From Mobula birostris (taxonomy: Eukaryota), in the NCBI RefSeq assembly GCF_030028105.1, contig NC_092378.1:35892715-35956714 (forward strand): 64,000 bases of DNA, given 5' to 3'. The first letter of the stretch is position 1; each line of letters begins with the position of its first letter. Positions 1 through 64,000 of this stretch are shown in pieces. A model generated the notes under the pieces. That model made no database searches, was not told where the DNA came from, and saw only the letters and a list, made by a program, of their open reading frames with translations. The translations under genes were made by a program, and so were the position numbers.

Positions 1-309
1 AACATACAAGTAAACATACAAGGGGAACATGAAAATGGGTTAGAAAATAATTCCCCTTCTAGATTTCACATCCCACACGAATCTCTCCTTTAATATCGCC
101 TGACTGCTTCTCAACACATTTCATTCAATATTTATATATTTCTTCTACAATTCTGAAAAATCTTTCTTTCTACTAAGAACCTCAGCCTTTCACATTATCG
201 ATGACTCATCACCTCAGCTTCAGCCTCAATGCTTGCTTTTTCAATGTAGCTTGTTTCTCCGTCACTGCTCTAGGTTGCCTTCAACTTGACTCCTCTGTAA
301 GCCCATCCT

Positions 310-1097
310 AGGCTGAACGCAACAACCTAAGCTTGAATGTGGAGAAGACAAAGGAAGTCACTGTGGACTTTAGGAAGGTGCAGACGTACCATTCCCCTCC
401 TCCGTAGAGAGAGTTGGTGCACCAGGTTCCTGGGATGACGTCATCTGGTTCCTTAATATCACCTCCCTGAATAAGGTGGCACAGCAGCACCTCCACTTCC
501 TAAGAAGATTGAGGCAAGCAAGGCTCTCCCGTGCCCCATCTTAACTGTGTTTTACAGGAGCACCATTCAGAGCATCCTGACAAGTTCCAGCTCCATCTGG
601 TATGGAAGCAGTCGAACATCAGACCAGTAGTTCCTACAGTGAGAACAGCTCAGAGGATCATAGGGGTCTCGCTACCAACCACTGGGGACGTTTATCATGA
701 GCACTGCATACGCAGGTCCCTTAGTATTATTAAGGGTCCCACCCACCCATCCAGCATCCTCTTTGACTTTCTGCCATCAGGCAGGAGACTCCGAAGCATA
801 AAAACAAGAACGGTCAGGATGGAAACAGATTCTTCCCCCAGGCTATTAGGCCTCTGAACTCCCTGCTGCACGAGTTAATCTCTTCAGTGCCTTACAATAT
901 TTAATATTAATGCACATTAGTTTGATTTTCATGCGTGATTCATCTGTAGATTTTATCCTTGCCTTTGTAAGTTGCCGTGTGTTATGTGTACTACTGTACT
1001 ATACACCCTGGTTCAGAGAAACATGCTTCGCTTCTATATACATTATATGATTATATATATTATATAGCTAAATGACAATAAACTTCACTTGACTTGA
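310..1097 (+). mobile_element. Rex1-type non-LTR retrotransposon, 5'-truncated and degenerate
   Basis: ORF 531-857 has the C-terminal motif 'SIIKGPTHPSSILFDFLPSGRRLRSIKTRT'. The 3' end reads AATAAACTTCACTTGACTTGA. Confidence 0.75.
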
Positions 1098-1271
1098 TCA
1101 GACCAAAGCTTCAAGCTGCTTGTATTATATAAGCCATGATATACCAAGTCACAAGCCCTTTTTGAGACAAGAGCACTTAATCTACACTGGAGTGTAAAGA
1201 AAGCATGGAAGATTTGCTTCATTGTCCAAGCCATCTTTTATCAGCATTCAAACAGGCATTGGAATGAATGA

Positions 1272-1293
1272 ACACACACACACACACACACAC
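1272..1293. repeat. (CA)n microsatellite
   Basis: About 11 consecutive AC units. Confidence 0.9.
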
Positions 1294-2579
1294 GCGCCCA
1301 TGTACACGTGTGTATGTACACACTCATATACTTGCATTCATGTCAACATAGAGCTATTTCAACTGCTTGAAAAACTTTCAAAATTGCTCAAATATATCAG
1401 ATTTTAACACTGCTAAAATCTGATCTTTATATTATCCTCAGAAAACTCCACATCCCAATAAAGCCTTGCAATTTTTATCAAGGCCGAAACCTACAATCTT
1501 TTATAAAAAACTGGTAGAACTGTAAAATACGATACACGATACTGAGCTAGGGGCTACTATATGTGTGGACAGTGGGTATGAGCAATCTCTTGGCCTTAGG
1601 TAGCATCATATCTGAAATCCTTTGCCAGTGATCCCAAATCTACCAAGATCTTCCAGTGCAGGTGTGCCCCTGGGTGGGAGAGAGTTTCTGGCTGTGAGGT
1701 CCCAGGAACCACAGAACCTGTGGCTTAGTTGGAGACTATGCTAGAAGACTGGGAGTGGTTTGGCTGGGAACAAGACTTCAAGTTTAATATTTTATTTTAT
1801 AGTTAATTTAAATATTTAGTCATTGGTTAGCAACGGAATATACAAATTGACTAGGAGAGAATCTTGCCCACCAACTGTGTACAGTATCTCAGAAAATTGC
1901 TTGTATACTGAGAATAAAATTTATTGTGCCAATTCTAATTGGCATAGTCAGTGTGCAAAGGTTCTTACTGATGGTATGTAATCTGAAGAATGACCCATAA
2001 TCTCTGGAAATTACAAGAGAAATTACACATACTTACAAAAACAGTTTATCCTACAGTTACAAAACAGGTACTATCCTTGATGATTACAATGTAAGGCTGA
2101 GAGAACTAGCTCAACTGAGCCACAGGATATACATTAATATTCTATATGTTTCTTCAGCATGCATTAGGGCCAGTCAAATATCCTCGTGAGTGCTTATGAG
2201 ACCAAAGAAAGAACTTCTGAAGTCTGATGGAGTTTGGCAGCATCATTCTGGGTTCACTAAGCAACCATACTCCCAGTTAGAAAGCCAGTGAATCATGTGT
2301 CAGATATCCAAGTCTATATTTTTCTCTATTTCCCTTTCCTGTTTGGGACAGATACACCAGTGGCTGTTCCTACAGGTAGCCACTGTGAGAGGAGGAGGGA
2401 GGTCCTGGGTTGCGGAGGGATTTGCCAAGAGCAGGAAGAAGGAGGCATTATAACAGCATTTGCAGGGAAAGGTTCTTAGGTGAATATCACAGCAAGGGGC
2501 AATATTCGCCTGGACTTGAAGGAGGCAATGAACAAAATTTCCCATCTGCTGTACCCAAAAGACAGGTGACAATCATAAC

Positions 2580-2698
2580 CGAGAGATTCTGCAGATGCTG
2601 GACTTCAAGAGGAACACACACAAAATGCTGATGGAACTCATTTGGTCAGGCAGCATTTGTGGAAATGATTAAGTTTCAGGCCGCGACCTTTCATCAGC
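2580..2698. mobile_element. Single degenerate arm of the Penelope-derived fold-back (hammerhead) element
   Basis: GATTCTGCAGATGCTGG...ACACAAAATGCTG...GTTTCAGGCCGCGACCTTTCATCAG matches the arms at 22318-22640 and 38280-38493. Confidence 0.65.
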
Positions 2699-5203
2699 TG
2701 GCCTATGGTTGTGAATATGATTGGCACCATCAGCTAATTTGCTTCAGGTCCATTGCAGTCAGTTGGTTATAGCTCGCACTATGCAGATCACTACTGCATC
2801 AAGGAGGTAAGAGTAGACAACTTGAGGCAAAAGGAAATTATTTCCTTCTCCTGGGAAGTTATAGATGACTCTGACGAACAACCTGGAGCACTTGGCTGGG
2901 AAGACATGGAATTCTCCTGTTATTACTTTCAGCAGTTTGGGCTAACAGCCAACTACAGGAGTATTGGTGCGTGGCAATAATAAAATAAAGGAATCAATTC
3001 TGCCGAACAAGGAACGCTAACTTACATTTTTCCGAATCACTGCCTGGTGGCAAATCTGTAATGGTTTTCTGTAGTTGATGATATTTCTGTGGGAATTCCT
3101 GGACAAAGCTTCCACATTGGAAAGAAGGGGCTTTTGCAAGGTTAGTGCTGAAGCCTTTCAAGCTTCTTAACAATTTTTTTCATATTGTATGCAAACGTCC
3201 ATGTAGCTTCCCCTGAACACTTCACTGCACATCCCTAGAAGCCTTCAACTGTGAATGGAAATCAAATACCTGCAGCTGCTAGACATCCGAAAACTGAACT
3301 CTGTTTCTCTTCCCGCAGACGCAGCCCAGCCTGCTGAGAATTTCGTGATTCCATCAGTTGTTGCTGCATCAAAGTTTAAACTGATTTTCCTGGAACAGTA
3401 TGCTATCCTCGCACCTGCACTGGGCTGATATCTGCACTTCTCTTTATCCACAGCCAGATTCAGGCTGTTCACTTCTGGGAATGCACCCGACCTAAACTCA
3501 CCTCTAAGCTAATTTTTACAGTGCTAAAGGTCACAGTTTATGAACTCATCATGTGAGTATTATATCAAGATACAGGATATCTTTGTCAGCACTGCCTTGA
3601 TGCCAAGTTGCCACTGCCTCACTGCTTGAGAGTCCTTAGCAGGCTCAATGCTGCCAAGAATTCAGGGGAGGCCAATACCTAATTATCAATGAACCCTGTG
3701 CCAGCCTGATGAGCCAGTGAACCCAGAGCTGTTTTCTCTGAGGATGTTACTATTGCTAATTGATCCAGATACCGATGTTGAACAAATTGCACAGAGCTCC
3801 CTGTAACGCTGCTAACATTCTTTGGAAAGAATGGAATTTCAGGATTTGAAGTTTTTAAATTTAGGTGTAGCATTGTCTTCAGACTTTAGTGTCGGTACTG
3901 ACAATGGATGCAACATAGTGCATTTACTGTCAATGCAGTGCCACCTGACTGTGGACACAAAGAGCTTCCCAGGTGATAAAGTTTTCTCCTTCTCCACTTT
4001 TCAGAAAGGCATCCAGAGCTAGATCTGAAAATCAGGAGCTCACGCTTCAAGAGGTTTTGCCATTGGTTCCTTCAGTTGGCCAGACTTTCTGGAATGAGTT
4101 TTTAACTGATGATTTTGGGCAATGCAAACTTTTCCTTTATGAGGTGAATCTGTTGCTACAATAGTTGTGATAGAACTTGGTTTCAACTGACGGAAACAAG
4201 ATTGCAGCTCATAGATAGCCACTAAAAAGATTAGCAGTTAAGTGCTGCCTGGATGGTGAACCCACCATAATAAGTGGGGCATGGATTCTGCAGCAGTCAA
4301 GCAGACTCAGGTTAACTGCTGTCTGCCATTCTAGTACACATTTTCCTGCACCACCCTGTTCCACCCACCATATATTTAGATGTGAAAAGGGCAAGCAGAA
4401 GATGTTGCCTTTCAACTTCTAGTTTGTTTTTTTCTAATACGGGTCTTGGAGAGAAGTGAAAGAGGATGGACCTCAAAACTAAACTGCCTGAGGCAGCATT
4501 TTCTTGCTTTATTCAATCCCCAAAATTGTTGGATTGTTTCTACGGCAGTGTTGAAGCTCATGTGAAAAGTCAAATGTAAATGATTCTAGGGCAGCATTAA
4601 GATTTAATTACTTTCCTAGGTAACAGAATAATATTAGCTTTTCTGCTCCAAGGGAATATAGCTTTCAAACAAAGTCAGCCAAACTGGAATTTCATAAACC
4701 TTTTACGTTTATAAGATTTTACACATGGACTGAAATTATGACATCCACACATCTAAAAACATTTTAATTAATGTGTTCTCCCATTTTTTTCCCTGTGCAT
4801 ATATTTCATTCGCAATTCAAATAAGGATGTAATATTGCCACTCATTGCAAAACTGAAACTCTTCCTTGTCAGCATTTTGAGTTAAAAGAAAATCAATAAA
4901 CTGAGTTACACCAAATAACCAAGTTAAGGTTTTTAAGGCACAGTTAGAAACAATTATTTAAAATACACATTTAATGAGATAATAGCATAGAATTAAAAAT
5001 AATAATGCAACAATCAGAAATTATTCAAAAACACTAACAATATATTCAAAAGCACTGACAAAAACACTGGCAGGCCGATGGGACGAGGCAGATTAATGGT
5101 TTGGCCTGGACTAGATGGGCTGAATGGCAGTTCTGTGCTGTAGTATTCTATGATACTATTTGCTGAATACAGATTCACAGGAATTGGTGTTAAAATTAGG
5201 GCT

Positions 5204-7116
5204 TAATGAGGAAAGAGAAAAAAGATTATGAGAGAAAACTGGCAGGGAACATAAAAACCGACTGTAAAAGCTTTTATAGATATGTGAAAAAAAAAGATTC
5301 GTTAAGACAAATGTAGGTCCCTTACAGTCAGAAACAGGTGAATTGATCATGGGGAACAAGGACATGGTAGACCAATTGAATAACTACTTTGGTTCTGTCT
5401 TCACTAAGGAGGACATAAATAATCTTCCGGAAATAGTAGGGGACAGATGGTCTAGTGAGATGGAGGAACTGAGGGAAATACATGTTAGTAGGGAAGTGGT
5501 GTTAGGTAAATTGAAGGGATTAAAGGCAGATAAATCCCCAGGGCCAGATGGTCTGCATCCCAGAGTGCTTAAGGAAGTAGTCCAAGAAATAGTGGATGCA
5601 TTAGTGTTAATTTTTCAAAAATCTTTAGATTCTGGACTAGTTCCTGAGGATTGGAGGGTGGCTAATGTAACCCTGCTTTTTAAAGAAGGAGGGAGAGAGA
5701 AACCGGGGAATTATAGACCGGTTAGCCTGCAATCGGTGGTGGGGAAAATGCTAGAGTCAGTTATCAAAGATGTGATAACAGCACATTTGGAAAGCGGTGA
5801 AATCATCGGACAAAGTCAACATGGATTTGTGAAAGGAAAATCATGTCTGACGAATCTCATAGAATTTTGAGGATGTAACTAGTAGAGTGGATAGGGGAGA
5901 ACCAGTGGATGTGGTATATTTGGATTTTCAAAAGGCTTTTGACAAGGTCCCACACAGGAGATTAGTGTGCAAACTTAAAACACATGGTATTGGGGGTATG
6001 GTATTGACGTGGATAGAGAATTGGTTGGCAGACAGGAAGCAAAGTGTGGGAATAAACGGGACTTTTTCAGAATGGCAGGCAGTGACTAGTGGGGTACCGC
6101 AAGGCTCAGTGCTGGGACTCCAGTTGTTTACAATATATATTAATGACTTAGACCAGGGAATTAAATGAAGCATCTGCAAGTTTGCGGATGACACGAAGCT
6201 GGGTGGCAGTGTTAGCTGTGAGGAGGATGCTAAGAGGATGCAGGGTGACTTGGATAGGTTAGGTGAGTAGGTAAATTCATGGCAGATGCAATTTAATGTG
6301 GATAAATGTGAGGTTATCCACTTTGGTGGCAAAAACAGGAAAACAGATTATTATCTGAATGATGGCCGATTAGAAAAAGGGGAGGTGCAACGAGACCTGG
6401 GTGTCATTATACACCAGTCATTGAAAGTGGGCATGCAGGTACAGCAGATGGTGAAAAAGGCGAATGGTATGCTGGCATTCATAGCAAGAGGATTCAAGTA
6501 CAGGAGCAGGGAGGTACTACTGCAGTTGTACAAGGCTTTGGTGAGACCACACCTGGAGTATTGTGTGCAGTTTTGGTCCCCTAATCTGAGGAAAGACATT
6601 CTTGCCATAGAGGGAGTACAAAGAAGGTTCACCAGATTGATTCCTGGGATGGCAGGACTTTCATATGATGAAAGACTGGATTGACTAGGCTTATACTCGT
6701 TGGAATTTAGAAGATTGAGGGGGGATCCTATTAAAACGTATAAAATCCTAAAGAGATTGGACAGGATAGATGCAGGAAGATTGTTCTCGATGTTGGGGAA
6801 GTCCAGAACGAGGGGTCACAGTTTGAGGATAAAGGGGAAGCCTTTTAGGACAGAGATGAGGAAAAACTTCTTCACACAGAGAGTGGTTAATCTGTGGAAT
6901 TCTCTGCCACAGGAAACAATTGAGGCCAGTTCATTGGCTATATTTAAGAGGGAGTTAGATATGGCCCTTGTGGCTAAAGAGATCAGTGGGTATGGAGAGA
7001 AGGCAGGTACAGGTTTCTGAGTTGGATGATCAGCCATGATCATACTGATTAGCGGTACAGGCTCAAAGGGCAGAATGGCCTACTCCTGTACCTATTTTCT
7101 AGGTTTCTATGTTTCT
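5204..7116 (+). mobile_element. CR1-clade LINE, 5'-truncated ORF2 (RT) with stops and frameshifts, plus 3' tail
   Basis: Consecutive ORFs carry [50 protein letters not shown] and VRPHLEYCVQFWSP. The tail ends GTTTCTATGTTTCTA. Confidence 0.95.
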
Positions 7117-9300
7117 AAAACTCCTAGATTTGACATTTCATCACAAATCAGTAAGGCTTAAGGCAAATTCCAAGCTTGGGAGTAAGTTGGGCACTGGGTA
7201 GGTATCCCAAAGCTGCGTCAAATATCTTTGTTGAAACACCTTAGATCATCAAAAGGTGGCAAATAAATTTCATCTTAACGTTTTTCGTGAAGCACCAGTA
7301 AATTCCATGATTAATGAGAGTTAGCTGAAAGGAATCCGAGTTGATTGGTTCCTTGACAATTTGATGATTTTAGCCTTTCACCATGCATACTCTGCCCAAA
7401 GATCATTCTACTAATGACAAACGTTTTGACATTAAACTTGCATTTGTAACTTGCAAGTTTCAAACTAAGCTCTTATACAGATGAAGAACAACTATGCTAA
7501 AGCTGTAGCCCCGATCAATCCCTACAGAGTAGTGAGTTTAGCCCTAAGAGTGCCCTCAGTATTTTGAAACTGAATCTCATTATGCTGCTGAAGTTGAAAT
7601 CTGAAAGCTGCAGAGCAAACATTTTATGCAATATGGTCACTTCTTAATTGTTTCCATTCATAGGTAAAAGGCCACATTTTGCCGTGTTTCCAAATCACAC
7701 AGTTCCTTAAAAGGAACGGTCTCCCACTATCCACTCTGCAGAGTTACTTCATCATTTAGTTCACTTTCATCCAATCTCCCCTCAGACTTTCCAAAGAAAA
7801 CCATCACGGCTTTCTAATCTCTAATCTTGTAAATGAAGTTCCTCAGTCCAGGAATGGTTCTTGTAACTTTCTTTTCTGGACCCTCTTTGATGTGTTCACA
7901 TCTTTCCTGTATCATTGCAACCAGATCTGTTCTGAAGTGTGTTCCTCTGGCATCTTGTGTGTGTTGCCTGTTTTGAAACTTTGACAGAGTTTAAGATAGG
8001 AGGATTAAGCAATTTGAAAAGTCTTGCCATTGTTTTGTCCATAAAATTCAGAATTAACTATTCTCTATTGTTAGCTGATCTGCAGTGTCAGAACAGATTA
8101 ACTAAAACCCAGACCATCTCATCCTCATCAGTGTAAGTATTCAGTGATGGCATTGGGTACTTATAGCACCCTTGCCTTTTCTAAACTCATATTTCAATTT
8201 TTGCCATTTTATTCAGTGATCTATGTTACAGAAGAAAACAATAATTCTATTTGCATAATGCATGCAATTCATACTTCTCAAACTGCAAATACAATTATTG
8301 AGCTTCTGAATCCAAATACTAGATATAGGGAGCCCAAAATCAACTCACAGTGCATCACCCACACAGGAGCAGAGGGACCTGCAGCAATGAGCATACAAGC
8401 GTAAGTGCAGGCAGAGAAAACAACTGATAAGACATATAAGATTCTTGGATTTATCAATGGAAGTAGAGTTTAAGGGAAGGGAATGTGCTGATACTGGTCC
8501 AATCTCAGCCGGAATATTATATTGAGTTCTGGTTGCCATGTTACAGTAGGATGGGGAACCACAGCAAGAGTGATGCAGTGACTGTACAGAGTAGATAGTG
8601 GGAGGCTGTTCCTGTTAAGGGACTGATTGATTGATTTAGAAACAGTGAAAAGACTTCCTCAGTCAAAAAGAAACTCAAAAAAGCTAAGTTTTGTCAACCA
8701 TTGTTTTTTGTTGATTCGCTGCAGTTTCCAAGTCATTCTCATACAGATAATCTTCACATTTATTTTGATAACTGACTTATTTGCTTTACCAGGAATTCTT
8801 GTTTTTTGATCTACGTTGCAGGATGATGCCAGCGGCCAATGCAGCCAGCAGCGAAACCTGCAGACAGTTCACAGAACTACTTCTCCTTCTTTTAAATATA
8901 CTCTACTACTAATCCGTGTAAAATCAGAGCCTGTAATTTACATTTCCATATGTGTTTTTGGGCCGACCGAGAGATCTCAGCTTTTGCTGTCTCCGAGGGA
9001 ATTCAGTGTGGTTGAGAATGGAGTGTGTGGCCTAACACCAGAGTGCAAACCAATGATCGACTCCAATTCCCGACCTGATTAAAGTATTGAGCAAGATCAA
9101 AATCAACCAGGATGACAGCAGAAAGCGAGCTAGGAATTCAACACTGTCTGCCTAAGCTTGACCGCTCTCCCTCTCGCTCATTGCTACAGGAGGAAGGTGC
9201 AGGAGGCTTGGGTCTTGTTGTGTGTGCACAATGCCATATCAATTTAAAAATATGGAGGTGAGGTTAACTGGTATATTCACTTGGCAGAGAGAGAACAACA

Positions 9301-9402
9301 GACCAATGCTCAGTCCCACTCCCTGGCCTTCTCCCCATAACCTTTGTTGCCGTGACCTATCAAGAACCTATGAAACTCTGCCTTAAATGCACCCAACAAC
9401 CT
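9301..9402 (-). mobile_element. Short CR1 3'-end fragment inside the Gypsy 3' LTR
   Basis: Similar to the CR1 3' end at 9820-9910 (CAAGAACCT...CTGCCTTAAATGCACCCAACAA). Confidence 0.65.
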
Positions 9403-9738
9403 GATGTTATCAGTCAACAGTTGGTGCTAAGGTGAGTCATTGTGCTAAAAGAAATAGATCCACACATTACACTTACACCCCCTTTAGATGAATGTAACAT
9501 AAAACTGTATATGTAACAAAACATGCAATTTCACTTTAACTATATTCAAGTAAACATGCTTTCACAGTAACAGTCCATAACTAACTTCACCATACTGAAG
9601 GTTCAATCTTTTGGGTAGTGCTCGGTTTCTTTCAGTATAGCACCTTTGTACCTGTGGAGTGGCAGTAGGTTTGGCAGGTGTCTTGCCAAAGACAACTTTC
9701 TCTGTTGCGGGTGTCCCATTGCTTTTGGGGACATGATC

Positions 9739-11342
9739 ATAAGACCACAAGACATAGGAGTAGAATTAGGCCATTTGGCCAATCGAGTTTGCTCCACCAT
9801 TCAATCATGGCTGATCCTCAGCCCCACTCCACGGCCATTTTCCCGTAACATTTGATGTCGTGGCCAGTCAAGAACCTCTCAACTTCTGCCTTAAATACAC
9901 CCAACAATCTGGCCTCCACAGCTGCCTGTGCTAACAAATTCACCATCCCCTGTCGAAAGAAATTTCTCCGCATTTCTGTGTTAAATGGATGCCCTCTCTC
10001 CTGAGGCTGTGCTCTCTTGTCCTAGACTCTCCCGCCATGGGAAACATCCTTTCCACATCGTACATATCTAGGTCTTTCAAGATTCAAAAGGTTCCAATGA
10101 GATCCCCCCTTCATCCCAGAACTATCAAACGTTCTGCATATGATAACCCTTCCATTCCTGGAATCATCTTGTGAACCTCCTCTGAAATCTCTCCAATGCC
10201 AGCACATCTTTTCTTAGATAAGGAGCCCAAAACTGTTCACATACTCAAGGCGAAGCCTCACCAGTGCCTTTTAAAGCCTCAGCCTCACATTCCTGCTCTT
10301 ATATTCTAAACCTCTTGAAATGAATGCTAACATTGTATTTACCTTCCTCACCACTGACTCAACCAGCAAGTTAACCTTTAGGATGTTCTGCACAATGACT
10401 CCCAAGTCCCTTTGCATCTTAATCATATGAACTCAATCATATTGTGATCACTACCTCCTAAGGGTCCTTTTACATTAAGCTCCCTAATCTCCGGTTTATT
10501 ATAAAACAACCAATCCAGTATAGCTGATCCCCTAGATCTCCTAGTAGGCTCAATGACAAACTGCCCTAAAAAGCCATCTTGTAGATATTCAACAAACTCT
10601 CTCTCTTGAGATCCATTTCCAACCTGATTATCTCACTTGACCTAATGTTGAAATCTCCCATGTCCTTTTGACACACCGTTTTTATGTCCCATTGTAAGCT
10701 GTGGTCCACATCCCAGCTACTGTTGGGAGGCCTATATATAACTGCCATCAGGGTCCTCTTACCCATTGCAGTTTCTTAACTCAACCCAAAAGGAGTCAGG
10801 AATTTGATGTCACTCTTTACCAGCAGCACCAGACCACCCCCTCTGCCTACTTTCCTATCTCTCTGATTTAACGTATAACCTTGGACAATCAGCTCTCAAA
10901 TACAACCATCCTTCAGCCACGATTCAGTGATGGTCACAACATCGTACCTGACAATATTTATTAGTGCAACAAGATCATTCACCTTATTTCTTATACTTTG
11001 TACATTGAGATATAACACTTTTGAGCACCGTATTTGCTACCCTTCTTGATTCTGTATCTTTAATGCACTGATACTCAACCTGCTGGCTGCAATTTTGTCC
11101 TATCATTTGCCTGCCCTTCCTGACAGTTTGACTGCTGTTATCTTTGCTTTTTCACCATCTGTCCTATCCTGAGACCCTTCACTCCAGTTCCCACCTCCCT
11201 GCCAAATTAGTTTAAACCCACCCTAACTACTCTAGCAAACCTGCCTGCGAGAATATTGGTCCCCCTCGGGATCAGGTGCAACCCATCACTTTTGGACAAA
11301 TCATACCTCCCCCAGAAGAGATCTCAATGATCCAAGAGATCC
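9739..11342 (-). mobile_element. CR1 LINE, internally deleted (RT core missing), inserted into the Gypsy integrase tail
   Basis: 3' tail CATAAGACCACAAGACATAGGAG at 9738-9760. ORF2 C-terminal remnant runs to ~10420, then jumps to endonuclease motifs (VIYRPPN, MGDFN; ORF 10566-10766). Confidence 0.8.
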
Positions 11343-13774
11343 GTCACTGAGAAGCAAGTCCAGTGGTTGTAGTGTGTCCGTCTTGTTGGATGCAATCGAC
11401 TCAGGTGTGTTCTTCAGCTGAGCATCCAGTATTTGGTCCACATGTCTCCATGTATGATCTCAAAAATCCACTGTGTACATCAGTTGTCCAGTTCTTGTCA
11501 CTATCTTACTGGGTGTCCACTTGTCTTCTTGGTTATGATGCACTAGGACTTCCTAGCTAACCTCAAAACTCTTTGCTGATTCACTTGGCAACTGGCTGAA
11601 CTGTTTATTCTGCAGCTCCCTCTGTAGATCTGGTTTCAGGAGGTCTATGCGGGATCTCAGATTCCTGTCCATGAGCAGCATTGCAGGTGTTTGATTTGTC
11701 ATCGCATGAACGGAGTTCCGATACACAAAAAGTAGAGAAAAGTCCTCTTTGTCCATGGCTTTAATGAACTTCTTGAAGGTTTGCAAAAACCTTTCAGCTA
11801 ACCCATTCCTTGCTGGGTGGTGAGGAGCTGACTTGAAATGCCTGAACTCTTCTGACGTGTATTGAGGTCTGTTGTCACTCACAATTTGTTCTAGTACGCC
11901 ACTGCAGGAGAAGATAGTCCTCAGAGTGGAAACAGTCTTTTCTGAGATGGTTGACTTCATTAGTGTCACCTCCGGCCACCGAATGAGCAGCCACAGCAAT
12001 CAGAAATACGGGGTCCATGAATAGCTCCACAAAGTCAATATACACTCTTTGCCTTGGTGAAGATGACCACTCTTACTGTGTAACAGTGTCTGTGGGGCTG
12101 CATTTTGAACTTTGTTGCATCCCGAATACCTTTTGGTCAAGTCTTTAATCTGTCTGTCTATTCCTGGCCACCACACGTAGCTCCAGGCAAGCCTCTTCAT
12201 CTTGACTGTACCCAGGCATCCTTCATGCAGATTATCTAACACTCTGGTACACAATTTAGAGGGAACTACAACACGTGATCCACCCATCAACATTCTTTGA
12301 CATATGGGCAGTTGGCCTCGTCTCTCTGAGAACTCTGGAAACATAAGCTGGCCATCCTTGCATAGTGATGTCATAGACTTCTGACAATGTTGGGTCATTA
12401 CTTGTTTCTCTTTCTATTTCCAAATTTGTTCCCGGCAACTGGTCCTCTGACACTGAGTGAAACACCTCTGCTGGGTCACAGTATGCGAAGACTTCTTGAG
12501 TTGCCAACAGTGGAAGACGTGACAAGTTGTCAGTGTAGCCGTGTTGTTTGGTACCCTTGAACTCTATGTCATAAGAGTGGGCTCCCAGAAAAAGTGCCCA
12601 ATGTTGCAACTGGGTAGCGGTCATCACTGGAATTCCCTTCCTGGCATTGAAAAATGGACACAAGGGGCTGCTGATCTGTCACTAGAGTAAACTTTTGTCC
12701 ATTGAGGTAGTGGGGGAACTGTACTCTCCATACGAGACTAAGGGCCTCCGAGTCGATCTGTGCCTAGTTGTGTTCTGCACTCGTCAGTGATCTTGAAGCA
12801 AATGCAATTGGATGTTCAGACCCATCTTTCATAATGTGTGACAAAATGGCATCAATCCCACAAGGGGATGCATCACACGCCAGTTTGATGGGCAGAGATG
12901 GGTCATAGTGGGTGAGCAGTTCCTCTGATGTTATCAATCTCTGTGTTTCCTTGAGTGCTCTTTCACATCTTGCTGACCATTCCCACTTTGCTCCTGTCTG
13001 GAACAGTGTGTTCAATGTGTGCAGCACTGTAGCAATGTTTAGGAGAAACCAGCGGTAGTAGTTTATCAGCTCAAGTATGACCTGAGGTGTGACACATTTT
13101 CTGGTTTGGGCACTTGTAGCACTGCCTCAATCTTCTCTTGTGACTTATGTAAGCCCTGCTTGTCAATGACATGTCCACAATGTGAGATTTCATTCTTGAA
13201 AAACTCACATCTCTCTCTCTTTGCGCGCAGACCATACTCACTCAGCCTGGTAATCACTCTACCAAGGTTCTAGAGGTGCTCTTCACCATTTTTGTCAGTC
13301 ACAATGATGCCATCAAGGTAATATTGTGTTTCTGGGACATTTTGGAGCACTTGGTCCATTGTTCTTTTCCAAATTGCTGGAGATGATGCGACGCCAAAGA
13401 TGAGACGATTATACTGGATTAGTCCCTTGTGAGTGTTGATTGTGAGGAACTGCCTGCTTGACTCCTCAATCTCCATTTCCAGATAGGCTTGTGGCAAGTC
13501 AATCTCTGAAAACCTCTCCTCACTTGCTAAAGATATAAAAATATCTTCTATTTGTGACACAGTACACAGCACAGGGTTGATGCTCACTTTGAAGTCCCCG
13601 CATATGTGAATGGCTCCAGCCTTCTCTTTCTAGATCACTGGGACAAGGGGCGTGGCCCAATCGCTCCACTCAACCTTGGAGCGAATTCCAGGCACCTCCA
13701 ATCTCTGGTCAGCATCCAGTTGAGGATGTAGTGCACAAGATGGATGATGCATGAGTGCATGTATAACTTGGACA

Positions 13775-14095
13775 CTGAATTTAGAATTTAAATCTTACAT
13801 CTATCCCACAACATGAGGGAGTAAAAATCTTTGCGTTATGACTCCGTTGCAAAGTACAGACATGTGAATTTGAAAGTCTAATGGCTTGTAGAAAGTAGCT
13901 GTCCTGTAGCCTGTTGGTCCTGGCTTTAATGCTGTGGTACCATTTCCCAGACAGAGGCAGCTGAAACAGATTACGGTTGGGCTGACTGGTGTTCCCAATG
14001 ATCTTCCAGGCCTTCTTTCTGCACCTGCTGCTGTATATGTCTTCAATGAAGGGAAGTCCCCGTCCACAGATGTGCTTGGCTGTCCCTACCACTCT
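13775..14095 (-). mobile_element. Rex1-type LINE 3' fragment
   Basis: ORF 13781-14143 reads 'LPFIEDIYSSRCRKKAWKII...LPLSGKWYHSIKARTNRLQDSY'. Confidence 0.8.
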
Positions 14096-14267
14096 CTGCT
14101 TTTTTTGCCACCAAGCCGGTGTGTACAGTCCAGGTGAGATCATCGAGAAAATACATGGGTTTCATGGCAAAATACATGTAAATACATGCACATCTCCAAG
14201 TGGCAATTTGATTAAAAGCATTGTTGTTATTTTAAGTACTGTACAGATTTAAGCACATAATCTCATA

Positions 14268-15212
14268 ATCAGAATCAGGTTTATTATCACTGGCATATGA
14301 CGTGAAATTTGTTAACTTAGCAGCAGCTCAATGCAATACATAATCTAGCAGGGAAAAAAAATAATAAACAAGTAAATCAATTACGTATGTTGAATAGATT
14401 TTAAAAAAGTGCAAAAGCAGAAATACTGTATATTTAAATTAAAAGTGAGGTAATGTCCAAATATTCAATGTCCATTTAGGAATCCGATGGCAGGGGGAAG
14501 AAGCTGTTCCTGAATCGCTGAGTGTGTGCCTTCAGGACTTCTGTACCTCCTACCTGATGCAACAGTGAGAAAAGGGCATGCCCTGGGTGCTGGAGGTCCT
14601 TAATAATGGACGCTGCCTCTCTGAGAAGACTTCTCTTCTTCAGTTGCCAACAGTGGAAGACGTGACAAGTTGTCTGCATTGCTGTGTTGCTTGGTAAACT
14701 TGAACTCTATGTTATAAGAGTGGGCTTCCAGAAAAAGTGCCCAACATTGCAACTAGGTAGCGGTCATCACTGGAATTCCCTTCCTGGCATTGAAAATGGA
14801 CACAAGGGGCTGGTGATCTGTCACTAGAGTAAACTTCTGTCTGCAGGCATAGTGGATGAACTCTTTTACTCTCCATACTAGACTGAGGGCCTCTCAGTTG
14901 ATCTGTGTACGGTTGTGTTTTGTGTTGGCTAGTACCCAAGATGGAGCTGACTAGATTTACAACCTTCTGCAGCTTCTTTCGGTCCTGTGCAGTAGCCCCT
15001 CCATACCAGACAGTGATGCAGCCTGTCAGAATGCTCTCCACAGTACAACTATAGAAGTTTTTGAGTGTATTTGTTGACATGCCAAATCTCTTCAGACTCC
15101 TAATAAAGTATAGCTGCTGTCTTGCCTTCTTTATAACTACATCGATATGTTGGGACCAAGTTAGATCCTCAGTGATCTTGACACACAGGAACATGAAGCT
15201 GCTCACTCTCAC
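14268..15212 (-). mobile_element. Rex1-type LINE 3' part containing an embedded Gypsy RNase H fragment
   Basis: DUF1891-like 'KKARQQLYFIRSLKRFGMSTNTLKNFYSCTVESILTGCITVWYG' and 'IIKDLQHPGHALFSLL'. Tail AATCAGAATCAGGTTTATT on +. Confidence 0.85.
14627..14925 (-). mobile_element. Isolated Gypsy RNase H-region fragment
   Basis: Clearly homologous to 12489-12775, e.g. the shared GTAGCGGTCATCACTGGAATTCCCTTCCTGGCATTGAAAA. Confidence 0.85.
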
Positions 15213-15534
15213 TAATCTAGTTAAAATGTGGAGTAAGGAATGAATAGGGCATTTCAGAAAGGTCTTCTTGATTAGAATTTTAATCCTGATTTATTATTCA
15301 GGGGAAGAGGAGCAGGGTTATCTTCCTTGTGCCCGAGGCATCTTTCATGCTACAAGCCACAAACCAGAATACATTATATATTTATCTTATCTAGTCTTTG
15401 CGGGTTCCAAACTTGCCTTGCAGAACAGCCATAACTACAATTCAATAGCCATAACCTATTTTGGACGATGCCATGCTATAGAGATCTGTATCACTGCATG
15501 GAGTAGTTTGCTTTCCTTCTAACGATGCTGGGAC

Positions 15535-16375
15535 CAATGTTCCCTCTAAGGTGTGTGTGCATGTGTGCGCACACACTCAACTTTTGCTACTAGCTCACAA
15601 AGGAACTTAAACTGCATACAAAAGTTTGTCACCACCTATCTCATTGGCAGGTTAAGTATATTTCATGATCATACACAATCACATTTCCTTTTCTAGTTTC
15701 TGATGCGGACAGTGTTGACAACGTTGGAGTTTGTGATGATTTGTCTGCAGATTTTAGAACTGGCTTACTTACACTGTTTTTATTGAGGACATTATTGATT
15801 CACTACATCGAATTCCAAAGAAGCAAAGGGCATGAAACTGCTAGTTCATTTGAAGCAGAATAGCTTAATGAAACTGTAGAAACTGCTACACCAAAAATTC
15901 ATGAGGTCAGGAACATGCAACTATGAGAAATATTAATGTTCAATACAGAAACTGGCATTACCTGCGTGTATTGTCACTATGCAAAAGTTGCTGGAGATTT
16001 TGCAAGTGGGAAGAAGTGGAGTGATATTTGGAAACTTGAGTTTTTAAAAGCATCATTTAGCAAGCAAATCACATTGGATGGCGAGAGAACCCTTCATTAC
16101 TTGCTATAGGCTTGATACGTATTTTTGTAAGAGTGCAGATGAACGCAAGTAAACATGATCAAACCCAGAGGAGATCAAAGTTCTTATTGACCGTTATTAT
16201 ATATCTTTTTTGAAACAAACAATAAACTGGACTTGATAGTTAACGATCCTTAGAATAGCTTCAGGTTTTCTTCCATCTAAAAATTCAGTGTGCACATTTT
16301 GTTGTCACTGGGCAAAAAATTGCACAGCACAAGATTTTTGTGCACACTGGTTGTTACAAATTAGAGGGAACACTG
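15535..16375 (+). mobile_element. Non-autonomous hAT DNA transposon (Tip100/Zaphod-like) with a transposase N-terminal remnant
   Basis: 15-bp TIRs CAATGTTCCCTCTAA (15535-15549) and TTAGAGGGAACACTG (16361-16375). 8-bp TSD GCTGGGAC/GCTGGGAT. An internal frame reads 'ITCVYCHYAKVAGDFASGKKWSDIWKLEF', followed after a frameshift by 'KHHLASKSH'. Confidence 0.85.
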
Positions 16376-17435
16376 GCTGGGATGTCTCTTTCTATGGCTA
16401 ATGTAAAAGAATCATTTTGGTCTATGTTTCCTGCTCCTAAGCTCTTTGTGAACCATGTTCCTACTGAGGCCTGCAGTGCAGTGTGTTGGGCATTTGCTGT
16501 GGAGGAGATCAGCTCTGATTTACAGTTCTCTCCAGATTGCTGAACACAGCAGAAGTCCTTTAATAATATCCACCTTTAGCACGCATACAGTCTAATCAGC
16601 TGCTTCTGGGAATAATCCAAGCTCTCTCAGTACTCCAGGACAGCAGGCAAGACCTCATCATGCTGAGGCTCCTCACATACAGAGGTGCACTTGAGCATTT
16701 TCTTTTAAAGGACAGCATTCTGCACAGGATTCAAGACGAATGTGACCATTGCTTCTCTCAGAATGCTGGCATTGTGCTTCTTATTGCTATTTTATATAGT
16801 CCTCTAACTCTATTTTAGTTTTCTAACATATTGCTTTGAAAACTTTACCACAGAAAGCACCCTCATATTCTGGCCCTCTTCCAAGATGCATGCAGACTTC
16901 AAAGGAAATTCCATGCAACAACATTTATCTATCACAGCACAAAAACTGCCACCTGCAGCATCAACGAACATTTATTTCAGTCACTTACCTTGAGGCTTTG
17001 GACTTGCGTGTGATTTGACTGTGATTGGGGTATTTCTCCCATTTATGTCCTGAGCATCATTTCTTGCTGTACTCCTGAAAGTTCTTACAATTGGCTTAGA
17101 AGAATTTGGCAGACTGGACCTACGGTCTGATGCAGAAAACTTCAAGTGTTTGAAACTGTTGGCTGTGGATAAAACAACAGAAAGAACCATTATAAAGATT
17201 AGCTGTGGTTAGCACTTTCAATTTGGCAATTTATTTTTGATTTCCTCACATCTGAAGACTACATTAACTGAATACTTCATCTTGAATTGCTTTTGACAGA
17301 AAAATATTGTCAATAACTCAATTTTTTTTATAGTTAGCAGTCATTACTGTGATGGAGTAAGGTCAGTCTTGATTGAAGTTAAAAGAATCAATACATTGTT
17401 TGAACCATTATCCAGGCCAATAAAAAATCTCTTCA

Positions 17436-17790
17436 ATGAAGCATCCATCATCAAGGACTCCCACCACCCCAGGCCATGCTCTCCTCTCTGCTGCCATCAT
17501 AGAGGAGGGACAGGAGGCTCAGGACCCACACCACCAGGTTCAAAAACAGTTACTACCCCTCAACCACTGTGCTACTGAACCAGAGGGGATAACCTCTCAG
17601 CTTAACTTCCCCCACCACTAAACTGTTCCCACAACCTATGGACTCACTTTCAAGGAATCTATATCTCATATTCTTGATATTTATTGTTTATTTATTTATT
17701 ATTATTTTCTTTTACTTTGTATTTTCACAGTTTGTTGTCTTTGCTGTGCATGCCCACAAGAAAATGAATCTCAGGGTTGCATATCGTGAC
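17436..17790 (+). mobile_element. Rex1-type LINE 3' end
   Basis: GCATCCATCATCAAGGACTCCCACCACCCCAGGCCATGCT and the typical 3' UTR AAGAAAATGAATCTCAGGGT. Confidence 0.75.
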
Positions 17791-17989
17791 ATGGACCCAT
17801 CCCATTAACCGAGGGGTCCCTGGACCCCAGATTGGGAACCCCTACTCTAGACTGAATTATAATATTTGTACAAAAATGGATGAGAAAATAGTGATGAGGA
17901 ATAGAAACATTTTGGAGAAGTGCGGCGAAAAGGCAAGGTGGCAAGGCCTGTATCCATTCACTGTGACTCTCTCAGGCACAAATATTCGA

Positions 17990-18830
17990 AGTTCCAAGTA
18001 AACTTACTGTCAAAGCATGTATATGTTATGAAATACAACCCTGAAATTCATTTTCTTACAGGCATTTGGAATAGAAGAAGAAAAGCTATACCCAAAGACC
18101 GACAGATCGTGCAAGGACAAAAAGAAACAAATAATAAACAAACAAACAAACAAATAAATCTGAGAACACGAGTTGCAGAGTCCTTGAAAGCGAGTCCAAA
18201 GGTTGTGTTCAATGATTAGTTCAGTGTTGTGGTGAGTGAAGATGTCCATGCTGGTTCAGGAGCCTGATGGTTGAAAGGTAATAGCTGTTTCTGAACCTAA
18301 CAGTTTGGCACCCAAAGCTGCTGTACCTTCTTCCTGGATGCTAGCAGCAAGAAGGGAGCATAACCTGGATGGTGGGGGTCCTTGATTATGCAGTCGCTTT
18401 CTCTTGGTAGTACTCCTGTTAGATGCGTTCAATGGTGGGTTGGGGTGGGCTTTTCCAGTGATGAACTGGGCTGTATCCATCACTTTTTATTGATTTGCCA
18501 CTCTTGGGCACTGGTGCTTCCATAGCAGATCGTTGCGCATCTTGTCAGGATACTGTCCAATGTGCATCCATAAAAGTTTGTCAGAGTTTAAGATGACATG
18601 TCAAACTTCTAAAGGAAAGGCTCTGCCATGCTTTCTTTGAAATTACACTTATATGCTGCCCCCAGGACAAATCTTCTGACATGATAACACCAAGGAATTT
18701 AAAGTTACTGACCCTCTCCACCTCCAGTCCTCTAATCAGCACTGGCTCATGGACCCCCAATTTCTTCCATCAGCTCTTTATTTTTCCAGACGTTGAATGA
18801 GAGGTTGTTGTGTTGCACCTCTCATCCAGA
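17990..18830 (-). mobile_element. Rex1-type LINE 3' part
   Basis: ORF 18256-18483 'DTAQFITGKA' plus the same 3' UTR seen in other copies. Confidence 0.7.
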
Positions 18831-19029
18831 TTTTCAATCTTCCAGTTATAGCAACAGCCATCAAGGTTTGATTGTAAGGAACTTGTACGTTCTCCCTGTG
18901 ACCGCATGGGTTTCCTTCTGATGCTCCAGCTTCTCCCCACTCTCCAAAGACATAAAGGACAGGGTCAGAAGTTGTGGGAAACCACGGTGACACTTGCAGG
19001 CTGCTCCTCCGCACACACTCGGATCGTGT

Positions 19030-19345
19030 TGGTCATTGTCCTCATCAGGGGATCAGAGGTGGAGAGAGTCTGCAACTTTAAATTCCTCAGCGTTATCGTT
19101 TCACAGGACCTGCCCTGGGCCCAGCAGGCAAGTGCCATTACAAAGAAAGCAGAGCAGCGCCTCTGCTTTTTTTTAGAATTTTGCACAGATTTGGCATATC
19201 ATCCAAATCGTTGACAAAATTTTATACTTCGGTGTAGAGTATACTGACCGGTTGCATCACGGCCTGGAACGGGAACACCAATGTTCTAGAACAGAAAACC
19301 TACAAGGAGTAGTGGATACAGCCCAGTCTATCACAGGTAAAGCAG
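19030..19345 (+). mobile_element. Rex1-type LINE internal fragment, preceded by a V-SINE fragment (~18875-19000)
   Basis: 'VLIRGSEVERVCNFKFLSVIVSQDLPWAQQASAITKKAEQRLCF' and 'LQGVVDTAQSITGK'. Confidence 0.7.
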
Positions 19346-19511
19346 AGTCCACAATACTGGTGGCCAATATTGCCAGAACCATTGAAGAGCAATGTAGGAC
19401 TATGGACCACCGATTGTATTTCCATGAACTTGCCTTTTATTGTTTCATTCTTTTTTCTGCACTAAAATCTTGCTTTTGCACAACACTTTTCAATGTATAA
19501 TTTAGGTACTA

Positions 19512-19772
19512 TTGATTGATTGATTGATTGACATACAGCATGAAATAGGCCTTTCCGGCCCTTTGAGCTACAATAACCAGCAAACCCCCAATTTAATCCT
19601 AGCCTAATCACACGACAATTACAATGACCAATCAATCTACTAACTGGTACATCTTTGGACTGTGGGAGGAAACCCACACGGTCACGAGGAAAATGCACAA
19701 ACTCCTTACAGACAGTGGTGGGAATTGAAACCGGGTTGTCTGTACGGTAAAGCGTTGTGCTAACCACTATGC
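19512..19772 (-). mobile_element. V-SINE (HE1-like tRNA-derived SINE)
   Basis: Minus strand: TAGTGGTTAGCAC (A box), GGTTTCAATTCCC (B box), V-domain CCTCCCACAGTCCAAAGATGTAC and CR1-type tail GGCCTATTTCATGCTGTATG followed by (TCAA)n. Confidence 0.8.
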
Positions 19773-21777
19773 TGCTGTGTGTTGTCTGTAATGCTGCTGC
19801 AAGCATGTTTTCGATGCATTTCATGTTTTGCTGAATGTGTGCACATGACAACAAACTCAATTTGATTTGATTTGAAAATAACTCAGCCAAAGGCAATGTC
19901 CCCCCCAAGATCCTAATTGTGATGTGTGGGCCACATTCTTTGCTCAGTCAAAACCAGCCTTCCAACACAGGCATCTACTCAGAACCTTATCATGGCACAA
20001 GATTACCAGGCAGCTGACAAACTGACATGTGGCAATTCCCTGGTCTGGGATCCATCAAAATTGAGAGGACACCAAGAACCTTGAATCCTTTTGTCAAAAG
20101 CATACAGAAGGGAACATTACCTTCCACATTATTATCCACCAACCTAGCAAGCAACTCCTACCCAGTGGCAGAGTCTGCAGAATCCACATCGGCCACCTTC
20201 GAACCCATATAAGATGAAGTAAGTCATTCTCTATGTGCAGAGACAACCTGAAAAGGGTGAACCATTCCTGGGCCTAAAGCTTTTCTAGATTCTACAGTTT
20301 AATGTATGTGTCCTCCAATTACACCCTCTCAAAATGCAACTGCTCACATTTTTTTAGTTTCTATTGTTTGTTCCCATGTCTTTTCCACCCCTTCATTTTC
20401 ATTCCTATACTTTGCTCAAATCTTTCATTTTTTCATTTCAATTATCTTCTAGACAATTTTGTAATTCCCCTTGAATATCAATTCCATTATCCTTTGCTTT
20501 TGAGTAATCGTTTTTAATACCTCACTTTATGAAATGCATATTTTACATGTTATTTGCACTGCTAATGAGAACAAACCTTGCCACGTACATTTGTGATAGA
20601 AATAAGTAGCCTTAGGCCAGGATAACTAGAACTTGATACATCTTGGTCCCTCTTTGCATTCAAGAAGTATCTCATCCCTTGGTACGTATTCCTGCACTGG
20701 CTCGTCCACAGCAGCGCCCACTGATCTCATGTGGTTTGATAAACCCTCCTCGAACTTTAACAAAATTAATTACTGACTAGTTAAAATAAACACCTAAAAA
20801 AAACAACAAACTTAAAATTGTAAGATATGAGTGTTTTTTTTAAAAAGATACATACAACTATTAACAAAATACCCTCGTTGGATAATGTTGTATATCCACC
20901 CATTTGCTGCATTCATCATTGCAAAAAATGCTCTCTCAAACAACCAAGATTTTAAAAGTTAAAGTGAAAATCTCAATCAGGAGCGATGACTGTGGGGAAT
21001 ACCAATGCAGCATCGGTGGAGTTAGGAACATAGCTAACTGAGGAAATTATGTCTTAGGTTCAGGCTTGGCTAGAATAGTTGTAGGTTATTAATTTCCATT
21101 TAATTTGAAACTGCTTTGTCCAGTTTTAGGGGAGGTTGCAAGTTTATTTCAATATTTAAATATGGCTACATGACTTATGGATCTGACTAGGGTTTCAGAC
21201 CCCAAGAACTATGAGAAGGTTGTCAATCATTGCCAGGTCAAGAATCGGACATACTTCATTGAGATTCTAGCTTTCCCAAGCCCTGCCATTGTAGTAGCCA
21301 CCACCGATTCTGTCCACCCCAGGTCCTGACATCCCTTCTCACTCTTCGCTGATGTTCGTTAAGCTCCCTTCCCCTAAGCCTTGCTTATCTCCCTCAAATA
21401 TTGAGCCCAATCTTTGTCCTTTCTGTCACTCTGGTGCTGATAGCCCACAATTTGACAGCCAGCCTCTCTAAATGGAGATGGAGATGGAAATGTTGGGTGT
21501 AGTACCCTCACACTGCCTCATGGCCCACCCAGTACCTTACCCAGCAAACACGAGGTCCAAAACTTCAGCTCACCAAGTGGGAAACTTCAGCAAACAACAC
21601 CTAATTTGAACCAGGTCTCCCGAATTTGTAGGAAAAGGTAATTTGTCATGTCAATGCAGCAAATCTGTTTTTTATTAATGTCAAATTGCTAATGGCAATG
21701 GTTAGGCAGGAAGCTCATATTGTGCACTGGCATTATGTAGAATTAAACAACAGTATCTTAAGGCAAGTGAAAGGGAT

Positions 21778-22002
21778 TTCAATATTTAATATTTAAGTAA
21801 TATTTGAGTAATATTGTAAATATATTGTTTGAGTAGGCATTCTTTATTTAAATAATTACAGGTTATATGTAAAAATACGTGAATTGCATCCGTCATGATA
21901 CATGCGGGCCTCACTTTACAAGTAAATATAAAATACGACTTATCTCCTGACTCTTGTTTTGTTTTGAATTAGTTTAATGTTTTGAAGTTACAGAGCATTA
22001 AC
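21778..22002 (+). repeat. 5' LTR of the RBM25-carrying Gypsy element
   Basis: Diverged direct repeat of 24077-24313; shared blocks include TATTTAATATTT, AGTAATATTGTAA, TTACAGGTTATATG, GTGAATTGCAT and TTAATGTTTTG.AGTTACA. Ends in ...AACA. The 5' TG is not recognisable. Confidence 0.85.
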
Positions 22003-22317
22003 AGTGGTGATGTATTTTAAAACGAACCTGAGACTACCTACTTGAAGCGCAGTGAGACGTTCGAGTTTTAAAAAAGTGCAGCACGTGTTCTTCAGAAGGG
22101 AAGGCACGACTGAGTAAAAAAAGACAGGAAACAGAAGAATTTAAGGGTTCATAAACTCTAATAATAACCAATAAAAATAAAAATGGCTGGCTACATTGGA
22201 AAGATTGAAGCGTTTGATAAAACAACTGATAACTGGATTTTGTATACTGAAAAGATTGAGCAGTGTTTTAGGAGCACTAATCTGCGTGCTTTTGATAAAC
22301 AATCTGATAATAATGAG

Positions 22318-22640
22318 CAACACACATCAAAGTTGCTGGTGAACGCAGCAGGCCAGGCAGCATCTCTAGGAAGAGGTACAGTCGACATTTCAGGCCGAGA
22401 CCCTTCGTCAGGACTAACTGTAGGAAGAGTGAGTAAGAGATTTGAAAGTGGGAGGGGGAGGGGGAGACCCAAAAAAAATCTCTCACTAGCTCTTCTTTCA
22501 GTTAGTCCTGACAAAGGGTCTCGGCCTGAAACGTCGACTGTACCTCTTCCTAGAGATGCTGCCTGGCCTGCTGTGTTCACCAGCAACTTTGATGTGTGTT
22601 GCTTGAATTTCCAGCATCTGCAGAATTCCTCGTGTTTGCG
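22318..22640. mobile_element. Fold-back Penelope-derived element with two minimal hammerhead motifs, each with one substitution
   Basis: Inverted arms of ~100 bp. Perfect 13-bp TSD TGATAATAATGAG (22305-22317 and 22641-22653). The + arm reads AGTC-CTGACAA-AGGGTCTCGGCCT-GAAAC-GTC-GACT. Confidence 0.85.
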
Positions 22641-23122
22641 TGATAATAATGAGAATGGGACAGGACTGGGTAGCTTTGAGTTTTACAATATGAAAACAAG
22701 CAATATGGCACGTGCCAAAAGCGAACAGCAGATTAATTAAAATGGAACAGAACACTGGCTCAGCTGTTTCAGTCAATCCGCAAAATGAGTTTGAACAGCA
22801 TTTCAAATGACTGAAGCATGTAGATATCCAACTAAGAACTAATACTGAAGGAAAAAAAAACTCCTGAGGGAATGAGATTCGTAACAGTGAAATACACCAA
22901 CCAAAAAGCCACATTGGGATTGTATGTGGGGAAGAAACAGGAGGACCAGCATTGTTGGGAAGTGATTGGCTGACACAACTATAACTTGATTGGAGATCCA
23001 TCCACCCCCTGCGTGCCAGATCAAAAGAGTCAACTAAAAATGAATTAAGAAAGGTAGTGCATGATACCGCAACTGTCTCCATGCTGCACATCATAACTTG
23101 TTGCTCAACAGAGGGCAAACAG

Positions 23123-23755
23123 GTGCTGGTGCCAACCTCCGTGCCTCTGATCTGAAAGCATACTGGACCAAGGAAGGGCCATGTTGCTCAGAGGAAGTGT
23201 GGAATTGATGAAAGTAGTCATCCAACAACGACAGTTTTTGTAGGTAACATATCTGAGAAAGCCTCTGATATGTTAATCAGGCAGTTACTTGAGAAATGTG
23301 GCTTGGTTTTAAGTTGGAAGAGAGTTCAAGGTTGTGGCAGTAATGCACCATTAAGCTGGATGCCACCCACTGTTAAACAAGATGGAGGAGAAGGAGAAGA
23401 GGCTTCAAGGAGCTTCAGTAAGTGTTCAGCTTTTGTGAGTATAAAGAACCAGAATCTACTCTGCGTGCATTAAGGTTACTGCATGAAACTTCAAGTGGGA
23501 GATGAAATGCTGCTTGTAAAAATAGATGCAAAGACCAAAGCACAGCTGGATGAATGGAAGGCCAAAAAGAAATGAGTAAATGGAGATACAAAAACAAAGG
23601 ATTCATCAAGATGATATTGTGGATGAGGAAACCAAGAAGAGAGATCAGATTGTAAAAAGAGCAATAGAAGGATTAATCAGAGAATACTCCAGTGGACTTA
23701 ATGAATCTTCCCAAGATCAAGGTGCATAAACTAGAGAAAAAGGAACGAGAAGAAA
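23123..23755 (+). pseudogene. RBM25: Processed (intronless) fragment of RNA-binding protein 25, RRM region, disabled
   Basis: Translates as VLVPT...PTTTVFVGNISEKASDMLIRQLLEKCGLVLSWKRVQG / FCEYKEPESTLRALRLLHE / LQVGDEMLLVKIDAKTKAQLDEWKAKKK / DEETKKRDQIVKRAIEGLIREYSS, which matches vertebrate RBM25 as I recall it. It has in-frame stops (e.g. TGA 23153-23155), frameshifts and a 72-bp insertion. Confidence 0.93.
23332..23403 (+). mobile_element. 72-bp insertion in the RBM25 fragment, probably the extreme 3' end of a non-LTR (RTE-like) element
   Basis: Flanked by the direct repeat TTCAAGG (23325-23331 and 23404-23410); ends in a (GAG/GAA)n-like tail. The family assignment is tentative. Confidence 0.6.
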
Positions 23756-24076
23756 GGTATCGAGAGCAGTCAGAATCGCTTCTAACAGTCTCAAAGTCAA
23801 CTCCCACAACCGCCATGGAGGAGGCCCCAGAACCTGAGACTGCTTCACAGCCACAAGTCTCACCTGCCAAGCAGAGCGACCTCCTTTGTCAGGAAAGATG
23901 TTATCCCACAGAGTAAGAAATTTTCCACGAAGATTAATCTTTAGGGCTAAATGGGACAATTTAAAATTTAATGTGCTGTGGATGCCTGTATGTAGTAGTT
24001 GTCTTATTCAGTATATTGCGTATATAGTTGAGGTGTATTCTGTATCGAGTTAGTTTATAGCGAAGCAAGGAGGAGT

Positions 24077-24313
24077 GTTGTGTATTTAATATTTCACTAA
24101 TATCTCAGTAATATTGTAATTATGTTGTTGATTAAACATTCTTTATTTGTTTAAATAATTCATTACAGGTTATATGCAAAAATATGTGAATTGCATACAT
24201 CATCATACATATGCGCCTCGCTTAAAAAGTAAAAATGAAGTACATGAATTATCTTCTGACTCCCCAGTTTTCCTTTGAACTAGCTTAATGTTTTGGAGTT
24301 ACAAAACATGAGA
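24077..24313 (+). repeat. 3' LTR of the RBM25-carrying Gypsy element
   Basis: Starts TGTTGTG directly after the polypurine tract; homologous to 21778-22002. Confidence 0.88.
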
Positions 24314-24504
24314 AGTGTAGTGTTATTGGGTGGGTCCAGGGAAGGGACAACCAATGCTGTTCATTAGAGGTTCTGCAAGAAGCACACTTGCAGACCTCTG
24401 CTTAATATTTATAGACACCAAATGTACATTTTTAGTGACCGTTTCCAGTATTCCCTGCAAGTTTGGATTAGGCCCTCCTTAACGTTGGTGGTATGGGGCC
24501 TACT

Positions 24505-24812
24505 GTGTTGGCGTGGCCAAGTGGTCAAGGTGTTCGTCTGGTGATTCAAAGGTCGCTAGTTCGAGTCTTGGCTGAGGCAGCGTGTGTGTCCTTGAGCAAG
24601 GCACTTTACCACACATTGCTCTGCGACGACACTGGTGCCAAGCTGTATGGGTCCTAATGCCCTTCCCTTGGACAACATCGGTGGCATGGAGAGGGGAGAT
24701 TTGCAGCATGGGCACTGCTGGTCTTCCATACGACCTTGCCCAGGCCTGTGCCCTGGAAACCTTCCAAGGCGCAAATCCATGGTCTCACGAGACTAACGGA
24801 TGCCTATATATA
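24505..24812 (+). mobile_element. tRNA-derived SINE with a CORE-like domain and an RTE-like tail
   Basis: A box TGGCCAAGTGG (24514-24524), B box AGTTCGAGTC (24558-24567), CORE-like GTGTCCTTGAGCAAGGCACTT, tail CCATGGTCTCACGAGACTAACGGATGCC(TA)n. Confidence 0.75.
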
Positions 24813-25209
24813 AGTTACAGGGTTTTTGATGCCTTTACCAATATGGTTCAGCATATCACACTGAATGTGTCTGCCCATAATTAATGACAAGTTAGCACCT
24901 GAAATAAACTAATGCAGCTTAAACAAAGTTCAGACTTCTGTTTGTAAAAATAACTAATGCATTTAGAAAAATTAGTGACCTAAGCTCATTCAATACAGGG
25001 AAACACTGCATTACAGCAGTTTGGGTAACAAATTCATCTTTTAAGGAATTTATAAATCATTACCAAAAAAATCAGGGACGCAATACAAAATTCAGTCTTC
25101 CAAAATTTTTGTGTAAAATAAATAAATAAGCACAAAATTTATTTTTTGTTCAAATTTCATTCCATGACACATGCAGAGGATGCAGATTTGTGTTATAGAA
25201 AATCATGAT

Positions 25210-26009
25210 AAGTGGATTCCAGCTAATGGGGAAGCTGCTTATTTGGGACAACTCTTAAAGAACAAAAACTAATCAAAAATAGGGATTCTCTTTGTTTATT
25301 TGGGACATTATACTGCTTAATTGGAACGCGAGACTGTTGCCAAACAGTTTTGAACTAGTGTCAGTCACGTGCACTTCTGCGTGTCCATTACACACTACAC
25401 CAAGCTTAGAATGAAGAGTTTATAAATAGCATCAATTGCATGCATTTGTGTTCAAAAAGCAGTGATTTTTGTCACTGATAGTTGGGGAGAAATAAGCAGT
25501 AGGACAATTTCGAACTGTTTTGCCCACTGAGGTTTTAAGCATTCAGGCTTGGAGATGCCAGAAATGGCCGGGAGTGAAAATGAAACGAACTCAGTAATTC
25601 AACGAGTTAAGAACTATGAAGAATTTGAAGGTATTGACAATCATCTCAAATGTTACAATGAAAATGAAGATTTTGAGGATGCAATCATCGAAAGCATTGT
25701 ATGAAAGCAATCCATTATCTGCACTAGGTGTCTGCGTTGATTTTGTTCAATCAAAAGAACATGGCAGCATAAACTGGATGAATTCCTCTGTCGTTAACTA
25801 TTAGGAACTGATACACAGTTTTATGGTACTTAGTAGTATTGAAGGTGTTCTAATTTAAATACAGAATTTGTTGCTCAGTTAAATGGTAGTTAGTCTTTTT
25901 TTAATATCTTTTTAACAATTTCCAAAAAACTTCAGCTAATTGGGACAGCTGCGTTAATTAGGCCAAAATGTATTGGTCCCAATGTGTCCCAGTTAATTGG
26001 AATCCACTG
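25210..26009 (+). mobile_element. Non-autonomous TcMar (Tigger/pogo-like) DNA transposon
   Basis: TIRs (TA)AGTGGATTCCAGCTAATGGG and CCCAGTTAATTGGAATCCACTG. Internal acidic remnant 'NYEEFEGIDNHLKCYNENEDFEDAIIESIV'. Confidence 0.7.
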
Positions 26010-26087
26010 CACAGTGTATCTTCTTGGAATGCAATCCCTACACCCCATGATGATGAGGTCACCTATATTGCAATACTGATGACCTTA

Positions 26088-26232
26088 AACACAGGAGATT
26101 CTGCAGATGCTGAAAATCCGCAGTTACACACACAACATACAGGTGGAACTTAGAAAGCCAGGCAGCATCTATGGAGGGGGCTGTTTATTCCCGCTTGACT
26201 TGCTGAGTTCTGCTAGCATTTTGTGTGTGTTA
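26088..26232. mobile_element. Degenerate fold-back (hammerhead family) element with the centre deleted
   Basis: AACACAGGAGATTCTGCAGATGCTG...GGCAGCATCTATGG then CTGCTGAGTTC...GCATTTTGTGTGTG. Confidence 0.65.
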
Positions 26233-28526
26233 ATCTGATTACTTTTGTGCATTGACTTTGCTACACGTGTTGCCAGAGTACAAGCATGCAGTGGAGCCAA
26301 TTAACGATAGATGGTATTTTCACTACAATCCCATCTTTCATGTGATTGTTGATGGGAATGAGTATTGTTACTAACAAATATGCCAATACTCTTTAAATTT
26401 TTGAAACTATTAATAAGATGAACTACATAAAAGTGCCATTTATTTTCTCCACTAAATATTTGTCTTTTTTGCAGTTTGGCAGCAGGTAAGATTTAGGAAA
26501 ACAATTATGCTTACTGTATGATCTGAAGTTTTATGAAAAAATACTCAGAGAAGCCAATATTTATTGGAATGTGTTGGAATACAACATAGTCCAATAAATA
26601 TTGGTTGGTGGCTGCTTAAAAAATCTATGAGCTAGAAGACCGAGGACTTGAATCCCACTCCAGAACTGAAATGAGATTCCATACTAAAGATCCCCAACTC
26701 GACCTCATTCATCTGGATGGATAGAGAAGATGGCACTGCATTTTTTGAACAAAAATGCAGCAAAGTCAGGTTTCACTTCTTCCTGGTGCTCCAAACCATT
26801 GTTCTTTTCAACACTAATGCCTACCCAGCTCCCTACAAAAATGTATTTGTGAAACTAGTTAACAAGACAGCGGAAACATTGCAAGAAACATGCTGAAACA
26901 GCTTGGTTCCTGATGGCATGCAACTTTCAAAGTTTGGCGTGGACCAACCAGAGAAGGCTATAAACTCTTCAAGCCACATCCAAAATACTTCAGATATCAG
27001 CAACACATAAAGCCATGGGTGGGGGGGGGGGTGGTTTGGAGAGAGGTGGGGTTTGGAGAGGGTGGGATTGGAGAGAAATAAATGCCAGAAGGTAGCCCTG
27101 ATTTCCGGGGGGGGGGGGGGGTTTACGGGCTAGCAATACAGGAATCTCACTTGGTCCAATGCATGAGATGGATGGCAGGAGATGGCCACCTCCAGGTGTG
27201 AGAATTCCCATGAAATCCAAAAAACCACAAGCTATCCACAAATATCAGGCTGCGCCACAGAAAATATTTCAGAGTGTGGTATAGATCACTGGGGACAGAG
27301 GTAGCAAGCTATTTCACTGAATGGTTCAGGGATTCATTTACAGGCATCTTATATTCAGAGCAGATGGACCCTCCAAAACAACATTTGAAGGATTCTTTAT
27401 TATTAGCTGGGTAATTCTCCAAGTTTATTTGTATACTACATTACTGTTGAACATGGAACAGATCCTTTGGTTTGCAATGGTTACTGAACAGAGTCCTCCA
27501 ATCCCTTCACCTGGTAACCTCATTCTTTCTCCTTCTACTCTTCAGGCACTGGGTCATTTTGTACTTCCTCCTCTGGTACCAGCTCTGTGGTTTGTATTTT
27601 ACCTCACTGCATCAAGTATTTTTTTTCCAGCTTACCTCTGGAAAAAAATGGAGAAGCAAGTTCCTTGGGTGTGGGGAGGGCAGGTCTGAGACAAGGAGGC
27701 GCATGTGTGAGAGAAACTACACATCTGGTTTGGATCATGTACAACAATTACACTGAAGTCAATGGAGGTCAGACAGAGAAGACTAGAAGAGCAGGAATAG
27801 TGTTTAGTACATAGAACGACATTGAAGATGTTTTTCAAGGCAGTACCTTGGGCCGAACTACATTCAGCTGTTTCAGCAATGACTTCTCTCCATGTTAGAA
27901 ATGATTGCCATATTCAGCAATATTTGCACTTTTTGAAATTGTGAAGCAATCTGTTACAGGAAATCCTGCTCAGCATTCATATGTCAGCCGTTGACAGACA
28001 AACGAGAGCGGTGCATATGAATGACTAGGTACAAGAGCCCTTAATCACTTCCCAGTGAGAGTCAGAGATATTGCTATCTTTTACTCCTCTGTGAGGGGAC
28101 TGATTAATATTGACAGTGGAGTATTCAAGTATTAAAGGTAGCTTTGTTATAAATTACAGAGTCATCCTTAAAACTGATAAAATACAATCCAATCCAAACT
28201 ACAACATAGAAAGTTCAGGGCTTGTTGCCATAGTGATTACCTACAAAAATTAAAATTACTGCAAGTACAAGCTGAGGGGAAAGTAAACTGCAATTGAGCA
28301 ACAATGGCAAATCACTTTTACAAGGATCCCATGTGACTGTTGTAGCTCACAATATTGTATTCAGATACATGATGCATGAAGAATTGTAATTAAATTTGCA
28401 TACAGTATGCTTTCAAATTAAAGTTTACTGAAGTATGCAAGCAAAGATAAAGGGGACTTGCTCATGAAATAAGGGGTTAGTGCAAAAAAGTGGCACTCAG
28501 GTAAAAATCTGCCTCTTTGAAAAGAT

Positions 28527-28830
28527 GGGCACAGTGGTGTAGCCAGTAGAGCTGCAGCCTTACAGCTCCATGAATCCAGGTTCAATTCCAGCCTTGGCAC
28601 TATGTAGAGTTCTTACTGCATGGATTTCCTCTGGGTGCTCTGGTTTCCTCCAGCATCCCAAAAGACACGTAGTTGGTTGGTTAACTGGCCACTGTAGATG
28701 TTCAGGCAAGAGGTGGAATTTGGGAAGAATTGATGGGAATGTGAGGAGAATAAAGTGGAATTAATGCATGATTAGCGTCAATGGTGCCTGATGGTGGAAT
28801 GGACTCAGTGGTGCAAAGGATGTATTTCTG
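28527..28830 (+). mobile_element. V-SINE (HE1-like)
   Basis: TGGTGTAGCCAGT (A box-like), GGTTCAATTCC (B box), V-domain TTTCCTCTGGGTGCTCTGGTTTCCTCC and a CR1-type tail. Confidence 0.75.
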
Positions 28831-29009
28831 TGCTGCATGGCTCTATGACCCCAGAACCTGATTCAACAGCAGAGCAGCAGTAGGAATGGCTAACTCTTGC
28901 TTCTTTTTCTTATGTCCCCAGCCTAACTCAAGAGAAGACTTTCTGAAAGTGGCTGCACAGGTGGTAGGGTAATAACAGCAGTGAATACTGCCTTCATTAG
29001 TCGAGGAAT

Positions 29010-29610
29010 TGACTTGTGGAGTTACAGTACGTTGCAGCTTTATAAAATTCTGGTTCGGCCGCATCAGCAGTATTGCATTCAGTTCTGGTCACCCCATTAG
29101 AGGAAAGTTGTAGAGGGTTTGAAGAGGTTTGCCAGGAAACTGCATAGATTGGAGAGCATGTGCTACCAGGAAGAGGTTGGACAAGCTTGGTTGATTTCTC
29201 TGGAATGGCGGAGGATGAGGGGAGACCTGAAAGAAGTTTATATTATGAGGGACTTAAGAGTTGAGAACTGGTATCTTTTTCCCCAGGGTTGAAATGCCTA
29301 ATACTAGAGGAAAAGCATTTACAATGGAAGGGGGCAGATTCAAAGAAGATGTGGGGGACAAATTTATTTTTCATTTCTTTTAATTATTTATTTTATACAG
29401 AAAGTGGTGGGTGCCTGGAATGTGTTGCCAGAGTTGGTTGTAAAGACAAAAGCATCAATGGTTTTTTAAGAGGCTCTTAGATAGGCATAGAATGGAGGGA
29501 AAAGGATTTGCATAGGCTGAAGGGATTAGTTTAGTAGGCATTTAATTTTGGCATAACATTTTGGGCTGAAGTGCCTGTTCTTATGCTGTACTTTTCTATG
29601 CTCTACGTTC
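29010..29610 (+). mobile_element. Old CR1 3' fragment
   Basis: GTATTGCATTCAGTTCTGGTCACC (YCIQFWSP), GAGGGGAGACCTGA, tail CCTGTTCTTATGCTGTAC...CTATG. Confidence 0.75.
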
Positions 29611-30619
29611 GATGAAACAGGAAAAAGTGAGACCGATCATCAGAGAAACAACTCTGAAATATTGCACCATGTGAATTAATCAAGCCACTTCAATGTGTAG
29701 AACAGAAAACCAATGTTGATCACTCAATGGGAATCCAGATTCTTAAACAATTTCTTTCATTTTTCTGTAAAGCTGGGTAGTATAATGGGCAAGTTCCTAA
29801 ATCTGTTCTTCTGATTAAAGCTGCTACATAGATGCTAATTATTGTGTTGCTGCCAGTGTAATAGAGATGCATTTCAGCTGGTAGCAATATTACCACAGGA
29901 CCCAGGTTGTACACATATTTTATAATGACAGATTTATATTATAGAGCTCCTCATATCCTCAGATCCATATTCAAATGAATTCCATTTTAGATTAAATAAA
30001 GATGAACAGTCTTTGAATAGTTTACTAGTAGAATTTTGAATTGAGCATTTTCAATTACAAATTAATTAATTTTATGCTGATGTCAGAATGAGACAGAATC
30101 CCAGTGGATGCAACTGAATCAATAAAATGATCGAAAGCAAAATACTACAGAGGTTGGCAGTGAGCAATAAAGAGAAATTTATGGAAATATTCAGCAGTTC
30201 AGTATTTCCAGCATTTTGTTTTAGATCAGAAACCTGGTTGTTCTCTGTTATATCTAAAATACCTTTTACATTAAGCCCTGAGCGTTTTTAATCTTTCTAG
30301 CCTAGTCTCCTGTACCTTCATTTATTTAAAGGATTTAGTGTCCAAACCAGCCCAATGCATCCATTTTGACTAAATAATTTCAGCTTGATCTTAATCCATT
30401 TTTAAAAAATTCAACGGGACGACATAAGCATTTAATTGAACATATTTTCCCATTCAGCTTCAAGAAAATAACATATTAGGTAAAGATCTGTGATACATTT
30501 CTACTTCACAATTTCATGCTCAGAAGCAAACCAGCTTTCAACATGATATGCAGCTGTGACATTTCATGGAAAGGAAATGAAATCCTGCCTTGTGTTTTTG
30601 ATCTGGAGTCAAATTGGAG

Positions 30620-31425
30620 GGATAATGGTGCTAAACCACAACTCCTTTGATTGCATCTTCGAAAACAGCTCTATTTCCACCTTTAATATCTTTACTTTTC
30701 CCTTTCAGGGCTCTTTTGAAGACCCTGACCTGGAGTTACATGCAGGCCTTGGTTCTTTGTGGGAATGGGACCCGTTCTCAGGGTTCTATAACTGGCTGTT
30801 ATTCGACATGCCATGGGTTTGGCCTGAGAGTCTCGACCATGTTCAGAAGCCTAAGATCTCTGGGCTCTGGATATGGGTGGATCGAGGGTTGGTGTCACGG
30901 CAGGAGACTCGTGTGTCGTCGGGGAGGCCGGAAAATCTTTCGCTGTGGGCCCGAAGACCCGCGGTCTTTGCGATCTTCGGACACAGAGCTCGAAAAAAGT
31001 GACAAAATGGACTTTTAACATCGTAAACCAGCAGGTTATTGTTATGCCTCCTGTTTGCTGTGAAAATGGGGGACACCCCCCACCCCCTTATTAGGGAGAG
31101 AGAGAACCTGTGGTTTGTCGAATGTCGGATGAAATGTGAAGCCTTTGGGGTAATTTTGGTCTGTGTCTTTGCTATTGCTTAGCACACGCATCAGTACCAT
31201 TACCGAGCACAAGCGATTTGTTTTTGCTGGTGGGGGGAGAGGGGATTGTTGCTTGCTGCCACTTACACGCGGGAGGGGGGAACTGAGGAGGGACTTTGGG
31301 GTTCTCATGTTTAACTATCATACATTCTTTGGGGCACTTCTCTGTTTTCGTGGATGTTTGTGAAGAAAAAGCATTTCAGGATGTATATTGGATACATTCT
31401 CTGACAGTAAATTGAACCTTTGAAG
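30620..31425 (+). mobile_element. Non-coding, CpG-containing interspersed repeat with a Rex1-like 3' tail (probably non-autonomous)
   Basis: Composition shifts relative to the flanks. It ends AAGAAAAAGCATTTCAGGATGTATATTG...CTGACAGTAAATTGAACCTTTGAA, resembling the Rex1 tails in this window. No recognisable protein domain. Confidence 0.5.
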
Positions 31426-31817
31426 GTTGAATTGTCACGCAATGTGGCTAATGTATAATAGAGTAGGTGGAGGCAACATACAGTAGATGAAGGTTGATGG
31501 ATTGATAGATATTCTCACCATGACCTGCTTTTTTTCCTTTGGACTTCCACAACCAGCACATGCTTTTGGTTTAAAACTGACTGGCTAGTGCAAACTAGAA
31601 CTAATATAAGCAACTGCAGTCTAAAAATGACTTTGTGCTAGCGATAGAAAATAGTACAGGCATAAAATTATGAAGTAATTCATTGATCTTTTTGTTAGTT
31701 CTTGAATAAATAAAAATCCAGAGCAGAGTATTCTGAATGCTAGAAATGTTATACTTAGCAACTAAACCAGCAGGTATGATTGCAGTTCCACTGAGGTTGG
31801 GTGGGTCTGCAACTAGA

Positions 31818-32398
31818 GGTCATGGGTTAAGGTTACAGTTATGGTTACGAATCCCACAACCCACCTGGGTCATAGGGGCGCTGTACAGATGAGTGCTGCA
31901 CCAGTTGCCTCCACTGTGGGTGGGTGCCTGGGTTGCGACAAAGCTCTCTCCAGTCCACTCTGCAATGACGTCTGCCCATTTCTTCCTCTGTCTGCCCCTT
32001 TTTCTCTTCCCCTGCACCGTTCCCTGAAGATTGGTCTTTGAGAGTCCACTTGATCTTGTTATGTGGCCGTACCGTCTCAAGTTTCCTCTTCTTTACTGTG
32101 GACACTAGATCTTCGTAGTGTCTCGTGTTGGGTGATGGTTCTTCATACTTCGTTGTTTGAGACATGGTCTCTATAGGAGATGCTGATGAGCCTTCTGACG
32201 CATCTTATTTCTACTGCCTGGATCTTCTTTTGCAGTTCCACTGTTAAAGTCCATGACTCGCATGCATACAAGACAACAGAGGGCACAAGTGCACGCAGGA
32301 GTGTCAGCTTGGATCTGAGAGCGACGTTAGTGTCTCTCCAAACTGGTTTTAGTTTAGCCAGTGTTGCTGTTGATTGGGCTGCCCTTGCCACAAGGACA
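31818..32398 (-). mobile_element. RTE-clade (BovB-like) LINE 3' fragment
   Basis: 'KLTLLRALVPSVVLYACESWTLTVELQKKIQAVEIRCVRRLISISYRDHVSNNEV' and 'YGHITRSSGLSKTNLQGTVQGKRKRGRQRKKW'; short-repeat tail (TAACC-like). Confidence 0.88.
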
Positions 32399-32404
32399 GC
32401 CAAA

Positions 32405-32660
32405 AATGGGTTAAGGGTGAAAGGTTTAAGGGGAATATGAGGGGAAACTTCTTCACCTGGAGGGCTCTGAGAGTGCGGAACAAGTGATGCTTGTGAGCTT
32501 GATTTCAACGTTTAAGAGAAGCTTGAATAGGTACGTGGATGGTAAGGGTATGGAGGGCTACGGTGCTGGTACAGGTTGATGGGAGTAGGCAGGTTAAATT
32601 GCTCAGCACGGACTAGATGGGCTGAAGAACCTGGTTCTGTGCTGTACTTTTCTATGACTC
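32405..32660 (+). mobile_element. CR1 3' end
   Basis: GAGGGGAAACTTCTTCAC...GGACTAGATGGGCTGAAG...TCTGTGCTGTAC...CTATGACTCTA. Confidence 0.75.
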
Positions 32661-33357
32661 TAAGGTTATCAACCTAAAATACTATATCCACTTTTCATCT
32701 GAAAGTGCATCCTGTCCTGATGCAATCTCCAGCAGGTTTATTTTCATAACAAAAACCTCCAGTCTCTGAATTAAAAGTGAATATCAATGAGACTACGTTC
32801 TCTTTATGTTTCAGCAAAGCTGAAGAGAGGAAAGCGCAATCAGCTTAGAGTCTTAGTGCCGCAATCTACTTAGAAATTCCAAGTTAAACTTGGAAACAAA
32901 ACAAATCATGATTGAATATGCTTATCGTATCCACATCAAAAATATCTTTCTGTCGTGAAGTATACAAACCAATACTTAATTCTACTGCTATCTTTGACGG
33001 ATAACTCTGTTTTTACAGCTCTCTTCCCTGCAATAAGTAAATACATTACCTAATATCATACTGACTTTTTTTGTGTTTGGTGACTGGTTTTCCCCAAGGT
33101 TGTTAGACCTCACCTTTGATCGACATATCATGGATTCCAAATGAGTCAAGTGTCCTTGTGAAGGGACAGGGAAAATAGTTGCCTGGAGCAGATTTGCTCA
33201 GGATTACTATCCAGTGACCAAATTAAAAATTACGGTCGGCGATAAAAAACGAACGATTTGTTCCTGAAAGCATCAAGTGCAATTACAGTCTGGAATTGAT
33301 CATGTCCATTATACCTGGCACAGAGTACACATTAAGTTCATGTTTCCATCACCTGTT

Positions 33358-33780
33358 GGCAGCATCCATCATCAAGGATCCGCACTATCCAGGCCATGCT
33401 CTCTTCTTGCTCCTGCCATTGGGAAGGACGTATAGGAGCCTGTGTTCCCACACCATCAGGCTCAGGAACAATTACTACCCCTCAACTAACAGGCTCTTAA
33501 ACCAGAGTGGATGACTTTACTCAGCCCAACACTGAACTGACTCCATAACCTATGAACTCACTTTCAAGGGCTCTATAACTCATGTTCGCAGCATCCTTTA
33601 TTTATTTATTTTTCTCTTTTTATGTATTTGCAGAATTTGTTACCTTCTGCACATTGGTGGTTTGTCTGCCTTTGTTGTTGGCAGTTTTTCACTGATTCTA
33701 TCATGTTTCTTCCTACTAACTGTGGATGCCTGCGCGAAAATAAATCTCAGGATAGTATGGTAGTATGTGGTGACATAAAC
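33358..33780 (+). mobile_element. Rex1-type LINE 3' end
   Basis: 'AASIIKDPHYPGHALFLLLPLGRTYRSL...RLRNNYYPSTNRLLNQ' plus 3' UTR. Confidence 0.8.
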
Positions 33781-33844
33781 AGATTAGACAGATAGATACT
33801 TTATTGGTCCCAAATGAAATTACAGTGCACAGCTACAAATACTA

Positions 33845-35820
33845 TTTGTGTACAAAGGCTGTTGTAAATCTAGTCAAGAAGAAAAGAAGAGCTTACGAAA
33901 GGTTGAAAAAACTAGGTAATGATAAAGATCTAGAAGTATATAAGGCTAGCAGGAAGGAACTTAAGAAAGAAATCAGGAGAGCCAGAAAGGGCCATGAGAA
34001 GGCCTTGGTGGACAGGATTAAGGAAAACTCCAAGGCATTCTACAAGTATGTGAAGAGTGTAAGAGAATAGGATCAATCAAGTGTGACAATGGAAGAGTGT
34101 GTATGGAACCAGAGGAGATAGCAGAGGTACTTAATGAGTATGGCTTCAGTATTCACTACGGAAAAAGATCTTGGCGATTGTAGGGATGACTTACAGCGGA
34201 CTGAAAAGCTTGAGCATGTAGATATTAAGAAAGAGGATGTGCTGGAGCTTTTGGAAAGCATCAAGTTGGATAAGTCACCAGAACCGGACGAGATGAACCC
34301 CGGGTTACTGTGGGAGGTGAGGGGGGAGATTGCTGAGCCTCTGGCAATGATCTTTGTATCATCAGTGGGGACGGGAGAGGTTCCAGAGGATTGGAGGGTT
34401 GCAGATGTTGTTCCATTATTCAAGAAAGGGAGTAGAGATAGTCCAGGAAATTATAGACCAGTGAGTCTTACTTCAGTGGTTGGTAAGTTGATGGAGAAGA
34501 TCCTGAGAGGCAGGATTTATGAACATTTGGAGAGGCATAATATGACTACGAATAGTCAGCATGGCTTTGTCAAAGGCAGGTTGTGCCTTACGAGCCTGAT
34601 TGAATTTTTTGAGGATGTGACTAAACACATTGATGAGGGTAGAGCTGTAGATGTAGTGTTTATGGATTTTAGGAAGGCATTTGATAAAGTACCCCATGCA
34701 AGGCTTATTGAGAAAGTAAGGAGGCATGGGATCCAAGGGGACATTGCTTTGTGGATCCAGAACTGGCTTGCCCACAGAAGGCAGAGTGGTTGTAGACAGA
34801 TCATATTCTTCATGGAGGCATGGAGTGGTGTGCCTCAGGGATCTGTTCTGGGACCCTTACTCTTTGTGATTTTTATAAATGACCTGGATGAGGAAGTGGA
34901 GGGATGGGTTAGTAAATTTGCTGATGACACAAAGGTTGGAGGTGTTGTGGATAGTGTGGAGGGCTGTCAGATGTTACAGCAGGTCATTGATAGGATGCAA
35001 AACTGGGCTGAGAAGTGGCAGATGGAGTTCAACCCAGATAAGTGTGAGGTGTTTCATTTTGGAGGGTCAAATATGATGACAGAAGGTAATATTAATGGTA
35101 AGACTCTTGGCAGTATGGAGGATCAAAGGGATCTTGGGTTCTGAGTCCATAGGACGCTCAAAGCTGCTGCGTAGGTTGACTCTGTGGTTAAGAAAGCATA
35201 CGGTGCATTGGCCTTCATCAATCGTTTAGGAGCCAAAAGCTAATGTTGCAGCTATATAGGGCCCTGGTCAGACGCCACTTGGAGTACTGTGCTCAGCTCT
35301 GGTCGCCTCACTATGGGAAGGATATGGAAACCATAGAAAGGGCACAGAGGAGATTTACAAGGATGTTGCCTGGATTGGGGAGCATGCCTTATGAGAATAG
35401 GTTCAGTGAAATCGGCCTTTTCTCCTTGGAGCGACGGAGGATGAGAGGTGACTTGATAGAGGCATATAAGATGATGAGAAGTATTGATTGTGTGGATAGT
35501 CAGAGGCTTTTTCCCAGGGCTGAAATGGCTAGAACGAGAGCGCACAATTTTAAGGTGCTTATAAGTAGGTACAGAGGAGATGTCAGGGGTAAGGTTTTTA
35601 TTTTATGCAGAGAGTGGTGAGTGCGTGGAATGGACTGCTGGTGACGGTGGTGGAGTCGGATACGATAGGGTCTTTTAAGAGACTCCTGGACAGGTACATG
35701 GAACTCGGAAAAATAGAGGGCTATAGGTAACCCAAGGTAATTTCTAAGGTAGGGACATGTTCGGCACAGCTTTGTGGGCCGAAGGGCCTGTATTGTGCTG
35801 TAGGTTTTCTATGTTTCTAT
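33845..35820 (+). mobile_element. CR1 LINE, 5'-truncated ORF2 with stops and deletions
   Basis: ORF 34134-35144 has [31 protein letters not shown] and FADDTK. The tail is TTTTCTATGTTTCTAT. Confidence 0.95.
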
Positions 35821-36317
35821 ATAAGAAGAGAAGTTGAAAGAATAAAAAAATGTTACCACGAACAGTCTAACAGGAGGGGGTGATCAATTCCCCGGTTATA
35901 GGTTGACTCATTATAGAGCCTAATGGTCGAAGGTAAGAATGACCTCATATAGCGTTCTTTGGAGCAGTGCATTTGTCTTAGTACTTTGATAATAAATTTA
36001 CTTTAAACTTTGGTACCCAATGCATCTTAATCCACAACCAGAGCACATGGTTTCATAAATGGCTTCCAACAGTTGAAGGCAGAAAATGCTGACTGAAATC
36101 ATGCCCGTAACTATGTGAGAAGATGCTTGTTGTTTACAAGTGCTGATGGGAGATATTCCAAATATTTGGTAAGCTTGCTGGTAGGGCAGGGAACTATTTT
36201 CCTATTGCCTTTGGTCACCGTGATCGATGATAGAAAAGGAGAGGTTGTCCATGCAGGGAGTCCAGGAAACTCAACAATGAAATGATTATCATACTTCTAC
36301 TTTCAAAATCTGAATAA

Positions 36318-36900
36318 GAATCAGAATCAGGTTTAATATCATGGTCTATGCCATGAAATTTGTTCACTTTGTGGCAGCAGTACAATGTAATAAATGACAA
36401 ATATAGAAAAAAGTGAATGATAGTAGGTATATATGTGTATATTACATAGTTAAATTAAGGTAAGTAGTGTAAAAACAGAAATTAAATAAAAAGCAGTGTG
36501 GTAGTATTCCTGGATTCAATGTCCATTTAGAAATTGGATGGCAGAGGGAAGAAGCTGTTCCTGAATAGTTGAGTGTGCCTTCTGGCTTCTGTACCTCCTT
36601 CCCGATGGTAACAATGAGAAACGGGCATGCCCTGGATGGTGGTGGTGGGGGCAGGGTCCTTGATGATGGAAACACCTTTCTGAGGCACCACTCCTTGAAG
36701 ATGTCTTGGATACTATGGAGGCTAATACTAATGAAGAAGCTGACTAATCTTACAATTCTCTGCAGCTTATTATGATCCTGTGCAGTAGCACCCCCACCCA
36801 CCCCCATACCAGGCGGTGATCCAACCAGAGTGCTCTCCATGGTACATCTGTAGAGGTTTTTGAGTGTTTTAGGTGACAACCCAAATCCCCTCAAACTCCT
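36318..36900 (-). mobile_element. Rex1-type LINE 3' part
   Basis: 'GFGLSPKTLKNLYRCTMES'; AATCAGAATCAGGTTTAAT tail on +. Confidence 0.8.
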
Positions 36901-37343
36901 GATACTGCAGAAGTCACAATCGATGAAGACACCATATTTTACCTTGCCCAGATGGCATCATCAGCTTCACACAACCCTTTAGATTACATCTCCCTCACTC
37001 ACCACCAGTCATCCGAGACACCCCAAGAAGTTGATGGGGAATGGGGAGATGGATGGCACCTTGCAGAACTGTATGGTTTGTGGTGACATTTCCCTGACAG
37101 TGCTGCTAAGCTAAAGAGTTCCAGGATCTTGAACAGAACAAGAGGAGGAAAAAGTAAATGCATTTCCATTCCGGGATGGTTGGAGACATGGAGGCAAACT
37201 CGGTGTCCTGAGAGTGCAGGCGTGTCATGTCAGAGAAACTTGTGAGTTTCAGACTCCACTTCCCATCACTCTTCAACACACCTGTATGTCAGTGAAGATC
37301 CCAATAAGTTGTATAGGTGGGGAGGTGTCAGCAGGTAAGCACC

Positions 37344-37495
37344 AAGTTACTACAGCTGCAAGCTTAGGGAAGTTACTGTTGCTACAAGATGTGCTTAGGG
37401 AAGTTACTGCTGCTGTAAGATGTGCTTAGGGATGTTAGCACGGCTGCGTGGATGTTTAGGGAAGTTATCACTACTGTAAGATGCGCTTAGGAAGA
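37344..37495. repeat. Degenerate ~31-bp minisatellite, about 5 units
   Basis: Unit GCTTAGGGAAGTTACTGCTGCTGTAAGATGT starting at 37362, 37393, 37424, 37454 and 37485. Confidence 0.8.
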
Positions 37496-37689
37496 CTGGC
37501 ATCAAATCATCATTCCATGAGTACCACCATCAACAACTACACACTATCACCAGCTGGCACATTAGAGACCATCCAGCATGGAAAGAGATCCTTCAGTACA
37601 CTAAATCCATGGCAACCATCAATAACCCATTTATAATAATCCTACATTAATTTCTTTCTGAATTATTTCCATATTTTCATCAGCTTCCT

Positions 37690-37905
37690 CTCAGATTCTA
37701 TCACTCACCCACAAGGGAGGCAATTTACTGTGAGCAGTTAGCTTTCTGACCCTCACATCACTGGGATTATTTGGGGGGGGACTGGAACCCCATGTTGTTG
37801 TAGGGGGAACAGAGAAACACCACACTGTCAGCACCGAGGTCAGAATTGCACCTCGGTTTCTGGAGCATGAAGGCAATGTCTCTGATAGTTACACCATTGT
37901 GCTTC
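37690..37905 (-). mobile_element. Old V-SINE-like element
   Basis: Reverse-strand tRNA-like head near 37900-37840 and V-domain-like GGGGAACAGAGAAAC. Confidence 0.5.
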
Positions 37906-38279
37906 CCAAACACACTGTTACAGTCTCCAGTACATTGAGCTGTGTGCATCGGCCATTTTAAAACTGAACAACTGTAATTTGCAATTAAAGGCATTTGTAA
38001 TTCATCAACTAACTTCAGAAACTAGCTACCCAGCCTAATTTCAGAACCCATGTCTGTTAGACAAGAAAAGGACTGACTTTACCCTATCTTAGCCCTGGTT
38101 CCCTGTACCACCCTGCAAGGGTGCATTTCATTTACTCGTGTCAGATACTGCTCTCCAGATGGAGAGGGGAGATTGTAGGGAGAGAGGAGGTAGGAGCCTC
38201 TGCTACACTTGTTCCCCCTCACAGGTCAAATATAGAGCAGGATTGATGACAGCTTCGAAACAATTGGGTCTCTGAACTC

Positions 38280-38493
38280 ACATCAAAGTTGCTGGTGAAC
38301 GCAGCAGGCCAGGCACCATCTCTAGGAAGAGGTACAGTCGACGTTTCAGGCCGAGACCCTTCGTCAGGACAAGGGTCTCGGCCTGAAACGTCGACTGTAC
38401 CTCTTCCTAGAGATGCTGCCTGGCCTGCTGCGTTCACCAGCAACTTTGATGTGTGTTGCTTGAATTTCCAGCATCTGCAGAATTCTTGTTGTT
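38280..38493. mobile_element. Fold-back Penelope-derived element, near-perfect 81-bp inverted repeat
   Basis: Arms 38281-38361 and 38371-38451 with one mismatch and a 9-nt loop. 15-bp TSD TGGGTCTCTGA(A/C)CTC at 38265-38279 and 38494-38508. Confidence 0.88.
38335..38370 (-). ncRNA. Minimal type I hammerhead ribozyme motif with an intact core
   Basis: Minus strand GUC-CUGACGA-AGG GUCUCGG CCU-GAAAC-GUC-GACUG: stem I GUC/GAC, core CUGANGA and GAAA, stem II AGG/CCU, GUC cleavage triplet, no stem III. Activity cannot be shown from sequence. Confidence 0.7.
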
Positions 38494-38847
38494 TGGGTCT
38501 CTGACCTCCTACGTTCCCTCTTATTTCCTGATGCAGCAATGGACAAAGTGCCATCACATCATTACAAAACAGTTAGTTATAAATCACAGAAAGCTTTTGA
38601 AAAATATAGACAATGAGCTTTATTACATTAATCTTGAATTGCCAAGGCAAGCTTCCCTCAGGGATTAAAGTCTTGTGAATACAGTGCCACTATACTGATA
38701 GGAGCAAATAACAAAACTAGGAAGAATTATCAACACAAGAAATGCTGCCGATGCTGGAAATCCAAAGCAACACACACAAAATACTGGAGGAAGTCAGCAG
38801 CTTTGGCTCCATCCTGAAGAAGGTTCCTGAGCCGAAACATCGATTTC

Positions 38848-39696
38848 TGGGAAGATGGCGGTGCGTTCGATCGCAGTGGTTTCTACTGGGTCAACTGAAG
38901 GTGTTATTGTCCTTTTTAAAACACATTTTTTTAACGATCACTATCCTGCTGGACATTAAGAAGGTCTAACTCATCAGTGAGTTACTCATTGGCAGAGAAA
39001 CTGAAGGAACTGGGCTGCTCGTGACAGAGAGGCATCGGAGGGGCTGCAGCGTGAAAGGCTGCGTTCAGTCTAACAGCGAGTGTTCATCTTCGTTGCTGTT
39101 CTTGCGATTGCAAGACCCTATTGGACATTGTCAATGTAGAACGCTGCAAGATCGATTCACTGATTTGCTGTATTGGCAGACTGCAATGTGGCCTCAGTGG
39201 TAGTGAGGACTAGGCTTCAAGCCGGGGTGTCGCCGGTTTACAGCCGCCCAGGAGAGAGGCGGAGTCGGTGCTGTACGCCGGACACGGTGTGTCGCGATGT
39301 GCAGGCTGGAGTCGGCCCTGTCCGCCGGACACGGTGTGTCACAGTGTGCAGGTCGGAGTGGGTGCTGTACCCCGGACACAGTGTGTCGCGGTGTGCAGGC
39401 TGGAGTCGGCCCTGTCCGCCGGACACGGTATGTCCCGGTGTACAAGCCGGAGTTGGTGCTGCTCAGAAGAAGACAATCGTGTTCAAATTCAGATTTCTGC
39501 AACATTCATGGACTCAGGGTCCTGGACTATATTTTTTTGTGTGACTGTATTTTATAAATCTTATATGTGCTTGCTATCTAATGTGTGCCTTGTGTTGTGT
39601 GTTTTGCACCCAGGCCCCGGAGAAACGTTTCATTTGACCGACTTCATGGGTATTCATGTATGCTTGAATGACAATTAAACTTGAATTTGAACTTGA
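38848..39696 (+). mobile_element. Non-coding, non-autonomous retroelement with AAGATGGCGG head, internal minisatellite and Rex1-like tail
   Basis: Begins GGGAAGATGGCGGTGCG and ends TGACAATTAAACTTGAATTTGAACTTGA, like the tail at 1075-1097. Confidence 0.6.
39261..39462. repeat. 47-bp CpG-rich minisatellite, 4.3 units with A/B alternation
   Basis: Units start at 39261, 39308, 39355, 39402 and 39449 (GGAGTCGG..CTGT.CGCCGGACACGGTGTGTC....TGTGCAGG..). Confidence 0.92.
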
Positions 39697-42600
39697 CTGT
39701 TCATTCTTTTGAATAGATACTGCCTGACTTGCTGAGTTCCTCCAACATTTTGTGTGTATTGCTTAGAAAGAATTATTGCCTGAGGAAAAATAATTTCTAG
39801 CACTTTTGTCAATAATTCCATCCTGACCTACTTATAGCAGAAAGATTTGCTTAGTATTACAATAATGTTCTCTGTTCTTTGTTCTTTGTCAACTGCCTGA
39901 ACAGCCTAGAAAGTCTTGTTCTTTTTATATTTCTGCAAATGCCCTCAATCCAGCATGAAAATATTGCTAAAATTTTTGAGACTGATTCAATTTTACATTG
40001 GCGACGGTACAGGGAGGTTTTGATTTTATGCTCAAGCAGATCTCCAACTCAAAAGTGCTGCACTTTGGAGCTGCTTTTTTCAGAGAAGATAACAAAATGA
40101 GGACCACTAATGCCTTTTTAAATTCGCGTCAAAATGAAATCCTATGGTGCTACTTGAGAAAGAACAGGGAAAAATCTCCTGTTACCTAGAAAACCACTTA
40201 AACTTCAACTAATATATAGAACACACTACCAAACCATTAACTAGATTGTTGTGTTGAAATTACTGTGCACATGGTCCCTACATTACAACTTAGAAAGTTC
40301 TTCAGAAATGTTATCATGTTGGGAAAGATGTTCAAGTGGCACTTTGCCTTAATTAATTTGTCTTCAGGGAAGCAGGAAATAAAATTCTCAACGTGAGTAA
40401 AGCAAATTTTCCATTCTCTTCCACCCAGCCTTTTTTTTCAAATTCAGTTTTGTTTTAACTACTCTTTGTGGAAGTTCTACACAGCAAATTCCACAGCAGA
40501 TTTATCCACAACTATTTTATATTTAGGGCTTGCAGCTTGAAACACTGGGGCAAGGTAACAAAACTTTTCTGTAACATGAAAAGCAATACAAATTTAAAAG
40601 ATCATTTGCAAAAGTTAATCATGGACTTAATATGAGTCTTCTGAAGTCTGTTTCAGAGTCTCCTCATGTCTGATGTGCTAAAGTAGAGAGGAACCTGGAC
40701 ATATGAAATGGTATCCCATGGCATGTACAGCACCCCAGTTGCCACTGATTTGATGTTGGTCAAAACTCCTGTGGACCACAGACAGCATGGAGCACTCTAT
40801 TGTTACTTAAACAAGACCTGACTGAGTTCCTGCTGTTTTGCAGAAACTCGCTTAAAATTCCACAGGAGCCAGCTCATATCCCACAATCGGAAATGTGGAA
40901 TTTAAATTCAATCAAAAGCTATTCACAATGGTTGCCACAAAACTACCAGATTATTTTAAGAACTGTTCAGGGGAGAAAATCTGTCTTCCCATATTTGACT
41001 CCAGACCCACCAATTAAGTGAACTAGCAGAGCAATTCAGTTCAAGACAGTTAAGGATGTACAATAAGTGCTGGTCTCACTTATGACGCCAGAATCAGAAA
41101 ATAATGATTAAACCTTTCAATTTTAATTCACAAAGCTACTGGGTTTTTCTTAATGTAATTGTGTTAATTTTCTCTATTGCTTTTAAGTTACATGTAATTC
41201 ATAAAGTTTCTTATAGATCCTCCCCAGCTTACAAACCTTTGACTCATGCACAACCTGTATATATAGATGAGTGTTTGGAAGACCAGCAGGATGGATTTGC
41301 AGGCTGCTGTGGGCTGCAGGCACCTTCTGCCTGGTGGGAACTCAGGGCACAGCAGAGAAATCAAAGTCATTGAGTTAATCCCCTGTTTAACTACAACTAT
41401 ATTATGTTTTAATATAAATATGTTGATGGGAAGCTACATTTTCAATTTGCAAACTGTTCAGGTCACAGCAGTTCACAGGAACTGCATCCTGTCACAACCT
41501 GGGAAGGACCTGTATCTCACTTCTTCCTTTCTGATTATGTTTTGAATGGCTACATTCAGTTCCCACTCCTATTCTTCATGTAGCCTTGTTACAATTATTC
41601 CTCCTGTTCCAGTGCCAGAACAAATTACTACTGCACAGTGGTTGATGATAAGGCTTTCCTTTGACGAAGGTTTACTGCTAATATGTTCATTCATGTGTGC
41701 CTGGTGACATTTCCCCCAATCGCCCTACAAATGTGCACACACTCCATGGATGTAATTTTGGAGCTCCAAGTCCAAAATTACAGAGTATCAACAATCCCAA
41801 TTTCTCACTGAAGCTCTACGTGACTGGAAAACTCAATGGATCATCTCTTCTCAGACTTCTATTAGTACAAATCCGTGCCAATAAATTCTCCTGCCTGGAA
41901 ATTCGATACTGCTGTGCTGCCCTTTTTTTATTTCAGAAATACGTCTCCATTATCAATTTTCCGTTGAATACATCTTGGTAGCAATCACTTACTGGTGAGA
42001 ATGCACCACTTGCAAAATTGGACTGGGCACTCCTGGTCATGATTCTCATGACTGAGCCTGACATTTTTGCAGCACCAGGCACACATCTAACAACGTCAAT
42101 CCTAATGCACATCAACCTGTTACACTCTGTACAAAAAAGCTGACAACGGGGTCACAGAGTTCTGTTGAAGGGTCTCCAACCAGAAACATTGGCATTCTCC
42201 ACCTGACCCTTGTGTACTTACAACATTTTCTGTTGTTACTTTAAAACTTATACTGCATTACCTTCCTCGTAAGGATATCGCTCAAAGGCTCACTCTGTGG
42301 ACATCATTACTCTTCACAAGACAGTTAACATTCACAAGGAGCACTTAACACACATTCCAAAGTTCCTAGTTCTTGCTCAAATCGCCATATCTATCACAAT
42401 AATCATCACACAAATAGCATGTGAAAGACTAAATGTGCCAGGCAAAGCTGGAGGGTGAATGAAAGGTACAATTGTGTGAACCTATTCCCACATCCTCCCA
42501 ACACCCTCAGCCTCCCTCAACAACACTATAGCTTGCAAGCTGCTCCATCGGCAGGGCCGAGGATTTGCCGCAAACCTTCAAACGTCCTTGGTCTACTACT

Positions 42601-43782
42601 TTAACTATGTAACACTCATGATTGAAGTCCCAAGACTGCCAGTATTAAAGTTAGTCTAAAATAAATCCCTCAAGGCAATCAAAAACATTTACCTTTATAC
42701 AATCAGCACCAACTTTGTGAATTTCACTGAATATTCATGGTATCCAGTCCAACTTCCAAGTTATAATCTACTGACAATGCAAGTATCAGTTGTCACCAAG
42801 ATTAACTTCCTATTTTTCATTCTCCCAATGACACAACATATTCAGGAAACACTGCAAGCTATTGGTGTTAACAGCAGTGACATTTGGCAAGGGATTAGGA
42901 AGCTACGTGCAACATAATTATGGCTGTGCATCAAGTTCCTTATTCTATCAGTCTTGTTTTGCAGTATAGCAACTTCCCTTTCTTTAAATGTCGTTTTGTT
43001 AAAATATTGTCACATGGTAATGGAAGGTCTGAAGCAGAAAACGCATCTGATCTCCTGATCACTTGCAAATGACTGATAGTCTTAGCAGTCTTTTATTGCA
43101 CTATCAGGATGCCTATTGATTTAAAATAATCTCCTCTGCACCCTTGTAACACCCATAAATGAAGCTCTACAAAGAGATTCTGTAGAGAATAAGTTATGGG
43201 CCCAATGCACACCAGGGCAGCAGCCGAGTTCATTAATTTGTATTCTTGGCCTTTCTAATGGCAGCCTGGCAGTGACAGTGTGCTTTGTGCGTGCGCAGTA
43301 TGTACTGTGACTGGAGTCAGCCAACATTGTCTGGGTACTGCTGGCTGCTGGAGGTGGTGGGTGGGAAAACGTGATGACCAGGCAGGAAAGCCCACAATTG
43401 GGCATAAAACTGAGTGTTGTCTCAGTCTCAAAATAGCCACATGGCTTACTTCTGCTCCTTTGTTCTAAACATCTTAAATTCAGCGTGTTGTACTTCTGGT
43501 GAGGATACACTGGTGGTGGAAGGAGCTGCAGTTGCATATTAATGAGAAAGGCTACATTAGGGGAGGTTCAACTTAAAACATCTGTTTAACATGTACTTTC
43601 TCAGCGAGAATTACTGTATGTGAATCTGGTGTGAATGAGGAAAACAATATAAGTAACAAACATACAAAATAACTCAAAATTTAGCAGAGAAACCATACAG
43701 AGAAATGTAATTTGGCTTGTGATTTGGGTAAATCAGGGCTACCAACAGCAACAGTTTCAAATAACTTGGAAAACGTGTAGCT

Positions 43783-43950
43783 CGAGTGGTTGATGGTTGG
43801 GCTGAGTCGTTCTCTGATCTTGGCAATCCATTTACAAATGTTTCGTCACCAAATAAGGAGACATACTGACAACGATGATGATGTCTCCTTGTATTGTGAC
43901 GAAATGTTTGTAAATGGGTTGCCAAGGTCAGAGAACAACCCAACCCAACC
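43783..43950. mobile_element. Inverted Penelope pseudo-LTR pair of a second family, with a degenerate hammerhead motif
   Basis: GGTTGGGCTGAGTCGTTCTCTGATCTTGGCAATCCATTTACAAATGTTTCGTCAC pairs with GTGACGAAATGTTTGTAAATGGGTTGCCAAGGTCAGAGAACAACCCAACC. The right arm has TGATGA-TGTC...GAC-GAAA-TGTT. Confidence 0.65.
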
Positions 43951-44099
43951 AGTATCAGTTTCATTACCTACAGTGGCCCCCTCCACCATTACCACCTGTG
44001 GGCCCCCTTCTCCCATTTTACCTTACCATTCTTCATGATGTACATCTCCCCCTGCCATCTCCCTTCACCATTTCAACATCCTGGTCAATACTTCCATCT

Positions 44100-44520
44100 T
44101 ACTGAAAACCATTCCCTTTCATAGGGCACCTTTGCATCTAACTGCAGGAGCTGAAGTACTTTAAATCCACTTGTGCCATCATCTACTGGCACAAATACTT
44201 TTCATATGAAGCAGCAATTTACTTGTACTTCCTGCAGATTAGTATGCTGAATCCAGTGCTCACAATGGAAAACCAAAGACTGATTACTTGACCACTTTTG
44301 GAATACCTTTGTTCAGTCTACAAGGGTGACCCTCTGAACTTCCAGTTGCCCATCACTTTCATTCTCCTTGCACACTCCTACCTTGACTTTTTTTTGTCTC
44401 TGACCTCCTGCACTTTTCTGACAAAGGTCAACGAAATGTCGAGAAACAGTCTCACACCTTTCAGAAGGTAGAATACAGCGTTCAGGATGTAATGCCAAAT
44501 TCATCAGTTTCAGATATTCA
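44100..44520 (+). mobile_element. Degenerate Penelope GIY-YIG endonuclease region
   Basis: Reads 'FHMKQQFTCTSCRLVC*IQCSQ' and 'ELPVAHHFHSP', resembling the fish Penelope FTCTSxNLVYCIxC...PVAxHFN motifs. Confidence 0.6.
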
Positions 44521-44679
44521 GCTATTCCATTCTTGTAGCTCACGTTTTCAACATTCAGTTTGTTAAAAAGCTTCCTGAATTTCATTCATCATCGCCCACT
44601 TACAACCTTTACTGTCATAACTTACTTTATTCAAGAGACTTCACTGAATTTCAGCCGGTTCCATCACCATTTACAAAAT

Positions 44680-46690
44680 ATGATAAATAAGTAATAAATA
44701 TTGAGAACACGAGTTGTAGAGTCCTTCAAAGTGAATCCATAGCTGTGGAAACAGTTCAGTATTGGAGTGAGTGAAGTCATCCATTTTGGTTCAGGAACCT
44801 GATGGTGTGGGACCCAAAGCTCCTGTACCTCCTTCCTGATGGCAGCAGCGAGGAGTGAGTATGGCCTGGATGGTGGGGGTCCTTGATGATGAAAGTTTCC
44901 TTCTTGTGGCAGCGCTCCTTGTAGGTGAGCTCAATGGTGGGAAGGACTTTACCTGTGATGGACTGGGCTGTATCCGCTACTTTTTGTAGACTTTTCATTT
45001 CAAAGGCATAGTTGTTTCCATACCAAGCAGTGTTAGAGTAGACAGAGAGTATACGTTTCTCAGAGTTGAAATGTCTAATACTAGAGGGCACACATTGAAG
45101 GTGAGAGGGGGTTAAGTTCAAGGAGGATATGAGGGGTAAGTTTTTTTACTCAGAGTGGTGACTACCTGAATGCACTGCCTGGTATGGTGGTAGCAGCAAA
45201 TACATCAGAAGCTTTTAAGAGATCTTGGATAAGCATATGGATGCAAGAAAGATGAAGGGATGTCAGAATCAGAGTCAGGTTTAATATCACTGCTATATGT
45301 TGAGAAATTTGTTAACTCTGCAGCAGCAGTACAATGAAAAACATGATAAATATAGAAAAAAACTGAAACAAAGTATACAGATGTGTACTAAAATAGTTGA
45401 GGTAAGTGGTGCAAAAACAAATAAATATTTTAAAAAAGTAGTGAGTTAGTGCTCATGGGTTCTATGCCCATTTACCAATTGGATGGCAGAGGGGAAGAAG
45501 CTGTTCCTGAAACGTTGAGTGTGTGCCTTCAGGCTTCTGTACCTCATTCCTGGTGGTAACAATGAGAAGAAACAGTGCGTAGGTAGGAAGGATTTAGTGT
45601 TTGGGTATATTTGATTTGTTTTTTAGCTGGTTGGGCACAACACTGTGGGCCAAAAGGCCTGTTCTTGTGTAGTACTATCCTATGTTCTAAGATGAAACCA
45701 GTCAGTATACTTGCCATAAGTATCTATTAAAATTTGTCACAGTTTTAAATGACATGCCAAATCTTCTCAAACTTCTAAGAAAGTAGAGGTGCTGCCATGC
45801 CTTCTTTGTAATGGCACTTGTGTACTGGACCCAGGACAAAGCCTCTGAAATTAAAATGCTGAGAAATTTAAAGTTGCTGACCCTCTCTAACTCTGATACT
45901 CTGATGAGGATTGGCTCACGGACCCCCAGTTTCCTCGTCCTGTAGTCAATAATCAGCTCTTTGGTTTTGCTGATGTTGAGTGAGAGGTTGCTCAGATAGA
46001 TTTCAATCTCCCTCCCATATACTGATTTGTCACCACCCTTAATTTGGCCAACATTAGTGTCATCAGCAAACTTAAATATGGCATGGAGCTGTACTTGGCC
46101 TCACAGTCATAAATATAAAGTGAGCAGAGAACACTGCCTCGTGGTGCACCTCTGCTGATGATGATTGTGGAGGAGATTTTGTTGTCAATCTGAACTGACT
46201 GGGATCTGCAAGTAGAGAAATCGAGGATCAAGTTGCACAAGGAGGTATTGAGCCCTAGGTCTTGGAGCTTATTGATTAGTTCTGAGGGGATGATAGTTTT
46301 GAATGCAGAGCTATAATCAATAAAGAGTATCATGATGTATGCATCTTCACTGCCCAGATGGTCAAGGGTTGAGTGAAGAGTCAATGAAATAGCATCCACT
46401 ATTGACCTATTGTGACATTAGGCAAATTAGAATGGATCCAAGTCACTTCTCAGACAGGAATTGATATGTTCCATCACCGATCTCTCAAAACACTTCTTCA
46501 CAATGGATGTACTGTTCTGGATGGCAATCATTGAGGAGGGTCACCATGTTCTTTGTGGGCACTGGTATAATTGAAGTCTGCTTGAAGCAGGTGGGTACCT
46601 CCGACTGCCGAAGGGAGAAGTTAAATATATCAGTAAACACTCCAGCTAGTTGATTAACACAGGTCTTCAATACCTGGCCAAGTACTCATC
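44680..46690 (-). mobile_element. Rex1-type LINE (RT region to 3' end) with a nested CR1 (+, ~45036-45690) that itself contains a Rex1 3' end (-, ~45265-45570)
   Basis: '[28 protein letters not shown]', 'LFIDYSSAFKTIIPSELINKL' and 'IIKDPHHPGH...LLPSGRRYRS'. Host sequences rejoin across each insert. Confidence 0.8.
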
Positions 46691-46864
46691 CAACAACGCC
46701 GTCAGATAGTGTGACAGCAATCATATTAAGAGTGTCAGCACAAACCACATTCTAGATTAAACTGAAGGGAAAGTACTGGCATCTCCACCTATTAGGATTT
46801 ACTGTCCACAGGCTCCACTACACTATCACCTCTCTGAAGTATTCACTACATATGGGGATGAAGA

Positions 46865-47850
46865 ATATGAACATAGAGATCTTTAGCACATTACAGGCCC
46901 TTCAGCCCACTATGTTGTGCCGATCATGTAACCTACACCAGAAACTGCCTAGAGTTTCCCTACCACATAGCCCTCTATCTTTCTAAGCTCCATGTACCTT
47001 AGAAGATCCTATTGTATCGGCCTCTACCACTGCCATTGGCAGTGCATTCCACAAACCCATCACTCTCTGTGTGGAAACCCCCTATACCTACTTCCAAGCA
47101 CATTAAAACTATGCCCCCTTGTGCTAGCCATTTCAGCACTGGGAAAAAGCCTCTGGCTATCCACATGATCTATGCCTCTTAGCATCTTATACACCTCTAT
47201 CAGGTCACCTCTCATCCTCCGTCGCTCCAAGAATAAAAGGCCAAGTTTACTCAACCTATTGTCATAAGGCATGCTCCCCAATCTAGGCAATGTCCTTGTA
47301 AATCTCCTCTGCAAACCCTCTATATTATCCACATCCTTCCTGTAGTGAGGTGACCGGAACTGAACACAGTACTACAAGTGAGGTCTGACCAAGGTCTTGT
47401 ATAGCTGTAACTTCACCTCATGGCTCTCAAACTCAATCCCATGGTTGATGAAGGCCAACACGCCATACACCTTCTTAACAACACTGTCAACCTGCATAGC
47501 AACTGAGTGTCCTAGGGACACGGACGCCAAGATCTCTTTGATCCTCCACACAGCCAATGTGTATTATTATACACATATATACACCAATATTATAATCTGC
47601 CTTCAAATTTGACCTACTGAAATGAACCACTTCACACTTAACTGGGTTGATCTCCAACTGCCACTTCTCAGCCCAGTTCTGCAACATATCGATGTCCTGC
47701 TGTAATCTCTGACAGCCCTCCAGACTGTCCATGACACCCCCAACTTTTGTGTCATCAGCAAACTTACTAACCTACCCTTCTACTTCCTCATCCAGGTTAT
47801 TTATAAATATCACAGAGAGAAGGGGTCCCAGAACAGATCCCTGCGGAACA
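46865..47850 (-). mobile_element. CR1 3' part
   Basis: [15 protein letters not shown] region at ~47840-47745, 'LQLYKTLVRPHL' and 'RRRMRGDLIEVYK'. Confidence 0.9.
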
Positions 47851-48544
47851 TGTGGCACATATCTTTTACATACACGTTAGATGCACAGGAAATGTTAAAG
47901 CGGATTTTTTAGTCTGCTATATCATTGAAGAGAAACCTTGCTCATGATGCAATGAATCTGATGAAGAGCACACTGTGCTCAAACTTACCTCTAAGAACCA
48001 TTTTCCAGTTCAAAAAGCAACCAGAAAGTTCACTGAGCTGTGAACTTTATCAATGAATGAAAATCTAGGCCAACGAGTGCTTTGTACATGACCTGTTTCC
48101 ACTGACTGAAGAAAATTGATGGAAATGTACTGCTGGTCCCTGCCCTGGGCAGTGGGAGAGCAGTAGTTCATATTAGACTGCTATACACAGTAACGAAGAA
48201 CTTCATCAGAATCAGATTATTTTCATTCTTTTTTCTGAGAAAAGTGTCTCACCTTCTGATACTATTTCACCAGTGGAGTGTGGAAATTAGTGAACCAAAT
48301 CAGGTTTCTGTATATAGATTGCTAAATACTGTACTTAGAATTGCCCAAACTTTGTATCTCTATTTAACTGATATATTAATTTAGATAGATTTACTCATTG
48401 CAATTATTATTTTGCAGAATCTTGGGCAGAGACTGTATACCAGTGTTAAGTTTTGTAATTAACTGCACCACAACATCCAGAAGTTCATTTTAAATTTACA
48501 ATGCTTTGTTGAAGTGAAAATAGGCCAACTTCCACAAATAAAAT

Positions 48545-49380
48545 ACAACACCAACCTCTCACTCAGTGTCGGCAAAACTGAAGAACTGATTCTTGATTAC
48601 AGAAGGAAGAAGCTAGAGGTTCATTAGGGAAACAGAGTTGGAGAGGGTCAGTAGCTTTAAATTCCTTGGCATTAACAAATGAGATGAAATGTCCTGGGAC
48701 CAGTACATAAGAGTCTTCACGAAGAAGGTGCAAAGGCACCTCTACTTTCTTAGAAGTTCGCGTAGATTTGGCATGTCACCAAAACCTTTGACAAACTTCT
48801 AAAGATGCACTGTGGAGAGTATCCAAATTGGTTGCACGTGCTTTGGGAACACCAATACCCAAGAATGCAAAGGCTATAGAAAGTTGTGGATTTTGCCTAG
48901 TCTATCATAGGCAAAGCCTTCCCCACCATTAAATACATTCACATGGAGCACTGCCACAAGAAAGCAGCATCTATTAAATATCCCCACCATCTTTGCCATG
49001 TCATCTTCTCACTACCACCATCAAGTAGGAGGTACAGGGTCCTTAGGAACAGATATTACTCTCTAACCATTAGACTCCTGAACCAGCATAGTTTCAACAC
49101 TACTCGGAATGGATTCTATGACGTACAGACTTACTTTCAGTGACTCTTTACAACTCATGTTCTCAGTATTATTGTTACTTGCACACTGTGTCTTCTGTAC
49201 ATTGGTTGCCTTCTGTACATTGGTTGTCTACCCAGCCTCTATGGGTAGTTTTTTTTTTTAACAAAATTATACTGTTTTTCTGTTTTCCACTAAATACTTG
49301 GATGAGAAATATAAATCACAGGGCAGTATATGGCAACATATGCATACATACTTTGATTATAAATTTACTTTGATATTTGA
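48545..49380 (+). mobile_element. Rex1-type LINE 3' part
   Basis: AGATGCACTGTGGAGAGTAT (RCTVES), 'HHLCHVIFSLPPSSRRYR', tail ATAAATTTACTTTGA. Confidence 0.75.
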
Positions 49381-50419
49381 TATCTGAGTACATTATATTT
49401 ACAGCCACTGAGGTTGCACACTAAGATGCGGTACTATAACAGATCTACAATTGTACCTAGAATGGATTTCCAGATGAATTTTTACAATCTTTCCTTTATT
49501 GCATATTTGAATTTGTATGTTTGAATTCTCAACTCACTAAATTGGCCCATCAATAATTATCCTGAAAAACATTTTAAAGAAATTATGTTGCACACATTGG
49601 AATCTTCAATGTAAAGGCTGTTGTCAAAATTTTGGCCAACACAACAATAATAAAATATTTGGGGGAAGGTTCTGCCCACAGTGTAGAATCATAATACCCA
49701 AGATACCATTATGATCTTGAAATTGTTCTACAACCAATCCAATGAATCCATCCATGTGGACAAAGGGTAATAACAATTTCACTGCTTCTATCAGCAGGAC
49801 TCAAAAATTAATCAAATTTAAAATGTACTGGTGCTCGTATGACAGTAAGAGGTACCGTTGAAAAACTAACATGGATCTTTACTATCTAACCACCACAGTT
49901 CTGCGTGATGTCAATAGTACCAAACAATAAATAATATATTTGATTGTTTCTAGTGGACAGGTAGAGGGATGCGTACCTTTATTAAAATGTGCCTTGAAGA
50001 AACAAGTATTTTAAGGTTACAACAGATCTATAGTGTATCATAAATTAGCTAACTTTTTGTTTAACACTCCACACTCTACCAGGGGTTTTACTCTGACATA
50101 GTGATAATGCACTCCTGTCTTCACACACAGTTCAGCTTGGTACAGCCAAAGAGCGGTGAAAAGAAAGGCAGTAATTGAAGCAAGAGGTAACATTTTGGGA
50201 AAAAATAACAGTAAGTTTTGACTGGCATGCAAGTCCAATACCAATGAATATAACTCAGCAAACCTATAGTTTGAGAAAAGTACTTAGTTTATAATTGAAA
50301 CGTACATGCATGTCAAATGATCATGGCTAGAAACATACCTGAAGACATTTAAATATCATATGATAAAAATATTTATTCATGATGCCAAGAGTATCATTAA
50401 AGCAGTGAGTCAAGGCAAA

Positions 50420-50582
50420 GGGATGCAAACTCTTTGCCTTTGGACTGCAGGAGGAAACCAAAGCACCTGGGGGAAACACACTCACAAGGGAAGAAAGTAC
50501 AAGCTTTCTTACAGAGGACACTGGAATTAAACTCTGAACTCTGACACCCTGAGCTGTAATAGGATCACGCTAACTGCTACCC
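50420..50582 (-). mobile_element. V-SINE 5' fragment
   Basis: + strand CTTTGGACTGCAGGAGGAAACCAAAGCACCTGG is the reverse of the V-domain. Confidence 0.65.
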
Positions 50583-52014
50583 CTTCTTCTCTGCCTTTCT
50601 ACAAGGACCAAGAATGCACTAGGTGAGGGTCTAGGGATCTATCCTCCATAATGCTCTGATGTCTCCTCCCTGCTTAAAGGGTGGAATCAACATCTGATCA
50701 GAATGCTTGTGGAAATATTGAAGAACCTGCATAAATATGTCTCAGACCTGGGTAAATATAACAATTCATGAACTTTTGGACTAACCAGGTGCATACTACA
50801 GTCTTTTCAGATTTTGTATTTTCCATCAGGTCCTAAGTCCCACTCAAACAAATTTTTATCTGAGTACATAATAATTTAGATACGTTTTAATTTGAACCAA
50901 AATACTTGGTCTATTTCCACTGCTGGATAAATTTCAGCTTTGGCTCCACGAGGTTCAAGACAAGGAGAGGTCGAGTAATGTTAAAGTAATCAGATACACT
51001 GATTTTCCTGGGCTTTGTGGGTTGGAGGGAATTGCTGGGAAGAAACATTTTGGGGGTTGGGCTGCAGGGTAGGGGAGAGAAATGGGCAACAGGTACCATT
51101 TTCCCTTCTGACTGGCCTCTTTTTTATAAAGCTAAGTGTATTTTCCTGGGTCCTCCAGTACTCCATGGTCCCAAACCAGAGATCACAATTTTGGCCTTTT
51201 ATTTATTTGTATGTAACCTGGTGTCCAGCTACTTGATGGATGCCAAATTTGGAAATGTGAAGCTGTGAAATTCCTCTTCTATTTTGTGACTTATCTAGTA
51301 GGGTGGAAGCAACTGTGGTCATCTGCCTGCATTCCATGTAAAAATCATGTGGTCTTGAGGAAATTTGAAGTGATTATTTTGCACACTGAAAGCTGCAATT
51401 CAACTTTCTTATAAGCACAGTCCTCAGGAGATAAGTATTGACCAAGTTACTCTAAAAATAGCACAAACATAAATATACATTCCCAAATCACTTAAAAACT
51501 TACAAGAGTTCAAACTACAAACAACTATCAAAATTAATGGCCAGACCAGACCAAAAAGTGCAAACTTAAATCATATGAAGCAGCATTTTCCAAATTAAGC
51601 AATAAACTTCAAAAAGAATATGTGCTTCTGGATTAGAGCGATTATAATGATGCACAGATAATGGTAGACAAAAAAAGGCATTCTTAAATTTATTGAATAT
51701 TTAAAAGACCATACCTTTAATTGCCAAATATTGTCTAAAATAAAGCATTCACTGCTGTATTTTTCACTCAAGCTCCAAGTGCTGAGTTAAAGGAAGTATC
51801 AAATGTTTTTAGCAATAATGCACCACTTCCTTTACGATAAGTTCAACACACAATGAGAAAAGAACGAACGCTTATGGTGTAGAGAGGGGCAGTCCATTAT
51901 ATTCTCTATTTCTCCTTATTTCCCAATGCAAAGTGGATATTATTCAATAAGCCACTCCTTAATTTAACACCATAAACATGCATCACACACCATGATGGAA
52001 GGCGCACAAGATCC

Positions 52015-52170
52015 AATAGGGTCTTTTAAGAGACTCTTGGATAGGTACATGGATCTTAGAAAAATAGAGGGCTATGGGTAACCCTAGGTAATTTTTAAAG
52101 TAAGTACAGGTTCGGCACAGAATTGTGGGCCAAAGGGTCTGTATTGTGCTGTAGGTTTTCTATGTTCCAT
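52015..52170 (+). mobile_element. CR1 3' tail
   Basis: Near-identical to 35664-35820. Confidence 0.8.
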
Positions 52171-52347
52171 GAAGTATGAATGCCCATGAAAGACCAAAGA
52201 ACCCCTGGAGTCAATCACTGATAACTGGAAAAGATCAGTGAATGCTGCTGGGAGCTTGCATGTAGCAGTAAGGAGAGAATAAAAGGACAGCGCAGTGGTT
52301 TACTCATATGGATGTCTTCAGTTCAAGTAAGGTGGGCAATGTCAGGT

Positions 52348-53737
52348 TAGACAATAGACAATAGGTGTAGGAGTAGGTCATTCAGCCCTTCGAGCCAGCA
52401 CCACCTTTTACTGTGATCATGGCTGATCATCCACAATCAGCACCCTTTTCCTGCCTTCTGCCCATATCCCTTTACTCCGCTATCTTTAAGAGCTCTATCT
52501 AACTCTTTTTTGAAAGAATCCAGAGAATCGGCCTCTACTGCCTTCTGAAGCAGAGCATTCCACAGAATCACAACCCTCTGTGTGAAGAGTTTTTCCGCAA
52601 TTCTGTTCTAAATGGTCTACCCCTTATTCTTAAACTGTGGCCTCTGGTTCTGGACTCCCCCAACATCGGGAACATGTTCCCTGCCTCTAGCTTGTCCAAT
52701 CCCCTAATAATCTTACATGTTTCAATAAGGTCCCCTCTCATCCTTCTAAATTCCAGTGTATACAACCCCAGTTGCTCCAATCTTTCAACATATGACAGTC
52801 CCGCCATCCTGGGAATTAACCTCATGAACCTACGCTGCACTCCCTCAATAGCTAGAATGTCCTTCCTCAAATTTGGAGACCAAAACTGTACACAATATTC
52901 CAGGTGTGGTCTCACCAGGGCGCTGTACAACTGCAGAAGGACCTCTTTGCTCCCATACTCAACTCTCCTTGTTATGAAAGCCAGCATGCCATTAGCTTTC
53001 TTCACTGCCTGCTGTACCTGCATGCTTACTTTCAGTGACTGATGAACAAGGACACCTAGATCTCGTTGTACTTCCCCTTTTCCTAACTTGACACCATTCA
53101 GATAGTAATCTGCCTTCCTATTGTTGCCACCAAAGTGGATAACCTCACATTTATCCACATTAAACTGCACCTGCCTTGCACCTGCCCACTCACCCAAGCT
53201 GTCCAAGTCACCCTGCATTCTCATAACATCCTCCTCACATTTCACACTGCCACCCAGCTTTGTGTCATCTGCAAATTTGCTAATGTTATTTTTAATCCCT
53301 TCATCTAAATCATTAATGTATATTGTAAATAGCTGCGGCCCCAGCACTGAGCCTTGCGGTACCCCACTAGTCACTGCCTGCCATTCTGAAAAGGACCCAT
53401 TAATCCCTACTCTGTTTCCTGTCTGCCAACCAATTTTCTATTCATGTCAGTACCCTACCCCCAATACCATTTGCTCTAATTTTGCACACTAACCTCCTAT
53501 GTGGGACCTTATCAAAGACTTTCTGAAAGTCCAGGTACACTACATCCACTGGCTTTCCCATGTCCATTTTCATTGTTACATCCTCAAAAAATTCCAGAAG
53601 ATTAGTCAAGCATGATTTCCCCCTTGTAAATCCATGCTGACTCGGACCTATCCTGCCACTGCTATCCAAATATGCCGCTATTACATCTTTTATAATTCAT
53701 TCCAGCATCTTCCCCACCACTGATGTCAGACTAACTG
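52348..53737 (-). mobile_element. CR1 LINE, 5'-truncated RT region
   Basis: ORFs 53442-53669 and 52568-53374 ([30 protein letters not shown]). Tail TAGACAATAGACAATAGG on +. Confidence 0.95.
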
Positions 53738-55152
53738 TTGTAGGATGTAGGATGGCAGGAAATCACAAGAGACTCAGAAACACCTGGGACAGTAGGTTTG
53801 CTTCTTGGTGGGATGGAAGGTCACTAAAGGGCGAGGTGTGAAGGAGTTGAGGGTCAGAAGCCTGTACAAAAGATATGCTTGGGGGAAGGTGGGGTAACTA
53901 TTCCTGCTCCACCTGGCCTACAGACAGTGTCCAAAGAGTGAATCAGTGAATCCAACTTTTTCCACCCCTCTCCTAAGCTGGGAAACCTTGGAATATGTTT
54001 AGCAGGTGATTCGATGCTCGAGAGGAAAATCAGAGTCTAGTTGAATATCACTGGAATATGTCGTGAAATGTGTTACTTTGTGGCAGCAGCACATTGCAAT
54101 ACATCGTAATACAAACTACAAATATATATATACACACACACATATACATACACACAATTTTATTATATATAAATATAAATATATACACACATGTACACAC
54201 AATTATATTATATACAAATATAAACACACACACAAAATTAAATAAGTAGGGAGATAAGAGAAAAGTAGAGAGGTAGTTTCACGGGTTCGCTGTCCATTCA
54301 GAAATCCGAATGCGGAGAGGAAGGAGCTGTTCCTGAAATGCTGAGTGTGTGACTTCAGGCTCCTGTACCTCCTCCCTGATGATAGCAATGAAAAAAAGAG
54401 CATGTCTTGGGTAATGGGTGTTATCAAAATGATGGATGTCTCCTTTTTGAGGCATCACCTTTTGAAGATGTCTTCGATGTTGGGACATCTTTCTGCAGCT
54501 TTTACCGATATGGTGCGGAGGTCCCACCATACCAGTTGCTGATGCAACCAGTTGGAATGATCTCCCTGGTACATCAGTAGAAACTTGCAAGAGTCTTTGG
54601 TGACATACCAAGTCTCCTCAAACCCCTGATGAAGTGTAGCCGCTGTCGTGCCTTCTTTGTAATTGCATCAATATATTGCGCTCAAGACAGATCTGCAGAG
54701 ATGTTAACAACCAGGAACTTGAAACTGCATCCCCTTTCCACTGCTGACCCCTCAATGAGGACAAGTGTGTGTTCCCTCAACTTCCTCTTCCCGAAGTCCA
54801 CAATCAATTCCTTGATCTTAATGACATTGAATGCAAGGTTGTTATTACAACACCACCCAGTCAGCTGATCCATCTCACTCCTTCACGCCTCCTTATCACC
54901 CTATCAAATTCTGCGAATAATAGTTATGTCATTGGCTTATTTATAGGTGGTGTTTGAGCTGTGCCTAGCCACACAGACATGGGCGCAGAAAGAGTAAAGG
55001 ATCGAGCTAAGCAGGCATCCTTGAAGTGGACTAGTGATGGTTGCCAGTGAGAAGGAGATGTTATTTCTGATCTGCACTGATGTGATCTCCTGATGAGGAA
55101 GTCAAGGATCCAGTTGAAGAGGGAGGTACAGAGGCCCAGGTTTTGGAGGTTG

Positions 55153-57154
55153 TTTTTTTTTTAAATAATTTTTATTGAGCTTTCAAAGTAAATACATGAG
55201 AAAATAATATCTACCCTCCCCCCTCCCCTTAACCCTCCCCCCCCCGATATATACTCCTACCTAAAGAAAAAAGAAAAAAAGAAAAAAAAGAACTGCCTGA
55301 ATAATGGAAGGTTTGCACATGGGATTAAAAATAATTTTATATATATTTGTTACTTCCCCCAAGGAACCAAGATCTTTATCATCGGAGCTGTAAATAAGGG
55401 CTCCAAATATTCAAAAATGTTTCATATTTATCTCTTAAAATCTAAAACATTACTTAGCTTCTCAACTCTCATAGTTCCCTGGGGAATCTCTTTGAACTTC
55501 ACCATGTTGCTATGCGTTTCCCTCCCAATCATCCAGGCAAAAAGAAAAAAAAGATAGATAAGATACAAAAAAAGAAACAAAATACCCCCCCACTAATGTT
55601 GTGAATGAAAAGATACACAACACTACCCCCCTCCATTGTGCAGGTCGTGGCTATTGCCACGCTTGCACACATGAATAACGTAGCGATTGGTCAGTGTTTC
55701 TTCCAGCTCCCCCATAACAAAAAATTGTATGTGTATATAAAATTAATGTCATTAATCCCAGCTAATATTTCTCAAATTTTAACCTTTCTTCCCCTCCCTC
55801 ATATAATTAATAATATATTTGTATATTCATCCGCCTAAAAATCCAACAGGCCTAATCCTTGATCCAGTCTTCATCTTCAATCCATCTCGGTCCTCTGGGT
55901 TTGTTCTTGTATCTGGTGAATATTCAAAGATTCTCATACAAACCCCTCTGCTTTCCGGTAATCGTCAAAAAATCTTTTTTCTCCACCAGGCAAAAAAATC
56001 TTCAAGGTTGCAGGATAACGCAATATAAATTGATAACCATGATCCCATAGGGCTTTTTTCACTGGATTAAATTTCTTCCTTCTCTTCAGAAGTTCATAAC
56101 TTATGTTAGGGTAAAAAAAAATTTTCTTCCCTTCTATCATCAGTGGCCCTTTTCTCTTCTCGGCAGCTTGGGCAGCTGCCTGTAGAATCCTTTCTTTGTC
56201 TTGAAATCTTAAGAATTTTATTAAAATTGATTGTGGATATTGGTCGTCTTGTGGTTTTGGTCTTAGAGCTCTATGTACCCACTCAATTTCAATTGATCAG
56301 TCTTCCTCTTTCATTTGCAAGGTTTTCAGGATCCATCTTTGAAAAAATTCTATTGGATTATCTCCCTCTATACCTCCTTTAAGACCAACAATTTTAATAT
56401 TGTTACATCTACTAAAATTTTCCAGCACGTCCAAGAGTCGATTTCTTTCCGTATTCCAGACAAGCACATCATTTTCTGTTTTTTCCACTCTATCGTTAAT
56501 ACGCTCCATCGTTCTTTCCATCTTCTGGTTTCTTATCCATTTTATCCTGTCTTTTCATAGCTTTATCATAGCACATCTTCACGTCTCTAAGCTCTGTTCT
56601 TAATTTTCTTAGTTCAGTCGTTAATTGCAATAAAGCCTCTCTTATGTCTCCGTCGTCTCCTTTACTTCCAGTCTCTTCCAGTTCTTCCTCCTCTTCATCT
56701 GTATTATCTGCGGTATCCAATTCTGACACTGAGTCACTTTCAGTTACAGTGGCCGTCAGTTCTTGTAGTTTAAGTTGTGTCGATTTGCGCATGCGTTCTT
56801 CTTTGCACATGCGCAATTCTGGCATCTTCTTCCGAGAGACCGCTACCGCTGCCATTGCTCCCTGTTCTTCTACGCCAGAGATAAAATACGTCTCCTCCGA
56901 AGGAGATCCAACCTGAATCCGAGGCTCCATCGCTGCAGTAGGCCCTTTTTTCTTCCCATCTCACGGCGACTTCACAACAGCAGACTTCTTCTGTTGCGGT
57001 TTTCAAGGCATATCATAGAGTAGGCTTACGAAGCTTATAAGTAGTTTTCGGAAAGTATTTATTAACCTTACTTTGTTTAAATGGTACTTTGCTGATTTTT
57101 TACGGGAGAGCTGGATTTACACGTCTCAATCCCACGTCATCATGTGACGCCCCC
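55153..57154 (-). mobile_element. ORF1-only L1 element (HAL1-like; ORF2 almost entirely deleted)
   Basis: TSD GGTTTTGGAGGTTGTT (55139-55154 and 57155-57170; the last two T of the left copy merge with the poly(A) run). Poly(A) at 55153-55162, AATAAA at ~55171-55176, CpG-rich 5' end GGGGCGTCACATGATGACGT. Confidence 0.88.
55838..57011 (-). pseudogene. L1 ORF1p (coiled coil-RRM-CTD), disrupted
   Basis: 'LENFSRCNNIKIVGLKGGIEG' and 'IFFYPNISYELLKRRKKFNPVKKAL...LRYPATLKI'. ATG at 57011 is followed by TGA stops and frameshifts. Confidence 0.88.
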
Positions 57155-59164
57155 GGTTTTGGAGGTTGTTGATTAAAACTGAGGGTAAGATTGTGTTGGA
57201 TGCCGAGATGCAATCAATAAATAGCAAACAAGGGAAAATCTGCAGATGCTGGAAATCCGAGCAACACACACGGGGTCCTGCCGAAGGGTTTTGGCCCAAA
57301 ATATTATTGTACTTTTTTCCATAGATGCTGCCTGACCTGCTGAGTTCCTCCAGCATTTTGTGTGTGCTGCATCAATAAACAGCAGCCTGATGTAGATATT
57401 GCTATTATCTAGCTGATCCAAGGCCAGTGAGATTGCATCTGCTGTAGATCTAATGTGGCAATAGGCAAATTGCAGCAGGTCTAGGTCCTTTGCAAGAATT
57501 GATTCTGGCCATGACCAACCTCTCAAAGTACTTCATCACAATAGGTATGAGTGCAACTGGACGAAGGTTGTTGATGAAGCTCACCCTGATCTTCTGGGGC
57601 ACTGATATGATTGTCACCCCCTTAAAACAGATTGGGACTTCTGACTGTAGCAGTGAAGCAAAGATAATGGCCAGTGTAGGGCAACCGTTACAGCCACAAG
57701 TTCTTGCTGCACAACAGGTTTCTTGGCTTAACTATTTTCTTCTATTCAATCAATGATTTAGACAAGATCAGGAACGAGACTCTTCAAAATACAGTAAATG
57801 TGAAATATTCTTTTCCATGACTGCTGATGAAGCAGCACATGACAACACATGGAAACACTGAGGTCTTGGGCTGACAAATGGATGACCACACCTCACAAGT
57901 TTTATGCTGTGACTTCCTATTGTTATGGCTATAGTTCCTATAACCATAAATGCTCCTACAATCAACCTTATTAGAAACTTAACCAGATGCGGGACACAAC
58001 TTATTCCAGGCTACAAGACCATAGTCCAAATGGTTCTATTCAATATCAGAGAATGTATATAATAGAGCATAGCAACTTCTAGTTGCCCTGCTATATTTCC
58101 GCTGTTATCACAAGGCCAATGGAATTCATACCGCTGCATGTTTGAAGATGTTTGAGAAAGGCAGACCTGATCAAAATCTATGCTACACCCACAATATTTT
58201 CATCCATCAGCGGTGCACTGTGAATTCACTAGCAGCTGTTTATAGGATGTAGCAGATCTTTGAACTTTCTTCAGCAGTACGTGGGAGCCAATTGACAACC
58301 GCCAAGACAGGGCAAGGCAGTAATATTAACAGAGCAAGTCACCTCCAAGTGACTTTTCTTCTTCATTGTCATTAAATCAGAATTCTATAAATCTATAAGT
58401 AGCATTGTTGGGAGTACTCAACAACAACAGTTGGCATTTATACAGTAAATCTAACATAGAAAAATATTCCAGGAAGGATAATCAGACAACAGTTGATACT
58501 GACCACATGGTTCTTTGCCAGAACACACAAAAAACTCCATAATTAAAATCCTCATGGCCTGTCTGTTTAAGTTAGTTGTGACATTAAAGTGGTGATTATA
58601 AAGTACAGTTCAGTACACACATCTACCTTCCATTGTACACAGATGCTCATCATACAGTGATAAAGAAACCAAAACTTGGTAATTCCTTCCAGCCAGTTCA
58701 CTAACTCAACACCATTTATAGAAATGTACTGAACTATCCAAGTTTCAGCATCTATCACAATTAATTTATAAAGGAACAATCTACTGATAAAGCTCCTCAT
58801 TTCCAGTACATGAAATCCATGCTGCTTCCCTAAAGTGGCAGGTACCCTCATTCTCTATGTGTCTTTCAGAGAATTCCACTGCACAAGTATCTCCAAGTTG
58901 TTCCTATTGTCCACTTAGAGTTGGGCCAAACCTGAACCTTGGTACTTGTCTAATGACCAACCTCATTGCGGGTGAGTCTGGATGCAGGAGGGCTTGACAG
59001 TAGGTGGGTTAAAGGGCAAAGGAAAGCACTAAATTAGGAGTGAGGTGCCTTCGTGCACATGATGGAAAAATGTCTGTAACAGCCTGAAATTTGATAGCTG
59101 TTTTAGATGGTTTAACAGAACACCAAGGAATGGCTGTTGATGAAATAACCAACTGTGATTCATA

Positions 59165-59400
59165 AACTTCAGAATCTTCAGAAAATGCTGGAGGAACTCA
59201 ACAAGACAGGCAACATCTATGGAAGGAATGAAACAGTCGATGTTTCGGGCTGAGACACTTCATCAGACCCGTGATGTCCCACTGAAAGCTCTCGATCCGT
59301 AAAGCGGATGGTTTATTCCTCTCCGTAGATGCTGCCTGACCTGCTGAGCTCCTCCAGCATTTGATGTGTGTTACTTAAGATTTCCAGCATCTACAGAATC
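59165..59400. mobile_element. Degenerate fold-back hammerhead-family element
   Basis: AATGCTGGAGGAACTCA...CAGTCGATGTTTCGGGCTGAGACACTTCATCAG (minus: CTGATGA...GAAACATC) and the inverted arm CTGCTGAGCTCCTCCAGCATTT. Confidence 0.7.
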
Positions 59401-60985
59401 TCGAGCTTACGCCAGTGGACAAGGTGGTTCCAGTTGGGCAAACATTAGGTGGCTTACTAGCACTTTTTAATTAACAAGTTGACCAGTTTTAATTAGTTGT
59501 GATCAATCTGTGCACCGCGACTCTAAAAATCCAGGCTCCCCTAACATGTACGCAAGCTTCTTAAATTAATGTTGATCACCCCTGGAGGTAGATAGGGTGC
59601 ACTGTACTGCTACCAATGTAGATACCTTTTGTAGTTAATAAGCTCAAGGATTCAAGCTCAAACAATGGCATTTGACAAAAATCTGGAACACCAGAATAAA
59701 ACTGTGATATAGCATATAACACTTCAAGCTTTAAAGAGTCATGGAAACACAATGCACAATGAAGTTTTCAACAATGTAACTGATTCAGAAACAACATACT
59801 AAAAAGGCAAGGAATAGGATAAACTTGACAGGATTGTCAGAGCTGACAAATAACAATGGGTTAAGCAAAAAAGTTCACTATTAGTGGGGAGACAAAATGA
59901 AGTAAACATTTCAGTCTGCAGTTAGACACCCTACCAAATTGCGTCAAAATCAATCTAAAACAGTATTTTGTAGGATGTTTAATGAGCAACAGATGTTTTG
60001 CCGCCAGCACCCACCACTATCCCACCATCCTTGTTCTTATATTCTAGTCCTCTGGAAATGAATGCTAATATTACTTTTCCCTTGTAAGTCACAGTTGCCT
60101 CATCCTCTCTTTTGAATACTTCTTCATCTTTGGGATGTATCTAGCCTGTGCCTTCCGAGTTGCCCTGAACCTCCTGCAATTGCTGTTCTGCCATCATCCC
60201 TGCAAGTGTCCCCTTCCAATTAACTTTGGTCAGCTCCTCTCCCATGCCACTGTAATTCCTTTTTCTCCACTGTAATACTGATACATCTGACTTTATCTTC
60301 CCTCTCTCAAACTGCAGGATGAATTCTATCATATTATGAACACTGCCTGCAAAGGGTTCCTTTATCCTAAGTGCTCTAATCAAATCTGGTTCATTCCAGA
60401 ATTGTGTTTTCAATCCAAGTTTGTCTTTTCCCAAGTGGGCTCACCACAAACTGCTCTAAAAAGCCAGCTCATAGGCATTGTACAAATTCCATCTCTTGGC
60501 ATCCAGTACCACTCTGATTTTCTCAGTCTACCTGCATGGTGAAATCCTCTATGACTATCATAACATTGCTTTTAATTCATGCCTTTTCTATCTCTCATTG
60601 TAATTTGTACCCAGTATCCTGGCCATCGTTTAGAGGCCTGTATATAACTCCCATCAGGGTCTTTTTACCCTTGTAGTTTCTTAACTCTATCCATAAGGAT
60701 TCTACATTTTCTGATCCTATGTCACCTCTTTCTACTTACTGCGCAGGACTTCTTCCCTCTTTCCATCTACAATATAACATTGATGCCAATGTGTACTATG
60801 ACCTCTGGCTGCTCACCCTTCCTGTTGAGAATATTCTGCAGCATCTAGCACCTGGGAGACAACACATCATCCTGGTATCTATTTTGCGGCCACATTATCT
60901 CCTATCCATTCTCTTATTGTTACTGTTCTACCTGACTTTACCCTTCCTTGCTGAGCTTTGGAGCTGGCCACAGTTCTGGCTGTTA

Positions 60986-63410
60986 CATAGAACATAGAAC
61001 AATGTTGTGCCGACCCTCAAACCCTGCCTCCCATATAAGCCCCCACCTTAAATTCCTCCATATACCTGTCTAGTAGTCTCTTAAACTTCACCAGTGTATC
61101 TGCCTCCACCACTGACTCAGGCAGTGCATTCCATGCACCAACCACTCTCTGAGTAAAAAACCTTTCTCTAATATTCCCCTTGAACTTCCCACCCCTTACC
61201 TTAAAACCATGTCCTCTTGTATTGAGCAATGGTGCCCTGGGAAAGAGGCGCTGGCTATCCACTCTATCTGTTCCTCTTATTATCTTGTACACCTCTATCA
61301 TGTCTCCTCTCATCCTCCTTCTCTCCAAAGAGTAAAGCCCTAGCTCCCTTAATCTCTGATCATAATGCATACTTTCTAAACCAGGCAGCATCCTGGTAAA
61401 TCTCCTCTGTACCCTTTCCAATGTTTCCACATCCTTCCTATAGTGAGGTGACCAGAACTGGACACAATACTCCAAGTGTGGCCTAACCAGAGTTTTATAG
61501 AGCTGCATCATTACATCGCGACTCTTAAACTCTATCCCTCGACTTATGAAAGCTAACACCCCATAAGCTTTCTTAACTACCCTATCTACAAGTGAGGCAA
61601 CTTTCAGGGATCTGTGGACATGCACCCCCAGATCCCTCTGCTCCTCCACACTACCAAGTATCCTGCCATTTACTTTGTACCCTGCCTTGGAGCTTGTCCT
61701 ACCAAACTGTACCACCTCACACTTCTCCGGGTTGAACTCCATCTGCCACTTCTCAGCCCACTTCTGCATCCTATCAATGTCTCTCTGCAATCTTCGACAA
61801 TCCTCTACACTATCTACAACACCACCAACCTTTGTGTCGTCTGCAAACTTGTCAACCCACCCTTCTACCCCCACATCCAGGTCGTTAATAAAAATCACGA
61901 AAAGTAGAGGTCCCAGAACAGATCCTTGTGGGACACCACTAGTCACAACCCTCCAATCTGAATGTACTCCCTCCACCACCACCCTCTGTCTTCTGCAGGC
62001 AAGCCAATTCTGTATCCACCTGGCCAAACTTCCCTGGATCCCATGCCTTCTAACTTTCTGAATAAGCCTACTGTGTGGAACCTTGTCAAATGCCTTACTA
62101 AAATCCATATAGATCACATCCACTACACTACCCTCATCTATACGCCTGGTCACCTCCTCAAAGAACTCTATCAGGCTTGTTAGACACAATCTGCCCTTCA
62201 CAAAGCCATACTGACTGTCCCTGATCAGACCATGATTCTCTAAATGCCTATAGATCCTATCTCTAAGAATCTTTTCCAACAGCTTTCCCACCACAGACGT
62301 AAGGCTCACTGGTCTATAATTACCTGGACCATCCCTATTACCTTTTTTGAACAAGGGGACAACATTTGCCTCCCTCCAATCCTCCAGTACCATTCTCGTG
62401 GACAACGAGGACATAAAGATCCTAGCCAGAGGCTCAGCAATCTCTTCTCTCGCCTCGTGGAGCAGCCTGGGGAATATTCCGTCAGGCCCTGGTGACTTAT
62501 CTGTCCTAATGTATTTTAACAACTCTAACACCTCCTCTCCCTTAATATCAACATGTTCCAGAACATCAAGCTCACTCATATCGTCCTCACCATCACCAAG
62601 TTCCCTCTCATTGGTGAATACCGAACAGTGTTCATTGAGGACCTCGCTCACTTCCACAGCCTCCAGGCACATTTTCCCACAGCCTCCAGGCACATCTTCC
62701 CACCTTTATCTCTAATCGGTCCTACCTTCACTCCTGTCATCCTTTTTTTCTTCACATAATTGAAGAATGCCTTGGGGTTTTCCTTTACCCTACTCGCCAA
62801 GGCCTTCTCATGCCCCCTTCTTGCTCTTCTCAGCCCCTTCTTAAGCTCCTTTCTTGCTTCCCTATATTCCTCAATAGACCCATCTGATCCTTGCTTCCTA
62901 AACCTCATGTATGCTGCCTCCTTCCACCTGACTAGATTTTCCACCTCACTTGTCACCCATGGTTCCTTCACCCTACCATTCTTTATCTTCCTCACCGGGA
63001 CAAATTTATCCCTAACATCCTGCAAGAGATCTCTAAACATCGACCACATGTCCATAGTACATTTCCCTGCAAAAACATCATCCCAATTCACACCCGCAAG
63101 TTCTAGCCTTATAGCCTCATAATTTGCCTTTCCCAATTAAAAATTTTCCTATCCTCTCCGATTCTATCCTTTTCCATGATAATGCTAAAGGCCAGAGAGC
63201 GGTGGTCACTGTCCCCCAGATGCTCACCCACTGAGAGATCTGTGACCTGACCCGGTTCATTACCTAGTACTAGATCTAGTAGGGCATTCCCCCTAGTCGG
63301 CCTGTCCACATACTGTGATAGGAATCCGTCCTGGACACACTTAACAAACTGTGCTCCATCTAAATCGTTGGAATTAATCAGGTGCGAATCAATATTAGGG
63401 AAGTTAAAGT
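60986..63410 (-). mobile_element. Young CR1 LINE, 5'-truncated within the endonuclease domain
   Basis: EN motifs GNFNFP, LDLVL and SDH, a long open RT frame, and tail CATAGAACATAGAAC on +. Confidence 0.95.
61017..62693 (-). CDS. CR1 ORF2 reverse transcriptase fragment (558-aa open frame, N-terminus cut off by a frameshift)
   Basis: Uninterrupted [44 protein letters not shown] and C-terminal motifs. Not a host gene. Confidence 0.9.
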   Translation of the reverse strand: MPGGCGKMCLEAVEVSEVLNEHCSVFTNERELGDGEDDMSELDVLEHVDIKGEEVLELLKYIRTDKSPGPDGIFPRLLHEAREEIAEPLARIFMSSLSTRMVLEDWREANVVPLFKKGNRDGPGNYRPVSLTSVVGKLLEKILRDRIYRHLENHGLIRDSQYGFVKGRLCLTSLIEFFEEVTRRIDEGSVVDVIYMDFSKAFDKVPHSRLIQKVRRHGIQGSLARWIQNWLACRRQRVVVEGVHSDWRVVTSGVPQGSVLGPLLFVIFINDLDVGVEGWVDKFADDTKVGGVVDSVEDCRRLQRDIDRMQKWAEKWQMEFNPEKCEVVQFGRTSSKAGYKVNGRILGSVEEQRDLGVHVHRSLKVASLVDRVVKKAYGVLAFISRGIEFKSRDVMMQLYKTLVRPHLEYCVQFWSPHYRKDVETLERVQRRFTRMLPGLESMHYDQRLRELGLYSLERRRMRGDMIEVYKIIRGTDRVDSQRLFPRAPLLNTRGHGFKVRGGKFKGNIRERFFTQRVVGAWNALPESVVEADTLVKFKRLLDRYMEEFKVGAYMGGRV

Positions 63411-63889
63411 TACCTAATAGGTCATGCCCCTCAGTAGTATCCAAAGGGGTATATTTGTTGCTGAGAGGAATATCCACAAGGGATCCCTGATTACTCCCCT
63501 TACTTCGCCTGGTCGTCACCCATCTATTATCTGAAGCCTGCACACTGGTTGTAACCTCCTCAGCAAATGTCACGCCTGAGGTTTTCAGCCTTCTGGATGG
63601 CCCTGTGTCCATCCAGCTCCAGCTCCAGTTCCTTGACCTTGTCAGTCAGGAGCTAAAGTTGGGTGCAGTATCTGCAGTTGTAGTCATCAGGGAAACTGTC
63701 AGGTATGCTGAAATCCCACATTTCAAAGGAGGAGCATTCCACTGCCTTTACTGCCATCCTGCCTACACTTGTTATACCTTTAATTCTAACTTCTCCATCT
63801 TAAATTATACAATCAACTAAGTGGTTCCAAACGACTCAGCACTGTAGCGCCTGCCTAAGCCTGCTGAGCCAAAGCCTGACCATCTAACA

Positions 63890-64000
63890 CACGAGAAGAG
63901 AGCATGGCCTGGATGGTGGGAGTCTCTGATGATGGATGCTGCTTTCTTGTGGCTGTGCTCCATGTAAATGTATCCAATGGTGGATAAAGCTTTGCCCGCG
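63890..64000 (-). mobile_element. Rex1-type fragment running off the window
   Basis: AGCATGGCCTGGATGGTGGGAGTCTCTGATGATGGATGCTGCTTTCTT is the reverse of KAASIIRDSHHPGHA. Confidence 0.7.

Follow-up and report, generated by a model that had tools for sequence, protein, structure and literature searches.

Anatomy of the window copy and of its RBM25 insert

The window, by which we mean the whole stretch of 64,000 nucleotides that was analysed, carries a dead member of an old Gypsy-type LTR family in which a piece of spliced RBM25 mRNA lies between the protease region and the integrase tail (Table 1). A previous reading of this DNA, made from the letters alone and referred to here as the sequence-only reading, had described a pair of LTRs with a primer-binding site and a polypurine tract between them. 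Two diverged direct repeats were indeed found; the first is followed by a primer-site-like motif, and a polypurine tract precedes the second. Its statement that reverse transcriptase (RT), RNase H and the integrase core are missing from this copy was borne out, and all three are present in sister copies. The gag start that it described lies at 22183; the gag deletion of ~0.7 kb and the palindromic repeat that follows it were overlooked. The copy was also called old and disabled; the K2P divergence between its two LTRs is 0.189 over 223 sites, and its protease region has stops, frameshifts and a damaged active site. Inspection of the LTR flanks gave no readable 5-bp target duplication for this copy.

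Table 1. Features of the window copy and of its RBM25 insert (positions in the window)
Feature	Position	Strand	Remark
5' LTR	21783..22003	+	differs from the family terminus in the first ~7 nt, by loss or mutation
Primer-binding-site-like motif	22005..22015	+	directly 3' of the LTR, same position in sister copies
gag start	22183..22317	+	compared with sister copies, ~0.7 kb of gag is missing between 22269 and 22272
Palindromic dispersed repeat, later insertion	22318..22640	.	13-nt duplication 22305-22317 / 22641-22653
gag-protease linker and aspartic-protease region	22654..23064	+	ends at the protease/RT border
Putative 5' switch point, 7-nt microhomology	23065..23071	+	reads TGCCACA in the RBM25 gene and in pol-bearing sisters; degraded in the window copy
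Spliced RBM25 mRNA	23065..23746	+	alignment to the genome's RBM25 gene
RBM25 exon 3 end (last 10 nt)	23065-23074	+	alignment to parent gene
48-nt RBM25 exon	23075-23122	+	alignment to parent gene
RBM25 exon 4	23123-23293	+	RRM in exons 4-6
RBM25 exon 5	23294-23421	+	RRM in exons 4-6
79-nt insertion, private to the window copy	23332..23410	+	interrupts the RRM; 7-nt duplication
RBM25 exon 6	23422-23584	+	RRM in exons 4-6
RBM25 exon 7	23585-~23746	+	alignment to parent gene
Putative 3' switch point, 9-nt microhomology GAGAAGAAA	23747..23755	+	present in exon 10 of RBM25 and in the integrase tail
Integrase C-terminal tail and 3' untranslated region	23756..24062	+	sequence comparison
Polypurine tract	24063..24075	+	adjoins the 3' LTR
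3' LTR	24076..24313	+	pairs with the 5' LTR

Other repeats occur in the window. The palindromic repeat has arms of 128 nt that are 94% complementary and recurs in the window at 38275-38460, 57275-57370 and 59327-59375; it is abundant, matching many times within the 200 kb that contain RBM25, and its cover in sequencing runs is very deep. LINE-like reverse-transcriptase remnants, the longest open stretch being 562 aa, lie at 5280-5870, 34122-35144, 52568-53437 and 61017-62705.

The insert had been assigned to RBM25, and this assignment held. A 44-aa stretch of it gave 310 protein matches, and among the best 120 the named ones were RBM25, or else unnamed RRM proteins, with a best identity of 91-93% over the 44 aa. 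A Pfam search of six open reading frames of the window returned only a sub-threshold RRM match, and a PDB sequence search with 42 aa returned nothing. The parent gene was located on contig C1 with a C-terminal stretch of fish RBM25, 200 kb around it were fetched and the exons were mapped; the exon numbers used here are working labels of the present analysis. A search with the Pfam PWI domain as a route to the parent recovered two other genes and not RBM25. One PWI-domain exon, at C3:7535840-7535995, presumably resembles PRPF3 and has changes that may mark a pseudogene copy.

Insert and parent gene are identical at 528 of 600 bases. Five exon-exon junctions (23074/5, 23122/3, 23293/4, 23421/2 and 23584/5) are crossed without an intron, so that the window copy lacks five introns, 17.7 kb in total, which the parent has across this region; the intron loss that had been proposed from the sequence is thus confirmed. 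Neither a poly(A) tail nor a duplication was found around the insert in the window copy, and both mRNA ends are missing, again as described before. The insert had been taken to begin at 23123 whereas it begins at 23065, because the end of exon 3 and the 48-nt exon had been mistaken for element sequence. This 48-nt exon is at C1:154450900-154450947, between the usual exons, and its peptide is also present in the RBM25-like proteins P0121 and P0122 of Heptranchias perlo; it was not found in the bony-fish and frog RBM25 proteins compared. On the ground of this peptide the host was taken to be a cartilaginous fish. The RBM25 piece had further been read as an RRM region of ~630 bp in the sense orientation. 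The orientation is right, and the RRM is broken by the private 79-nt insertion. This insertion is the terminal part of a different dispersed repeat, for which there are 321 first-look candidates in the genome.

Junctions, subfamilies and size of the chimeric family

The longest captures found in the genome span mRNA positions 39-1110, that is, ~1,070 nt from the end of exon 3 to the start of exon 10 with eight introns gone, and this is the piece that the founder carried. Their 5' junction lies on the 7 nt TGCCACA that the element shares with RBM25 exon 3, and their 3' junction on the 9 nt GAGAAGAAA of exon 10 and the integrase tail. In four pol-bearing sisters without large insertions, the pol segment that the founder capture replaced measures 2,412-2,679 bp. 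Both flanks of the insert match the same pol-bearing copies and are therefore discontinuous halves of one LTR element. A junction list was compiled from the protease-selected loci, leaving out L170-L176; of 29 other loci, fetched as top matches of the RBM25 piece, 28 contain the 5' junction and 27 continue into the element tail. Both junctions are thus common to many loci and lie on short mRNA/element homologies, which argues that this is not a retrocopy that was inserted separately and trimmed later. The features of a LINE-made processed pseudogene, namely, poly(A), a duplication of its own and an intact 3' end, were not found, and the capture ends in exon 10. The shared junctions, their microhomologies and the introns of the parent therefore uphold the view of the sequence-only reading that this is LTR-mediated capture and not a LINE-made processed pseudogene.

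Deletions have since divided the family. Shorter classes of 58/61, ~169, ~208, ~250 and >400 nt, counted from an anchor in exon 7 to the tail, recur among 62 copies. One exon 7 marker has the derived state in 30 of the 33 copies without exon 8, as against 8 of the 26 copies that keep it, and this distribution points to nested descent over several copying rounds. The window copy belongs to the shortest class and lacks exons 8-9 through a subfamily deletion; its 3' junction, previously taken as original, is a secondary deletion product, and the in-frame fusion of the founder described below had also been missed. At L014 (~1290-1500) the integrase is rejoined ~185 nt upstream of the usual 3' junction, which suggests a later switch onto pol-bearing RNA or recombination. 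Separately, three pol-bearing loci of the protease-selected set (L156, L175 and L176) stop at one place in RT (~4992 of L227) and resume at the tail; they are possibly a second, plain deletion subfamily and a natural control for whether the cargo matters.

The pol-bearing sisters have the same LTR, gag, protease and tail as the chimeras. They match the Pfam domains RVT_1 (E 2.6e-13), RT_RNaseH (1.6e-6), Integrase_H2C2 (6.5e-12) and rve (6.1e-11), and the order protease-RT-RNase H-integrase, pieced together from different copies anchored on one integrase match, is the Gypsy order. TG...CA LTRs, primer site and polypurine tract are all present in the family, and gag has weak matches only in Pfam. 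The 5-bp target duplication, the short LTR and gag and pol in one frame are Mag-like features. The likeness to the Mag lineage of Ty3/Gypsy (PMC3286476) consists of 5-bp duplications, elements of ~5 kb and short LTRs, of 119-304 bp in that lineage and of ~235 bp in the RBM25 family. From such sequence features, placement in the Mag lineage is only a lead.

Genome-wide there are 600 matches to a 22-nt motif that spans the 5' junction, at no more than one mismatch (291 forward, 309 reverse), and the reversed motif used as a control does not occur at all. The motif would catch 28 of the 70 sampled copies that cover the 5' end, which scales to ~1,500, and this sample favours well-kept copies. Hence there are at least 600 chimeric copies and probably ~1,500-2,500, dispersed over many contigs. 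With the RBM25 piece as query there were 3,188 first-look candidates, and all of the 40 that were scored matched; first-look numbers (3,188; 3,559; 5,381; 5,714) are not copy numbers. The intact protease/RT border motif occurs 1,210 times, so that by motif counts chimeras are about one third of the family. Selection by protease favours the pol-bearing copies, which are slightly less diverged; of 28 loci so selected, 4 are chimeric and 23 of the other 24 lead into pol; among 29 loci selected by the tail, RBM25 is upstream in 22 and RNase H-integrase in 4. The share of chimeras in the family is put at 15-33%, as much as a third by motif counts.

Two LTRs of the family lie within the 200 kb around RBM25, at C1:154378706-154378934 and C1:154406324-154406559, and from these solo LTRs may far outnumber full copies. 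Chimeras at C35:35325508-35326098, C35:35427336-35427926 and C3561:17020-17610 look near-identical and have the same 236-aa open frame; they are probably a segmental duplication plus an unplaced haplotype.

Integration, age and decay of the copies

The copies were integrated in the manner of the family. Of 32 LTR pairs with readable ends, 22 were used (16 chimeric, 6 pol-bearing) and their 5-bp flanks are 64% identical; shuffled 5-bp flanks are 32% identical and none of 2,000 shuffles reached 64%. The same comparison showed nothing for target duplications of 4 bp or 6 bp. It had been suggested that the chimera could have moved as a non-autonomous element, and with at least 600 copies and the 5-bp duplications of the family this was an understatement.

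LTR divergence is 0.226 in chimeras (20 pairs from 40 loci, range 0.13-0.33) and 0.220 in pol-bearing copies (9 pairs from 20 loci), and a gag-protease tree is star-like with chimeric and pol-bearing copies mixed. This near-equal divergence together with the mixed, star-like tree indicates one burst. At a substitution rate of 0.5-1 x 10^-9 per site per year, assumed as an order of magnitude, the divergence of 0.11 per copy would correspond to some 110-220 million years. Organism F, an outgroup run, differs from the host at 40 exon sites; among these the copies match the host at 34, F at 3 and neither at 3, and so the capture was from the RBM25 of the host's own lineage after its split from F. 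The F run itself has cover in 9 of 30 bins of the element, and such low cover is compatible with presence. In the runs of organisms C, D and E there are contigs over the 5' junction. Two contigs of organism E join the flanks of the window copy to its LTRs with 6 and 3 differences; the insertion in the window is therefore shared with E.

In 23 chimeric copies one register stays free of majority stops for 600 codons that begin in gag and run through RBM25 exon 7, whereas the other registers have 1-13 majority-stop codons per 50 codons. Thus the fusion frame of the founder was open, and its RBM25 part was in frame with gag-protease. The copies themselves carry little sign of constraint. Diversity among 79 copies is 0.178 at 0-fold and 0.169 at 4-fold sites, this set being what remained after eleven alignment rows were dropped (eight spurious with K above 0.34 and three under 300 sites), and diversity is likewise flat over the codon positions of gag and protease. 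Synonymous changes make up 0.268 of the total, where 0.281 is expected. Sixteen of the 18 sites that separate most copies from the parent are synonymous; four of the 18 could be polarised with organism F, and three of these are host changes after the capture and one is on the element side. Judged by DNA in 79 copies and by protein in the best 150 matches, the sampled copies decay neutrally and none looks domesticated. A star-like burst leaves little trace of selection, and hence "neutral" applies to the copies and not to the founder.

Probable capture mechanism and known systems

The most likely explanation, to which we give a probability of about 0.85, is that RBM25 was captured into a Gypsy element by template switching and was then amplified as a non-autonomous family. 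An RBM25 mRNA would have been co-packaged in a particle with the element RNA, and the reverse transcriptase would have switched onto this mRNA and back at the 7-nt and 9-nt homologies. The resulting hybrid would have exchanged ~2.5 kb of pol for spliced RBM25 mRNA, shortening its genome by ~1.4 kb, while keeping its LTRs, the primer site and the polypurine tract, and a gag-protease frame that was still open. Because of these retained cis signals and the open frame, the founder was probably like a short defective-interfering RNA which would have made Gag itself and relied on pol-bearing sisters for RT and integrase, by trans-complementation. Slippage in the purine-rich Arg/Glu region would then have given shorter subfamilies that were copied further, the RBM25 piece being most likely a passenger. 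Support for this sequence of events comes from the intron loss, the shared junctions, the end homologies, the sisters with full pol, the 5-bp duplications, the equal ages, the nested subfamilies and the neutral decay.

A passenger role of the RBM25 piece leaves unexplained the rise of one derivative to 15-33% of the family. Such a share, up to one third, would agree with a useful cargo, either because an in-frame Gag-protease-RBM25 protein with the RRM and the Arg/Glu region helped to package or export its own RNA, or because the match to an essential host mRNA shielded the element from small-RNA silencing; we consider this unlikely. The register free of majority stops would agree with it, and the commonest deletion classes (58/61, ~169 and ~208 nt) preserve the reading frame, none of them having lost the RRM exons. 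A capture of a host gene that suppresses silencing is reported for telomeric elements of Drosophila (PMC13534243). However, an in-frame junction has a chance of 1 in 3, slippage between codon-periodic repeats preserves the frame by itself, and across the deleted region the frame holds in only 29 of 62 copies. There is no codon-position signal in RBM25, gag or protease, and one of the changes that define subfamilies in the RBM25 part is an amino-acid replacement. The excess 4-fold difference of the host is ~0.08, which does not exceed the copies' own decay of ~0.10, and no accelerated escape of the host was seen. If the cargo was useful after all, a vertebrate retrotransposon would have traded its enzymes for a domain of a host splicing factor as a parasitic strategy, and the hybrid would have out-copied ordinary deletion derivatives owing to its cargo.

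The 7-nt and 9-nt homologies raise another question, since they also fit microhomology-mediated DNA repair, which yields equal short overlaps. In a DNA-level route, a cDNA of RBM25, whether from a LINE or from the element's own RT, would have recombined with the element, or a LINE retrocopy would have been inserted and trimmed, before the amplification. LINE remnants are abundant in the window, and still we regard this as somewhat less probable even than a useful cargo. Poly(A), duplication and both mRNA ends are absent, the junctions lie exactly on mRNA/element homologies with pol removed in one piece, and insertion plus trimming needs two further precise deletions. In addition, all 12 of the top protein matches that were checked lie inside an LTR element and none is a free retrocopy. 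Finally, that at least one copy became an RBM25-derived retrogene is very improbable: a minority of the best 150 of 5,714 protein-search candidates have no stop inside the match and pN/pS is near 0.4 in a few copies, but these 150 are only 62-84% identical in amino acids, 66 of the 79 copies have in-register stops, the low ratios rest on 14-21 synonymous changes at the tail end of 79 values, 58 matches in 1.84 billion cluster representatives include no gag/protease-RBM25 fusion protein, and a junction-spanning protein query found no relative of near length in the protein collections.

Capture by template switching followed by amplification would mean that a single accident of this kind can spread a fragment of a host gene to hundreds to thousands of sites in a vertebrate genome. 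The family preserves both switch points, the helper element, the deletion intermediates and an old splice form including the 48-nt exon, and it is a good natural record of LTR capture and of defective-interfering amplification. Its copies are prone to be mis-annotated as RBM25 paralogs and can disturb read mapping to the real gene; they can also be used as insertion markers between species.

A literature search found no published description of the RBM25 chimera family, subscription papers being mostly outside its scope and supplements, Repbase and Dfam outside it, and an entry for the family may exist in a repeat library. LTR-mediated retrocopies in animals, with their mechanism and secondary copying, have been published (Tan et al. 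2016, PMC5131818), and the word "shark" is absent from the main text of that paper. Those retrocopies are likewise partial spliced mRNAs between discontinuous halves of an LTR element, with microsimilarity at both switch points and neither poly(A) nor duplication; they are in sense and in frame and are recopied as non-autonomous elements. In the RBM25 family we find the same marks, namely, an intron-less partial mRNA, discontinuous element halves, microsimilarity at the switch points and secondary retroposition with shared junctions. The cases of Tan et al. are mostly young and of low copy number (Bs1 has 1-5 copies), whereas the RBM25 family has at least 600 copies and nested subfamilies, all of them old and decayed. 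CrocERV29, which carries KIT ligand (9 copies), and CrocERV31, which carries nectin3 (6 copies), are also old vertebrate LTR lineages with a host mRNA that were copied again (Chong et al. 2014, PMC4299795). They are, however, retroviral and not Gypsy and keep pol, and their captured open reading frames are under purifying selection, whereas in the RBM25 family pol is the part that was lost and the insert decays neutrally. Host coding sequence has been amplified by a vertebrate transposon in bat Helitrons too, with 118 copies over four cases, but these are DNA transposons and their retrogenes are LINE-made with poly(A) and duplications (PMC4224331). The TR-GAG elements of plants resemble the chimera as short non-autonomous LTR elements that keep gag and have lost RT and integrase; the RBM25 family keeps protease too, and no captured host mRNA is described in the abstract on TR-GAG (PMC4350172). 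Thus the mechanism is known, and what is unusual here is the scale, which is about two orders of magnitude above that of the LTR and ERV captures compared (1-9 copies).
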